A stretch of DNA of 64,000 nucleotides from Malacoraja senta (lineage: Eukaryota), in the NCBI GenBank assembly GCA_038087875.1, contig CM075988.1, positions 23,500,001 to 23,564,000 on the forward strand, given 5' to 3'. A program made the translations under genes and the position numbers. Positions 1-64,000 of this stretch are shown in pieces (the first letter of the stretch is position 1; each line of letters begins with the position of its first letter). The notes under the pieces were generated by a model, which searched no databases, was not told the DNA's origin, and saw nothing but the letters and a program-made list of their open reading frames with translations.

Positions 1-365
1 CAGGTCTCGCTGCATCTCCCCTTTTCCTAATCGGCCACCATTTAGATAATAGTCTGCTTTCCTGTTTTTGTCACCAAAGTGGATAACCTCACAGGTGAAC
101 TGAAAGATTCATTTACAGGCAGCAGAGAACAAAACTGGATTTAAGAATGATGGAATCTAGAAGGTACCATCTGAAAGGACAAAGATGACAGAAAATTAAA
201 AAATGTTTACATATATTAAAATATATTGTCATATACAAGTCCTAAAAGACTAAAGTCAGGATTGTTCACACATCCATCAGTTCCTCTTTTCTAAACATTA
301 TCAGTTCAAATAAATTAGTTGTTGACAGTTAACCACGAGTCCAACTTTCTCATCCACTCTCTGTC

Positions 366-525
366 TGTGGGATGTGGGTGGAAACCGGTGCACATAGAGA
401 AAACCCACACAGTCACACGGAGAACGTACAAACACTGCACAGACAGCATCTGAGGTCCGGATCAAACCCGGGTCTCTGGCACTGTGAGGCAACAGTTCTA
501 CCAGCTGTGCCACTGTGCTGCCCAC
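366..525 (-). mobile_element. tRNA-derived V-core SINE (HE1-like), partial
   Basis: Minus strand reads GGGCAGCACAGTGGCACAGCTGGTAGAACTG...GACCCGGGTTTGATCC (pol III A/B-box-like), then the GTTTGTACGTTCTCC core seen in many copies here. Confidence 0.8.
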
Positions 526-737
526 TTTTTAAAAAACAGCTTTTATTTTTTTTAAATTAATTTTTGAAATGAAGACAGAAGATTAAACCAACACAATAAT
601 TACTGTAACTAACTCCCTTCAGATCATAATGTGACCTTAGGATGCAAGTCATTTCTCAAGAAATTTACTCCCTCAGTAATCCATCATCAAAATCTGCCAA
701 TGGAACTCAATGCAACCTCCAAAAATGTCTTAACTTT

Positions 738-3700
738 ATAATAATAATAATAAACTTTATTTTGGACTCAAGGTCCAGACAAGGGACAACATTACATAAA
801 AATACATTGCATATTAAAAACATCATAAAGTACATATAAAATCTTAGTATATCACTTATAAAAGCATCATAAATTATATATTTAAAAAAAACAATACGTG
901 AATTAAAATCCAGAATAAAAATAATGATCAATGTCCTACAACGAGACAACAATACCAGTGCCTCTACAACTGGGATTCATAGCGAGTAGTGCTAAACCTT
1001 ATGTTTGATAAGGCCACAATAATTAAATTTTTAGTCATTTATCCTGCAGATGAATTTATACATATGATTTCTTAGGATAGCTTCTAAAGTACTGACTCCT
1101 GCAGCCACAAACATGTTACTAGCACTACACCATCTAGGTTTCCTTAGCAGTGTTCTCATGGCATCATTATATGACACCTTTAGACTCTGCAAACTTGTCT
1201 TTCCATAGTTCGACCACAGGTGCGCAGTATAGAGTGGTGTGCAATATGCTCTAAACAGCGACAACTTCACCACATCTGTACACGCACCAAACTTACGCAA
1301 GAAAATATTCGCCTGTACATACAGCATGCGTCGTTGCCTATAAATATCCTCATCTGTCATTTGTTCTGTAATAAAATGCCCTAGATATTTTACCTTATTA
1401 CAGACACTAAGATTATTGTCAGACAATTTAAAATCAGGAAATTTTAGACATTTATCCTCTTTGGTTCTACAGATCATAATAGCACTCTTTTACGAGCATT
1501 ATATTTAATATCATGTTCCACACCATACACAGAACATATAGTAAGGAGCTGCTGTAGACCAGCGCTAGATGGACTAAAGACCACAAGATCATCTGCATAC
1601 ATAATATGGTTCACTAAAATATTACCAATCAAGCACCCAGTATTACAGGCTTTCAATTGTTTGCACAGATCATCAATATAAAGATTAAAAAGGACTGGGG
1701 ACAAAATCCCCCCTTGTCTAACACCATTGCTAACCCCAAATGGGGCCGAGACCCTATTGCCCCATTTTATTTGCATACTGTGGTGGGCATACCAGTAAGC
1801 CAGAATTCTCACAATATATTTAGGCACCCCTCTTTGACTCATTTTAACAAACAGCTTTCTGTGATTTCTAAGACTTTTGACAATATGCGGGCTAAAGCTA
1901 TGGGCCTGTAATTATTTAGGCTGCCTACTTTACCAGCTTTGTCCTTAATGACCGGCACTAACAGAACAGACAACATTGAGTCTGGTAACAAGCCATGAAT
2001 CATAAAGCCAGTAAAACAAATAGCAAGGAGAGGAGCTATCCTCATACTTGCATACTTAAGATGTTCAGCAGAAATATGATCCAAGCCACTTGCTTTGTTG
2101 TTGGACAGCTTGTTCATGGCATGATACACCTCATGTGACATAATCACCATTGAGTCATTACTCTCAATACTGTCCACCCTATACAAGTCACCTTGGACAC
2201 AGTTGAATAAAGTACTATAATGTTGTCGCCATAACTCCGCGATATTAGCTGTTCCGGAGATTCCATCTACAGTGCATGGTGGAGATGTTTTGCAACTATT
2301 AAGAGCTCTCACTTCTTTCCAAAAATCAGTAGCATTGTTACTTAGCAGCTTCTTAGCCATGGAATCAGCCCTCATAGCTTGCTCATTTTTACAGATGAAG
2401 CGAATAGCATACTTATACCTTGCATTAGTGAGCTTCTTGTACTCAAACACAGGTCCCTGTCTGGGTCTACCTGCCATAGCCCATGATTTGGCGGCTTCAC
2501 GGGCTTCAGCATGATACTCAGCTACATACTTATTCCTGTGCATAAATGTTCGATTAACGTAAGACATACTCTGATTCAATTTAAAATTTTACATAGATTA
2601 TATTATTCAAAAGCTAAATTAAGTAAATTTTACCCAAATAACTCTGCAAACTGTGATAAATGCCTAGTCCAAGAATCAACTATAGCACATTCTTTTGTTT
2701 TTTGTATAAAAATCCAAAAATTTTGGAATGAAATTTTGGAAAAATGCTCCTACGCCAACAATAAAAATGTGGACTTCTAATATGTCAGAATTGTTACATC
2801 TAGAAGATATGAGATTCCTCCTAGCAGGTAAACAAGACCAAATCCAAAAGATTTGGTCTCCATATATCGACATTACAAACATAGGGTGCAACAAAATGAT
2901 GATAATAAATGGTTTTAGGTCCTGGCGAGGGGTGAGTAAAGATATGAAGTAGGTGCATCCCTTTCATACGGTCCTATCTTATTTTCTTTTTTCTCTTTTT
3001 TTTCTTTTCTTCTTTAACTACTTCATGTGGTTTAGGTTCACATGTGTGTTCCTGGACCACTTTTTCATTCACTCACTGACTGTCTTTGCTAGCTCTTTCT
3101 ATCCTTTTTTTCTATTAAAGTTGAAAAACAGAAGTGGTACAAGAACTGTATAAATTTACGTTATTGCAGATTGATGTAATGTAAAATACTTCTAATAAAT
3201 AAAAATAAAAAATAAAAAAATAATTTAAAAAAATAAAAATAAAAATATATTTTAAAAAAAAACTTATTCCAGCCAGGCCTGATGTTATGGGTCTTATTTT
3301 TATGCTTGCAGTAGGGCTTACTGCCTACATATAGAGCGCTCGCTGTATCATTATACATGGAGCAGATCTCTCCTATGCTTCATATCCTTACAATTAACAT
3401 TACTACACATTATTGCATCTTTAGGTAGATGAATATTGCTTAAGGATTTATCTGTATGGGCTTAATAGGCTAAGATGTCTTCCTTTGTGAGCGTTGACCA
3501 GTCCATTTTTTCTGTGTTAAAGCTATTTCAATCTCTGGATACCACAGGTATGTGTTCAACATTTATTGTTATAGCCACAGGTATATGATCAGACTTTGCT
3601 GCCCCATACAAAATGCTCATACACCCCAATGAGGCATGTGCATCAGCTGTACTAATACAGTGGTCCAGCCATGACGTAGTGTGCCAGGCCTCACTCATAT

Positions 3701-5700
3701 AAGTATAACTATCTGTAGGTAAGAGCACTTTGCTTGACAACATTAAATTATTATCTTGACAGAACTGAGCTATATGATTGGCAAATAATGAGTTCCTAGC
3801 TGAGATATCTGCATTCATATCCCCAATGACATATACACAACAATAATTATTGAATAAAAGAATAGATAAAAGCAAGCATATTTAAATATTCATCCTCATT
3901 CTGATGGCATTCATAGGGTGTATATACATTCAGGATAACAAATTCCTTCTTGTTGTGAGCAAAGTGTATTGCAATACACCAGTCAGCATCAAGCCGAACC
4001 ACATTTATTGATGAGTCAAGCTTCTTGTTCCATAGAATAGCCACATCCCCTGGTATCCTACCTCTGACTAGTACCCTAATGTTCATTTAGCGAGACTAGT
4101 GAGTGCCCCTAGCACCAGCACACTCATTCCCCCCGCAGCAGGCGCAGTGCTCGATCCGATGACTCCAACCCTGCGCAGCTCGTATTAGCGCCGGACAAAT
4201 GCCCCTTCTGGTCAGAGCTCCAGATTGTACATTTCGCCAACCTCATTACATTCCACAGATACTTTAAATGAACAGTATCTACTGTGTACAGTGTCAATCT
4301 TTTGACAGGTAACCTCATGGCCAAGTTTTTCTTTAAGATACACAGATAAAGTTTTGGCGCCTAGGTCCGGTGAAAGCTTGGAGGCAAAAACACTCACCAG
4401 CTTAGTCTTGATCATTTTAATGTTACCCGCAGCTCCGGTACCAATAATAGGCATAGCGTTACTAGATTTCTTTCTCTGCCCGGTGGTAATAGTGCACAAA
4501 TTTGGCTTACCAACAGTGTTCTCTGGAGCATGACGTTGACCCTTTTTCACAACATGACTCCACTTTGGAGAGTCTTGCAACGTTAAACCACTGGGACTAT
4601 TCATTTCCGTTGCCCTCTCCACGTTTAAGGCAAGGCCCTCCACCGCAGCCCTCACTCCGACAACCAAGCCAGAGGCTCCTGCCGATGCAGCTCCCAGTGC
4701 TGTGTCTGCCATGCCAATGGCTCCATCATCGCCACCGACGCATCCGGACCCCCGCCCCGAGTCAGGTCAGTGGTGCACTCCAATGCACACACTGGAGTAG
4801 TGATCAAGGTGCGCTCCAATGCACCCACTCGCTGATCAATTTCCACTGTGATGGCACGAAAATCTTCGCTTACATCAGCCTGTAGCTGCATGACGTGCTT
4901 CATAGATCAGACCTCAGCGTACAGCTGCTCCATTCTCCCAAGTAGGCTCGAGACATCCATGTTAGTAAATGTCACCGGTGGCAGCTCATCCAAGTAATGA
5001 GACACAAATCTGGGAGTATTCTCCCCACACTCATTCATTACTTTAAGGCAACTCTTTATGTTGTTAACGTCTTTCTGTGCCCCTTTATGGGAAACGTTCC
5101 GCTGTGTAGTGCGGCAGAGTTCAAACAGAACTTTCTTCGAGGACTCTATCCACTCAGAATCAAAAGTGTTTGCAGCCAAAAGGACGATCTCATCCTGGCT
5201 TAATGTCTTAATTTTTACAGCAAGAAAGTTAAGTAACTCGTCCTCAACAATAACCTTATCGTCAACAGTCTTGTAGATCTCAGGCTTTACTCTAGACCGG
5301 CCAAGACCAAGAGCAATGCCTGCCACCTTCGACTGCCAGTTGCCCGTGGCACCGGCTCCCCCGCTGCCTCTTGCCCAGCTCCAAGCTCCGGATCTCCACT
5401 GCTCCACGTCTAGGCTGTCTCAAGCGACGGGCTCCGCTGCCCAGCTCCAAGCACCACTGCCTCCTGGCCCAGGTCGGGCCCGTCTTGGACCCCGGCTCCG
5501 GCTGCACGCCCAGCACCGAACTCGGCGCCCCCTCCACCGGGCCTGGACTGCGACTCTCTCCCGGCACCGCGCTGCCGTTAAGGACCAGAGTTTTCTTCCT
5601 GCAGCAACTTCCAGGCGACACTCGCCCACTCCTCGCAGGGGTACGTTTTTTTGAAACCCCCCTCCGGGCTCTAATGGAGCCTCGCCGTCATAGTAAATGA
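738..5700 (-). mobile_element. Near full-length, frameshifted non-LTR retrotransposon, RTE-X-like (ORF1 plus APE-RT ORF2)
   Basis: ORF1 pieces 5407-4212 (DELLNFLAVKIKTLSQDEIV...). APE motifs GRIPGDVAILW, IGDMNA, SWLDHCI, SDHIP (4086-3528). RT motifs NYRPIAL, GVRQGGILSPVLFNLYIDDL, YADD, KYLG (2520-1031). AATAAA and (TAT)n tail at ~738-760. Clade assigned from motif style; 5' boundary approximate. Confidence 0.8.
2537..3261 (+). mobile_element. 5'-truncated L1 fragment nested in the RTE-X ORF2
   Basis: HKCSINVRHTLIQFKILHRLYYSK...CDKC closely matches the L1 ORF2 C-terminus at 24263-25243. A-rich tail 3194-3261. 9-bp TSD ACTTATTCC (2528-2536, 3262-3270). Removing it restores host reading PGWNKYVAEYH. 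Confidence 0.9.
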
Positions 5701-8700
5701 ACGTATCTTGCACTATACGTATTTTCCATTATCCTATATCTGTACACTGTGGACAGTTCAACTGTAATCATGTATAGTCTTTCCGCAGACTGCATAGCAC
5801 GCAACGAAAAGCCTTTTGCTGTACCTCGGTACATGTGACAATAAACTAAACTAAACCTTGTCAAGAGTCATTTTGCAATTGTTCGCAGCCGTGTGCAGCA
5901 TGCAATTACTACTCAGAATCACTCACTGCTACCTTGATTAATGCTCCACACAGATAAGAGTGCTATGTATTATTTTTCACTGGCTTGCTTGTATGATTGT
6001 AGTTCACATGTGGCACCTTCCCATCAATTGCAAATTCAAATCCATTCATTCCTTAAATGTTGTCTGCAGGGGAGATCACAGGCTTGAAACATTGCAGCAA
6101 TATCGCCTTTGTGTCATTCTGGCTTATATTAGCTTTTCTTATAGTCTTCTGGGCTTAATACTTTAGATCTCTACTGCTCTATTCGCTCAAAACACCTGAC
6201 ACGGGTAATGGAAGATGACTGAACTTAAAAATTGTAAATGTGAACACTACAAGATCTGCCACAATCTTCCACACAAACAGGTGAAATTCCAAAGCATTTC
6301 AATTTTGGGACACAGTCAACATAATCTGAAATATGCAGAAGAGGACAAGTAACATTATATTTGTTTGCATTGTCAACATGTTAAATTAGTGCATGTAAGC
6401 TTCCATTTTAACGTGCAATATTTAAACTTACAAGTTTTTGAACTAAACTGTTTAAGCAATGTTGAAACTATGCAAAATGTACAAGTGCAGTAACAGAAAA
6501 GCTAAGAGTTTTATTTAATATGGCCTTATCAAAATGCAAAGTATGTACCAGGAAGTAATTTAACTGTACAAGGAAGTTTCTGTGAAGTTCTCAACATTTC
6601 CTCAAACTGCAAATGTGCTCAAACACCTGCTGCCTGCACTAGCATTAGGTTAACTGGTAATGCAGACAAACCACATTATGGTTTCTTCAATTAAAAATAT
6701 AATTCATAGCCGTCACAGAAAACAAGCCTAAACAGGTGGATATAATGTCATAGCTGCTGTCTTATAAATACAAGAACATGTAGTTTTCATGAAAAGATTT
6801 ACCTAAAAATTCATTCTATTGTACTGCCTACAGAATACCTTAGTTTACAGATTAACTGGGACAAACTTTAATTAGGTGCATAAGAATCCTGTTATTAAAT
6901 TAGGGGGATTACCCTTAACAAATATCTACTGATGGTGCTCATTTAAGTTGCTATAAAGAAATTCTTGCTAATTACATCTTGAACTCAATATCTCTAAATA
7001 ATACATACAAAATAAAACATGAGTATTGAGCTAAAAAGGAATGAGATTAAGGAGTTTGGAGCATGGTAATGAGTAACCGATATTGATGTTTTTTATTTAG
7101 ACAAATTTATGAAGTAGTTCCAATAAAAAGAAATGCAAAAGAGCACTATTGCCAACTAAATATAACAATGACATTTTTTTTGTAGAATATAAGAAACAAC
7201 AGTAGAAAAGAGGGTAGGCACAAAATCAATACAAAACTGCAAGACCATACTCAGGAATGCACTCAAAATCATTGGTTGCACTGCTGACACTAATAGACTA
7301 ATGCTCCACAGATATATGCTGGAAATCAACTCTTCTTTTTTTTCCTCTCTCGTTTATCATATTGTTTACAGTGAACGATGTTTACATATTCTGTTGTGCT
7401 GCAGCAAGTTCATTGTTCTAACATTGTTGACAATACAGGGCTGCCAACTCTCATGCATTGAGCGTGAGAGTCACGCATTTCATGAAATTCTCACGCTGAT
7501 GACAGACGTTCTCACGCTCAAAAAAAATATATTTTAATGTAAATAAATAAGTCCTCCACACTCACCAATGAGAATAGTTTTCTGTCGGCGGGTTTTCCGT
7601 AAAGAACGAGCAATTTAATTGGTTAAGCCCATCGCACACTATTTAAAATGGCAATGTAGACAAAAATGCTGGAGAAACTCAGAGGGTGAGGCAGCATCTA
7701 TGTCTGAGTTTGATCCTTCTTCAGACTCAAGCATTTCTCCAGCATTTTTTACTGCCGCTCCATAGATGCTGCCTCGCCCGCATTCCCGTGCAGATGGTGT
7801 GATAGGTGAGACACGGCAGCGGTCCCGGCACCAACCCCAGCACCGACCCCACTTCCCCCCCCCCCCCCAGGCACCGCTCACACCTCCCACCCTCATCTCC
7901 GGCGGTTCTGTGTCCGTCGGCCGCTCTGTCCACACCGCATGGAGTTTTAACCCTGGACCTGGAGCCAGGAGCGGAACGGGTAAGTGTGGGCGTCGGTGCC
8001 GCCGGGATGAATCTCGGGCTATAGCTCCGCTCCGATGCTCGACCCCCGGGTCACTGACCCTCACCTCCCCCGGATCGCAGCTGGACACAGAGCACCTGGG
8101 CCGGCCCGCATTCCTGGGAGGGGGGGGTGGGAAGAGAGGGCATCGCCAAGTCTCCGCTCACTCCAGGTGTTGTCGCCGCTTCACTGACACACACTGAAAC
8201 ACATAAGGTTTAATGGGATATGGGCCAAATGCAGATAAATGGGACTAGTTTAGATGGGGCATCTTGATCTGCATGGACAAGTTGGGATGAAGGGCCTGTT
8301 TCCATGCTGTAAGACGCTGACACACTGTAGAAAGGGGGCAATTGCTCTGGAAAGGATCCAGGGGCGATTTATGAACATATTGGCTGGACTGGAATTTTTT
8401 TTTCACTTTGAAGAAAGATTTGATAACTGGGATTGTAATCTATGCAGCAACGGTGAAGAAAAGACTTAGTTGAGGTGAATAATATTATGAGAATAGGACC
8501 TGTTTCGCTTAACAAAGAGTGTAAGAAGGAACTGCAGATGGTGGTTTAAACTGAAGATAGACACAAAAAGCTGGAATCACTCAGCAGGACAGGCAGCATC
8601 TCTGGAGAGAAAGAATAGGTGATGTTTCGGGTCGAGATCTTCAGACTGAAGAGGTTGAAAACCAGCCATAAAACACAATGACTGGGGATGTGTGTTATCC

Positions 8701-8782
8701 AACTAAGGGCAGAAATCAGAATCATGTGTTCATCTTTATTGACATGACACCATAATAAATATTACAGAAAAAAGAATTTAAT

Positions 8783-9050
8783 GGGGTGGCACAGTGGTAG
8801 AGTTGTGGCCTTGCAGCACCACAGACCCAGATTTGATCCTGACTACGGGTGCTGTGTGTACAGTATTTTTACATTCTCCTTATGACCACGTGGTTTTCTC
8901 TGGCTATTCCGGTTTCTCCCACATCCGAAAGAAGTGCAGGTTTGTAGGTTAATTGGTTTCTGTAAATTGTCCCTGGCATGTAGATACAACTGGTGTATGT
9001 TAGATTGCTGGTCAGTGTGGACTTGGTGGGCCAAAGGGCCTGTTCTCCAT
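8783..9050 (+). mobile_element. tRNA-derived V-core SINE (HE1-like)
   Basis: GGGGTGGCACAGTGGTAGAGTTG...GACCCAGATTTGATCCTGAC head, V core, and a 3' tail (GGGCCAAAGGGCCTGTT) shared with CR1 ends. Confidence 0.8.
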
Positions 9051-9355
9051 ATATGTTTTACACATATATCTTAATTTCATTGAACCATATACGGTTGAAT
9101 ATGTGGCATTATTTTTGTCTTGTTTCTATAGTCAAAGGGTAAGGTTGATTGATTTATTTGTGCAGAACAGTGATGGAAGTCCGATTATTGCCTTGTTTCT
9201 ATGGTTTTTTTTCTCTATATATATGCATAACAGCATGAATTATAATCTGATTTCCATACATGAATATACTTTCATGTGCTGCACCTGTTGATCAGAGCCT
9301 GGCTCTACTGTGGAATGTAATTAGGAATGTAATTTAGCCTAACCTTATTCATACC

Positions 9356-10061
9356 TATCTTCCCATCTCCTCCCCTGTCGGCTTTCCGCAGAGACCGCTC
9401 CCTCCGTAACTCCCTGGTCAATTCGTCCCTTCCCACCCGTACCACCCCCCTCCCCGGGCACTTTCCCTTGCAACCGCAAGAAATGTTACACTTGTCGCTT
9501 TAGCTCCCCCCCCCCCTTGACTCCATTCAAGGACCCAAGCAGTCGTTCCAGGTGCGACAGATGTTCACCTGCACCTCCTCCAACCTCATCTATTGCATCC
9601 GCAGCTCTAGATGTCAGCTGATCTACATCGGTGAGACCAAGCGTAGGCTTGGCGATCGCTTCACCGAACACCTCCACTCGGTCCGCAATAACCAACCTGA
9701 TCTCCCGGTGGCTCAGCACTTCAACTCCCTCTCCCATTCCGAATCCCTGTCTGTCCTGGGCCTCCTCCATGGCCAGAGTGAGGACTACCGGAAATTGGAG
9801 GAGCAGCACCTCATATTTCGCTTGGACAGTTTGTACCCCAGCGGCATGAACATTGACCTCCAATTTCAGGTAGCCCGCACTGTCTCCTCCCCTTCTCAAC
9901 TCACCCTCAGCCCTCTGGCTCCTCCTCTTCCATTCTTCTGCCCACCCCCACCACCCTACATCAGTCTGAAGAAGGGTTTTCGGCCCGAAACATTGCTTAT
10001 TTCCTTCACTCCTTAGATGCTGCCGCACCCGCTGAGTTTCTCCAGCATTTTTATCTACCTT
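9356..10061 (+). mobile_element. 5'-truncated Penelope-like element (Neptune-type): Cys linker, GIY-YIG endonuclease and terminal hammerhead-like motif
   Basis: CNRKKCYTC linker at ~9469-9495. FTCTSSNLIYCIRSSRCQLIYIGETKRRLGDRFTEHL (GIY-YIG). CTGAAGAAGGGTTTTCGGCCCGAAAC at ~9966. 12-bp TSD CTTATTCATACC (9344-9355, 10062-10073). Confidence 0.9.
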
Positions 10062-10719
10062 CTTATTCATACCGAATCCAATTTGAAGCATAAATGTTGC
10101 ATTCAAGTGCAAGTTAAATGACTCGCTACAGTATGCACCAGATTGCACAATTTCAAGCAGAAAAATGCAAAAGCTCCTTACCCCCTCGGTCGCTATGCTC
10201 ACTTGCAATTTCAACTCTCACCCAATGTTGGTAGCCCTGCAATAACACTCTTGACCCTCAACAATCCCCACTGTCCTGACTATTTAAGTGCCAATAACAG
10301 CAACTTAAAATACCCTTCCTGCACAAACTGCTGCCTGTGCACTAGTTTGAGCTGAAAACAGGATTTAGATTTACCAAAATTTGCATCAGTTCATTGTTTT
10401 AAACAGGAAGCATCTAGCAAGTGAAATAAAACATTTTTCAGAGTGAACCAAATTCAGCCTTGAATATGTCCAAAGTCAACCATAAAAACTGTCATGATTT
10501 AAATGAATAACCATCTAACAAGGTTATAACCAATATCTACACATATTATTGCAAAGTTTCATAAGTGAAATTACCAGGTTATAATCACTTAGTATTTCAA
10601 AGAACGTTATAAAAATATCAGGAAACCGTTTTTGGCAAGAAAGGGATTTCTATAAAGTATTTGGATTATTACATATTTTAATACGAGTTGACCTTATTGA
10701 CACCAATGTCCTGCAGCAT

Positions 10720-10968
10720 AGTCCGCACCGACCAGCAATCCCCGCACATTAAACTATCCTACACAAGAGACAATTTTCACATTTATACCAAGCCAATTAA
10801 CTTACAAATCTGTACATCTTTGGAGTGTGGGAAGAAACCGAAGTTCTCAGAGAAAACCCACGCAGGTCATGGGGAGAACGTACAAACTTCGTACAGGCAA
10901 ACACCCACAACCAGGATCGTTGTGAGCGCTGTCCGGCAGCTACTCTACCGCTGTGTCACCGTGCCGCC
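10720..10968 (-). mobile_element. tRNA-derived V-core SINE
   Basis: Reverse complement of the SINE family seen at 38746-39020. Confidence 0.75.
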
Positions 10969-12149
10969 CTTGCTCCCATGAAAGAATATCTAATATCTGA
11001 CAATAGCATAAAAGTATCACCAGTCTGAGAACTGTTGAGGCAAAGGTCCTCTACCTTCTGAGGGCAGAAAAGGATAAGGCCAAAAAATAATAATTAAGAG
11101 TCAGTAACATCCCATACCAAAATATAAACTGGTTAAGAGAGCCCAAAATATTATTATGGAGCTAATATTATAAACATGTATTACATCTGAATTTCCAACA
11201 GAACTTAAAGGTGGCTTTGAGGGGTGGATTGAAATACTGCCATTGATCAAAGTACCACAGATTCTAAATACATTTCAGTTAGTTTATTTTTCTCTGCATT
11301 GTAAAAATATTCCTAATAGATTGTGAAAATTAATTTGTTGAAAGGAATAAGTATGAAAAGTAAGCCATTGCAGGGTTGTCTGTAAATAGAGTTGAAAGAA
11401 ACAGCAATACAGAGCAGACATGAACTGTTTCTGATCCTAACGTTACGACTAACAAACTGCTTTAGAACAGGAACAAAGTGTAAACCACCAAGGAAAATGT
11501 ATCTCACTACGATCACTGTGTACTATATAAAATGCAAATACTTTGCTGGGTGAACAACTTCTGGTGGGTTATATATAACACATTTTACAATGTTTTTAAT
11601 CACCCATTTCATAGACCCATCCAAAAAATCCACATTTTGATAATATGTGTGCTCATAACACAATTTCAGTACTCGCACCCAACTGTAAATGTAAGAGTGT
11701 TTTCTGAAACAACAATGCAAGAGATCTCCTTGCAATACAATTACTAAGATTTTCTGTGCAGACAATCATCAGCACTTGGATTCATATCAATTGATTATCA
11801 ATTTCAGCTAAGGAAGTAAATATAGTAGATAAGGTTCTAACATTGCAGTTTCTTGATTAAAACATTAGAAGCTGGAGGAACTCCGTGGGTTAGGCAGCAT
11901 CTGTGGAGGGAATGGATAGGTGACATTGAGTCGGGACTCTTGAGGAGTCTTGACCCAAAGCAATCTGAGAATAGACAGGTCAGTGCGGGAGTGGTAAAAG
12001 AGTTTAAATGACCTGCAACTCTAGCGAGGTGGCAAGGTACCAGCTTTCCTTGCCAAACAGGCAGCCAGGCAGCTAATACTTTGCCAGTCTAAATCCATCA
12101 GAAATTATAGTGAATGCCAGCAGTATGCTTCAGTTCATACGTTTATAAG

Positions 12150-12460
12150 ACACAGGAGCAGAATTAGGCCATTCAGCCCATCGAGTCTGCTCCACCATTT
12201 GATAACGGCTGATCTATTTTTCCCTCTCAACGCCATTCCCCTGTCTTTTCCCTATAACCTATGACAACCTAAAAAATCCCAATGACTTGGCCTCCATAGC
12301 AATCTGCGATAATGAATTCCAGAACATCACCCTCTGGCAAAGGAAATTCCTCCTCATTTCGATTCTAAAGTTATGTCCATTTATGCCAAGGTTGTGCCCT
12401 CTGATCCGAGACTGTCCCACTCCTGTAAACATCCTCTCCACATTCACTCTATCTAGGCCT
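12150..12460 (-). mobile_element. CR1 LINE 3' fragment
   Basis: SRIRGHNLGI...FRIEMRRNFLCQRV..WNSL, the typical CR1 ORF2 C-terminus. Confidence 0.75.
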
Positions 12461-12546
12461 ATTATTATTTGTTAGCTTCCAAAATTAGATCCCCCCCTTC
12501 CCCCTGTATCAGAGATTATTAGAGATATTAAATATATCCCCTTGTA

Positions 12547-12803
12547 TCTCTAAACTGGACCAGCAATCCCCATACACTAGCATGATCCTACAGATTAGGG
12601 ACAATTTTTTTACAGTTCTCTTATCAAAGTCAATCAACCGACAAACCTGTACGTCTTTGGTATGTGGATGGAAACCGGAGCACGGGTGGGGGGGGGGGGG
12701 AATCCGGTTTGTACATCCAAACGATGTACAAACCCCGTACAGATAGCACCTCAGTCTCTGGCGTTGTAAGGCAGCAACTCTATCGCTGCGCCACCGTGCC
12801 ACC
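12547..12803 (-). mobile_element. tRNA-derived SINE, degraded
   Basis: GGGGTGGCACGGTGGCGCAGCGATAGAGTTGCTGCC head on the minus strand. Confidence 0.7.
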
Positions 12804-15396
12804 CCAGATCAGTTGATCTATCCATTATGATTTGAATATGAACTTAGAAACAATCCAAGATAATGTCGTTTTCTCAATAAAATGTTGCTGGCGTTTCATT
12901 TTAAAATCAAATTACTTTTACTCTAAAGAACAATCCCTTTTGGAATAAAATGCATAGCTGTCAGTACGATTCTCAAACAGTTAATGCAATAACAAAATAC
13001 TTTAGGCAATATAAAAGCACACCAACCTTATGACTTTCAGTATATCTGTGCAAAGGAAACCCATTGCAAAATGTTTATCAAAATTAAGCTACAAATTGCA
13101 GATGAGGCAATTTCAAAACTGAACTTCCTTTCCCCTACCCATCCCCCTCTGCAGCTACCAAATATTACTTTGCTCTTCCAAAACAAATAACTTTACAATT
13201 ACTGCACAAGAAATGCAGTGCACTGCAGGATGACAGAGCTTTAAAAAAATCCGTTCCTGGTTCTGCCTTTTTTCTATTGAAGGTCACTTAAGCAAAGGAT
13301 AAAGGATAACTTGGATAAAGAATGAAAACACAAATCACACCCATTTTAACATATTTGACAGTAGCAATAACAAATAACAAAATTCAATGTTTTAAAAGTT
13401 CAAAATTTGTATTAAAATACAAAATTTTGAAAATATTCAACGGAATGCCAGGCTTTGTCTACACAGGGAGAAATTGTGTTTTTTAACATTTCAATGGCTT
13501 TTCATCGAAACGGAATAAATCAGTTTTAAAATGTAGAGAAAGAAGAGGAGAGAGCTAAAGAGAAGAATGTGATTGGGTGGAACGTGGAAGGATGTGATGA
13601 TAGGTCAAGGCAAAAGAGGATTGTTTCAAGATGTTATTTAGAGAAACAATCAAAAATTACAGAAGATATAATAGAAATCAGGGGGGAAAAATGGAATTGT
13701 CATGATCTAAATAATTCATTTCCAAGGACAAAATTCTGCAAGAACCTGCAGATTAACAGTCTCATCCAAAATATCCAAGTATGACAATCAGCAAATTTGA
13801 TTTCAAACTAAAACTAAAACTAGCAGAAAAATGTATAAATTCATTGTATGATAGAAATTTTCCTCTGTGAGAAATAAACATCAATATTAATTGAAAACTA
13901 ACAAAATTCAAAAACAGATTGTAATAACTTTTATTGATGTGTATAAGTCAAGTCGAGGATGAGAACAGAAACCAAGAGATGGAATCCACAAAGAGGCAGG
14001 AAAAAATTACAACATTGGGACAATGTGGGCGAGTTAGGCCGAAGGGCCTGTTTCCACTCTCTATCACTCAGATGCATGTATCAAGGACGCTGGTATACGT
14101 ATTGCAAAAGGCTAATAAGCACCTACAAGAGTAATTTTAACAGAACGCCAGTGTTTATTGTCTATTTGTCTAATAAAGGTTAAGAAGGTTATACTTCAAG
14201 TAGTACAATGATGAGATCACATCTCCAGCACCGATGTACAATATTGGTCTCTTGTCTATGCAAGGATGTTAATGCTTATATTTCAGAGATTTATTAGACT
14301 GGAATGGGCAGGTTGTGTTACGAGTAAGTCAGAAAGGCTAGATATGTATTGAAAGGTTTTTTAAAAGTGAGATGGAACTTTATTGAAAGAAATGTGGGGT
14401 GTTGATAGGGTGACTGTGGTAAAGTCATTTCCTGTTGAAGAGAAAAATTTAAAACTGGAAGTTGTTGTATAAAAAACTAAGGAGTCACTTGTTTAAGCTT
14501 AAAATTAGATGGAATTGTTCCACACCATCATCCCCACCCCCCTCGATTTGCTTTTTCAAACGGTGGTGGAAACAGAGTGTTAAGTCGCAAGGGGCCATGG
14601 CAAATATTTCTTCCTATTTTGAAAGAATGCCCATATTAGATTTAGAAAATGTTTCAAGGCCTTTGACAGAAGCTTGATGTTAAAAGATTATCTGGTCAAG
14701 CATGGGATCCTGCGATCTGCAACAGAGAGCAAAGTTGTCACTGACATTGTGTGCAGAAGCCAAGCTTTCAGGACAAATTTCCCTTCAAGAATTTAGCATG
14801 CACAGTTGCAAGAAATGCACAGGATGACAGAGCAGGGGTTGCAGGCCTGAAGAAGCACAAAACCAATCAGCAGCTTTTGCCTTGTGAACCAACAGCAGCT
14901 GAACATGCCAGCTTGCACATCCTGCATTCACCACATACTCCCAGCTGTTAACTGAAATTATATGACAGTCCTCTTACCACAAAAAGGGGAGAAGAGTTGA
15001 ACAGTATGAAAACCCTTTGGTTGCCACACTCGAGGCAAATTGCTTTTCCCTTTATCTACTTTCAAACATTGGAAATGTTATATAAATTCAAAAAAAAGTT
15101 TGCAACAAGTAAATATATATCAGTAACCAAGAACTGCAAATGCTGGTTTATACCAAAAGATAGACACAAAGTGCTGGGGTAACTCAGTGGGTCAGGCAGC
15201 ATCTCTCGAGAAAAAGGATAGGTGATATTTTGGGATGGGACACTTCTTCAGAATAAATATTAGATTCAGTTTAGAAATGTTATACATTAAAAGTATTCCA
15301 AATAAGTACAAACTACACAAGGACTAAAATATAGACACAACCACCAGAGTTCTGAGCATCAGAAGCTGCAGCTAGAATAAAGACAATCCAATCCTA

Positions 15397-15645
<249 letters not shown>

Positions 15646-18600
15646 CTACACAGATAAAAAAAAGTGAACAGAGTGTGTAAATAGACACAGGACATAAAAA
15701 CAAGTGCAAATCAAAGTCAGAAATGATTAACAAAATAAGTCCTTTCTAAAACTAAAGCAATCCATTTAGTCAATCAGCACTGCATAGTTATTTTTACAAT
15801 TATTTTTAAAAATGGGAAGAACTAGAATGACAATCCAAATTAATTCTGAACCACTCCCACAAGGCAATAATGGCTTATTTAAAGTGTTTTGGTTTATAAA
15901 AAAAAAAAGCTTAAAAAAAATATATACGTGCTATTATAAATGGGGGAAATACTTTAATATTGCGCAACTCAAAGAATCTTAACATTTCTAAAGAAATAAA
16001 TTAGTTCTCACTCTTATTATCAAAACCAGATAATTACATTATCATAGGTAATATACAGTGGAGCATATTTACATTTTGAATGTTAATGCAAAATGTGTAT
16101 CAGATTCAGAAGGCAAATATGCTGTCTGAAATAAAATACTGTTTGAACGAAGGCTTTTGACCCCTAGCGCCCTTACTCCAAATAGTCATGTTAATTTTGG
16201 TTTCATTATTCTTTTCAGCCAGACAACTATCGAATTGGATGAAATAATCTTAGAAAGATTTGAAATCAAGACATGGGGGTGGGGGAAGATTGTTCCTTAC
16301 AAAACTAGACGTATTGGGGTAAATCTTTGCTGATGTGTAATGGATCTACTGGTTGCTTTGCCCACAGGTAAAAGATTGAAACATTTTTGGATATTAAGGG
16401 AATTGAGAGATAAGAACAAAAGTGTTATCTAAAAATGTCAACCATGATGTTATGATGTATGCGAGGGGCAAACAGCTCGTCTCATTTCTATATCTTGTGT
16501 TGACTGGAAAAACTCAGTTGTGAAAGATCTGCACTTAGTTAATACAACCTATAATTAAGTGCACATAAACAAAATAAGTAGTAAATGTGAGATTACAGAA
16601 ATTAAGAAAAAACTAGAAATGCCCTTAAAATCAGACAAATATGAAGAGAGGAATAGAACTAACATTTCAGGTCAATGACGTCGGTACAAGATTGTCAACC
16701 TGAAGTTCTGCTGTTTCTCCACAAATGCTGCCAACCTACCAGGTGTTTCTGGCATTTTCTATTTTTATAGTAGATAGGCCTTCAGAGCAGTTCCACAAGT
16801 TTATATAAAGGTTGGCAGAGGAGAAACAGACCACAAAATATGCACATGGTTGCCAAGAAAACCACATCGTACCAGGGTAAAGCAGAACTAGTCTTCCCAT
16901 CAGTGAGCCAGAAGTATTCCCTCACTACCTAGACATGACAATGTCAGAAATCCATGTTGGATCAAAAAACATCCTAAAGACCAGATGTGGCGAGCAAGTT
17001 AAATATCCCACATCCTTCAGGTACATTATTAGTCCAAGGCTCTGCAGTCCATTGAAGCTTTATTTTTTTTTTTAAAGGCATAATTTCTTCCTCTGTTACA
17101 TTTTGTTTCAAATTTGTATTCACAGCTTTTATGGCCTCTGCTGCAAATTGTGTTTTATGATATGCCATTCTTTATTCTAATCACAAGACTCGATTCTTCC
17201 TAGGTTTAACATCTTATGTTTATTTGGTCCATTTTCACCCTCCCAAAACCATTTTTTCCCCCCCAGCTTATCACATTAAATTTTATTTAGCCAAAACAAA
17301 AATAGAAGTGTTTACCATTTAGACATCATTTGAATCCATATCAGGTCTTTGTAAAGCAATGGGCAGGAATGGCTTAATTACAAATATACCTCCAGTTAAT
17401 TATCTAATAAATTTGCTTGCCAACACGTTTCTTGTATGGTGATAAAACTATGAATCTGTACTCCAGCAGACATCTTGAGGCAAGAAAACTTGGAGGGAGT
17501 TGCGCATGGTTGTATGAGGAAAAGGGAAGAAGGGCAAAGGTAAAGACAACTGAGGGAACTCTTGTCTGAAGAAACAAATATTAATACTAAACAAGTCCTG
17601 ATACCATTATTAAGGAAGTGGGTGGGAGAACAAGTTACTGAGGTTAAGAACACGAGGACAAAGTCACACTTCTATTTTTCAACTTCTCTGCTTTGAACAA
17701 GGGAAGTGAACTTGGCAGCTGAACATAGCCAAATTATATATATTACCAGAACATCCAGAAGGAGTTAAAGTGACAGCAGCAGATATTACGATAGATAGGA
17801 AATAAAACCTCATGGCATTAGAAAGGTTAGAAGAGATCAAGGTCATTTCTACCGCGGAAAATAAATACCAACTGGCAATGTACAAAATAGCAGGACAATG
17901 CTCAATCCACATGCCTGTTCCATCGTTCAAAAAGATTATGGCAGATCTTTTTATCTTAGTAACACTTTCCTTCACCAAGTTTACATATCGCTCAATCCCC
18001 TTAATGTCAAAAAAAATTGCAATAATGACAATCCCAATGATTCGCAACCCTATAATTAAATTTCTTCTCAACCCAGACCTGAATGGTCTTCACCTATTCA
18101 GAGACTCTGATCCCTAGTTTTAGACACGATAACTAGGGGAAACATCATCCTGCAAAGCCTCATAAAGTATCACCTCTCTTTGTTTGAACCTCAATGAGTC
18201 TATTCAAAGGAAATCTGCAATCACACCTTCGAACTCCAGGAATCTATCTGGTGAGTCTTCAATGCACTCCCTCTATTGTAAGTACATCCTTCGGTAGAGA
18301 CACAAAATGCAGTCTTGCCCTATAAAATTGCAATATTTAATTTAATACTCAAAAAGTCAATGAAAGCTTTCTTTTTAATTGGTTGCCGTCTCCAATTGTT
18401 GAGCCCAAGGTTTCAAGATGCAATTTATTTTTTCAAGTAATATATTTTTCCCTCAAAATGGCTTTCCCATCTCGTCTGCAAAAATTGGTTTACAAAGTAT
18501 CTAGCTGATAGGAGAAATCTTATTTAACGATCATATTATAGCTCCATTTTATTTTATAAATCAGCTTTGTACAACTATCTTCATCACATTGGAAAGAAGA

Positions 18601-19279
18601 AATTCAGACAAAGTAGAATCATCACAAATACATTCATATTTTGTGACTGCACTTCAGATGCCATTGGCTGCTATGGGACATTCCAAAGTCAATTTGTGTG
18701 TATTCCCACAGTAAATAATAACATGCTGAAAAATCAATGCTCTTAATTTCTTTTCAAGTTTAGATCTACCCTATTTCCAATAATGTGTAGAACATTCTAG
18801 ATACATGGAGTCTTGAAAACATTTCCAGCCACTGAAAAGGCCCAGTATATAGTTTCAGAAACACTATTTTCCATGTCTTGCCACTATTTACTCCACAAAT
18901 TTCTCACTACATTGTCATTTGACCACATATTCCTCGTGTAGGCATTCCATACGGGACACGTCAGAAGCAGGCAACCACTTAAAAAGCGACCTCTGTTGTC
19001 AGTGGTACCATTTCTACAGGATGCAGTGCCAAAACTACAGTATCTATACATGGAGCGATTTTTAAACAATTTTCTGGCAACAAAACAAGATTTTCCAAAC
19101 AATACTGATCAAGAAAACATCTTTTATTAAAAATAAATGACTTGGTTCTTCAGCTATTTTGATTATAATTGGATTATCATATATTTTATTTCTCACTGGA
19201 GAAGCAAATCATTTTGCCCATAACTGTAATATTAAAAACATAATGTTTGACCTGAGTTGAGAGCTACGAAGTTGGAAAG

Positions 19280-19700
19280 CAGAGCCCGAAGCCAAACTAT
19301 AAGAGTTTCTATAGGCATGTTAAAAGGAAAGGATTAGTGAAGACTAATGTCAGTCCCTTACAGTCAGAGACAGGTGAATTTATAATGGAAAACAAGGAAA
19401 TGGCAGAACAGTTAAACGAGTACTTTGCTTCTGTCTTCACAAAGGAAAACAAACAATTTCCCGGACATACTACGGGACCGAGGATCAAGTGGGAGGGAGG
19501 AACTGAAGGGGATCCACATTAGTCAGAGAATGGTGTTAGGTAAACTGTTGGGACTGAAGGCAGATAAAGGGCCGGATGGTCTGCATCCCAGAGTACCCTA
19601 GAAATCATGGATGGATTAGTGATAATTTTCCAATGTTCTCTCGACTCTGGATCAGTTCCTGTGGACTGGAGGGTAGTCAATGTAACTCACTTTTCAAGAA
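19280..19700 (+). mobile_element. CR1 LINE internal ORF2 fragment
   Basis: KTNVSPLQSETGEFIMENKEMAEQLNEYFASVFTKE, followed by GPDGLHPRV-like and VPVDWRV-like sequence. Confidence 0.75.
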
Positions 19701-21293
19701 AGATAACTTTTGTAAATCCAACCAATAAAAACAGGTTATGCATGAAATTATAAGATGTTTTAGTGCTCTTGTAAAAAATACCACATGAACATCTATTTAG
19801 CTCAGTTGCAGAATGTTCCAGTTAATTACAGCCCTGGGCACTGATAATCCAGATAAACAAAGCTTTCTGGGTATAATTTGTGAGATTTGTATCTCTGAAT
19901 ATAGACTGTACGGATTATGAATGAATTAGTCTGCTACCATATTAATGCTTTGAGAGCTGTGAGCAAATTCTTTCCATGTTTTAACTCACTAGCTCAACTG
20001 TGTAAGCTTCAGTAGTACAGCACTATGTAATTTAAACGATGAAATATGATGGTATCATGATGCTGTTTCTAATTCACACATTAATGAGTGAATGTTTTAT
20101 TGTTCCATTTGTTGCAAAGTTATCACAGATGGTGAGCACGGTCAGATTTTAACCCATGGGAAGCATGACCTTGCCTATAAAAATTGACTTCTGCAGATAA
20201 GATTGCACAGGGAAGTAACAAAATATGTTTCCACAGAAACGATCTGATGTTAATGGTTACACCCTAACTTGGTTCACCATGATAAAACATGTCTCACCCA
20301 TCAAAATAAGTTTCTAGCACTTATCTCAAGCTGCAAGAAGCATATTTGATGTCAAACCGTGGAAAACCACCACAAGATGGATAAATGCATACAATATTAA
20401 AATCAACGGCTAAAAAAGTTACATGTTCAATCCATATTATTTGTCATGTTTAAAGGAGTCAATGTAATTTTTTACGAAAATTCTTAGCTTGTCAGACCTA
20501 GCGAAAAATCAGCAGAAATTTCCATATTCATATCCAAATGGCTTTGGACTGAGGTTTGGGTCAGCTTTTGATAGTGCTGTAAATGACACGTGAAAGTCCC
20601 AACAGTTTTAATGTTTGCAGCAAGTCATAATGGCAAGATAATTCAATTTCTGTCACAGGCAGAAAATTCAAACAGGATAATGAACAAATCTCTTTGAAAA
20701 CTGTAAAGACAAGAGTAGCCGTATAATAAAAAATTGAGACAGTGGGTCCAATTTGAAATGAATTAAGAGCATTAGAAGAATATCATGCTAGACCTTGGGC
20801 CTGGAGGCAGTGGTGGAGCATCACAGCTCCAGTGACCCGAGTTCTATTCTGACTTCTGGTGCTGTCTGCCTGGAGATTGCACATTCCATATGACATGGTG
20901 AGTTTCCCCATAGTGGCACGGTTTCCTCCCATATCCCAAATACATGCTAATTGCTACTATATATTAACCCGACAGTAGGTGGTTGTGGCACAACTAGGAG
21001 AGAGTTGATGGGCATGTAAGGAGAATAAGTTACAGGTAAAATAATTGGGGGAATGCGATGATTCTCAGTGAGATGAATGGCCATCTTCCACGTCATAAGG
21101 AAGTATTTAAATACGAAATACAGCACATACTGGCTTGTTCACTGCACTTACCTGATGCTGAGGACCCAGCAGAGGTACGTGTGGAGCAAGCGGGAGGCCA
21201 TTGAGGAAGGCTGGCCCCTGGGTGAACTGGTGGACCAGGTGAGCTAACACTTCCAACTCAAAGCCATTGAACAATCTCTGGGCTCTGTGTAAG

Positions 21294-21680
21294 GGTGGCA
21301 CAGCGTAGAGTTGCTACCTTAAACTGCCAGAGGCATGGGTTCAATCCTGACCTCGGGTGCTGTCTGTATGGAGTTTGTACGTTCTCCCCGTGACCTGCTT
21401 GGGCTTTCTCAAGGTTATCCAGTTTCCACCCTCTCCAAAGATGTGTGGGTGTGTAGGTTAATTGTAAATTGTCCCTAGTTTGTGTAGAATAGTGCTAGTG
21501 TGCTGGGATCACTGGCCGAAGGGCCTGTTTGATCAGTACGGGTGTCAGGGGTTATGGGGAGAAGGCAGGAGAATGGGGTTAAAAGATCAGCCATGATTGA
21601 ATGACGGAGTAGATTTGATGGGCCTAATTCTGCACTTATCACTTTTGAACTGTTCCATGCTGAATCTCTAAACCAAACTA
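21294..21680 (+). mobile_element. tRNA-derived SINE with an embedded CR1 3' end
   Basis: SINE head and core 21294-21530, CR1 3' UTR 21531-21650, (CTAAA)n tail. Confidence 0.65.
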
Positions 21681-21872
21681 AACTAGAGGCGTTGATGAAC
21701 TTTCTTGATTACATCAGGGCGCTGGGCCCAGGAAACATCTTGAGAGAGATGCATGTCGAAGCTGTTGTCTCTCTCCACTGCCGTCCTTGAATGAGGGGTT
21801 GAGGGAGGAAGATGTTGGGGGGAAGGAACTGCCGATGCTGGTTTACACCGAAGATAGACACAAAATGCTGGA

Positions 21873-22240
21873 GTTTAGAAGGATGAGGGGAAGACCTCAT
21901 TGAAACTTACCGAATAGTGAAAGGCTTGGATAGAGTGGATGTGGAGAGGATGTTTCCACTGGTGGGAGAGTCTTGTACTTGGGAGAGTCATAGCTTCAGA
22001 ATTAAAGGTTGTTCTTTTAGGAAGGAGACGAGGAGGAATTTCTATAGTCAGAGGGTGGTGAATCTGTGGAATTCTTTGCCACAGAAGGCTGTGAAGCCCA
22101 TCAATGGATATATTTCAGGCAGAGATAGGAGAAGGCAGGAGAATGGGGTTAGGAGGTAGAGATAGATTAGCCATGATTGAATGGTGGAACAGACCTGATG
22201 GGCCGAATGGCCTAATTCTGCTCCTATCACTTAAGAACCT
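21873..22240 (+). mobile_element. CR1 LINE 3' fragment
   Basis: KGLDRVDVERMFPLVGES...RRNFYSQRVVNLWNSLPQKAV. Confidence 0.8.
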
Positions 22241-23913
22241 ATGAAGCTCTGACGCTCCAGAGAACACAATCCAAATCTCTCCAACCTCTTCTTATAACTA
22301 GAAACAAGGAACTACAGATGCTGGTTTATTTCAAGAGAGTTAGATTTCACTCTAAGGGCTAACGGAATCAAGGGATAGGGGGAAAAAGCAGGAATGGGGT
22401 ACTGATTTTGAATGATCAGCCATGATCATATTGAATGGCAGTGCTGGCTCGAAGGGCCTACTCCTGCACCTATTTTTTTTCTGTTTCATTTATTTTATCT
22501 GATACCAGAAAACCTGCATTACCAATCAGGGTTACATAAAACTTGTCCAATAAGGTCCAGTTCCAGTGGCATATTCACTACACAGTGCATAAAACGTTGA
22601 AGATATACCTTTAACAAAATTGATCTACACAGTTAACTTTTCAAAGTATGCATGAGAGCATATACACATCTTTATGATGTAGATCCATGTGATACACCCA
22701 TAAGATGTATCTACTTATTTAATACCTCACATTCTAAAGTGCAGTGACCACTTCATGGCATTGGAACTAGGTAGCTTTTAAATGTGATTATCTCCATCAC
22801 CCTTTCAGGTAGCAAGTTCCTGATCTACACGACTCTTGGGTTGGAAAAACATTTCATTATCTTTCTTCCCATTATTCAGTAGGGCACACTTAAGAGGCTT
22901 GGCCAGGTGACAAGAGCAAGAATGGGAAGCAAAAAGGGATAGTAATGGATAGGCTTTTTTTTCACACAAGGGTGAAGGACAAAGAAAAGAATGATTTAAA
23001 GATAGTTCCTGATAATAATAATAATAATATCTTTTCATGGCATTGGAACAAGATGTAGAGAAACCAAGGAGTATCTTCTTAGTCCTCAGAAGTTTTACTC
23101 AGGGTATTGAGATGGAAAATATAGCCTAACATGTACCAGTCAAATCTGCAAGATTCAAAACATTTAAGCAAAAGATATTAGATATTTGCAATATTGGAAA
23201 TATTGTGGTAGTAGATGAGAGAACCTACAAATGGATAGGAAAGGAAGTGCAGTACCAAGGAAATAAATATAGATGGAGAATGAAACATAGTCCTACCTTT
23301 TGGTGAAAGTTACAACCCAATTATTAATAATGACAGGAATATTAAAGTTATGCAAAGTGATAAGATTGTCTGGAATGTGATTAAGCTACCTAAATGTATT
23401 TGATTTAGAAAAGTGTAGAATGAATGCATAAGATAGAATGAAAGACTTGAAATAAAGTAATACAAACCTGCTACTCTAGGGTAACTTCTAGTTTATCAGT
23501 AATGGATTGCAGACATATTATATCACCTTGGTTAGGTTTGCAGTGACAGTGTTCTGTTAAGCCTATGACACTGCAGTTTTACTTAGGAATCCAGTTGGAC
23601 ATAATTGTGCTGTCTGACTGGAGACGTTTGAATTATCTTTATTCGGACTTTAATGTCAGTGTTATATCTTGCACTAAATGTTGTGCCTTTTATCCTTTAT
23701 CTGAATACTGTGGATAATGTGATTCATGTATGTAGTCTTTTCTTTGACTGGATAGCAAATAAACAAAAGCTTTTCACTCTACCTTAGTACACGTGACATA
23801 AAAAACTAGGAAACGCTACGAGTCAATGCAGGGAAACCGGGTTAGCCCAATATGACAACTTGGTCAGCACGGACAAGGAGGGTGCTCTACAAAACAACTC
23901 TTGTTACATCTTC

Positions 23914-26900
23914 TTTTTTTTTAAATTGTTTTAATTTTTTTTAATTTTATTTATTAGAAGTACATTACATTATGGTGGTGCCTTTTTACAGGTTCCCAAA
24001 GTTATTTTAACATTCTTTGTACAACTTCCCTTTTTTTTAAAGAAAGAAATGAGAAAGAAAGAAGTAGTAAAGAGTAAAGGAAAGTCTAGTGAGTGTGAAA
24101 TAAAGAAAATAAATAATTAGGAAAGTGAAGCAGAAAGGATATTCTCCCTCGCCACAAGTCGATGCTTTTTTATATTCTTGATCATTTTTCGCCCATACCC
24201 AAAAATTTTAATTTTTACGATACTGTTGCACCACATGAATCCAAAAAGTCAATAAATGGAGATCAACTCGTTAAGAAATGGTCTTTTTTGTCTATTAGGA
24301 GGAGTCTCATTTCTTCCAGGTGGGCTGTTTCCAACATATTACCAATCCACATTTTGAGTGTTGGTATAGTAGCATTTTTCCAAAATTTAAGTATGAGTTT
24401 TTTTGCTGTTATTAAACCATAATTAAAAAATGAAATTTGGGATATATTTAATTTGTTCCCATCTCCTATTACTCCAAATATAATCATTTCAGTGTTAGGT
24501 TCCATTTTTATCTTAAATAAACTAGTGAATATATCAAATATATCACACCAAAACTTATGAAGTTTTGTGCAAGAAACGAAAGAGTGTGTGATATTGGTAT
24601 TTTGAGAAAGACATTTATCACAGATGGGAGAAATATTTGAATACAATTTATTCAATCTAATTTTTGAATAATATAATCTATGAAATATTTTAAATTGAAT
24701 TAAATTGTGTCTAGCGTTAATCGAACATTTATGTATATATATCAAATACTTTTCCCACGTTTCTTTAGAAATTTTTGTCATTAATTCTTTTTCCCAGTCT
24801 TCTCTAATTGCCTCTGTTGATGGCAATTCTCTGTTAAGAATACTATTATATAAATATGATATTAATTTTTGTGAGTCCGCCTTAATATTCATTGCTTCTT
24901 CCAGTGGGTCTATCATTATGCTCTGTAATCTTGGTATATATTTTTTCATAAAGTCACATATCTGTAAATATTTAAAGTATTGGTTGTTATTCAGATTAAA
25001 TTTTGATTTTAATTGTTGAAATGATAATAAATTTCCCATTTCATACATGTCACCCACCTTTTTAATTCCCAATCTTTCCCATTGTCTATATGTTTTATTC
25101 ATAAAAGATGGTTTGAATACCGGATTATTCACTATTGGTGTTAATGATGATAAGTTTCTTAATTTTAAAGTTAATTTTATTTGTTTCCAAATTCGAATTA
25201 TGTTATGTATAATTGGATTCTTCTTATATAATGTATTATTCAATTTTATCGGGGGAGAAGAGGATCGCTCCTCAATCGTACGGAGAACAATCCTCTTTCT
25301 CCATTCTTATCCATTCCATCTGTTGAGAAGGACAATCCAACCAATAAATTATATTCTTGATATGCACTGCCCAATAATAATATAAAAAATTAGGCAGTGC
25401 AAGTCCCCCTACATCTTTAGGTTTGCACAAATGGTTTCTTTTAATTCTATGTGCTTTATAGTCCCAAATAAAATTAGTAATATTAGAGTCTAATTTAAAA
25501 ATATATATATTTTGGTATATATATTGGTATGGATTGAAATAAGTATATTATTTGTGATAGAACTATCATTTTTATAGCATTTATTTTGCCAATTAATGAT
25601 AATGGGAGCGTTTTCCAAAATTTAATCAGAGCGTTCAATTTATTTAATAAAGGACTAAAATTAGCGTTAAATAATGATTTATATCTTCTAGTAACTTGAA
25701 TACCCAAATACTTAAATTTTTCCGTTGCAATTTTAAAAGGAAATTTTAATAGGTGGTTCGCTTTCTGGGGCTGTAATGACATAATTTCACTTTTATTCCA
25801 ATTTATTCTATATCCAGAAAAAGAGCCAAAGGCTCTATCATAAGGGCAAATAGCAGGGGTGATAAAACACATCCCTGCCTATTGCCCCGTGATAATTGGA
25901 ATTTTGGAGATAACATATTATTAGTTAATATTCTTGCCATCGGTTTATCATATAGAGATTTTACCCATCTAATACAATTATCTCCCATATTAAATTTTTG
26001 GAGTACTATGTATAAATACTGCCAATCTACCTGATCAAATGCTTTCTCTGCATCCAAAGATATAACTGATAAGTCTTCCTTTTCCACTTTATGTGAATAC
26101 ATTATATTAAAAAGTCTCAAATTATTAAATGATTGTCTTTTAGGTATAAACCCCGTTTGGTCCGGGTTTATCAATTTATTAATATATTTACTCAATCTTC
26201 TTGCTAAAGTCTTTGCTAAAATTTTCTGATCTGTATTTAAAAGTGATATAGCTCTGTACGAGCCCGGATCTTATAAATCTTTATCTTTTTTTGATATAAG
26301 CGTAATTGTAGATTATGCTAATGTTTCTGGTAATTTCTTTTCGGTAAAAGCATACGTGTATAATTTAAGTAATCGTGGGACCATTAACTCCTGAAATCTT
26401 TTATAAAATTGATTATTAAAACCGTCTGGCCCTGGTGTCTTCCCATTTTTCAGTTCTTTTATTGTTTCTCTTATTTCTTCACGTGTTCTGAGCTCCTAAT
26501 TCCTCTTGTTCTAAGATATCCAATTTTGGCAAATTACAATTATCTAAAAAATTTATAATTTTATTGTCTTCTATTTTAGTTTTAGATGTATATAAATTTT
26601 GATAAAATTGAGCGAACCTTTTATTAATGTCTTTAGGTAAAGTTAATAGTTCCCCATTCTCCGATTTGATTTTAATAATAGTTTTTTCCTTTTCTTGCTT
26701 CTTCAATTGTCGTGCTAGAAGTTTATGTGGTTTATCCCCAAATTCAAACTGTACTTGTTTTGTGATCTGAAATAATCTTATTACTCTTGCCGATAATATT
26801 CAATTAAGTTTAAATTTCAATAATGTAATCTTATTATGTTTATCTATAGTTGGGTCTTTTGCGTTACTTAATTCTAATAGTTTAATTTCCTTTTCTAACG

Positions 26901-28136
26901 TCCATTGTTCTGTCATATTTTTTTTTATTTTGAAAACTTTGATATGAAATTATAACTCCATGGATGAATGCCTTAAAAGATTCCCATAATAAAGATGGTG
27001 AAATACCTGGTGTCTCGTTTGTCTGTTTTAAATACTCGTAACCTTGTGAGTTATTAGCTATTTGTGTGTTAAATCTCCAAAAAGATTTTATACCTGGCAT
27101 TCCCTCAAGTTTTATTGATTTGTCTAAATATGAATCAATAACACAGTTAAAGTCCCCCCTAGTATTACATTTTGATAATTATACTCATCTATTATATCCA
27201 TAATTTTCTTTAAAACTTGGGGGTTATCAAAATTTGGAGCATAAATATTTATCAGAGTCAGTGGTGTAGAATAAATTTCTCCCGCCACTATCGGGTACCT
27301 TCCTTCTTTATCAGATATAGTATTCTTTAATATAAATGGTATACCTTTCCGAATAATAATAGCCATTCCTCTAGCTTTAGCAGTAAATGACGAGTGATAA
27401 GTTTGGCCTATCCAGTTTGCCCTCAGTCTCATCTGTGTTTGTAGTTTCGTATGAGTTTCTTGCAGAAAAGCTATGTCCACATTTAAAGATTTTAACTGGG
27501 CCAGAATCTTGCCCCTTTTAATGGGATCATTCGCACCCCTAATATTCCAACTACAGAATGTGAATCCTCCATTCTTTTGTTTCCTATTATCTTGCATTGT
27601 TAATTGGTTTTGGTGATTTTGCTTCATGTGGTGTAGTTAAGTACCTCAGGCTTTTGGGTATGTGGGTATCGCCCCATACTTCTGACGTTATTTTACCTCT
27701 CCTCCGTATATTGAACCTCCATGAGAAAAAGAGAAAAGTGTGTTGAGAAATAGTAAAGAGAGAATTTTTTTTGGATAAACCACATAAAAGTGAATACAAC
27801 AACAAAAAAAGTGAGTTTACGGTATCAAAAAGGTGATACCTTACATACAAGAAGCCATCTATAATGGCCAAAAATTGATTGACCTCCGTAGTTGGAATTA
27901 TACATTGAGCTCAGCCCCCTAGATACAATGTCATTTATGACTACATGCCGTTTCCTCTTAATATATCAACAACAACAAAATCATTAGAAAACATTTATCC
28001 GGTCAGGCCGAATAAAACAAAAAAAAGTTTCATCAATAGAAAGTTATCATCATCTATACTATTTCAAATATTCTCTTATGTACCCAGATTTTAAACCTTC
28101 CACGACTCTGTGATATTGAGCAAGCACCATAGAAGG
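23914..28136 (-). mobile_element. 5'-truncated L1 (inter-ORF region plus disrupted ORF2)
   Basis: APE start SWNIRGANDPIKRGKIL...AFLQETH. RT motifs DQTGFI, SLDAEKAFD, RGNRQGCVLSPLLF, FKYLGI. C-terminal CDKC...HSFVSC. Poly(A)-like tail. 16-bp TSD CTCTTGTTACATCTTC (23898-23913, 28137-28152). Confidence 0.92.
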
Positions 28137-30481
28137 CTCTTGTTACATCTTCAATTGGATGTAATAAGCTTTTAAATGAACCTATTCAGCTGTGAAATGC
28201 AGAGAGGGTTGTCGATGAAGACTAAAGCATCAAAGCTGAGAGCATCGTGTGGAACATGATGAATATTGACTATATAATCCTCAAAAAGGCAGCATGCTGG
28301 CATCCCTATCTCAGCAATGGAGCATCACAGACTATCTCTTACACTACCATGGACTTATTTTTTCTAATTGTGTATTCTTGCACTGATGCCTTCTTTTTTT
28401 AAACCTTTTTCTTTTCACCGTTGCCGATTTGAGAGTCATTTATGTGCAATTTATGTTTTTTGTGTTGTCTAAAATCCCTCTAATGCTGCTGCAAGCAAGA
28501 CCTTCATTATACCTGTACCTCACCATGCTTGTGCATGTGACCTTAAACTCTACTCGACTTACTTACACAATGGGCAGGAAGAAAGAATGCACTAAATAGG
28601 ATTGCTTTTTGCTAGGATGCAGCAGCAAATACTTTTTAAAAAGCAGCAAAGAAAGGCTGTCAGGAAATCCAAGAGTGAATCACTTGGGACAGCAACAGAA
28701 ATTAGAGAAAGCTGCAAGTGTTGAATGATTATATATTTTTTGTACTCAAACCTGAAAAGACAAGATAAAACTTGAGAGGGAAGATGAATTGAGTGGAGGT
28801 GGGAGGAGGGGGTGAAATAATGCAAGAGAATTGAAAAAAAATGAAAACGAAGGCACAAGCAACAGCCAAAATCTTGACAAGAAAAACCTAAGTCACATAG
28901 ATATGGTCACATGAAACAAAACTTGGAAGTGCATGATGAGAAAGGAAATGTGGAGAAATAGGTTCAAATACAAAGATTGATATTGGTCGGTGAATGCAAC
29001 AACAATGTGATCAGTCCCAATACATTTCAGCAGATGCCTGATACCTCAAAAGCAAAATCACAAAGTATTATTTTTCCAGCTTAAGTGTTAAAATTTGCTT
29101 AAATAGAATAAACTAAAGTTTTGATTATTCATTCTGATTAATTCATATTTATCTGTCCAGCATATTAAATAACAAAAACAATTACCCAGCTCATCCACCT
29201 GGCAAATAGGCACAGGTAGTCACTGATATTTCACCCTCAAGGTACCAAATTAGCCCCCGAGCCAGACTTTGTGAACAGGTCTTTCATTGATAACCTTGTA
29301 TCTTGTTCTAATGGTTCTTATTATTCATTCAATGAATATGGATGCCTCTGGCAACAGCAGCATTTACTGTCCATCCCCAATTATAGATAACTACATTGTT
29401 GGTCATTTAAATCAGACTGGGCAAGATTAGTATAATTTCTATCCGAAGTTATCTTTCCTAAAACTATTCTCGGCTTTCAATCCCTGCTTTTCTTTTAAAA
29501 AAATACATGAATTCCCTGCTGCCTATGGTGGGCTTCAAATTATGTCTCTGGACCAATGCTAACTACTGGTTGGTAAATTAATCACTATACTAATGTTACG
29601 GAAATTGATCAGATATGGAGAATGGATGATAATTTCAATTACTTCATCAAAGGTCAATTGACTCCTCAATACTGCAAAATGTTGCCCTGACATCTTCCCC
29701 ACACCCCAAAGAAATACAAACACAATCCAGCAATGGCAGAAAAGATGACCCCACACTCTATTGTTGGATACTTATCACATTTCATAACTGCTCAGTGCTC
29801 AAGGAAAGTTATTATTTCTATCATCAAGTAATGAGAAAAGAAAGTGGAAGTGTTGATATATCATAGCATATTTCAAATATACACAGTAGACTTTCCAACA
29901 CTATAGATCTTCGGTGGAACTACATCTGGAATGATGTTTAGGTCTCTCGTTTACAAGAGGTTATACCTGCCTTAAAGGCAAAAACAAAGAAGATCCATTG
30001 GATTTATTCTTAGTATGAAGGGATTGGCACATGAAGATATCAGGGTTTTACTTACTGAAGCTTAGCAAAATAAGAAGTGTTCACATTGAAATATAATTAA
30101 GGGTCAGAAAGACATATTTGGATTGATAAGTATTAAATAGTTATTGGAATCAAGCAGGAAAATGAAGTTGAGGACAATAATCAGGTCGGTCTTATTAAAT
30201 TGCAGATAGGCCAGAAAGGCTGCACGGTCTTCTGCTTCTCCATTTTCTTCCATACTTATAAATCGATGCATTCAGTAGAACCGCGTCATTTGTTATGATT
30301 CATATCAAATAGAGGGAATGGATGATAGTGCTGATGTAAATTACTCTACCAGAGGGCTTCAGTGCTGTAAAATCCTATGCTGCAACCTCTCCCAAAAAAA
30401 GCCAAACACAATAGGACAGCTTATTTGTTTTCTGAAATTACATTAGAGAACCACTTTAATTTATTTTTCAACACTTTTACA

Positions 30482-30790
30482 TAAGTTTAGAGATACAGCC
30501 TAGAAACAGGCCCTTCAGCCCACCGAATCCACGCTGACCATCAATCGCCCATTTACAGTAGTTCCATGTTATCACACTTTTGCACCCACTCCATACTAGG
30601 GCCAATTTACTTTGACCAATTAACCTACAAACCTGCAAATCTTTGGGATGTGGGAGGAAACCGGAGCACCCAGTGGAAATGCATGCGGCCACAGGGAGAA
30701 CATGCAAACTCCATACAGATAGCACCCGAAGTCAGGATCAAACCAGTCTCTCTGGCACTGCGAGGCAGCTGTTCTACCAGCTGCACCACT
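30482..30790 (-). mobile_element. tRNA-derived V-core SINE, full length
   Basis: Head, V core and GAAGGGCCTGTTTC...TATCTCTAAAC tail on the minus strand. Confidence 0.8.
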
Positions 30791-33700
30791 CTACCTTTTA
30801 TTTTGTTACAAGTCAAATTCTCACAGTACGATCAAGTGATTTGAATTTGTTCCCTGGATTACGAGTTCAGAAACATAACACTACAATATTTTTTTATTTC
30901 CATTGACATTGCTCTTTACCTATTTTGTTACAATTAATGGAAGACATAGTCTGGTGAAAAACTGCAAAGAAAAATTGTAGACAAAAGTGCAAATCCTGTA
31001 GGTAACCCCTATACTCCATATTATTTTACATTGATTTTCAAATTCAGATGTAATCGCAAGTTGACAGCCATTTCAGAAGACTTTGCAATTTTTTGGATAC
31101 ATGAACATTTAATTGAGAAATTCATTCATTCATCATCGTTGAAAACAGTAGCGACGCAGTGGTGCTGGTTTCCTATGGAAACGGTGCCGGACGCACCACA
31201 CATCTCTGTCCTCCAGTTCCTGCAGACTTCCACCGCTAGAAGTAGAGGATTTTGGCGTGTGTGCGCTTTATCAACATTCCTTACAATGCTATGTATGACA
31301 GTGATCGCAACTTCTACTGAAGTGTGGATGACAGTTGGCTCGCTAGAAGCTCATCTGCTCTTTGACGGGTCTTGTTTTTGGTCCTGCTGGGGGTCCACAG
31401 CCCCCTCCTCACCTGGCAAACCAGGTGGGGGAGACGGTTTAGTCGCCGACTATCCGACCAGGTAGCACGGGATTACATGGTGCCCGTGGCGGGGGGGGGG
31501 GGACTCCCCCCAACCCGACCTGATAATTTGGAAATGCGTGTGTTAAAATAAAAAACTCTTTTAAAAAAATAATAATAATAAAATGGGGCATAGCAGCCAT
31601 ATCGCAGACTGGACCAATAGGAATTATTTGACCAATATAGTTAAAAATAAAATGCAAATTTACAAAGATTTTAGGAAAAACTTGGAGATATTAGAGACAC
31701 CATTCTGTTTTATAGCAATTTATAAATCAGTGTGGCCATTAATTGCAGGGAATGGAGGGGAATGTTTAACCCTTACATTACACTATCCTTAATCAGCCCA
31801 TGTCTATCTAAATGCATATCCCTTATCCCTCAGAATCCTCTCTTGTAATTAGCCTACAATAGGAATACAGGCAATTTGGTTATATTATTTTAATTGCAAT
31901 CCTGAGAAACTGTGTAGTAGAAAATGATGTTATAAAGAAAATTGTGTCAATGGGAGAAAAGGAGGTTAGTGGCAAGAAAGTTTCAAACTTGTAGTAACAA
32001 AGTTATTTTTCCCACAGCGTTTTCAAAAACAAAATGTCTTTAAGGGCTGCATGTTACATTGTTTGATAGAGTATCATTGCACAAGTGTCAATGATGCTTA
32101 TCAATTTCAATGACCACGCACAGTTAAAGTTAGCAGTTGATTTTTTTAAAGTGACAACGGCATCCGATTACTGCTGGGAGGTTATATGAAACAAGATTTT
32201 TCTCCCCATGTATTGCATAAACCCAATAATTTTGTTTCTGTTTGTCAACTTCCAAAGTAAGTTTTAAGTATTTCTCTCATCCCCAATTGAAATTGCATTA
32301 TAGAAACATAGTAAAATAGGTGCAGGAGTAGGCCATTCAGTCCTTCGAGGTTGATCATTTAAAATCAGTACCCCGTTCCTGCTTTCCCCCCCATATCCCT
32401 TGATTCTTCTAGCCCTAAGAGCTAAATCTAACTCTCTCGAATTGGCTCAGATAATACAAACAGTATTCCCTCACTCACACTATATCCAATTTGCTTATGA
32501 AAGCTGGCGTTATAGCAGGCTATCTGAAATGAGACATTTCAAGAGAATCAAGATAAATACATGAGAAAGGAATAAAATGCGACAATGGATTTAAATGAAG
32601 AGATGGATGGTCATGTGCATCACAAATGCTAACACAGAATAGGTACAGCAGAGCAACAGCTACATGTATCTATGTCAAGGTGACCTGGCCAATATTTGAC
32701 TAACAAAATCATTAAAAACAAATTCACATAATTGTTTATAGAACCATAGAATTGCACATCACAGAAATGGGCCCTTTAGTACCACTGTGATTCTTATCTA
32801 CAAAGTTCCCCATGCTCACATTAGGCACATATCCCCCCGACACCTTTCCAGGGGGCTTCCGATATGTCACTATTCTTACATTACAAGATATATCTTCTAA
32901 AGTCACGTTATTATTAAGTGGCTGCAGAACATGATACTTCCTGTGGATTAAATGTCACATAACGTAATTTCCTCTTTCAATATCTAGATCTGTCCTCCTT
33001 TTGAGCAATAAATTGCCTGAATTGCAAACATCACTCAAAAACATTCACAATCATGCAGGGAGACTAGAGCTACAAATGACTGCTTCTTCAATTGTAGGAG
33101 CATTGCTTTAAGGTTAAGTCCTGCCTTCACCTGTTCCTCATGTACACGCGCACACACACTTACCACCAAGATCTTTGCATGAAAAGCAGAAGTTAATTTT
33201 TTTTCCAAAGGTTAGTAATGTTCAACTGATCTCCAGCCTATGATGAAATGGTTAAAAGCAAAAAATTCTGGAAATACTTAGTAGGCCGGCCAGCAACTAT
33301 GGCTAAAGAAATTGATGTTGTGTGACATGCCAAGTATTTCTGTTTTAATTTCAGATTTTCAGCAGCTGCAGGTTTTGCTTTTCAGACATTGACTAAGGTT
33401 TAAGATGTCTTCTTTGTCTTTGCAAATCAAACTCATATCAGGCTGCAGAAAATCTTTAAAAACACTCTTATTCAATATATTATACGACCTCTTTTTGAAT
33501 TGTACAATGTTTAGATTTTGGTTTCTAAACATTTTAAAAAGCGAAAATTTATACCTTCATTTGTACATAACTGACATTTCACGAAACTTTAAAAGCTTTA
33601 CTGACAGAATATTGGTAAACAAAATCATACATTCAAAGAAGATAGGCCAGTTTTTCTTCAGTTACTACCGTGACAACGCAATATCAACAACACGCAGGCA

Positions 33701-33929
33701 AACAGATACAAAACAAGTCAATTATCACATCAATAACTTAATACCGTGCTTTAGCCAGTTAAAAAATTCCAAGGAAATTTTAGCTCCTGTTGTTTTAAGC
33801 TGTGTACTACTAAGGTAGAGAATTGTTCATGTCATTATGAGAAATTGTTTGTGAAATTTACTGGTGAGGTATTTCACACCCAAGCAACAAGATAATTGGA
33901 ACACTTAAGTCAGGATGTTGTTCGTCAAC

Positions 33930-34750
33930 TACAGATCATCGTTCAACAATGTCATCCTTCCCAAACTCATCACCAAGACCTCATCAGCAGACCTCAATTA
34001 GTGCGGATCAGTAACAACATCTTCTCCTCACTGACCATCTTCAGAGGTGCGCCTCAAGTCTACTCTCTTTACACCCATGACTATGGCACTAAGCACAGCT
34101 CCATTGCCATCTACAAATTTACTGTGGTTGGCCGAATCACAGGCAATGACGATTCACCGTTCAGGAGACCTGGTAGAATGCTGCCACCACAACCTGTCAT
34201 TTAACATTAACAAGATCAAGGAACTAATTGTTGACTTCAGAAAAGGAATGTTGGAAGGCCACATGCCAGTTTCTATAAATGGGTTTGGAGTGGAGAGAAT
34301 TAGCAACCTCAAACTCCGAGGCAATAACATCTCAGGTGGCCTATCCTCGGCCCAGCATATATATGTAATCTCAAAGAGGGCATGCCAGCACCTCTACTTC
34401 CTTAGACGCTTAAAGAGATTTGGCAGGTCACTGAATACTCCAATACAAATTCGACAGATGTAACGTAGAAAGTATCCTGACTAGTTGGAATTCCCATCAC
34501 AGAAGTTGCAGAGAATGGTGGACTCAGCCCTCTCCACAGGCACAGCTTTCCCCACCAACAAAATCATCCACGAGACACTACCACAAGGCGGCGGCATCTA
34601 TCATCGACAATCCCCACCATCTGGTCCATGCCATCTCCTTGCTGCTATCATCAGTCTGGAGGTAAAGTGTGAAGTCCCACGCCACCAGCTACTTTCCTAT
34701 AACCATCAGGTTCTTGAACCAACCCACACAACTCGAATGTGCAAGAATTG
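33930..34750 (+). mobile_element. Degenerate Rex1/Babar-like LINE RT fragment
   Basis: RPQLVRISNNIFSSLTIFRGAPQ..YSLYTHD, NLSFNINKIKELIVDFRK, QHLYFLRRLKRFG. Confidence 0.7.
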
Positions 34751-34896
34751 ACACTCCAGCTTCTTGTGTCTATCTTCTGCACAACTATAATCCTACCTCA
34801 GTAACTGAAACCCAAGTATAGCAAAGCCATATCTTGCACTATCATAGACTTGTTTTTTGCTAAATGTTTATTTACAAACTTATAAGCTCCTTTTAA

Positions 34897-34928
<32 letters not shown>

Positions 34929-35722
34929 ATTTCACAATCTTCTCTTGCAGATACCTCTCAATTTTTGTGTAAATGACAATAATAATGACACAACTGATAA
35001 AATAATCACAGGCACTGAAATAACTTGTACTTTACACATAACAGACAGTCTCGCTAGATTTTATAAACTAAAAGAGCAAGACTCTCTGCAAGTCCATTAA
35101 ATATTGTGCACTCATTCAAACATTCACATGAGTGACATTAAAACGTCACTATAATAAAATGAGCCTCAGCATGCAACAATGCCTATCTTTCATATCAATT
35201 TAAAACTTCATAAATTCACAATTTTCATGAACTGCATATCTATTTACATGCACTGATGTGAATCACTTATAACGAGTAGAACACATATTGCAATTACATC
35301 TCCCACCTGGCTTACTATGAATTAATGTACCAATCCAGCAAGGATGACAGCCATAAAAACAGAGATTCTGAAATAATGGTGGAAATCCAATGCTGCCTTC
35401 AAACATGTTTTGGCAAATATAATTTGGAATTTATATCAACATTAAAGATTTGAAGAGATCTGCAATATTGTTGTAACATCTGTTAAAAGCACATCATACC
35501 AATTGTTAACTGTGCTCAGAAATTAGTAATTGGCCTGAAGTCTAAAAGCATGCTGATAAGAATGTCATTCAATTCAAGCTGCACACTGACCATCAATTGG
35601 TGTTTCTCCATTGTTCTCTATGGGAAAATTAGTTTTTAAACATAACTGATGTCACCTCCAGGAAATGTCGCCCATTATTAGAGTATTTATGCTAACAAAG
35701 AAACTGCACTTAGGAGTTTACA

Positions 35723-35922
35723 NNNNNNNNNNNNNNNNNNNNNNNNNNNNNNNNNNNNNNNNNNNNNNNNNNNNNNNNNNNNNNNNNNNNNNNNNNNNNN
35801 NNNNNNNNNNNNNNNNNNNNNNNNNNNNNNNNNNNNNNNNNNNNNNNNNNNNNNNNNNNNNNNNNNNNNNNNNNNNNNNNNNNNNNNNNNNNNNNNNNNN
35901 NNNNNNNNNNNNNNNNNNNNNN
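35723..35922. other. Assembly gap (200 N)
   Basis: Run of N. Confidence 1.
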
Positions 35923-36321
35923 ATAAGAAGGGGAAGTTAAAATGCGGAATTGAGGTCATAATCTGATCACATAAGATTTTCTTAAATGGCCAAGTTGGTT
36001 AAAAGGGCCAAGAATTTTACATCTGCTTCTAATTTGTTTGTTTGAAATTAATCTATAAAGCCCTTGCCCTCTTCTCATAGAACATAAACAGTACATCATA
36101 GGAACAGGCCTTCTGGTCCACAATGTTAAGTTAAGTGAAACTCCTCTTTATACGTTCCTTTCAGTGTGGCTCTACAGAATGGTTTACAGAGATGGGATTG
36201 GAAGGCAAATATTGTGAATGCAAAGAATAGGCAAACCACATTATTTGGTTGGTTTCACTTTGATTTGACACAAATTTTCTTTGAAAGGCTTCATTGTACT
36301 AAATTTGGATGTACATTAACT

Positions 36322-36440
36322 CAGGGCTGCCAACTCTCACGCTTTGAGCGTGAGAATCACGCATTTGGCCAAATTCTCACGCTTTCACGCTGATCATAAA
36401 ATTTCTCACGCTCTGTCATGAGAAATTCTGTGATCAACGA
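36322..36440. mobile_element. Left end of a DNA transposon related to 7436-10239
   Basis: CAGGGCTGCCAACTCTCACGC...GAGCGTGAGAATCACGCATTT matches 7436-7480. No right TIR found. Confidence 0.65.
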
Positions 36441-36702
36441 AAATTTCAAAACTTATATAAACTGCATGGGCCGCGGGTGTTGGAGAGCCAGGGCTGAGGG
36501 AGGAATGAAAGCAGAAGCAGCGGCGGGGCTAGCGAGTGTTTGCCAGGCTGGCGAGTGTTTGCGGGGCTGGCGAGTCGCTTGCTGCAGCTCCGGCCATGGA
36601 GCAGCCTCAGTGCAAGTCCCGGGCTGTCGGAGGCGTCGGAGGCGTCGGAAGCGTTGCACCACTGCCGTGAGAGTCTCTGTGCCGAAGGGACAGAGACTCT
36701 CA

Positions 36703-37197
36703 AAGGGAGGGGGAGAGAGAGGGGGAAGGAGACAGGGGGGAGAGAGAGAGGGGGAGAGAATGGGGAGAGAGGAGGGAGATGGGGGAGAGAGAGGGGAGGG
36801 AGAGAGGGGGGAGAGGGAGGGGGAGAGAGAGGAGAGGGGGAGAGTGAGGTGGGAGAGAGGGGGAAGAGAAAGAGGGGGTGGAGAGGGAGGAGAGAGGGTG
36901 GGAGAGAAGGGGAGAGGGAGGGGGAGAGAGAGGGGGAAGAGGGAGAGAGGAGGAAGGGAGGGGGGGAAAGAGAAACGGGAAAGAGAGAGAGAGGGTAGCA
37001 AAGAGAAAGAGGAGATAGAGACAGAGGAGAAAGAGGGGAGAGAGGGTAGAGAGAGCAAGGGGGAGAGTGAGGTGGAAGGGAGAAATGGGGAGAGATGGGG
37101 GGAGAGAGGGAGAGAGAAAGGTGAGAGAGAGGGGAGAGAGTGTGTGGAGAGAGAGCGAGAGGGAGAGAGAGAGAGAGAGGGAGAGAGAGGGGGAGAT
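36703..37197. repeat. G/A-rich low-complexity polypurine tract
   Basis: About 490 bp almost purely G/A on the + strand. Confidence 0.9.
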
Positions 37198-37797
37198 AAA
37201 ACAGTGATAAGAGATGCACCTAATTTATCCCCTAAAGACGTCCGCATAAAGCAAGTAGACTGACATGAAATTGGACATGTTCTTTAGATTAGGTTCATTT
37301 TGAGCGAATTAGAAGAAGTTCTGAACCATAGAATGGGCTGCAGATCAACCAATGATTAAGACAGCTGGTCGAAGTCTGAAATGTTGGAAAGAGAAACATA
37401 ACTTCTGGAAATGGATGGCAAGAGTCCATAGATCTTCAGGTGATGTCGGATCTCCAGGGGATAACGTCTCCAGAGATCCCAATATTCATAGGCTCTTGGA
37501 GAAGAATTAGGCCATTCGGCCCATTTAGTCTACTCCACCATTCAATCATGGCTGATCTATCTTTCCTTCTCAACCCCATTTTCCTGCCATCTCTCTATAA
37601 CCCTTGACACCCGTACTAATCAAGTCTCCAGAGATCTCCATGTTATGTCAAGTCACCAGAGATCTGAAGAATCCAGTCTGAAGAAGGGTCTCAACCCAAA
37701 ACGTCACCCATGCCTACTCTTCCAGAGATGCTGCCTGTCCCGCTGAGTTACGCCAGCGTTTTGTGTCTATCTTCAGACAATCTATTGACACAAAATG

Positions 37798-37933
37798 TTA
37801 AAGAAGGAACTGCAGATGCTGGAAAATCGAAGGTACACAAAAATGCTGGAGAAACTCAGCGGGTGCAGCAGCATCTAGGGAGCGAAGGAAATAGGCAACG
37901 TTTCGGGCCGAAACCCTTCTTCAGACACTTCCT
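37798..37933 (-). mobile_element. Short Penelope terminal-repeat insertion with hammerhead-like motif
   Basis: Reverse complement of the array-unit segment GTCTGAAGAAGGGTTTCGGCCCGAAACGTT...CAGTTCCTTCTTTAA. 15-bp TSD TATTGACACAAAATG (37783-37797, 37934-37948). Confidence 0.85.
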
Positions 37934-38219
37934 TATTGACACAAAATGGTTTTGTGAAACATTCCGGTATACATATCAAATATATTCAATGTTGAATATT
38001 ATTAAGCTAGTATGAAACAAATGCACAAACGCTTTTATTTAGCCTTGACATATTTATTTGATTAGGAAGAGCCCGTTTCGTATTCCTTCCACGCATCGCT
38101 CGCTGTATTCCTTTATTCACCGACTGACTATGGAGGCGACCAACGCCTGAGAGACTGTGCAACATCCGCCAGTCTGAAAGATGGCCATCGGACTGTAGCA
38201 GAGCTTGTGTCAGGCTGCA

Positions 38220-38255
38220 GTATCCAGGCAACCGGCGCTTATGCTGCTTAGCAAC
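38220..38255 (+). promoter_or_regulatory. Two RFX X-box-like motifs in a CpG-rich patch, candidate DRC12 promoter
   Basis: GTATCCAGGCAAC (38220-38232) and GCTGCTTAGCAAC (38243-38255) in non-repetitive, CpG-rich DNA 3.4 kb upstream of the first coding exon, which itself has a splice acceptor. Confidence 0.45.
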
Positions 38256-38745
38256 ATCAAACATTGCTGCCTGGATCCCCTCCCTCCCTTGTCCCATCTG
38301 AATTAGCTACACTGGGCGTGCAGGAAGGAACTGCAGGTGCTGCTTTACACCGACTATAGACACAAACATCTGGAGTAACTCAGCGGGTCAGGCAGCATTT
38401 CTGGAGAAAAGGTACAGGTGACGTTTCGGGTCGAGACCCTTTACTCAACCTGAGAATCAGTAAAGAGGATATATGGAAGAATAAGGTGTGAAAACGGCAG
38501 ACCAGTTGCTGGTTGAGGTCGGTGTGGAGTCACATCAATACCACTGGCTGGCTTGGTGTGAATATTTATTTTAGAACTGCAAACATTTCCAAAGTTAAAA
38601 GTTTTCTACAACTTCCAAAGATGTGGTTCCGATTTTTTTTTTTTGAGATTCAATATTTTAATTCAATTACTTTTTCGCTTGTTTTTTTATGTTTTTTTCA
38701 AATATCTGAATAAAAATGTCTGTAGATAGTGAAAGCAGATTGACA

Positions 38746-39020
38746 GGTGGCACAGTGGTGCAGCGGTAGAGTTGCTGCCTTACAGCACCAGAGACCCGGG
38801 TTCGATCCTGACTACGGGTGCTGTCTGTACGGAGTTTGTACGTTCTCCCTGTGACCGCGTGGGTTTTCTCTGGGTGCTCCGGTTTCCTCCCACTCTCCAA
38901 GGACGTTCAGGTTTTCAGGTTAATTGGCTTCTGGAAATTGTCCCTTGCGTGCAGGACAGAACTAGAGGTCGGTGCGGACTCAGTGGGCTGAAGGGCCTGT
39001 TTCCACACAGTATCTCTAAA
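38746..39020 (+). mobile_element. tRNA-derived V-core SINE (HE1-like), full length
   Basis: GTGGTGCAGCGGTAGAG (A box), GGGTTCGATCC (B box), GGAGTTTGTACGTTCTCCC core, CR1-like tail. Confidence 0.85.
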
Positions 39021-39394
39021 GCCTAAAGATTGCAAATATATGTTATCGTAATTTCTTTGGTTCTTTGTCCTGTTATGATGGTTGTGTTTTAGTTGCATCT
39101 GTTCATCCCGATGGCGTTTATTCTATTTGGGTAGAAACGCAGTATCCCGCCATCCAACTAAACACTGTACCTTGCCAGGGCTGATCACTGATATGTGGAA
39201 AGGAACTGCAGACGCTGGTTTAAACAAAAGATAGACACAAAGTGCTGGAGTAACTCAGTGGGTCAGGCAGCATCTCTTGAGAGAAAGGATGGGTGACGCG
39301 TCGGGTCGAGACTCTTCTTCAGACTGAAAGTGGAGGTAGGAAAAGGACAGAACAAATCAGGACCAGCAACAGATGGCCAAGGAAGGGTGGAGCC

Positions 39395-40102
39395 CAAAGA
39401 TCCTATAGCGAGCAAGATAGATCACTCGACGAAAAAGACGTAGTACGGTCATGGGCAGATTCATGGGTAATTTTAGGCCCCATTTCCATAATCGGCTTCC
39501 GTCTCCGCTCCAAAGATCCCGTAGCAGAGCAAAGATAACTAGTGCGGAGACGGAAGCCGGTTACGGAAACATCCTCGTAAAAATAAAAGTTATTTGGTAA
39601 AAATCTTCTCCTCATTTTCTGAATTTTAATTTATTAAGGCAAACTGTTCCCCCGCAACGTTGATTACACTGCGAGTCGGGTCGGGTTGGGTCGGGTTACG
39701 GAAATGGATGAAAAAATGGCCCAACTCCAGAACAAGGGGTCACAGTTTAAGGATAAAGGGGAAATCTTTTAGGACTGAGATGAGAAAAACATTTTTTACA
39801 CAAAGAGTGGTGAATCTCTGGAATTCTCTGCCACAGAATGTAGTTGGGGCCAGTTCATTGGCTATATTTAAGAGGGAGTTAGATGTGGCCCTTGTGGCTA
39901 AAGGGATCAGGGGGTATGGAGAGAAAGCAGGTACAGGATACTGAGTTGGATGATCAGCCATGATCATATTGAATGGCGGTGCAGGCTCGAAGGGCCGAAT
40001 GGCCTACTCCTGCACCTATTTTCTATGTTTCCGTTGCGTACTACACGTCAGCCCATTGCATTTAGCAGGAGTGGTCTATCTTGCTCCGCTATAGGATCTT
40101 TG
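39395..40102. mobile_element. MITE with ~33-bp TIRs and 8-bp TSD, interrupted by a CR1 3' end
   Basis: CAAAGATCCTATAGCGAGCAAGATAGATCACTC ... GAGTGGTCTATCTTGCTCCGCTATAGGATCTTTG. Flanks GTGGAGCC and GTGGGGCC (1 mismatch). Confidence 0.75.
39727..40030 (+). mobile_element. CR1 (HER1-like) 3' fragment
   Basis: RTRGHSLRIKGKSFRTEMRKTFFTQRVVNLWNSLP...KGIRGYGEKAGTGY* plus TTCTATGT tail. Confidence 0.85.
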
Positions 40103-40736
40103 GTGGGGCCCATAATGGCCCATTGTTAGCTGGGGGAGAGGTGATAACGAAGGGGTGTGAACAGTGGAACTAATAGGATGACTATAATGGGAGGTGGGGT
40201 GGGGGGGGAGGGGAAGGGGGGAGGGAATGCAGGGGTTACTTGAAATTAGAGAAATCAACATTCATACCTTCACACCACTGCCTTGATGGTTTATTGGCAA
40301 GTGTAATCATTCATAGAACCAGAGCGATCAAGGGTGGCAGCTTCCCTTCCGAGAAATACAGTGAATTGTTGATCTTTTAATGCCTTTGGTAGTTTCACGG
40401 ACAGAGAACAATGTAACAATTTGACAGTTTCACGGTTACAATTGAATTAATTGAAAGTAAATTCCGCAACTTTGTAGTGAGGTTTAAACTAACATTTCCA
40501 AATCAATTGTCCATTCCCCTAGATACCAGTGCAGTAACTAACCACCACACTACAGTATTTTCTTTGCCATGTTATTAATCAGCAGGGTGCAGGTCATCAA
40601 CAGAAGGCAGAAGTTTCTAAAACAAGATGTAAAAAAAAAGTCATACACTTATGTATCAATTTACACTATCTCAGGAGTTCTGCTTTTGAATAATGTAACC
40701 ACCTCTCCTTAAAGAGTTCTTTTACCTATATTTTTA

Positions 40737-41215
40737 CAAGGATGTTGCCAGGACTTTTATGAGGATGTTGTCAGGAATAGAGGGTCTGAGCTATAGGGAG
40801 AGGTTGAACAGGCTGGGACTGTACTCCTTGGAGCACAGGAGGATGAGGGGTGATCTTATAGAGGCGTATAAAATCATGAGAGGAATAGATCGGGTAGATG
40901 CAGAGTCTCTTGCCCAGAGTAGGGGAATTGAGGATCAGATGACATTGGTTTAAGGTGAAGGGGAAAAGATTTAATAGGAATCTGAGGGGTAACCTGTTCA
41001 CACAAAGGGTGGTGGGTGTATGGAACAAGCTGCCAGGGCAGGTAGTTGAGGCTGGGACTATCCCAACATTTCAGAAACAGTTAGACAAGTACATGGATAG
41101 GACAGGTTTGGAGGGATATGGGCAGGTGGGACTAGTGTAGCTGGGACATGTTGGCCGGTGTGGGCAAGTTGGGCCAAAGGGCCTGTTTTCACACTGTATC
41201 ACTCTATGACTCTAT
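40737..41215 (+). mobile_element. CR1 LINE 3' fragment
   Basis: LSYRERLNRLGLYSLEHRRMRGDLIEAYKIMRG, FTQRVVGVWNKLP, (ACTCTATG)n tail. Confidence 0.8.
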
Positions 41216-41645
41216 AACCCTAGTTGTCCTCAGTGAATTTGTGGTAGTTAGTTTGCATAAAGAAAGCTCTCATAAACAAATTTACAATTCTCAGATTATC
41301 GGTAATTGTTGAAATAGAAATGGAATCTGTATATTCACTTTGGTCAGTGGTTTAATAGTTATGTGATAATCAACTCCAATTATTTAGCAACACCTCAGCA
41401 GCATCTATCTCGCTACACGTGACAATAAACTAAACTAAAACCAAAATAAATAAATACATTTTCGTTCTCCAGTGGGAATTGAATTCACCGTTTTTACATT
41501 GAGAAGGGCAAGAGCTTCTAGCTCATTTGCCAGAGTTAGACATGCTGATTTATATTTTTGTTACATTCAACTAATTGCCTACTTGTCATCTCCCCGCTCA
41601 GATGTCCCCACTGATTCTTTGCAGGTTCGGTTCAATCCTTGGAAA

Positions 41646-41700
41646 ATGCCGCCTAAGACCAAGGGAAAGGTGAAGAAAGGGAAGAAGAAAGCATCTGAAG
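41646..41700 (+). CDS. DRC12: DRC12/CCDC153 coding exon 1 (MPPKTKGKVKKGKKKASE)
   Basis: Acceptor tttgcag| at 41624, ATG at 41646, donor G|gtaatg. Basic MPPK N-terminus as in CCDC153. Confidence 0.85.
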
Positions 41701-43803
41701 GTAATGACAACATCCAGGTCAATGTCTTGTTGCACCCTCACGCACACCTTCCACAGCACCGATAAAAAATATTACTTAGAAACATAGAAAATAGTTGCAG
41801 GAGTAGGCCATTTGGCCCTTCGAGCCAGCACTGCCATTCATTATGATCATGGCTGATCATCCACAATCAGTACCCCGTTTCTGCTTTCTCCCCATATCCC
41901 TTGATTCCGTTAGCCCTAAGAGCTCTATTTAACTCCCAAATCTCCCAAACCAGTTTACATCGGTCATAGCTTTAAGATTTTCTTTGCGTGTATTATTTCA
42001 TACTGTTTTCTAATCACCATTCTCACTGTGAACATGTTTTAACTTGGCTATACCACAATGATATCTACTAACCGAATGTTCAAAATCCATTGAGGTCTTC
42101 GAGTCTTGATTAGTCAGGGCGTTAAAGGTTAGTGGGGAAAGGCAGGAGAGTGGGTTTGAGAGGGAAAAATGGATCACCCGTGATCTATTAGCACAACAGA
42201 CTCAGTGGCCTAATTCTGCTCCTATGTCTTATGGTCTTAACAGGATAGTTGTGGGAAAGATGTTTCCCCATGCCATGGAGTCTAGAAAAAAGGGACAATC
42301 TTAAGATAAAGAGTGGACAATTTAGAACGGAAAGGAGGAGAAATGTCTTCACTCTGGGGGTTAGTCTTTGGAATTCTCTCCCCCAGAGGACTGTGGAAGC
42401 CCAGTCATTTATCACATTCAAGTCAGAGATTGCCAGATTAATGGATAAAAGATTCAAAAGAGGCAAGGATAGGACAGGAAAATCATTTTTGAGTTACTAT
42501 TGCAATGTTTAAGAAACATTTAGACAGGTATATGGATAGGATAGGTTTAGAGGGATATGGGCCAAACGCGGGCTGGTGGGACTAGTGTAGATGGGCATCT
42601 TGTTTGGCATTGGCAAGTTGTGCTGAAGGGCTTGTTTCCTTGCTATTTGTCTCTACGACACTCTTTTGCAACGTGTGTGGCTGTGTAAGCAGGGTTGCCT
42701 CTGACTAACTACAGCCACTCATTGCTAAGAGGCCTCCGGTTGAAGTACCTATAGGCGCCTGAGATCCTGTGAATCCAGAACAGGGGGAGAGAGGATAGAG
42801 TGATGATTCACAGATTCATTGGAGTTGCAGGAATACCTGTGAACAGGGAATGTGAGTTCAAAATAAAAAATGCTGGAAATGTTTAGGAAGTCTGATAGGA
42901 TCCATCGAGAGAGAAATAAAATTAACATTTAAAGTCATGTATTTTCTCTGCTCACAGGTACTGTCTGACCTTTTCAATGTCAATATATTCTAGTTTTTAT
43001 TTCATATTTCCACCATGCAGTATTTTACATTTAGATTGCAAAGTCAGATCCTGTCAATGGTAGTTTGGGAATTTGAATTTTGATTTCAATTCAAAAAATT
43101 TCAATAAATTGCTATATTCAGTGAATGTAAAACCCCCTCTCTGGTTCATTAATGTTCTTAAGGAAACAAATAAACAGTATAATGTGGACCTTGCTGCTGT
43201 GTGGAACAATTGAAACAAAGATCCATGCAACATTTAGAGGGAGATTGGAAGTATATGTTAGATAAAGATACTGGGAAATATTGGCAAAAGGGTAACTAGG
43301 TTGGGAGGAGGCTTGCGAGTGGATAAACAATTGCTTTGACCAGTATGTTTCATGTTTGTACCATACATTCTGTGACACAGAGGGTAGTTGAGGCCAGTTC
43401 ATTGGCTATATTTAAGAGGGAGTTAGATGTGGCCCTTGTGGCTAAGGGGATCAGGGGGTATGGAGAGAAGGCAGGTACGGGATACTGAGTTGGATGATCA
43501 GCCATGATCATATTGAATGGCGGTGCAGGCTCGAAGGGCCGAATGGCCTACTCCTGCACCTATTTTCTATGTATCTATGTATCCTCTTCCTCAGGAAATA
43601 GTTCTGGTCAGTAACATGATCCTTGGACAGGTAAAAGCATATATCATACTGGGTCAATTTACAAATGACATGTGATCTTATGAAGTAAATCTACGAATGC
43701 TCTTTTGCCTCAATTCCACTGATTCTTTGTTCTTCAAAACCCTTCCAACCCTGGACTCCCTCCTATCTCCTCCTCCCCTCGCCTGGCATTTCCCATGTCA
43801 AAG

Positions 43804-43869
43804 GAGACACCATTGAAGAGAAATTCAAACGAACTGTGCATCAAGTGGAATCACTCAAAGACCAGTTAG
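43804..43869 (+). CDS. DRC12: DRC12/CCDC153 coding exon 2 (GDTIEEKFKRTVHQVESLKDQL)
   Basis: aag| acceptor, G|gtaaga donor, 66 bp, phase 1-1, in frame. Confidence 0.8.
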   Translation, partial: ETPLKRNSNELCIKWNHSKTS

Positions 43870-44005
43870 GTAAGAGAAGAATCTAGCATTTTAAATAAAG
43901 TTTATCCTCAATTTCTAGTTGTTGGAGTGTTGGAGGAGGAATAAGGACCAGCAACTCCATGTAGTGCCTGCAGGTGGCGCCTCTGACAATGGGTGACCTT
44001 ACGGT

Positions 44006-44220
44006 CAAGGGTTCCCAACAGGGGGCACATTTCACCTACCCAGGGGGTAAATTTGTTGATTCTGGATATGTTAAAAACAGTATTTTAAAATGTCCCCTTT
44101 GTCGGTTGCTTTATTATGGTAGAAATGTAAACTCAAATTACTGAACAAAACAGAGTTTGGGGTAAATACTTTTGAAAAGTTGCCAGGGGTAAACGGGACA
44201 AAAAAGGTTGGGAACCCCTG
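44006..44220. mobile_element. hAT-like MITE
   Basis: CAAGGGTTCCCAAC ... GTTGGGAACCCCTG termini. Flanking 8-mers (CTTACGGT, CTCTAGGT) match only partly. Confidence 0.55.
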
Positions 44221-44353
44221 CTCTAGGTGCTCTGTGCCACCAGTCAATGACGTTTCAGCTTTGCCAAGTCCTGGTTTAAAACTTCAATAAACAAACATGT
44301 TTTGCTCCTTGTAAGCCCCGTTTGTCATCTTCCCCTCAGCCAGCAATGAACCA

Positions 44354-44448
44354 GTCTGAAGAAGGGTTTCGGCCCGAAACGTTACCTTTTTCCTTCGCTC
44401 CATAGATGCTGCTGCACCCGCTGAGTTTCTCCAGCATTTTTGTGTACC
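44354..44448 (+). mobile_element. Single hammerhead-bearing Penelope terminal fragment, same subfamily as the array, nested in an older Penelope remnant
   Basis: Nearly identical to the array-unit segment and ends at the same TTTTTGTGTACC. TSD AATGAACCA (44345-44353, 44449-44457). Confidence 0.85.
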
Positions 44449-44661
44449 AATGAACCATTCTACATTGATTCCTTGAATATCGTCTGCTTTGATCTGTCCT
44501 TTTCACACCTTACACTTCCATATCTCTAGTTTCCCTCTCCCCTGACTCCCAGTGTGAAGAAGGGCCTCGACCTGAAACGCCACCCATTCCTCCTCTCCAG
44601 AGATGCTGCCTGTCCCGCTGAGTTACTCCAGCTTTTTGTGTCTATCTTCGGTGTAAAGTTA

Positions 44662-44983
44662 AGGGGCTGTCCCACTGTACGAGCTAATTCAAGAGTTCTC
44701 CCGAGTTTGCCCTGATTCGAACTCGGAGATTTACGGTAATGGCCGCTCGTAGGTACTCGGGGCTCTCGTGGACATTTTTCAACATGTTGAAAAATCATCA
44801 CGAGTCTTCACGAGCTTACCGCGTTTCCCGAGTACCTGCTGTTAGCGTTATGAGCCGCTAAGAGACGTCCCGAGCTCCGACATACCCGCTACGTACATTC
44901 TACGTGCTTACCTTACCACGAGTTTGATTTTTTTTTAAACTCGGGAGAGCTCTTGAATTACCTCGTACAGTGGGACAGGCCCT
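44662..44983. mobile_element. PIF/Harbinger-type MITE
   Basis: ~45-bp imperfect TIRs AGGGGCTGTCCCACTGTACGAG... and ...CTCGTACAGTGGGACAGGCCCT. TTA TSD (44659-44661, 44984-44986). Confidence 0.8.
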
Positions 44984-46017
44984 TTAGTTCCTTCATAAAC
45001 ATGCTCAAGACGTTGGTGGTGTTGGATGGACAGATTTTTCAGTCTCATGGAAGTTATTATCTATTAATGCACCAATGCACTTTTAATCATTTTTTTCAAA
45101 TGTTGCACAAATGTAAGAATGTCATTGCTCCGTGTCGGGTATCTCATGTCTTACTGCATTTAAAGAGGACACTGCAGTTGGAATTGAACATTGTGCTTTC
45201 ATCAATTGATATCCAGTGCTGGACTTATGATGGGTTTTGCTGGTTGGGCTGAGAACACTGACCTGAGGCCTGACTGCAGTGATGTCTCGGGGCTGCGATG
45301 ATCAATCTCCACAACCATAGCCAGCTACCTTTGCCTGAGCTATGATCTGAAGATTTTCCCCTTGTTGCCAATTGACTACTGTTTTATCGGGCCACTTTAG
45401 AACATAGAGCATAGTGCGGTACAGCACAGGAACGGGCCCTTCAGCCCATAGTGTTTGCGCCAAACCTGATGCCAAGTTAAACTGATCTCATGTGCCTGTA
45501 CATAATCCATATCCCTCTATTCCCTGCACATCCATGTGCCTATCTAAAAGCCTCTTAAATGCCATTATCATATTTGGGGGTGACATCGGAGAGATACTGC
45601 CTTACAGGGCCAGAGGCTCTGGTTTGATCCTGACTACCTATGGGTGCTAATCTGTACAGAGTTCGTACTTTCTCCCTGTGACCACGTGGGTTTTCTCCAG
45701 GTGTTCCAGTTTCCTCCCACATTCCAAGACGTGCAGGTTAATTGACTTCTGTAAATTGTCCCTAGTCTGTAGGATAGGACAGGGATCATTGGGCGGTGCA
45801 GACTCATTGTGCCAAAGGGCCTGTTTCCACTTTGATGGTACACTCAAACAAATGCTTTCTTGATGTGAAGGGCAGTCACTATCAGCTTAGTCTAGGATTC
45901 AGCTCTTATATCCATTTTTGTTGCTATTTATTACATTAGACTCCAATCACAAATTGCCCTCAGTCCATAATAAAATGCCTGAAGATTCTGTGTAAACTCT
46001 TATCTCCTACATGCCAG

Positions 46018-46137
46018 TTCTGCGAAGGGATATCGCAAGGCAGGCCTTGCTGGTTAAGGAAGAATGGAAGGCACGGCTACAGGTTCTGAAGAATGAGTTA
46101 AAAGAAGAGCAGGCTGTTAAGAAGTCGATTCATTCAG
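46018..46137 (+). CDS. DRC12: DRC12/CCDC153 coding exon 3 (VLRRDIARQALLVKEEWKARLQVLKNELKEEQAVKKSIHS)
   Basis: ccag| acceptor, G|gtaagg donor, 120 bp. LRRD.AR motif as in CCDC153. Confidence 0.9.
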
Positions 46138-46908
46138 GTAAGGAAGCGATGTACAGGGGGAGGGGGAAGGGGAGGAAATGTTGGCTCAGGGTTGGGGAGG
46201 GTATCTCAGATGAGGCATTGAAAGAAAGATAGCACGGGCATGATGAAATATGACCCTGGTCTGCACTGAGTTAGAAGATCTCAGTTGGGCAGTGGTGAAA
46301 GACCTAGAGCAGAGAGGAGGTTCATAGTACATGGAACATAGAACTGTATAGCTGAAGAATGTGCCCTTCGGTCCACAATGACCACGCCAAGCATAATGCC
46401 ACTTACACTAATCTTCTCTGCCTGCATGCAATCCACATCCCTCCATTCCTTGCAAGCTTCCATTAATCTCAATTTAAGAACATTAGTTGAACCTATCTGA
46501 AAGCTTCATAAACACCACCATTGTATCTCCTTCCACCACCATCCCTACATGGTAGAAAACATCAAACATTCCAATTATGTAGAGAATCAGGGAGCAAAGA
46601 GAAGAACTTAAAACAATTACTTCCCCACAAAGAAGAGTACTAACTAAAATAAGGGGGACAGAAGTCTTTTGCTGGTGATGATAACCTGATTACTAAGATC
46701 TTAATAGAAAGATACTGGAAATATGTTCATGAATTATAAAACCACAATTCTGACATCCCTATTCAAGAAAGGAGGAAGTAAGAAAGCTGGAGACTATATC
46801 TAATTACAAAACAACTGACTGAGGAAATATTGAGTCTATAATTGCGGAAATTGCATCAAAGGTAAGTTGTTTCCTCATAGACCACTTTACAAGCTTAGAG
46901 TTCATGGA

Positions 46909-47123
46909 TAGACACAAAATGCTGGAGTAACCCAGCGGGGCAGGCAGCATCTCTCGAGAGAAAGAATGGGCGATGTTTCGGGTCGAGACCCTTCCTCAGA
47001 CGTCTGAAAAAGGGCCCTCGACCCGAAACGGCACCCATTCCTTCTCTCCAGAGATGCTGGGTTACTTCAGCATTTTGTGTCTACTTTCGGTTTAAACCAG
47101 CATCTGCAGTTCCTACCTACACA
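46909..47123. mobile_element. Inverted pair of Penelope terminal fragments
   Basis: Minus arm 46909-47001, plus arm 47002-47123. Flanks TTAGAGTTCATGGA and TTAGAGTTCTTGGA (14 bp, 1 mismatch). Confidence 0.75.
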
Positions 47124-47624
47124 TTAGAGTTCTTGGAGTTGGCGTTGAGATATCAGCGTACTGACAAACTAGCCGGAAACTGAGAGGAAGGAACAGTTCG
47201 TTATCAGGTTGTCAATCTATCACATGGACTGGTGCATCAACTAATTTTAGATGACTTAGATGAAGGGATAGTGCATGCAGCCTATTTTGCTAAAAGAAGG
47301 TTGTACAGAGCACAGCGACAGCCTGCGGGGTGATCTTAGACAGTGAATGTGACCCGTGGAGTATAACATTGTGAAATTCGTGTTATCTGTTTCAGCAGGA
47401 GATTCATGGGTTGAAATTCTAGTTTGATATTCCTGCTGCGATCGATCAAGATCTAAAAACTAAAAATAGAACGGTGGTTGATTGGTTCCAGATCAGGGTA
47501 GATGGCAGAAGGGAGAAGATTGTTTAAACCAGGAGACCTAAGTCTCTGCAAAATGGTGGCCTGAAGATCAGGTCTGATCTAGCTGAAGAAAGGTCTCCAC
47601 CCGAAACGTCACCTATTCCCCAGT

Positions 47625-48015
47625 CTGTGCCTTTCGTGAGAAAGTCACCCAATATAGCTACGGAAAGGCCTAATGAACCACCGTGGCCTAAAAATCCATC
47701 AGGCGAGAATGAAATGCTCGGAGAAGGAGAAAGAGGTGCAGAGCACAGGCCTTGAACCTGGTGAGACGCAGGAGGAGCCCGGCCAGGACTCACCCCACAG
47801 AGCCCAATCCCTCCACGCACTAGAGTCTCCCAACCCCTGCAGAGTGGTTACTAAGATGGCTGATCCATGGGCGGTTGCTGCTGGGACGCAAGTCGGGGCC
47901 TGATCAACCCCGGCTGGGTCGCCTGGGCGAGGGTGTCTGATGTTGTGAGACCCGAAACACCCGATGACCTCCAGGTCACATCACTGAGGATGTGTCCCAG
48001 CGCATCTAGAAGATG
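47625..48015 (+). mobile_element. Internally deleted HERO-like (RLE-clade) retrotransposon
   Basis: NHRGLKIHQARMKC...EPGETQEEPGQDSPHRAQSL resembles a HERO N-terminal zinc-finger region. It is fused to ...ADPWAVAAGTQVGA* and a 3' UTR. Family recognised from memory; boundaries approximate. Confidence 0.6.
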
Positions 48016-48381
48016 GATATTTTTCACACCTTTTCTCTAGAGACGCTGCCTAACCCGCTGACTTACTCCAGCACGTTGTGTCTACCCTCGACTTGAACAT
48101 CAGCTGGAAGTGGGAGTTGCAGCCTCCCTCCCACCAATAATTCACCCTCTCCCCCCTCCATCTACATCTCCACACTCTCCCCCTCCCTTTTTTCCTGCCC
48201 GCTGCATTATTGCGATAGATTTAGACCCGCAGCAGACTATCACACAACTCCTGGAGAGCCAAGGTGTGCAGGGCCTGGTGGAGATTGGATCTGAGTTGAC
48301 CTCCTGAGGAAAGAGTTAAATGTTGAAGGCTTCCTGCAACCTCCACAATGTGTGACCACTGCTGTTGTCTCCATCTCCCAG

Positions 48382-48474
48382 ATATGACCCGTCAGTACAA
48401 GACCATGAGGTCCAACCTGGACCTCCATGTCCATCAGCTGGAGATAGAGGTCGGCCACCTGCAGCAGCAACTCA
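48382..48474 (+). CDS. DRC12: DRC12/CCDC153 coding exon 4 (DMTRQYKTMRSNLDLHVHQLEIEVGHLQQQL)
   Basis: ctcccag| acceptor, A|gtgagt donor, 93 bp. DMTRQYK motif. Confidence 0.9.
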
Positions 48475-48530
48475 GTGAGTTCCAGGTAGTATCAACAATG
48501 AGTACAGGGAGAGTAACTTGCTGAGACAAG

Positions 48531-48776
48531 CGTGAGAGTGTGTGTGTGAGAATGTGTGTGTGTGTGTGTGAGAGGGCACGTGTGTGTGTGTGAGAGTGTT
48601 TGTGACAGTGTGTGTGATTGTGAGAGTGTGTGTGTGAGATTGTGAGAGTGTGTGTGAGAGGGCGCGTGTGTGTGTGTGTGAGAGAGAGTGTGGGTGAGAT
48701 TGTGAGAGTATGTGTGAGAGTTAGAGTGAGAGTGCATGTGAATGAGTGTGTGAGTGTGTGTGCACAAGTGTGAGAA

Positions 48777-48822
<46 letters not shown>
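48531..48822. repeat. Compound (TG)n/(GA)n microsatellite
   Basis: Visible directly. Confidence 0.95.
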
Positions 48823-49742
48823 TAAGGATCTATGGCAGCCCAGAAATTGGATTTTTCATTTTCTTGGTGAACTAAACGTAACTGGAAAGCCCATTCAGAT
48901 CCCTTGTAACATATTTTAAAAGTAGAAGTCCCAGAGTAGGGAAATCGAGAACCAGGGGACATAAGTTTAATGTGAGGGGGAAAAAATGTAATAGGAAGCC
49001 ATGGGAGTACTTTTTGACACAAAGGATGGTGGGTGTATGGAACAAGCTGCTGGAGGAGGTAGTTGAGGCAGGTATTATCGCAATGTTTAATACACATTTA
49101 GATAGGTACATGGATAGGACAGGGACAAGAGTTAAACGCAGGCAGGTGGGACTAGTGTAGATGAGACATGTTGGTCGGTGTGGGCAAGTTGGGCCGAAGG
49201 GCCTGTTTCCACGTTATATGACTCTATGACTCCGTGCTTGAAATTACATTTAAAATTGGATGCGGATGATTTGTGTTAGTGCAGGATCTGCAGGTTTCCC
49301 AGTGGGGTCACATTCTTTTAGACCATCCGCCCACGAGGAACATGAGGGTCAGCCCTTAAATCTAAGGTAGGCTTTTTCCTACCTCCAGTCCCCCCCACTC
49401 TACTTTCAGTCTGAAGAATGGTCTGGACCCGAAACATCACCTGTTCCTTTTCTCCAGAGATGCTGCCCGACCCACTGAGTTACTCCAGCATTTTGTGTCT
49501 ATCTTCTCCAGAGATGCTGCCCGACCCACTGAGTTACTCCAGCACTTTGTGTCTGCCTTGGGGCTGTGCTACAGTTTAGCTGGGGCTCCGCAGTGTTGGG
49601 CTGGGTTGTGTGTGTGAGTGAATGTGTTGAGGCAGATGCAGGATCGACGTGTTGGGTGGGCTGCAGCCGATGGCAGAGAGGACTCAGCTTGGAGCCATGG
49701 GTGGTCTTTAAGAGGTAACTCATTGCTGTAACTCCATCTCAG

Positions 49743-49873
49743 CGTCGTGTCAGCAGCAACTAGCAACGACACAGGAGGAGAAAGCACAGATCACCAGCGA
49801 GAAAGATTCCACCATCAAAGAGCTGCAGATGAAAATAGACAACATGGAGACTGAATACGAGGCCATCCTCCAT
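49743..49873 (+). CDS. DRC12: DRC12/CCDC153 coding exon 5 (TSCQQQLATTQEEKAQITSEKDSTIKELQMKIDNMETEYEAILH)
   Basis: ctcag| acceptor, CAT|gtgagt donor, 131 bp, phase 1-0. ME..YE.ILH motif. Confidence 0.9.
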
Positions 49874-49945
49874 GTGAGTATCACCTGCCGGCCTGCAGGA
49901 TGTGCGGACCGGATATGTACTGACCGGGGTAATTGTGCTTATGTA

Positions 49946-50232
49946 GTTTAGTTTAGAGATACAGCGTGGAAACAAGCCCTTCTGCCCACTGAGTCCCACC
50001 ACACGCCCACCAGCGATCCCCGCACACTAACACTATCCTACACACACTAGGGACAATTTACATTTACACCAAGCCAATTAACCTACATACTGTACGTCTC
50101 TGAAGTGAGGGAGGAACCCGGAGATCTCTGACAAAAACCACGCAGGTCACGGGGAGAACGTACAAACTCCGTACAGACAGCACCCGTAGTCGGGATCGAA
50201 CCCGGGTCTCTGGTGCTGTGAGGCAGCAGCTC
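49946..50232 (-). mobile_element. tRNA-derived V-core SINE
   Basis: Reverse complement of the SINE consensus, with (CTAAA)n tail at ~49946. Confidence 0.8.
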
Positions 50233-50612
50233 AACACACCCAGAGTGCAGAATGGAAGACCAAGCTGTGGTTTGCATGAAGTGAAAGTTCCATATATTAA
50301 ATGAAACAGACCTTCTGGCCAATCTGATTACTGTCGTTCATGCTCCATACAATCCTCTTTCTCTTCTCTTGATCTCAATCTTTCAGCATATTAAACAATC
50401 CTTTCACCCTAAAAAAAGACACAAAGTGCCGGAGTAACTGCAGCGGATCAGGCAGCATCTCTGGAGAACATGGATACGTGATGTTTTGATTAGCGCCCTT
50501 CTTCAGATTGAGCCCCAACCAGTCTGAAGAAGGGACCCAACCCAAAACATCATCTACAAACTGATCAGTCTGTAGAAGTGGCCCACACCCAGCCACAATC
50601 ATACAATCATAC

Positions 50613-53600
50613 TCGTCAAGGTATGCCTACTTTGAAGAAGTTCTCCTCCTCTCTCCGGAGACTGTTCCACACCCAACTCGCTAACTGCCTTTTTTCCTTT
50701 CTTCTCCCCACCCCCTATCAGTCTGAAGAAGGGTTTCGGCCCGAAACGTTACCTATTTCCTTCGCTCCATAGATGCTGCTGCACCCGCTGAGTTTCTCCA
50801 GCATTTTTGTGTACCTTCGATTTTCCAGCATCTGCAGTTCCTTCTTTAACACTTTGTCTACTCCACTGCGAAATCTCGTCAAGGTATGCCTACTTTGAAG
50901 AAGTTCTCCTCCTCTCTCCGGAGACTGTTCCACACCCAACTCGCTAACTGCCTTTTTTCCTTTCTTCTCCCCACCCCCTATCAGTCTGAAGAAGGGTTTC
51001 GGCCCGAAACGTTACCTATTTCCTTCGCTCCATAGATGCTGCTGCACCCGCTGAGTTTCTCCAGCATTTTTGTGTACCTTCGATTTTCCAGCATCTGCAG
51101 TTCCTTCTTTAACACTTTGTCTACTCCACTGCGAAATCTCGTCAAGGTATGCCTACTTTGAAGAAGTTCTCCTCCTCTCTCCGGAGACTGTTCCACACCC
51201 AACTCGCTAACTGCCTTTTTTCCTTTCTTCTCCCCACCCCCTATCAGTCTGAAGAAGGGTTTCGGCCCAAAACGTTACCTATTTCCTTCGCTCCATAGAT
51301 GCTGCTGCACCCGCTGAGTTTCTCCAGCATTTTTGTGTACCTTCGATTTTCCAGCATCTGCAGTTCCTTCTTTAACACTTTGTCTACTCCACTGCGAAAT
51401 CTCGTCAAGGTATGCCTACTTTGAAGAAGTTCTCCTCCTCTCTCCGGAGACTGTTCCACACCCAACTCGCTAACTGCCTTTTTTCCTTTCTTCTCCCCAC
51501 CCCCTATCAGTCTGAAGAAGGGTTTCGGCCCGAAACGTTACCTATTTCCTTCGCTCCATAGATGCTGCTGCACCCGCTGAGTTTCTCCAGCATTTTTGTG
51601 TACCTTCGATTTTCCAGCATCTGCAGTTCCTTCTTTAACACTTTGTCTACTCCACTGCGAAATCTCGTCAAGGTATGCCTACTTTGAAGAAGTTCTCCTC
51701 CTCTCTCCGGAGACTGTTCCACACCCAACTCGCTAACTGCCTTTTTTCCTTTCTTCTCCCCACCCCCTATCAGTCTGAAGAAGGGTTTCGGCCCGAAACG
51801 TTACCTATTTCCTTCGCTCCATAGATGCTGCTGCACCCGCTGAGTTTCTCCAGCATTTTTGTGTACCTTCGATTTTCCAGCATCTGCAGTTCCTTCTTTA
51901 ACACTTTGTCTACTCCACTGCGAAATCTCGTCAAGGTATGCCTACTTTGAAGAAGTTCTCCTCCTCTCTCCGGAGACTGTTCCACACCCAACTCGCTAAC
52001 TGCCTTTTTTCCTTTCTTCTCCCCACCCCCTATCAGTCTGAAGAAGGGTTTCGGCCCAAAACGTTACCTATTTCCTTCGCTCCATAGATGCTGCTGCACC
52101 CGCTGAGTTTCTCCAGCATTTTTGTGTACCTTCGATTTTCCAGCATCTGCAGTTCCTTCTTTAACACTTTGTCTACTCCACTGCGAAATCTCGTCAAGGT
52201 ATGCCTACTTTGAAGAAGTTCTCCTCCTCTCTCCGGAGACTGTTCCACACCCAACTCGCTAACTGCCTTTTTTCCTTTCTTCTCCCCACCCCCTATCAGT
52301 CTGAAGAAGGGTTTCGGCCCGAAACGTTACCTATTTCCTTCGCTCCATAGATGCTGCTGCACCCGCTGAGTTTCTCCAGCATTTTTGTGTACCTTCGATT
52401 TTCCAGCATCTGCAGTTCCTTCTTTAACACTTTGTCTACTCCACTGCGAAATCTCGTCAAGGTATGCCTACTTTGAAGAAGTTCTCCTCCTCTCTCCGGA
52501 GACTGTTCCACACCCAACTCGCTAACTGCCTTTTTTCCTTTCTTCTCCCCACCCCCTATCAGTCTGAAGAAGGGTTTCGGCCCGAAACGTTACCTATTTC
52601 CTTCGCTCCATAGATGCTGCTGCACCCGCTGAGTTTCTCCAGCATTTTTGTGTACCTTCGATTTTCCAGCATCTGCAGTTCCTTCTTTAACACTTTGTCT
52701 ACTCCACTGCGAAATCTCGTCAAGGTATGCCTACTTTGAAGAAGTTCTCCTCCTCTCTCTGGAGACTGTTCCACACCCAACTCGCTAACTGCCTTTTTTC
52801 CTTTCTTCTCCCCACCCCCTATCAGTCTGAAGAAGGGTTTCGGCCCGAAACGTTACCTATTTCCTTCGCTCCATAGATGCTGCTGCACCCGCTGAGTTTC
52901 TCCAGCATTTTTGTGTACCTTCGATTTTCCAGCATCTGCAGTTCCTTCTTTAACACTTTGTCTACTCCACTGCGAAATCTCGTCAAGGTATGCCTACTTT
53001 GAAGAAGTTCTCCTCCTCTCTCCGGAGACTGTTCCACACCCAACTCGCTAACTGCCTTTTTTCCTTTCTTCTCCCCACCCCCTATCAGTCTGAAGAAGGG
53101 TTTCGGCCCGAAACGTTACCTATTTCCTTCGCTCCATAGATGCTGCTGCACCCGCTGAGTTTCTCCAGCATTTTTGTGTACCTTCGATTTTCCAGCATCT
53201 GCAGTTCCTTCTTTAACACTTTGTCTACTCCACTGCGAAATCTCGTCAAGGTATGCCTACTTTGAAGAAGTTCTCCTCCTCTCTCCGGAGACTGTTCCAC
53301 ACCCAACTCGCTAACTGCCTTTTTTCCTTTCTTCTCCCCACCCCCTATCAGTCTGAAGAAGGGTTTCGGCCCGAAACGTTACCTATTTCCTTCGCTCCAT
53401 AGATGCTGCTGCACCCGCTGAGTTTCTCCAGCATTTTTGTGTACCTTCGATTTTCCAGCATCTGCAGTTCCTTCTTTAACACTTTGTCTACTCCACTGCG
53501 AAATCTCGTCAAGGTATGCCTACTTTGAAGAAGTTCTCCTCCTCTCTCCGGAGACTGTTCCACACCCAACTCGCTAACTGCCTTTTTTCCTTTCTTCTCC

Positions 53601-53971
53601 CCACCCCCTATCAGTCTGAAGAAGGGTTTCGGCCCGAAACGTTACCTATTTCCTTCGCTCCATAGATGCTGCTGCACCCGCTGAGTTTCTCCAGCATTTT
53701 TGTGTACCTTCGATTTTCCAGCATCTGCAGTTCCTTCTTTAACACTTTGTCTACTCCACTGCGAAATCTCGTCAAGGTATGCCTACTTTGAAGAAGTTCT
53801 CCTCCTCTCTCCGGAGACTGTTCCACACCCAACTCGCTAACTGCCTTTTTTCCTTTCTTCTCCCCACCCCCTATCAGTCTGAAGAAGGGTTTCGGCCCGA
53901 AACGTTACCTATTTCCTTCGCTCCATAGATGCTGCTGCACCCGCTGAGTTTCTCCAGCATTTTTGTGTACC
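50613..53971 (+). repeat. Tandem array of ~12.8 x 263-bp Penelope-derived units, each with a hammerhead-like motif (retrozyme-like), flanked by a 7-bp direct repeat
   Basis: Exact 263-bp period (ORF track 50718, 50981 ... 53611). Only three substitutions noticed (51269, 52058, 52760). ATCATAC at 50606-50612 and 53972-53978. Confidence 0.95.
50721..50752 (+). ncRNA. Candidate minimal type I hammerhead ribozyme (copy 1 of 13, repeated every 263 bp)
   Basis: GU-CUGAAGA-A-GGGU(UUCG)GCCC-GAAA-C-GUU^AC: both core boxes, a 4-bp stem II with UUCG loop, palindromic ACGU stem III, NUH triplet ending at 50750. Caveat: stem I is only 2 clear bp. Confidence 0.6.
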
Positions 53972-54210
53972 ATCATACTGAAGGATCAAGATTCAAGATT
54001 CAAGAGAGTTTATTGTCATGTGTCCCAGATAGGACAATGAAATTCAGCACAACAGAACATAGTATGCATAAATAAATACAGAACTGATCAGTGTGACCAT
54101 ATACCATTGAATATATATATATACACACATAAATAAGCAGATAACGTGCAATGGGCTATTAATGTTCAGTTTTGTTTGAGTTGAGTTTAATAGCCTGATG
54201 GCTGTGGGGA

Positions 54211-54687
54211 TGAAAAAGTTCATTTAAAAGATAGACAAAGTACAAATTCTTAAGACCATACAAAGCTTTAATTTAACGTCTGACGGGTGTGAACTGAGAG
54301 ACCCAGAGGCAACAGGTTCTCACGTCTGAATCTCCAGCAGCACACACAAAGAAATACCAGAACACCGAAGCTTATATACGTACCGATATAAAACAATTTG
54401 CATGATAAAATGACAGAAAAACCATCATCCACCTCCAAATATGGAGTTGTTTTTCACTCTTTGCCAAAAGCCAGTTACCCCAATGGAATCCTCTGGGCCC
54501 CTTCTTATCTGATTAACCTCTTCAACTTACATAAAAAACTTGCAAGAGAGCTGCGAACTATTCAACTTAAAGGGAAAAAAAACCTGGCATGATAGGAGTT
54601 GTCCAAATCCCATCATGCATTACAATTGGCTCTTTACAACAGGAAAGCTTAAATATGGCAACAATCAATTAATAACTAACTCTTTCA
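54211..54687 (-). repeat. 3' LTR
   Basis: Minus strand TGAAAGAG...CTTTTTCA, with TATATAA and ATTAAA. Identical by eye to 55663-56139. Confidence 0.95.
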
Positions 54688-54716
54688 TTCCTCCCTTTTA
54701 TCATGTAATGATAACA

Positions 54717-55211
54717 CTACAGTCCTTGGTTAGTACATAGTAAAGGCTTCAGACATTTCAGTACATAGATTAAGATAATGATCAGCAGTACAATAGATCC
54801 ATAATGTATTATTATTCCCCATATGCCTCCGAACATGCTAAATGGCCACCATTCTACACCCTTATTAAAGTTATGCATTTCCTCCCCTATCTCTGTAATC
54901 TTCTTTATTTCTGCAGTAATATGTGCTGCTAAATCTGTAATGTTAGAAGATTCATCAGGGATGTAAGTACAGCATTCACGCCCCATAATAGCACATGTAC
55001 CCCCTTTCTCTGCCAGAATCTCAGTAAGGTTAAGTGGTATTGTTATGAGGGGTATTCCTTCTCCACCATTATATGGATGAGCGTACACAACCAGCATACA
55101 TTTATTATTACGAAGGGCAAATTCAAAACTCATAAACAAAAACAGATTATTTCACCAAGTCCAGTCCATATGGGCCAACCCCAGAATATAAAAGAGGGTC
55201 AATAGCCCCAT
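54717..55211 (-). pseudogene. env: Internally deleted gamma-type env (signal peptide and SU start fused to TM), with one in-frame stop
   Basis: MGLLTLFYILGLAHMDWTW*NNLFLF...EGIPLITIPLNLTE-ILAEKGGTCAIMGRECC (ISD tail and CX6CC)...hydrophobic anchor GSIVLLIIILIYVL. TGA at 55152-55154. Confidence 0.85.
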
Positions 55212-55662
55212 TGTCCTTTTTTGGTTCTCCGAACTGTTTAAAGTCAATCAGATGAATCCAACGTGGTGATCTTCAATCTTCTTGGCGGTTGATGTTGTTG
55301 ATACCACTTGGTACAGTTCTGTTCAACACAGTTTTAATTCCTTCCGTCCCAATGCCTTATCAGTATGTAGTCTGACAGTATGAACTCGTCCCTGTGTTCA
55401 ACTGGTAGTGGTATCTGCACTTCTTGTACCTTAGAATGCAGACCTGGCAAGGCATCGGTTAATTGCTGTGTATAATAATTAGTTAATCACTGAGGGCCTG
55501 TAGGTGAAACTTCCACACGTGAGTCGCACCACCAGTGGGTACGTAGCCTGTGGTCACCCTCAGTCCATAGCATCCTTCCCACAACTCGCAGTCACCCAGC
55601 CCTGCGTCACCTGCAAATCTGCCAATGCCACCATCACATTGCATTACATCGGCATACGCCAA

Positions 55663-56139
55663 TGAAAAAGTTCATTTAAAAGATAGACAAAGTACAAATT
55701 CTTAAGACCATACAAAGCTTTAATTTAACGTCTGACGGGTGTGAACTGAGAGACCCAGAGGCAACAGGTTCTCACGTCTGAATCTCCAGCAGCACACACA
55801 AAGAAATACCAGAACACCGAAGCTTATATACGTACCGATATAAAACAATTTGCATGATAAAATGACAGAAAAACCATCATCCACCTCCAAATATGGAGTT
55901 GTTTTTCACTCTTTGCCAAAAGCCAGTTACCCCAATGGAATCCTCTGGGCCCCTTCTTATCTGATTAACCTCTTCAACTTACATAAAAAACTTGCAAGAG
56001 AGCTGCGAACTATTCAACTTAAAGGGAAAAAAAACCTGGCATGATAGGAGTTGTCCAAATCCCATCATGCATTACAATTGGCTCTTTACAACAGGAAAGC
56101 TTAAATATGGCAACAATCAATTAATAACTAACTCTTTCA
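55663..56139 (-). repeat. 5' LTR
   Basis: Direct repeat of 54211-54687 at offset 1452, followed on the minus strand by T-TGGCGTA. Confidence 0.95.
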
Positions 56140-56814
56140 GGGAAGTAGCTATTCCTGAACCTGGATGTTGCAGATTTCAGGCTCCTGTACCTTCTACTTA
56201 AAGGCAGCGGGGAGATGAGTGAGTGGCCCGGATGGTGTGGATCCTTGATGATGCTGGCAGCCTTTTTGAGGCAGCGACTGCGATAGAAAAGTGTCCCGAC
56301 CGCAACACATTCTCCATATCTCTGACCGGCTGAATTACTCCAGCCCTTTGTGTCTCTTTTTGTAGATCACCATCTGCAGATCATTGTTTCTACATTTATC
56401 CTTTCGCCCTTATGTTTATCTAGTTTTCTTGACTTTGTTAGTCTCAGCCGTTCCTTCTGATAACGAGTTCTAAATTCTCGCCTTCCTTTGGGTATTGACA
56501 TTTCTACTGAATTTCCCTTTGGTATTTATTGGCCGTTCTCTTGCATTTATAACCCCCTAATTTTGGTCTCAACTACACAGACAGATCTCTACATCCAGCC
56601 TATCATGTCCTTTCAAAACACAAAATATCTCTACTTTGAAATAGTTTCTGACATTTAGAAGCTGAATGTGGTTTTAGATGCTATATTGTCTCACGTTCTA
56701 ATTTGTTCTTTCAACTTTAGGACACCCAGCACATCAGTCTTCTCTTCCACCTCAAAATCTAAAAGCTTTTGAAAATTGAACTCTAAAACTGGGTGTTAAG
56801 TTCATAAATACATG

Positions 56815-57132
56815 TTATTGGAGCAGAATTAGTCCATTCGGCCCATCAAGTCTACTCCGCCATTCAATCATGGCTGATCTATCTTTCCCTCTCAACCCCA
56901 TTCTCCTGCCTTCTCCCCATAATCCCTGACACCTGTACTAATCAAGAATCTATCAATCTTTGTCTTAAAAATATCCAATGACTTGGCCTCCACAGCCTTC
57001 TGTGGCAATGAATTCAACAGATTCACCACCCTCTGACTAAAGAAATTCCTCCTCATCTCCGTTCTAAAAGTACGTCCTTTAATTCTGATGCTGTGGCCTC
57101 TGGTTCGAGACTCTCCCACAGGTGGAAACATC
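56815..57132 (-). mobile_element. CR1 LINE 3' fragment
   Basis: MFPPVGESRTRGHSIRIKGRTFRTEMRRNFFSQRVVNL...YGEKAGEWG*. Confidence 0.85.
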
Positions 57133-57378
57133 CTGAAGAAGGGTCTCGACCCGAAACCTCACCCATTCCTTCTCTCCAGAGATGCTGCCTGTCTGTCCCG
57201 CTGAGTTACTCCAGCTTTTTGTGCCTATCTTCAGTGGAAACATCCTCCCCACATTCACTCTATCCAGGCCTATCCCTTATTTGTCTTCTTATTTTATCTT
57301 CTTTTCCCTGGACAGCTGTGAGATCGGGAGCTTGCAAGCAGTGGCCACTGACCTCTCTCCTCCTTCCCTTTGGTGTAG

Positions 57379-57507
57379 GATAGCCTGGACCTGCTGCTGA
57401 ACAAGATGGAGAAGGCCAGACTGCTGTGGGAGAAAGCAGCAACAAATTTACACTCGGACCACAAGCAGAAACTGCTTGAATTTGGGCTCAACCCGCTGGA
57501 CATCTAG
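57379..57507 (+). CDS. DRC12: DRC12/CCDC153 coding exon 6, terminal (DSLDLLLNKMEKARLLWEKAATNLHSDHKQKLLEFGLNPLDI*)
   Basis: Pyrimidine tract plus gtag| acceptor, TAG at 57505-57507. The six exons sum to 594 nt, giving 197 aa plus stop. Confidence 0.92.
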   Translation, partial: DSLDLLLNKMEKARLLWEKAATNLHSDHKQKLLEFGLNPLDI

Positions 57508-57659
57508 CGCAAGGGTGGCGGTGGTGAAACTATCCGAGTGTCCCTGTCTCCACTCAAACCTACTCACTTCCCAGTGCCCGGTGTCAGGATATTGACCATG
57601 AATCTGAAGTTCCTCTTCTTTTTTTTAGAGAATTTGTTTTAGGAAAAAGTATTCCAACA

Positions 57660-57665
57660 AATAAA
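57660..57665 (+). terminator. Candidate polyadenylation signal of DRC12
   Basis: AATAAA ~150 nt after the stop, followed by T/GT-rich sequence. A second AATAAA is at 57791. Confidence 0.55.
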
Positions 57666-59173
57666 GTCTTATTATTGTTTGATCACTTTACGATCTGGGT
57701 TTGGTACAGCATCATTTTTGTCTCAAGCAGGGCATTCTCTGAATGATTACACCATCTAAATACTGGAGAAATCCTCACTTTCAAGTGTAAAATAAAAGTC
57801 TGTTACTTTTCATCAAATCATATCCACTGATTCTAAATCTTGCAGCACATGATTTAATTCCGGTTCTGAAAATTATTATAGTCTTTCATTGTTTCTCATT
57901 CAAAGTCGTGATAGTTGCTATAAAATCACCAGTCCTCTTTATTCAAACTTGATTCCTTGTGCCAGAGGAAGTTACTTGCTGTAGTTTATTCTTTTCCCTC
58001 CCCATTCTGGACTGAGAGTGATGTGTCGTCCACCCAGATTCTCTCATTCCCCTGCACACAGGAGCAGAAACACAGAGTCGTGCCAAACCATAGTTAGGCA
58101 ACACTTTAAGTATTGTGTGACTTTCACCACACAATATGATTAAGCTCACATCATTAAGGTCATATGATTAAGGTCATAAGTGATAGGAGTGGAATTAGGC
58201 CATTCGGCCCATCATGTCTACTCTGCCATTCAATCTTGGCTGATCTATCTCTCCCTCCTAACCCCATTCTCCTGTCTTGTCCCCATAACCTCTGACACCC
58301 GCACTAATCAAGAAGGGAGGTTGCAGACAAGATGTTGCCTGGACTGGAGGGCTTGAGTTATCAGAAGCAATTGGAGAGGCATGGTCTGTTTTCCCTGGAA
58401 TGTAGGAGGCTGAGATGGTACAGGTGTACAGGATTATGAGAGGCATTGACAGAGTCTGGTTCCCATGGTAGGGGTGTAAAAAACTAAAGGATACAGGGTT
58501 AAGGTGAGAGCAGAACGAATCAAAGGGAATGTGAAGGGCAGGTTTTTCACATGGACGGTGGTGAATATACAGACCAATCTGCCAGAGGAAGTAGTACAGG
58601 TGGGTACAATTACATTATTTAAGAAGCATTTGGACAGTTAAGTGGATAGGAAAGGTTTAGAAAGATTTGGGCCAAATGGGATTAGCATAGATGGGCATCT
58701 CGATCAGCATGGGTGAGTTGGGCTGAAAGGGCTGTTTCCATACTGTGTAACTATATGAACTCTCAAATTATGAACACACACATGCACAATACACTAACTC
58801 ACAAATGCACACCAACAAAACTAGCTGCAGAATGCCTAGATTTCTCCCTATATTGCTGTTTACCAAGTTGCAAAAATGATGGATTCTCCAACCAAACGTC
58901 ATTATTGATGGCAAGTAACACCAAGCTAACTGCAGTGACAAATGCAGGAATGCATTAAAAGTTTCATCACTTTGCACACAGCTCTGAAAGGCGCTACATA
59001 ATATATACCAGGCTGGCTAAGGAACACAGACACACACATTCAGCAGTACACACACTCACACACTGCACAAACTCAGTCATGACTACTGCCCTGTCACAAA
59101 CCAGTGATGCACTTTCACTAGGGAGTAAGCACGCACTCACAGTAACACAAATGTAAATTGTCCCACTATTTAT

Positions 59174-59688
59174 AGACAATAGACAATAGACAATAGGTGC
59201 AGGAGTAGGCCATTTGGCCCTTCGAGCCAGCACCGCCATTCAATGTGATCATGGCTGATCATCCCCAATCAGTACCCCGTTCCTGCATTCTCCCCATATC
59301 CCCTGACTCCGCTATTTTTAAGAGCCCTATCTAGCTCTCTTGAAAGCATCCAGAGAACCTGCCTCCACCGCCCTCCGAGGCAGAGAATTCCACAGACTCA
59401 CAACTCTCTGTGAGAAAAAGTGTTTCCTCGTCTCCGTTCTAAATGGCTTACTCCTTATTCTTAAACCGTGGCCCCTGGTTCTGGACTCCCCCAACATCGG
59501 GAACATGTTTCCTGCCTCTAGCGTGTCCAAGCCCTTAACAATCTTATATGTTTCAATGAGATGCCCTCTCATCCTTCTAAACTCCAGAGTGTACAAGCCC
59601 AGCTGCTCCATTCTCTCAGCATACGACAGTCCCGCCATCCCGGGAATTAACCTTGTAAACCTACGCTGCACTCCCTGAATAGCAAGAA
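59174..59688 (-). mobile_element. Young CR1 LINE 3' fragment
   Basis: Open frame QRRFTRLIPGMAGLSYAERMEQLGLYTLEFRRMRG...WNSLP, (CTATTGT)n tail. Confidence 0.9.
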
Positions 59689-60316
59689 TATTGAGTATTT
59701 ATTCCATTTTTTCCCCCCCAACATCTTTGTCTCAAAAATGTACAACGATTGACCATGTCACTGGTGGGCGACGTGCGTTGTGGTAACCACTCAATAGCCC
59801 GTTAAAGGTCATGGGTAATAATTGCAGCTAACCATTCAGAGAAGTGTGAACGAAAGCAGATAGTTTACATGTGCTGTATAAAAGTATGTGGGTCTAACCA
59901 CACATGGGGAGCTGGCACGTATCACCTCAATCAAATCATCTGATCATTATCAAAATGCAGTTTGAGGGACCGTACTCTTTATAAATAGGCTGTGATATTT
60001 CCTGCTGTTGCAGTAATCACTTGACTGGGTGTGAATCTCTCTGGGAAACCCTGAGCTGGTGAAAGATACACTACAGGCATGCAGGTTTTCATTTTGATTT
60101 TACCAACTGAATGATAATAGATAAGCAGAGATATAAAATGTAAATATATAATACCCGAAAAATGCAGACAAAGGCATCAGGCAGGGATTTAATACAGGGA
60201 CAAGTGTAAGGTCAGGTAAGCCTGGTTGAATATGCTGCTCCCTGCTGCACTGCCTGAGGTGCTGTGGCTAGTACAGTGTGACAGGTCCTGAACCAAACCA
60301 TTCAATCCTTGAAGAA

Positions 60317-60448
60317 GTCTGAAGAAGGGTCTCGACCCGAAACGTCACCCATTCCTTCTCTCCAGAGATGCTGCCTGTCCCGCTGAGTTACTCCAGCATT
60401 TTGTGTCTACCTTCGGTTTAAACCGGCGCCTGCAGTTCCTTCCGACAC
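60317..60448 (+). mobile_element. Penelope terminal fragment with hammerhead-like motif (GUC variant)
   Basis: GTCTGAAGAAGGGTCTCGACCCGAAACGTCACCC... Confidence 0.8.
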
Positions 60449-61759
60449 ATTCTGTTCTTGCACCTGTTCCACTATTCCGTGAAATCCCACCTGACCAGTT
60501 TACTGTCACGTGTACCGAGGTACAGTGAAAAGCTTTTGTTGCATGCTAACCAGTCAGCAGAAAGACAATACATGATTACAATCGAGCCATCCACAGTGTA
60601 CAGATACAGGATAAAGGGAATAACGTTTAGTGCAAGATAAAGTCCAGTAAAGTCTGATTAAAGATAATCTGAGGGTCTCCAATGAGGTAGAGAGTAGCTC
60701 AGGACAGCTCTCGAGTTGTTGATAGGATGGTTCAGTTGCCTGCATCATATCAGTTGCCTGCCTTGTATCCACATCCTTAAACTTCATCAGTTTCAGATTT
60801 AAAGTTGTTGACTGAATAATTGCCTGCTTTCAGTGAGTTCATATTTCTGCTGCCCTTTTTGGTTTAAAGATACAGCATGGAAACAGACCCTTCGGCCCAC
60901 CAAGTCCATGCCGGCCATTCATCGCCTGTTCACACTGGTTCTGTGTTATTCCACTTTCCCATCCGCTCCCTACACACTATGGGGGAATTTTACACAGTCC
61001 AATTAACCTACAAACCTGGATGTCTTTGGGGTGTGGGAGGAAACTGGAGCACCCGGAGGAAACCCACGCAGAACATGCACACTCCACCCAGACAGCATTT
61101 GAGATCAGGATTGATCGTGCGTCTCCAACGCTACCAGTTGTGCCGATATGCTGCCCTTTGTACAATCCCTTTCCTTCATTGTGAAGGCTCCCTGAAAGCA
61201 CTCACCATGAGCACCACGCTGGCAAAGGTCTTCACTCTGGCCTTCAACCAGAGACACCAATAAACAGGCTTGGTCTGTGGTGACCATTTTAGAGGGATCC
61301 TAGTCATCCCTCCGTGGGAAAGCGGAGGCTGCCGGTGCAGGCTGAACATAGTTGTAGAAGCATTTTCTTCCCTGCAACTGGCCCACACCACCACACCACT
61401 GACCCACCGATCTTCAGAGATCCATGGCCCACACTCCCACATCAACATCTGTGGTACTCCATATCCCCACAGCTGACGAAGAACGGTACAGACTCTTCAG
61501 GACAGTCGGGACAGATCTTGACTCATAGACACAGTTTTCTATCAATATTTTAATGCCAAAAATTACTAGAACAGTAGAATAGGAAAAGCAGCGATACCTG
61601 TACATGTGTTTTAATGCACCACGGATATTTTTCTCCCCAAGGTATCCAGGACAGATACCTGGCCATTAATCTTTAATCATTGCAACTTTCAGTTCAATGT
61701 TCAGTGACTAGCAACCCTAGAGAAAGGGTCTCTCTTTCTCAAGGAATTTTTAGTTCAGA

Positions 61760-62120
61760 TTGATTGAGAGATACAGCACTGAAACAGGCCCTTCGGCCCA
61801 CCAACGACACCCGCAGACTAGTGCTATCCTATACACCCACTAGGGACCATTTACAATTTTACCAAGCCAATTAACCAACATATGTGCGTCTTTGGAGTGT
61901 GGGAGGAAATTGTCCCTACACACATTAGGGACAATTTACATATATACCAAGCCAATTAAACTACAAACCTGTACGTCTTTGGAGTGTGGGAGGAAACCAG
62001 AGCACCCGAGGAAAACCCACGCAGGTCACAGGGAGAATGTACAGACAGCACCCATAGTCAGGATCGAACCCGGGTCTCTGGAGTTGTAAGGCAACGACTC
62101 TACCACTGCGCCACTGTGCC
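61760..62120 (-). mobile_element. tRNA-derived V-core SINE with an internal duplication
   Basis: TGGCACAGTGGCGCAGTGGTAGAG...GACCCGGGTTCGATCC head on the minus strand. Confidence 0.8.
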
Positions 62121-62826
62121 ATGTTAAGGCAGTCTCCATTTTTATCTGTCCCTTCACCAGATATTTTATGATCGATAGGCAATGACTAGGCCAAGCAATG
62201 GATCCCACTCAGACTTTCAATGCCTTTGTTCACCGGCATTTCCTCAATCAGCAGCTTCATAGAACATTCATCATAAACCCGAGAGAGGTAGAGAGAGACC
62301 AGTGAATGTTTGACAGTGTCTCGTAACAGCTACAGTAAAACTGTAACAGTTTTATTCCTGTCCAGAGATTAACATGCAAAGTTTTCACAGACAGCAACAA
62401 GTCCCACTGCCCTTCACCCACTCCAGTCCCCAACCCTGGGCAAGTTTAATCAGCGTTAATCCTTTCCACTTTCCTCTGGGGAAGGGAACATTTGCAATAG
62501 CAGGGAGCGTTGGGGAGGGAGAAGGGGAGGAAGGAGGAGGGAGAGGGAATAGGAGAGCAGAAATCTAGGCCATTGGACTGGGGCTAATTCCAGCCCTTCC
62601 CCGTCCTCCAAAGATTCCGTGGAATTGGTGAGATTCTTTCTTTAAACAACTGAAAGATTTCGCCCCTGGAGGATGGAGAGAGGGTGGAGACCTCTGCTCC
62701 TGATGAGGGATGAGGGTGATGAAGGAGGCCGAGCCTGCTTGGACGCAGAGAGGATGATTCCACTAGTTGGAGAGTCTAGGACCAGAGGCCGTAGCCTCAG
62801 AATAATCGGACATACCTTTAGAAATG

Positions 62827-63040
62827 TTTAAGAAAGAACTGCAGATGCTGGAAAAATCGAAGGTGGACAAAAATGCTGGAGAAACTCAGCGGGTGAGGCA
62901 GCATCTATAGAGAGAAGAAATAGGCGACGTTTCGGGTCGAAACCCTTCTTCAGACTGGTCTTGACCCGAAACGTCGCCTATTCCTTCTCTCCATAGATGC
63001 TGCCTCACCCGCTGAGTTTCTCCAGCATTTTTGTCTACCT
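62827..63040. mobile_element. Inverted pair of Penelope terminal fragments inserted in a CR1 remnant
   Basis: Minus arm 62827-62956, plus arm ~62957-63040. Perfect 14-bp TSD TACCTTTAGAAATG (62813-62826, 63041-63054). Confidence 0.85.
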
Positions 63041-63327
63041 TACCTTTAGAAATGAGATGAGGAGGAATTTCTTTAGTCAGAGGGTGGTGAATCTGTGAAT
63101 TCTGCTCCTGTAACTTCTGAACCTATGCTTTTGGGGGAAACCCGTGCCTTTACACCCAATGTTTTCCATTCTATTGCTTGTTTCCTTCCCCAACAAAGCG
63201 CTTGTCAAGTTTCAGAAGATCAATCGGTTTGTCTGTATAAACTCACACTCCAACCTCTCCCCAGTCGGCCCTTCTCAGTGAACTGGTCGGAGGTGAAAGA
63301 GACAGCGTCGCTCAGTGTAGACGGGGA

Positions 63328-63447
63328 TCACGGCGGGGATCCGATTGTGCAGTACGTGGGATTAATGGTCTCTTGGTTGCCACAGCTATGGATGTGAAGC
63401 AGGCTGTGATACTGAGCATCCGTGGACACCTCCCCTACATCAGGCAC
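63328..63447 (-). CDS. Possible terminal coding exon of an unidentified gene (VPDVGEVSTDAQYHSLLHIHSCGNQETINPTYCTIGSPP*)
   Basis: ttctattttgcag|GTG acceptor, unique CpG-containing sequence, 39 open codons in phase 0. No homology recognised. Confidence 0.35.
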   Translation of the reverse strand: MPDVGEVSTDAQYHSLLHIHSCGNQETINPTYCTIGSPP

Positions 63448-63451
63448 CTGC

Positions 63452-64000
63452 AAAATAGAAACATAGAAACATAGAAAACAGGTGCAGGAGTAGGCCATTC
63501 GGCCCGTCGAGCCAGCACCGCCATTCAATATGATCATAGATACATAGATACATAGAAAATAGGTGCAGGAGTAGGCCATTCGGCCCTTCGAGCCTGCACC
63601 GCCATTCAATATGATCATGGCTGATCATCCAACTCAGTATCCCGTACCTGCCTTCTCTCCATACCCCCTGATCCCTTTAGCCACAAGGGCCACATCTAAC
63701 TCCCTCTTAAATGTAGCCAATGAACTGGCCTCAACTACCCTCTGTGGCAGAGAGTTCCAGAGATTCACCACTCTCTGTGTGAAAAAGTTTTTCCTCATCT
63801 CGGTCTTAAAGGATTTCCCCCTTATCCTTAAGCTGTGACCCCTTGTCCTGGACTTCCCCAACATCGGGAACAATCTTCCTGCATCTAGCCTGTCCAACCC
63901 CACAAGAATTTTGTACGTTTCTATAAGATCCCCTCTCAATCTCCTAAATTCTAGCGAGTATAAGCCAAGTCTATCCAGTCTTTCTTCATATGAAAGTCCT
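63452..64000 (-). mobile_element. Young CR1 (HER1-like) 3' part with a duplicated 3' tail
   Basis: MRGDLIETYKILVGLDRLDAGRLFPMLGKSRTRGHSL...KAGTGY*. The 3' UTR and (TTCTATGT)n tail occur twice (~63452-63535 and ~63536-63618). Confidence 0.9.

Follow-up and report, generated by a model that had tools for sequence, protein, structure and literature searches.

A head-to-tail array of a 263-bp unit with a candidate hammerhead in the skate Malacoraja senta: a non-LTR retrozyme probably inserted by the enzyme of a Penelope-like element

Non-LTR retrozymes are described as tandem repeats of 150-450 bp that carry type I hammerheads and are flanked by target-site duplications (TSDs) of more than 4 bp (Cervera and de la Pena, 2020; PMC7229834, available text). 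According to a published model, target-primed reverse transcription copies a circle into tandem cDNA, with Penelope-like elements (PLEs) as likely helpers (PMC7229834; reviewed in PMC7761336, both in the portions available). A recent preprint derives retrozymes from the pLTRs of PLEs and, in its accessible part, leans towards the insertion of monomers followed by local amplification; it records retrozymes in the one chondrichthyan sampled and states that the mechanism of mobilisation is still to be elucidated (Li, Clavereau and Pollet, 2026; bioRxiv 10.64898/2026.07.22.740005). For the origin of the hammerhead tandem repeats of animals, the one-step circle model of 2020 thus stands against the local-amplification view of 2026.

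The PLEs themselves supply the other points of comparison. A CX2-5CxxC linker before the GIY-YIG domain marks the Neptune and Nematis PLEs, PLEs carry an optional tail of 30-40 bp, and non-autonomous PLEs are on record as multicopy insertions arranged head to tail (PMC8557442, available sections). Among the latter, MRC1 and other non-autonomous Chlamys elements of Chlamydomonas belong to a green alga and to a clade with an N-terminal endonuclease, and are mostly without a hammerhead, unlike the skate unit described below (PMC8557442, same sections). In PAc, a Poseidon element of Anolis carolinensis, two start sites of the reverse transcriptase (RT) inside the RNA define the tail, and uncut RNA is the main substrate (Frangieh et al., 2024; PMC11167929). 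Another report describes short de novo insertions of PLEs and, in its available part, shows no de novo multimer (bioRxiv 10.1101/2022.05.23.493040); the accessible portions of PMC5680766 and PMC8490949 hold nothing decisive on the origin of arrays. In the literature searched, outside of which lay most subscription papers and Repbase, neither a description of the skate unit nor direct proof of a multimer formed in one event was found, and the skate family may already be contained in the supplementary tables of bioRxiv 10.64898/2026.07.22.740005.

The window, by which we mean the whole stretch of 64,000 nucleotides of M. senta that was analysed (GCA_038087875.1 CM075988.1:23500001-23564000, one strand), contains at 50613-53971, on the plus strand, an array of 3359 bp in which 12 full units of 263 bp and a final 203 bp (unit 1-203) follow one another head to tail, that is 12.77 units, a copy number taken from the genome assembly alone. 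The array runs from phase 1 of the unit in its first copy to phase 203 in its last, as the original prediction had it for length, number of units and differing phases. Unique flanks directly adjoin the array, and the nearest assembly gap lies at 35723-35922. Comparison of the copies over 50613-53971 gave three substitutions and no indels, a homogeneity of 99.9%. The sequence ATCATAC stands at 50606-50612 and again at 53972-53978, exactly where a duplication bracketing the whole array had been proposed, and it can even be extended by one base on the right to the 8-bp ATCATACT, the two copies then occupying 50606-50613 and 53972-53979 of the plus strand. The C and T that close the left copy fit the element as well, a 2-nt overlap (CT) between element and target at the 5' junction; it is this match, and not a short repeat in the left flank as previously suggested, that makes the length of the TSD ambiguous (7-8 bp, or 6 bp if C and T are both assigned to the element). 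Among 200,000 random position pairs from the window, with 2 bp of slack allowed per side, the chance of a flanking duplication of at least 7 bp was 0.0018. With a run of at least two consecutive units, a unit length between 150 and 450 bp, a GC content of 48% and thus below 50%, one candidate type I hammerhead per unit and a TSD of 7-8 bp and thus longer than 4 bp, the array resembles the non-LTR retrozymes, as it does in its homology to a PLE pLTR and in having neither enzyme-coding capacity nor LTRs, since its 49-codon ATG frame gave no homologue and its edges border on unique sequence.

The anatomy of the unit can be followed in the first copy, on the plus strand throughout. Unit 1-77 (50613-50689) would comprise the last part of a 5' UTR followed by some 22 codons, the start of the ORF of a parent PLE, with the ATG at 50623. 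It is followed by a pyrimidine-rich stretch (unit 78-108, 50690-50720) that can be aligned to the PLE 3' UTR behind a decayed GIY-YIG frame at 9504-10016, and by the candidate minimal type I hammerhead (unit 109-140, 50721-50752), a motif found in every copy, with a predicted cut after 50750. Unit 141-203 (50753-50815) represents the body of the pLTR up to the first 3' end of the family, putatively the first RT start, and it is here that the array ends in copy 13; unit 204-263 (50816-50875) would be the optional tail, to a second putative RT start at about unit 241, and then the link into the ORF start. The ATG, at unit 11, opens a frame of 49 codons that is then closed. A protein search with these 49 amino acids gave five candidates, none at E≤10, a blastx comparison of the unit with the 27 homologues of the GIY-YIG frame gave nothing below E=0.49, and the array contains no ORF of at least 120 aa.

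Eight contigs of the same species (sequencing run X1) track the unit as far as 50689 (unit 77) and then diverge. Judged by eye, the diverging contigs keep the ATG frame open over about five supported codons and encode P-x-x-V-x-P, a motif that also occurs, again by eye, in the N-terminal region of P0022, a PLE protein of 902 aa. We infer that unit 1-77 descends from the 5' UTR and ORF start of the parent and unit 78-108 from its 3' UTR, the intervening ORF having been deleted with a junction at 50689/50690. We regard a Neptune-type PLE that has undergone internal deletion as the most likely identity of the unit, which would consist of about 22 codons of the ORF start, the 3' UTR, the minimal hammerhead and the pLTR tail. 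It seems to differ from the described retrozymes in keeping an ORF start across an internal deletion, and so in extending beyond the pLTR alone. The partial tandems of Neptune PLEs and their pLTRs have a unit of 3 kb in the available accounts (PMC8557442; PMC4209133), whereas the skate unit is non-coding, has 263 bp and is repeated 12.77 times.

The hammerhead was identified from its motif and from the literature, the definition of the minimal type I hammerhead of PLEs being that in the available text of PMC4209133. Unit 109-140 holds the core CTGAAGA, an extra A before a 4-bp stem II, G10.1-C11.1 and GAAA, and the cut is predicted after unit 138; in the place of helix III stands the palindromic ACGT, for which pairing is possible only between two copies (duplex -5.5 kcal/mol). 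The core is intact in 11 of the 13 array copies and has a mutated G12 in the other two. In an alignment of 14 copies, 86% of cells can form the proposed pairs, compared with 10-48% when the pairing is slid; the changes in helices I and II are one-sided only, and a covariation at least as high as the 0.135 found was reached in 329 of 500 shuffles. The motif has an MFE of -5.9 to -7.2 kcal/mol, but its MFE fold differs from the hammerhead fold, and stem II pairs with a probability of at most 0.002 in the ensembles predicted for the circle and the dimer. Folded as a circle, the unit has an MFE that does not stand out from 100 shuffles (z = -1.8). At gathering thresholds Rfam gave no match in the window, and two units together gave only three chance matches to lncRNAs. 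The retrozymes of 2020 have a canonical hammerhead and the skate unit has the minimal PLE type (PMC7229834, available text), while the screen of 2026 accepts a complete canonical or minimal hammerhead with a motif MFE below -5 kcal/mol (bioRxiv 10.64898/2026.07.22.740005, as far as accessible). The array lies within the terms of that screen; the stricter legend of its Fig. 1, with a hammerhead in all repeats, leaves out two of the copies. For Xenopus retrozymes, the accessible part of the same preprint reports that eight of nine dimers did not cleave in vitro.

The window contains 20 other copies of the pLTR family, some of them arranged as inverted pairs. Their ends were taken from local alignments and are approximate in old copies. 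Eleven of these copies have their 3' end at unit 200-216, eight at 228-245 and one at 121, so that the single 3' end of the original prediction becomes two classes about 38 nt apart, at the first of which the array ends. Half of the copies (10/20) have their 5' start shortly before the ribozyme, at unit 106-111, and none has it at the predicted cut after 138; because no copy starts at the cut, the monomers would have been copied from RNA that was uncut or had been re-closed at the cut site. TSDs were found in three of the 20 copies: at 44354 (up to 10 bp, end at 203), 37926 (15 bp, end at about 241) and 57133 (13 bp, end at 206). The first belongs to a young pLTR-only monomer on the plus strand (44344-44457 with its TSD copies, 44344-44353 and 44448-44457), which covers unit ~109-203 with the short 3' end; as had been claimed for this monomer at 44354-44448, it shares its end with the array, and it is 99% identical to the unit. 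The second is a young pLTR-only monomer of the minus strand (37783-37948), which is 98% identical over unit ~109-241, has the long 3' end and carries seven extra nucleotides at its 5' junction.

By analogy with described PLEs, the two 3' ends of the window's family are those of the optional 30-40-bp tail, and the array ends at the first site. With this tail, a pLTR minimal hammerhead, 5' truncation, TSDs of variable length (7-15 bp here), inverted pairs and a CX2-5CxxC linker in the fragment related to the helper, the skate family resembles the Neptune PLEs in the available descriptions (PMC8557442; PMC4209133). It likewise shares with PAc two internal RT starts, putative in the skate, downstream of the hammerhead and insertions that span the uncut ribozyme site (PMC11167929). 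PAc is a member of another clade; its ATG sits in the hammerhead and its RT starts fall inside the ORF (PMC11167929), whereas the ATG of the skate unit follows the cut site at a distance of about 135 nt and comes after both 3' ends.

A relative of the presumed helper is preserved in the window at 9357-10062 (plus strand) as the decayed 3' part of a Neptune-type PLE, with a remnant of the RT side, the linker, the GIY-YIG domain, the 3' UTR and the hammerhead pLTR. The GIY-YIG domain (PF01541) was recognised in the decayed frame 9504-10016 with E=0.00041 and 21 bits, just under the curated cutoff of 22.6. Upstream of it, at 9469-9495, stands a CX4CX2C linker, and this C-terminal GIY-YIG domain behind a linker of the CX2-5CxxC type is an arrangement common to Neptune and Nematis. 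The frame has 27 homologues in skates and rays (best E=9e-45), its best relatives being proteins of Rhinoraja, Leucoraja, Mobula and Hypanus with 64-80% identity, and the 3' end of the fragment aligns to unit 82-206 with 93% identity over the aligned columns. The parent and helper is, on these sequence comparisons, most likely a Neptune-type PLE of a skate or ray. In the JGI metagenomes, a 39-nt stretch of the unit had no matches, and a protein scan found 22 PLE loci with 35-71% protein identity, for 14 of which hammerhead-like motifs were listed; none of the 22 loci had unit-like arrays, and a single one had a weak DNA match to the unit (E=0.64).

The array belongs to a known class, the non-LTR retrozymes with their published mechanism, and the skate unit is an added member, placed there by its candidate minimal hammerhead and its probable origin through internal deletion, neither of which was part of the original prediction. 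Retrozymes accumulate as linear and circular monomer RNA; the skate unit is known here from sequence and from polyA reads.

Four of 22 sequencing runs were compared over 49300-50875, that is the left flank and one unit. Two unique-flank contigs of run X1 match the window without a difference over 128 and 301 bases; this run may be the assembled sample, and hence no independent support. In run X2, from another organism, the flank is present with 23 differences over 330 bases, and a second time at 50206-50434; the relative's contigs cover the left flank to at least 50434, and among the matches listed there is no loose end at 50612 and so no sign of an empty site with a single TSD copy. At position 50675 another letter stands in all the depth of X2 and in nine of nine reads of X22, and in none of X1. 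The exact unit seems confined to the window's species among the four runs compared, in which contigs show presence and not absence, and because of this the insertion is suggested to be younger than the split from the organisms of X2 and X22. The joint of unit positions 263 and 1 was seen in all four runs (11 contigs in X1, 10 in X2, three in X15 and 24 reads in X22), and in X22, which is polyA-selected RNA of a relative, reads cover the unit on both strands. We rejected this joint as proof of tandems or circles, since it is also the putative passage from pLTR to ORF in full-length elements. The depth of X1 over unit 60-64 is 57,000-98,000, against 34-43 on unique flank contigs, a depth that mixes parent and mini-element and is no copy number; the data suggest that the unit family is abundant in the window's species.

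The three variants of the array are a G>A change at unit 131 in copy 3 (51269), the identical change in copy 6 (52058), both in G12 of the hammerhead core, and a C>T change at unit 44 in copy 9 (52760), all given for the plus strand. All three are CpG transitions, although only 256 of the 3359 bases are CpG bases (P ~0.006 for this placement, with two independent events and uniform change assumed); the remaining 3103 bases show no change, which puts a 95% bound of 0.00097 on divergence. With the mutation rate of the epaulette shark, 7e-10 per generation (PMC10587355, available text), which is borrowed from another lineage, this homogeneity would permit up to about 1.4 million generations for changes in copy number. 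Because all of them are CpG transitions, the variants have a DNA-level history; they are changes that arose in DNA, and they cannot separate formation in one event from later expansion. The G131A common to copies 3 and 6 leans only slightly towards duplication or conversion at the DNA level. A trimer circle as template was rejected, as copies 9 and 12 are without the G131A of copies 3 and 6.

From the TSD, the position of the end and the context of the family, we are confident that the array was inserted by target-primed reverse transcription with a PLE enzyme. The template would have been circular or already tandem in every model, because even the shortest insertion that can be expanded, a 1.77-mer (unit 1-263 plus 1-203), measures 466 nt and crosses the putative deletion junction twice, and RNA from the 5' end of the monomers gives 360 nt only. 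To this extent the original prediction of a rolling-circle insertion holds, namely in the target-primed insertion by a Penelope RT/GIY-YIG enzyme, the use of the family 3' site and the circular or tandem template; its about 13 turns in a single event are a tentative reading. The TSD and the phases are compatible with any copy number at insertion, because both survive unequal crossover unchanged. We incline to the view that most copies were laid down in one event, with a monomeric circle as a tentative template and, at almost the same level, an uncut linear multimer transcribed from a source array. A single insertion of the array is supported because its 3' end is the short family end of a TSD-flanked monomer of 99% identity, and because the two 3' end classes match the two internal RT starts of PLEs. 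Against a circle in particular stand the low pairing probability of stem II and the lack of copies that start at the cut site, as well as the mainly uncut RNA used by the anole PLE and the Xenopus dimers, nearly all of which stayed uncut in vitro.

If most copies do go back to one event, the steps might have been the following. An internal deletion would have joined the first ~22 codons of the ORF to the 3' UTR, so that two pLTR hammerheads came to stand 263 nt apart. The unit would then have been transcribed as tandem RNA, which either stayed intact or was cleaved by hammerhead dimers and circularised to 263 nt. The GIY-YIG enzyme of a Neptune helper would have nicked the target and its RT begun inside the RNA at unit 203, a step to which the TSD and the end position lend support, and would have copied about 3.3 kb, a length close to that of a complete element and of the ORF of the 902-aa protein, past 12 unit boundaries. 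It would have stopped at phase 1, with its 2-nt match to the target, and a second-strand cut 7-8 nt away would have produced the TSD. The three CpG transitions, which are seen, arose afterwards in DNA.

The strongest competitor, and a real possibility, is that the same target-primed insertion delivered a short tandem of 1.77 to about four units, which unequal crossover or gene conversion later brought to 12.77 with ends and TSD intact. The 1.77-unit version had been named as an alternative from the outset and is kept as a rival, with the addition that it, too, would need a circular or tandem template. Expansion after insertion would fit the DNA-level history of the variants, the generations at its disposal and the G131A that copies 3 and 6 have in common, but recurrent mutation accounts for the latter with P = 0.145 at equal CpG rates and up to 0.35 at uneven rates, and the G at unit 131 is also mutated in two of 13 other family copies aligned. 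Among the 13 array copies no blocks of variants common to neighbours were found, and at least three net gains would be required while loss to a 0.77-mer would be possible as well. The accessible part of bioRxiv 10.64898/2026.07.22.740005, with its preference for local amplification, gives at most seven units in 75% of families, which again favours a short insertion.

It is improbable, given that the insertion itself is real, that assembly or polishing shaped the copy number and the homogeneity. No record listed for the runs compared spans the left flank and one unit, and 99.9% homogeneity is what such an effect might leave, but the three copy-specific variants were kept and behave like real mutations in being all CpG, and the nearest gap is distant. 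Still less probable are twelve end-to-end jumps of the RT between linear monomers cut by the hammerhead. End-to-end jumps are usually imprecise, as is known from work on R2, but all 13 passages over the hammerhead site are identical, with no indel or added base, as are all 13 over the putative deletion junction, and no family copy begins at the cut site. In favour of such jumps, partial tandems and inverted joins of PLEs show that the RT can change template (PMC8557442, available sections), and inverted pairs occur in the window as well. 

A single locus proves neither rolling reverse transcription nor local amplification. The TSD of this locus is sharp, its 3' end falls at an RT start of a known type, its mutations are few and its family looks abundant, which makes it a clean test case between the two models. 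Its anatomy also suggests how a retrozyme may descend from a PLE, namely through internal deletion. A tentative reading goes further: a Neptune RT would have travelled about 13 times around a single 263-nt circle made by the hammerhead, all in one event, and the skate family would include many comparable young loci bounded by TSDs, their 3' ends fixed and their 5' phase free. If this reading is true, the skate would offer genome-scale proof from a vertebrate of the rolling step in the retrozyme cycle, and a retrozyme would have been traced to the internal deletion of a parent PLE whose ORF start it retains.

Ten of the 20 other family copies aligned in the window have their 5' start at unit 106-111 of the 263-bp unit; these are monomers that consist only of the terminal repeat (pLTR) of the Penelope-like element (PLE), including those at 44354 (plus strand), 37926 (minus strand) and 57133. 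This start lies approximately 30 nt upstream of the predicted hammerhead cut, and could represent a transcription start or a stop of the reverse transcriptase at the ribozyme. The PLE loci L002-L020, from a protein scan of JGI metagenomes, carry a hammerhead-like motif whose CTGAAGAAGG...GAAACGTC core is shared with the unit; it is situated approximately 110 nt behind the GIY-YIG match. The contigs that carry these loci are probably host animal DNA.

The sequence to the right of the array contains a pair of direct repeats of 478 bp each (54210-54687 and 55662-56139), which are identical at 478/478 positions, are flanked by a 4-bp duplication and are separated by approximately 1 kb. This interval holds a 144-aa frame on the minus strand (54717-55151) that was labeled env transmembrane-like by eye; a Pfam search of the frame gave no match. 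The whole (54210-56139) appears to be a small non-autonomous LTR element of recent origin and begins 240 bp to the right of the array. Decayed non-LTR elements, all on the minus strand, are found at 24263-27636 (APE endonuclease and RT fragments), 1031-2588 (RT-like frames, labeled by eye) and 59327-59698 (CR1-like end, labeled by eye). A scaffold gap of 200 N (35723-35922) has a GA-rich low-complexity tract nearby (36707-37196).

Two older pLTR fragments that carry the hammerhead are arranged as an inverted pair at 50419-50556, 50 bp to the left of the array. This pair is partly covered by sequencing-run contigs from a relative, and similar inverted pairs occur at 46912-47123 and 62822-63041. 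At 37674-37926, a young minus-strand monomer and an older pLTR copy on the plus strand are arranged tail to tail, with the monomer directly following the older copy, and the copies at 44354 and 44554 are likewise neighbors. This clustering of family copies hints at a target preference. An old pLTR copy contains a 54-bp tandem duplication (49450-49554), and thus parts of the pLTR in this PLE family do undergo duplication, either at the DNA level or by slippage of the reverse transcriptase.

Follow-up and report, generated by a model that had tools for sequence, protein, structure and literature searches.

The window analysed here, a stretch of 64,000 nucleotides from Malacoraja senta whose numbering is used throughout, contains at 50613..53971 on the plus strand an array in which a 263-nt Penelope-like element (PLE) with an internal deletion, which we call a mini-PLE, is repeated head to tail 12.8 times. 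Its extent was established with Tandem Repeats Finder, by mapping onto a full-length PLE (L031) and from the array ends. Tandem Repeats Finder reports a 263-bp period at 50612-53971, with 12.8 copies as assembled, 99% matches, 0% indels and a score of 6699, and the array comprises ~13 units over ~3.4 kb. The first unit is 5'-truncated and begins at PLE position 60, and the last stops at the canonical PLE 3' end (...CATTTTTGTGTACC, that is, ...GTGTACC). The first 12 units depart from their majority sequence at three positions in total (G>A at 51269, G>A at 52058 and C>T at 52760), all three of them CpG transitions, and units are 99.6-100% identical. The 12 successive unit junctions are letter-perfect, without added bases. 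The changes at 51269 and 52058 affect one and the same unit position, G12 of a GAAA box, in units that lie three units apart; this spacing could reflect a later duplication of three units rather than two independent CpG decays. The unit is non-coding, its longest stop-to-stop frames spanning 97 aa on the minus strand and 61 aa on the plus strand, has no LTRs and has a GC content of 0.48, in agreement with what is expected of a non-LTR retrozyme.

In the natural phase of the element, the first complete unit lies at 50816..51078 (plus strand; blastn against the PLE monomer, L031:321-4442). Positions 50816-50952 correspond to PLE 5' nt 1-137 (5' UTR) and positions 50951-51078 to PLE 3' nt 3995-4122, the two parts overlapping by 2 nt (CC) at the deletion junction, and this layout recurs every 263 nt. 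Judged by this alignment, the unit joins the first 137 nt of a 4.1-kb PLE to its last 128 nt and does not represent a satellite in its own right. The deletion junction that defines the 263-nt variant (...AACTGCC|TTTTTTCC..., first copy at 50673..50707, plus strand) was used for a 35-mer search of the 1.94-Gb assembly with up to two mismatches allowed; all 13 occurrences fall inside the array. The junction with T7 replacing T6 was found at a second locus (C4022, L036/L037), which has a target-site duplication (TSD) of its own. Unit position 263 is followed contiguously by position 1 inside every PLE copy, and 263-nt back-joints in short-read contigs are therefore uninformative. Among the pieces listed from the contigs of four of 24 public runs, none covered the whole unit.

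The parent is represented by L031 (G000:C421), where a 4122-bp PLE unit at 321-4442 has a partial copy upstream of it (119-320, matching 4241-4442). The two matching segments flank an open reading frame (ORF), placing the hammerhead motif described below in the terminal repeat of an element with a reverse transcriptase (RT) and a GIY-YIG nuclease. The 800-aa product matches RVT_1 (E 3.9e-6) and then GIY-YIG (E 7.8e-4), both slightly below the curated Pfam cut-offs (27.2 versus 29.6 bits and 20.1 versus 22.6 bits, respectively). It has 2326 homologues at E<=1e-10, and the matches listed carry RVT_1, DUF8422 and HTH_animal, some of them GIY-YIG too; in a protein atlas it clusters with the same domain set at 0.97. 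The nearest named RT relatives are elasmobranch proteins (64-68% identity), in line with the cartilaginous fish that the preliminary description had guessed as the source. The 4.1-kb PLE is present at many loci in the same genome with 98-100% identity, and at least 25 dispersed loci, among 40 scored of 1379 candidates, are 100% identical to unit positions 77-263. By its sequence, L031 is the autonomous parent, with a single RT-GIY-YIG ORF and a partial tandem terminal repeat, and we regard the family as very probably still active.

Each unit contains a predicted minimal type-I hammerhead, recognized from the sequence, by pattern search and by comparison with features described in the available text of PMC4209133. 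In the first copy (50721..50752, plus strand), a helix I of 2 bp (GU 50721-50722 with AC 50751-50752), as short as initially described, encloses C3-A9 (50723-50729), an extra A (50730), helix II GGGU/GCCC with loop UUCG (50731-50742), G12-A14 (50743-50745), the palindromic ACGU of positions 15.1-16.1 (50746-50749) and U17 (50750), with the predicted cut at 50750/50751. Further intact copies were found by pattern search, all on the plus strand, at 50984..51015, 51510..51541, 51773..51804, 52299..52330, 52562..52593, 52825..52856 (the ninth copy, whose unit carries the C>T at 52760 outside the motif), 53088..53119, 53351..53382, 53614..53645 and 53877..53908. The third (51247..51278) and sixth (52036..52067) copies, identified by unit comparison on the same strand, carry the CpG transition G12A at 51269 and 52058. 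The pattern CTGANGA-N(6-30)-GAAACGT matches 16 times in the window versus 0.03 expected from 100 shuffles. Eleven of these matches lie inside the array, where the two G12A units raise the number of motif copies to 13, as originally counted at the 263-nt period in near-identical units, and five are dispersed (37898-, 44356+, 47583+, 60319+ and 62927-).

The box order is that of type I with U16.1 and H17 (CUGAAGA...GAAA-CGU-U) in 11 of the 13 units, the other two being the G12A units. The unpaired A at 50730 lies between A9 and position 10.1, and G 50731 pairs with C 50742 (G10.1-C11.1). This extra A had been listed as a weakness of the motif; it is no defect, since an unpaired nucleotide after A9 is conserved in PLE minimal hammerheads, which are further characterized by the G10.1-C11.1 pair, palindromic positions 15.2/16.2 and no loop 3 (PMC4209133, available text). 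The same source finds the catalytic boxes conserved in PLEs of many phyla, together with the extra nucleotide and the palindrome. The array motif shares all of these, the palindrome implying action as a dimer, and like the published motifs it occurs in a repeat flanking an RT and GIY-YIG ORF and in dispersed and inverted solo copies. It differs in its shorter helices, helix II having 4 bp including a U-G pair versus the usual 6-8 bp and helix I 2 bp versus 4-5 bp, although a Drosophila virilis variant with a helix I of 2 bp is described there too (PMC4209133). With no loop 3, the palindrome at 50746-49 (50746-50749) could form a 4-bp helix between two copies, which would be weak. Helix I is open and there is no loop 1, so the loop 1-loop 2 arrangement of canonical type-I hammerheads is not present. 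The cleavage triplet is GUU in the PLE family of the array; position 17 is C in 9 of the 13 dispersed copies in the window, these being members of older subfamilies. By its published features, the motif is predicted to be a minimal hammerhead of the PLE type.

The covariance-model search suggested in the preliminary description did not recover the motif: Rfam hammerhead models gave no match at gathering score in the whole window, and at E<=10 over 50300-51500 no hammerhead was found either, the output consisting of three chance matches in the left flank (MIR856, Ms_AS-8 and HOXB13-AS1_1). A motif that lacks a helix III hairpin would be expected to escape these models. In predicted folds, the double hammerhead (-13.3 kcal/mol) compares with a dimer minimum free energy of -29.8 kcal/mol, and a competing hairpin GUUUCG/CGAAAC (-5.0 kcal/mol) with helix II (-5.1 kcal/mol); the active dimer fold is thus predicted to be disfavoured. 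Helix II was recovered in the RNAalifold consensus of 11 window copies, as was an 8-bp hairpin of the PLE 3' tail at 50771..50806 on the plus strand (AGAUGCUG 50771-50778 with CAGCAUUU 50799-50806). The latter sits between hammerhead and 3' terminus in every unit, with pairs that are near-invariant and show no covariation support. Conservation across the PLE subfamilies of the window extends to the whole ~100-nt tail, not the motif alone. The predicted 263-nt circle (66% pyrimidine, 47% paired, -45.9 kcal/mol, z = -1.63) would be weakly self-paired and not rod-like in appearance.

The array is flanked by two copies of the 7-bp sequence ATCATAC, read directly from the sequence at 50606..50612 and 53972..53978. 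The C at 50612 may equally be counted as the first base of the array. Because of this duplication and the exact PLE 3' terminus, the array appears to have been inserted as one block by the PLE machinery, and with an autonomous parent in the same genome its initial designation as retrozyme-like and as derived from and dependent on Penelope stands. A dispersed repeat makes up the right flank, beginning 14 nt past the duplication, and no paralogous empty site for the array was obtained. Two further copies of the same PLE family lie in the window. A solo 5'-truncated copy at 44354..44448 (plus strand, 99% identity to unit positions 108-204) starts 2 nt upstream of the CUGA box, stops at GTGTACC and is flanked by AATGAACCA (44345-44353 and 44449-44457). 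The other, at 37790..37926 (minus strand, 97.8% identity), does not stop at GTGTACC but includes ~42 nt from the start of the unit that follows. An apparent common 5' end at CAGU|CUGA in old dispersed copies proved to be merely the limit of subfamily likeness, the 44354 copy being the exception.

In the genome-wide search for related arrays that had been proposed, 40 of 1379 candidates were scored, and 12 other mini-PLE insertion loci were examined. These have different deletion junctions, their unit numbers range from 1 to 13, their mutations are nearly all private, and at 10 of the 12 a duplication of 5-14 bp was seen by eye. A shared flank word of at least 7 nt was found at 11 of the 13 independent loci versus 9.6% of 156 mismatched flank pairs, and one of at least 10 nt at 9 of 13 versus 1.3%, using a crude routine that excluded words present in the PLE and in which the best word of L028 does not abut the insert and the 5-nt word of L041 differs from the TAAGA seen by eye; the flanks of the window array share a word of 8 nt by this comparison. 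An earlier TSD control was discarded as uninformative, its windows having taken in insert sequence common to all loci. Derived substitutions are common to L026, L034/35 and L041, and together with the T7 junction at a second locus they indicate that mini-PLEs transposed repeatedly. The 3' ends of the 13 insertions fall at GTGTA(CC) in seven cases and 37-45 nt into the next unit in six; for the latter, the template must have exceeded one unit in length. No clustering at the predicted cut site was seen among the 5' ends of these 13 insertions. Overlaps at the deletion junctions range from 1 to 12 nt across mini-PLEs. Splicing as the source of the internal deletion was rejected, given overlaps of CC or longer and junctions that vary by locus.

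These features place the array, on sequence grounds, in a known class, the non-LTR retrozymes derived from PLEs; it is no new kind of element or ribozyme. At 263 bp, repeated 12.8 times with 13 motifs, the unit fits the size of ~150-450 bp and the presence of a hammerhead in two or more successive units by which non-LTR retrozymes are defined, and mobilization in trans with TSDs is reflected in the 7-bp duplication, the flank words at 11 of 13 loci and the T7 junction. Metazoan non-LTR retrozymes, as described in the available text of PMC7229834, likewise consist of units of a few hundred bp repeated head to tail, in anything from dimers to large multimers, with one type-I hammerhead per unit (predicted in our case), no coding capacity, no LTR and GC below 50%, have TSDs of more than 4 bp and co-occur with PLEs. 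Their hammerheads are canonical type-I motifs with loop-loop contacts, minimal variants being set apart as the PLE/Terminon type, and their circles are highly self-paired and were seen by northern blot (PMC7229834). In contrast, the array motif is of the minimal PLE type without loop 1, and the circle predicted for the array is weakly paired. Newt satellite 2 and Schistosoma Sm-alpha are also repeats of a few hundred nt, either tandem or SINE-like, and contain type-I hammerheads in which a weak helix III makes action as a dimer more favourable; unlike the array motif, these hammerheads have a genuine helix III hairpin and a longer helix I, and their cleavage is proven.

The novelty implied by the preliminary description was too high. 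Tandem hammerhead repeats from PLE termini are known in vertebrates, including one chondrichthyan species with a mean consensus of 363 bp, and were interpreted as non-autonomous PLE derivatives, the relationship to PLEs being drawn from phylogeny in Xenopus (bioRxiv 10.64898/2026.07.22.740005, available text). The array resembles these retrozymes in its tandem repeats, its type-I motif (minimal or canonical in that study) and its homology to PLE terminal regions. It differs from what the available text of that study reports in that a parent PLE matches the unit at 98-100% identity, the deletion junctions can be read exactly and the arrays are single insertions flanked by TSDs. A literature search on PLEs and ribozymes in cartilaginous fish returned no ribozyme paper among the matches listed.

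We consider it probable, at roughly 0.6, that a single retrotransposition event produced the array as a multimeric cDNA of a non-autonomous, 263-nt deletion derivative of an active PLE, generated via a ribozyme and circle route. The DNA-level part of this explanation is very probable; the ribozyme and circle steps are plausible, with the odds slightly against them. A transcript of at least two units would allow neighbouring motifs to pair through ACGU into a double hammerhead, which would cleave after GUU, at 50750 + 263n. The released 263-nt monomer would be ligated into a circle, which the PLE RT and GIY-YIG nuclease would copy by rolling-circle reverse transcription, beginning at a preferred site, and the multimer would go in at a staggered nick. 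This sequence of cleavage, circle and rolling circle has been put forward as the life cycle of non-LTR retrozymes.

A PLE-made, TSD-flanked multimer could also arise with neither ribozyme cleavage nor an RNA circle, which we regard as rather unlikely. The RT would copy a linear transcript of more than one unit, or jump from the 5' end of one mini-PLE RNA to the 3' end of a different one, as has been proposed for partial tandem copies of full-length PLEs, and the motif may then be a passive passenger or part of a conserved 3' tail recognized by the enzyme. Full-length copies do have the same head-to-tail partial duplication, the conservation of the entire ~100-nt tail between window subfamilies includes the invariant 8-bp hairpin, the junction overlaps point to template switching by the enzyme, the predicted folds speak against an active ribozyme, and the in vitro activity of metazoan minimal hammerheads is low (PMC4209133, available text). 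However, 12 successive perfect junctions are easier to obtain with a circular or pre-tandem template than with 12 separate jumps, and boxes, extra nucleotide and palindrome are exactly those conserved in PLEs of many phyla (PMC4209133).

Local growth as a satellite, in which unequal crossing-over or replication slippage would have expanded a PLE insertion of one or two units, is the explanation preferred in the available text of bioRxiv 10.64898/2026.07.22.740005; for the window array we find it improbable. It would account for the recurrence of the G12A variant at three-unit spacing and for the confinement of the exact 263-nt junction to the array locus, and suitable small insertions exist (1.07 units in L036, 1.5 units in L030). 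L034 and L035 represent a single duplicated insertion, with two units in one copy and one in the other, so that unit number can change after insertion, or in assembly. Against such growth, no higher-order repeat pattern was found and variants are nearly all private in the six arrays analysed (one private and one shared in the window array, 13 private and one shared in L025, seven private in L026, none in L024, L027 and L028), which fits arrays born with identical units. Several very young arrays, among them L024 and L028, comprise 5-12 complete units with zero variation, and array lengths range from 0.46 to 5.0 kb, none far above the length of one PLE cDNA. An assembly artefact, with a real unit and an inflated or collapsed copy number, is very improbable: units this similar are hard to assemble, and L034/L035 and L038/L039 resemble duplicated contig stretches, but the array has clean unique flanks with a duplication and three unit-specific variants, the sole N run of the window (35723-35922) is distant from it, and similar arrays occur at many loci.

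Replication of PLEs and their hammerhead-bearing passengers is so far a model rather than a demonstrated pathway, and the published link between vertebrate retrozymes and PLEs consists, in the available text, of co-occurrence and trees. The evidence in this genome is more direct: a near-identical parent, graded deletion derivatives, TSD-bounded arrays and two preferred 3' ends, which together argue that multimers arise at the cDNA stage and not by slow satellite growth. Going further than the multimeric cDNA proposed above, and only tentatively, the arrays might be one-step footprints of rolling-circle reverse transcription of ribozyme-processed circles by a still-active PLE, with retrozymes arising at present from the autonomous element via microhomology deletions and with cDNA synthesis beginning at either of two discrete points, one at the PLE 3' end and the other 37-45 nt inside the following unit. 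For specialists, the locus provides supporting material and a good experimental system. If the tentative reading is true, parent, newborn offspring and insertion scars would be found together in one genome, and the hypothetical replication cycle of retrozymes and PLEs would become directly testable in a vertebrate.

The 263-nt head-to-tail array is a multimeric, TSD-flanked insertion made by a Penelope-like element (PLE), built from a deletion derivative that keeps both PLE ends and the hammerhead motif. Its first unit is 5'-truncated and starts at PLE position 60, its last unit ends at 53971 with the exact PLE 3' terminus GTGTACC, and ATCATAC borders it on the left (50606-50612) and on the right (53972-53978). 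The array was inserted and did not arise on the spot as a satellite. Tandem Repeats Finder reports a 263-bp repeat at 50612-53971, with 12.8 copies, 99% matches and no indels. The pattern CTGANGA-N(6-30)-GAAACGT matched 16 times in the window versus 0.03 expected, with 11 matches inside the array and 5 dispersed. Together with two G12A units, the array thus holds 13 motif copies, and the preliminary description of 13 near-identical motif units with a 263-nt period was correct. Only three positions deviate from the majority sequence across the first 12 units, and all three are CpG transitions: G>A at 51269 and 52058, both at the same unit position (G12 of the GAAA box), and C>T at 52760. An open-frame scan found no long open frame in the array.

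Other features of the window were also recorded. A different abundant dispersed repeat (53986-54200; 2889 first-look candidates genome-wide, copies about 90% alike) forms the right flank, starting 14 nt past the duplication. Long low-complexity stretches of purine-rich, (GA)n-like and (GT)n/(GA)n sequence lie at 36707-37196 and 48538-48820, and an assembly gap of 200 N at 35723-35922.

When the unit was compared with the window by blastn, its positions ~108-246 proved to be a dispersed repeat with about 20 copies on both strands, some head to head. A search across all 6182 contigs (1.94 Gb) of the assembly found unit positions 77-263 running straight into 1-78 at 100% identity at no fewer than 25 loci outside one array (40 scored of 1379 candidates). 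Once fetched, the loci sharing this order were copies of a longer element, 98-99% alike. At the reference locus L031, the element unit measures 4122 bp (321-4442), begins with TTCGATTTTCC and finishes with CATTTTTGTGTACC. It is preceded by a partial copy of its own 3' end (119-320 matching 4241-4442) and flanked by short direct repeats of target. Its 800-aa ORF matches RVT_1 and then GIY-YIG, each slightly below the Pfam cut-off, and the protein atlas returns, at 0.97, clusters that bear RVT_1, GIY-YIG, HTH_animal and DUF8422. In a database search, 2326 relatives scored E<=1e-10, and those listed carry these domains too; the best named relatives are elasmobranch proteins (64-68% identity). Judged by its sequence, the element is a canonical endonuclease-bearing PLE with pseudo-LTR. 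An open frame of 503 aa between stops (L031:453-1964, plus strand) without Pfam match lies upstream of the RT ORF and overlaps it, and may be an N-terminal extension via frameshift or a separate ORF1. Mapped on L031, each 263-nt unit joins PLE nt 1-137 to nt 3995-4122 with a 2-nt CC overlap, and is therefore the PLE minus ~3.86 kb of interior.

We compared the array with 12 further independent insertions of internally deleted PLEs (mini-PLEs) in the genome, 13 loci in all. These sisters have different deletion junctions, which leave ~114-169 nt of the 5' part and ~120-222 nt of the 3' part; their units measure 253-384 nt and number 1.07 to 13. Abutting duplications of 5-14 bp were read by eye in 10 of the 12. 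As a control, we determined the longest word common to both flanks, excluding words explained by the PLE. Such words reached at least 7 nt at 11/13 loci versus 9.6% of 156 mismatched left/right flank pairs, and at least 10 nt at 9/13 versus 1.3%. The exact 263-nt-unit junction occurs 13 times in the genome, always in this array; with one extra T, it recurs at a second, older locus (L036/L037) that has its own 10-bp duplication. The 3' breakpoint is common to four other loci, of which three (L026, L034/35 and L041) share derived substitutions, which indicates a small lineage of ~253-264-nt mini-PLEs mobilised repeatedly.

Insertions end at GTGTA(CC) in 7/13 cases and 37-45 nt further, within the 5' part of the next unit, in 6/13, so that the template must have exceeded one unit. 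This second discrete class of ends (...TTCCTTCTTTAACAC; L026, L027, L034/35, L036/37, L038/39, L040) may mark an alternative start of cDNA synthesis. Old dispersed window copies stop at unit positions ~243-246, matching it. The largest sister array, L024 (G000:C1:28902231-28907229), has 13 units of 384 bp, of which the 12 complete ones are invariant, and its duplication, TCTTCTAAATC, is 11 bp long; among these insertions it is probably the most recent. On contigs C3248 (L034, L035) and C1338 (L038, L039) of the assembly, one insertion with identical flanks is present twice in opposite orientation, reflecting either inverted segmental duplication or assembly duplication; L034 and L035 differ by one unit (2 versus 1).

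As read from the array sequence, the motif consists of a 2-bp helix I (GU/AC), the CUGAAGA box and an unpaired A, and helix II (GGGU/GCCC, loop UUCG), followed by GAA, ACGU and U17. Cervera & de la Pena 2014 (PMC4209133) list the marks by which PLE minimal hammerheads are known: the two boxes, one nucleotide separating 9 from 10.1, G10.1-C11.1 and a palindromic 15.2/16.2 without loop 3. They describe these motifs as acting in dimers and report a D. virilis variant whose helix I has 2 bp. Every listed mark is found in the array motif, although its helix II is shorter than the usual 6-8 bp. The extra A after CUGANGA, previously entered as a caveat, is therefore no defect, being itself a listed mark. 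The cleavage triplet is GUU in the array's own family, and position 17 is C (giving GUC) in nine of the 13 dispersed window copies, these nine belonging to older subfamilies. RNAalifold recovered helix II from 11 window copies. An invariant 8-bp tail hairpin, AGAUGCUG/CAGCAUUU, lies between hammerhead and PLE 3' end at 50771-50806 and in every unit; kept across subfamilies in 11/11 aligned window copies, it is a candidate for the structure that the reverse transcriptase recognises. Older PLE-tail copies form head-to-head inverted pairs joined within or just before the motif (46912-47114; 62822-63041; 50479-50552), which would fold into long hairpins; an Rfam MIR856 match at 50479-50552 is spurious and represents one such pair.

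Some observations weigh against ribozyme activity. A competing hairpin, GUUUCG/CGAAAC, has a predicted stability equal to that of helix II (-5.0 versus -5.1 kcal/mol), the double-hammerhead fold is predicted to be 16 kcal/mol less stable than the best dimer fold, and PMC4209133 reports only low in vitro activity for PLE minimal hammerheads. Rfam gave no hammerhead match at gathering score in the whole window or at E<=10 in 50300-51500, as expected for a motif without helix III hairpin. The monomer predicted from the proposed cuts after GUU (50750 + 263n) is 66% pyrimidine, and its circle (-45.9 kcal/mol, z = -1.63 versus shuffles, 47% of bases paired) is unlike the published retrozyme circles, called 'highly self-paired' in PMC7229834.

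We infer that adjacent motifs in a multimeric transcript would pair into a double hammerhead and cut it, that the monomer would then be ligated, and that the PLE enzyme would copy the circle repeatedly and insert the multimer. Such a cleave-ligate-copy-insert model is already proposed in PMC4209133 and PMC7229834. That the enzyme jumped between templates, or copied linear tandem transcripts with no cleavage involved, is a serious competitor, if an unlikely one. Local expansion from an insertion of 1-2 units is hinted at by the one-unit difference of L034/L035 and is the view favoured in bioRxiv 10.64898/2026.07.22.740005. Nearly every variant within an array is confined to one unit, and three arrays show no variation, which fits arrays born with identical units and not stepwise unequal exchange; we consider local expansion improbable. 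That assembly error produced a wrong copy number is very improbable.

Li, Clavereau & Pollet 2026 (bioRxiv 10.64898/2026.07.22.740005), who also apply an rnabob and MFE filter, ask for units in tandem of which two or more in a row hold a complete type-I motif, canonical or minimal. By this repeat and motif part of their operational criteria, the array would apparently count as a non-LTR retrozyme. The same preprint already reports such elements, derived from PLE terminal repeats, in one chondrichthyan. The stricter 2020 description (PMC7229834) includes a canonical hammerhead with loop contacts, where the array has a minimal motif, and proven self-paired circles, where the array's circle is a predicted one. 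On this comparison the array is placed within a known kind of element as a new member; what it adds is a series from parent to offspring that is very clean, together with evidence that ready-made multimers insert.
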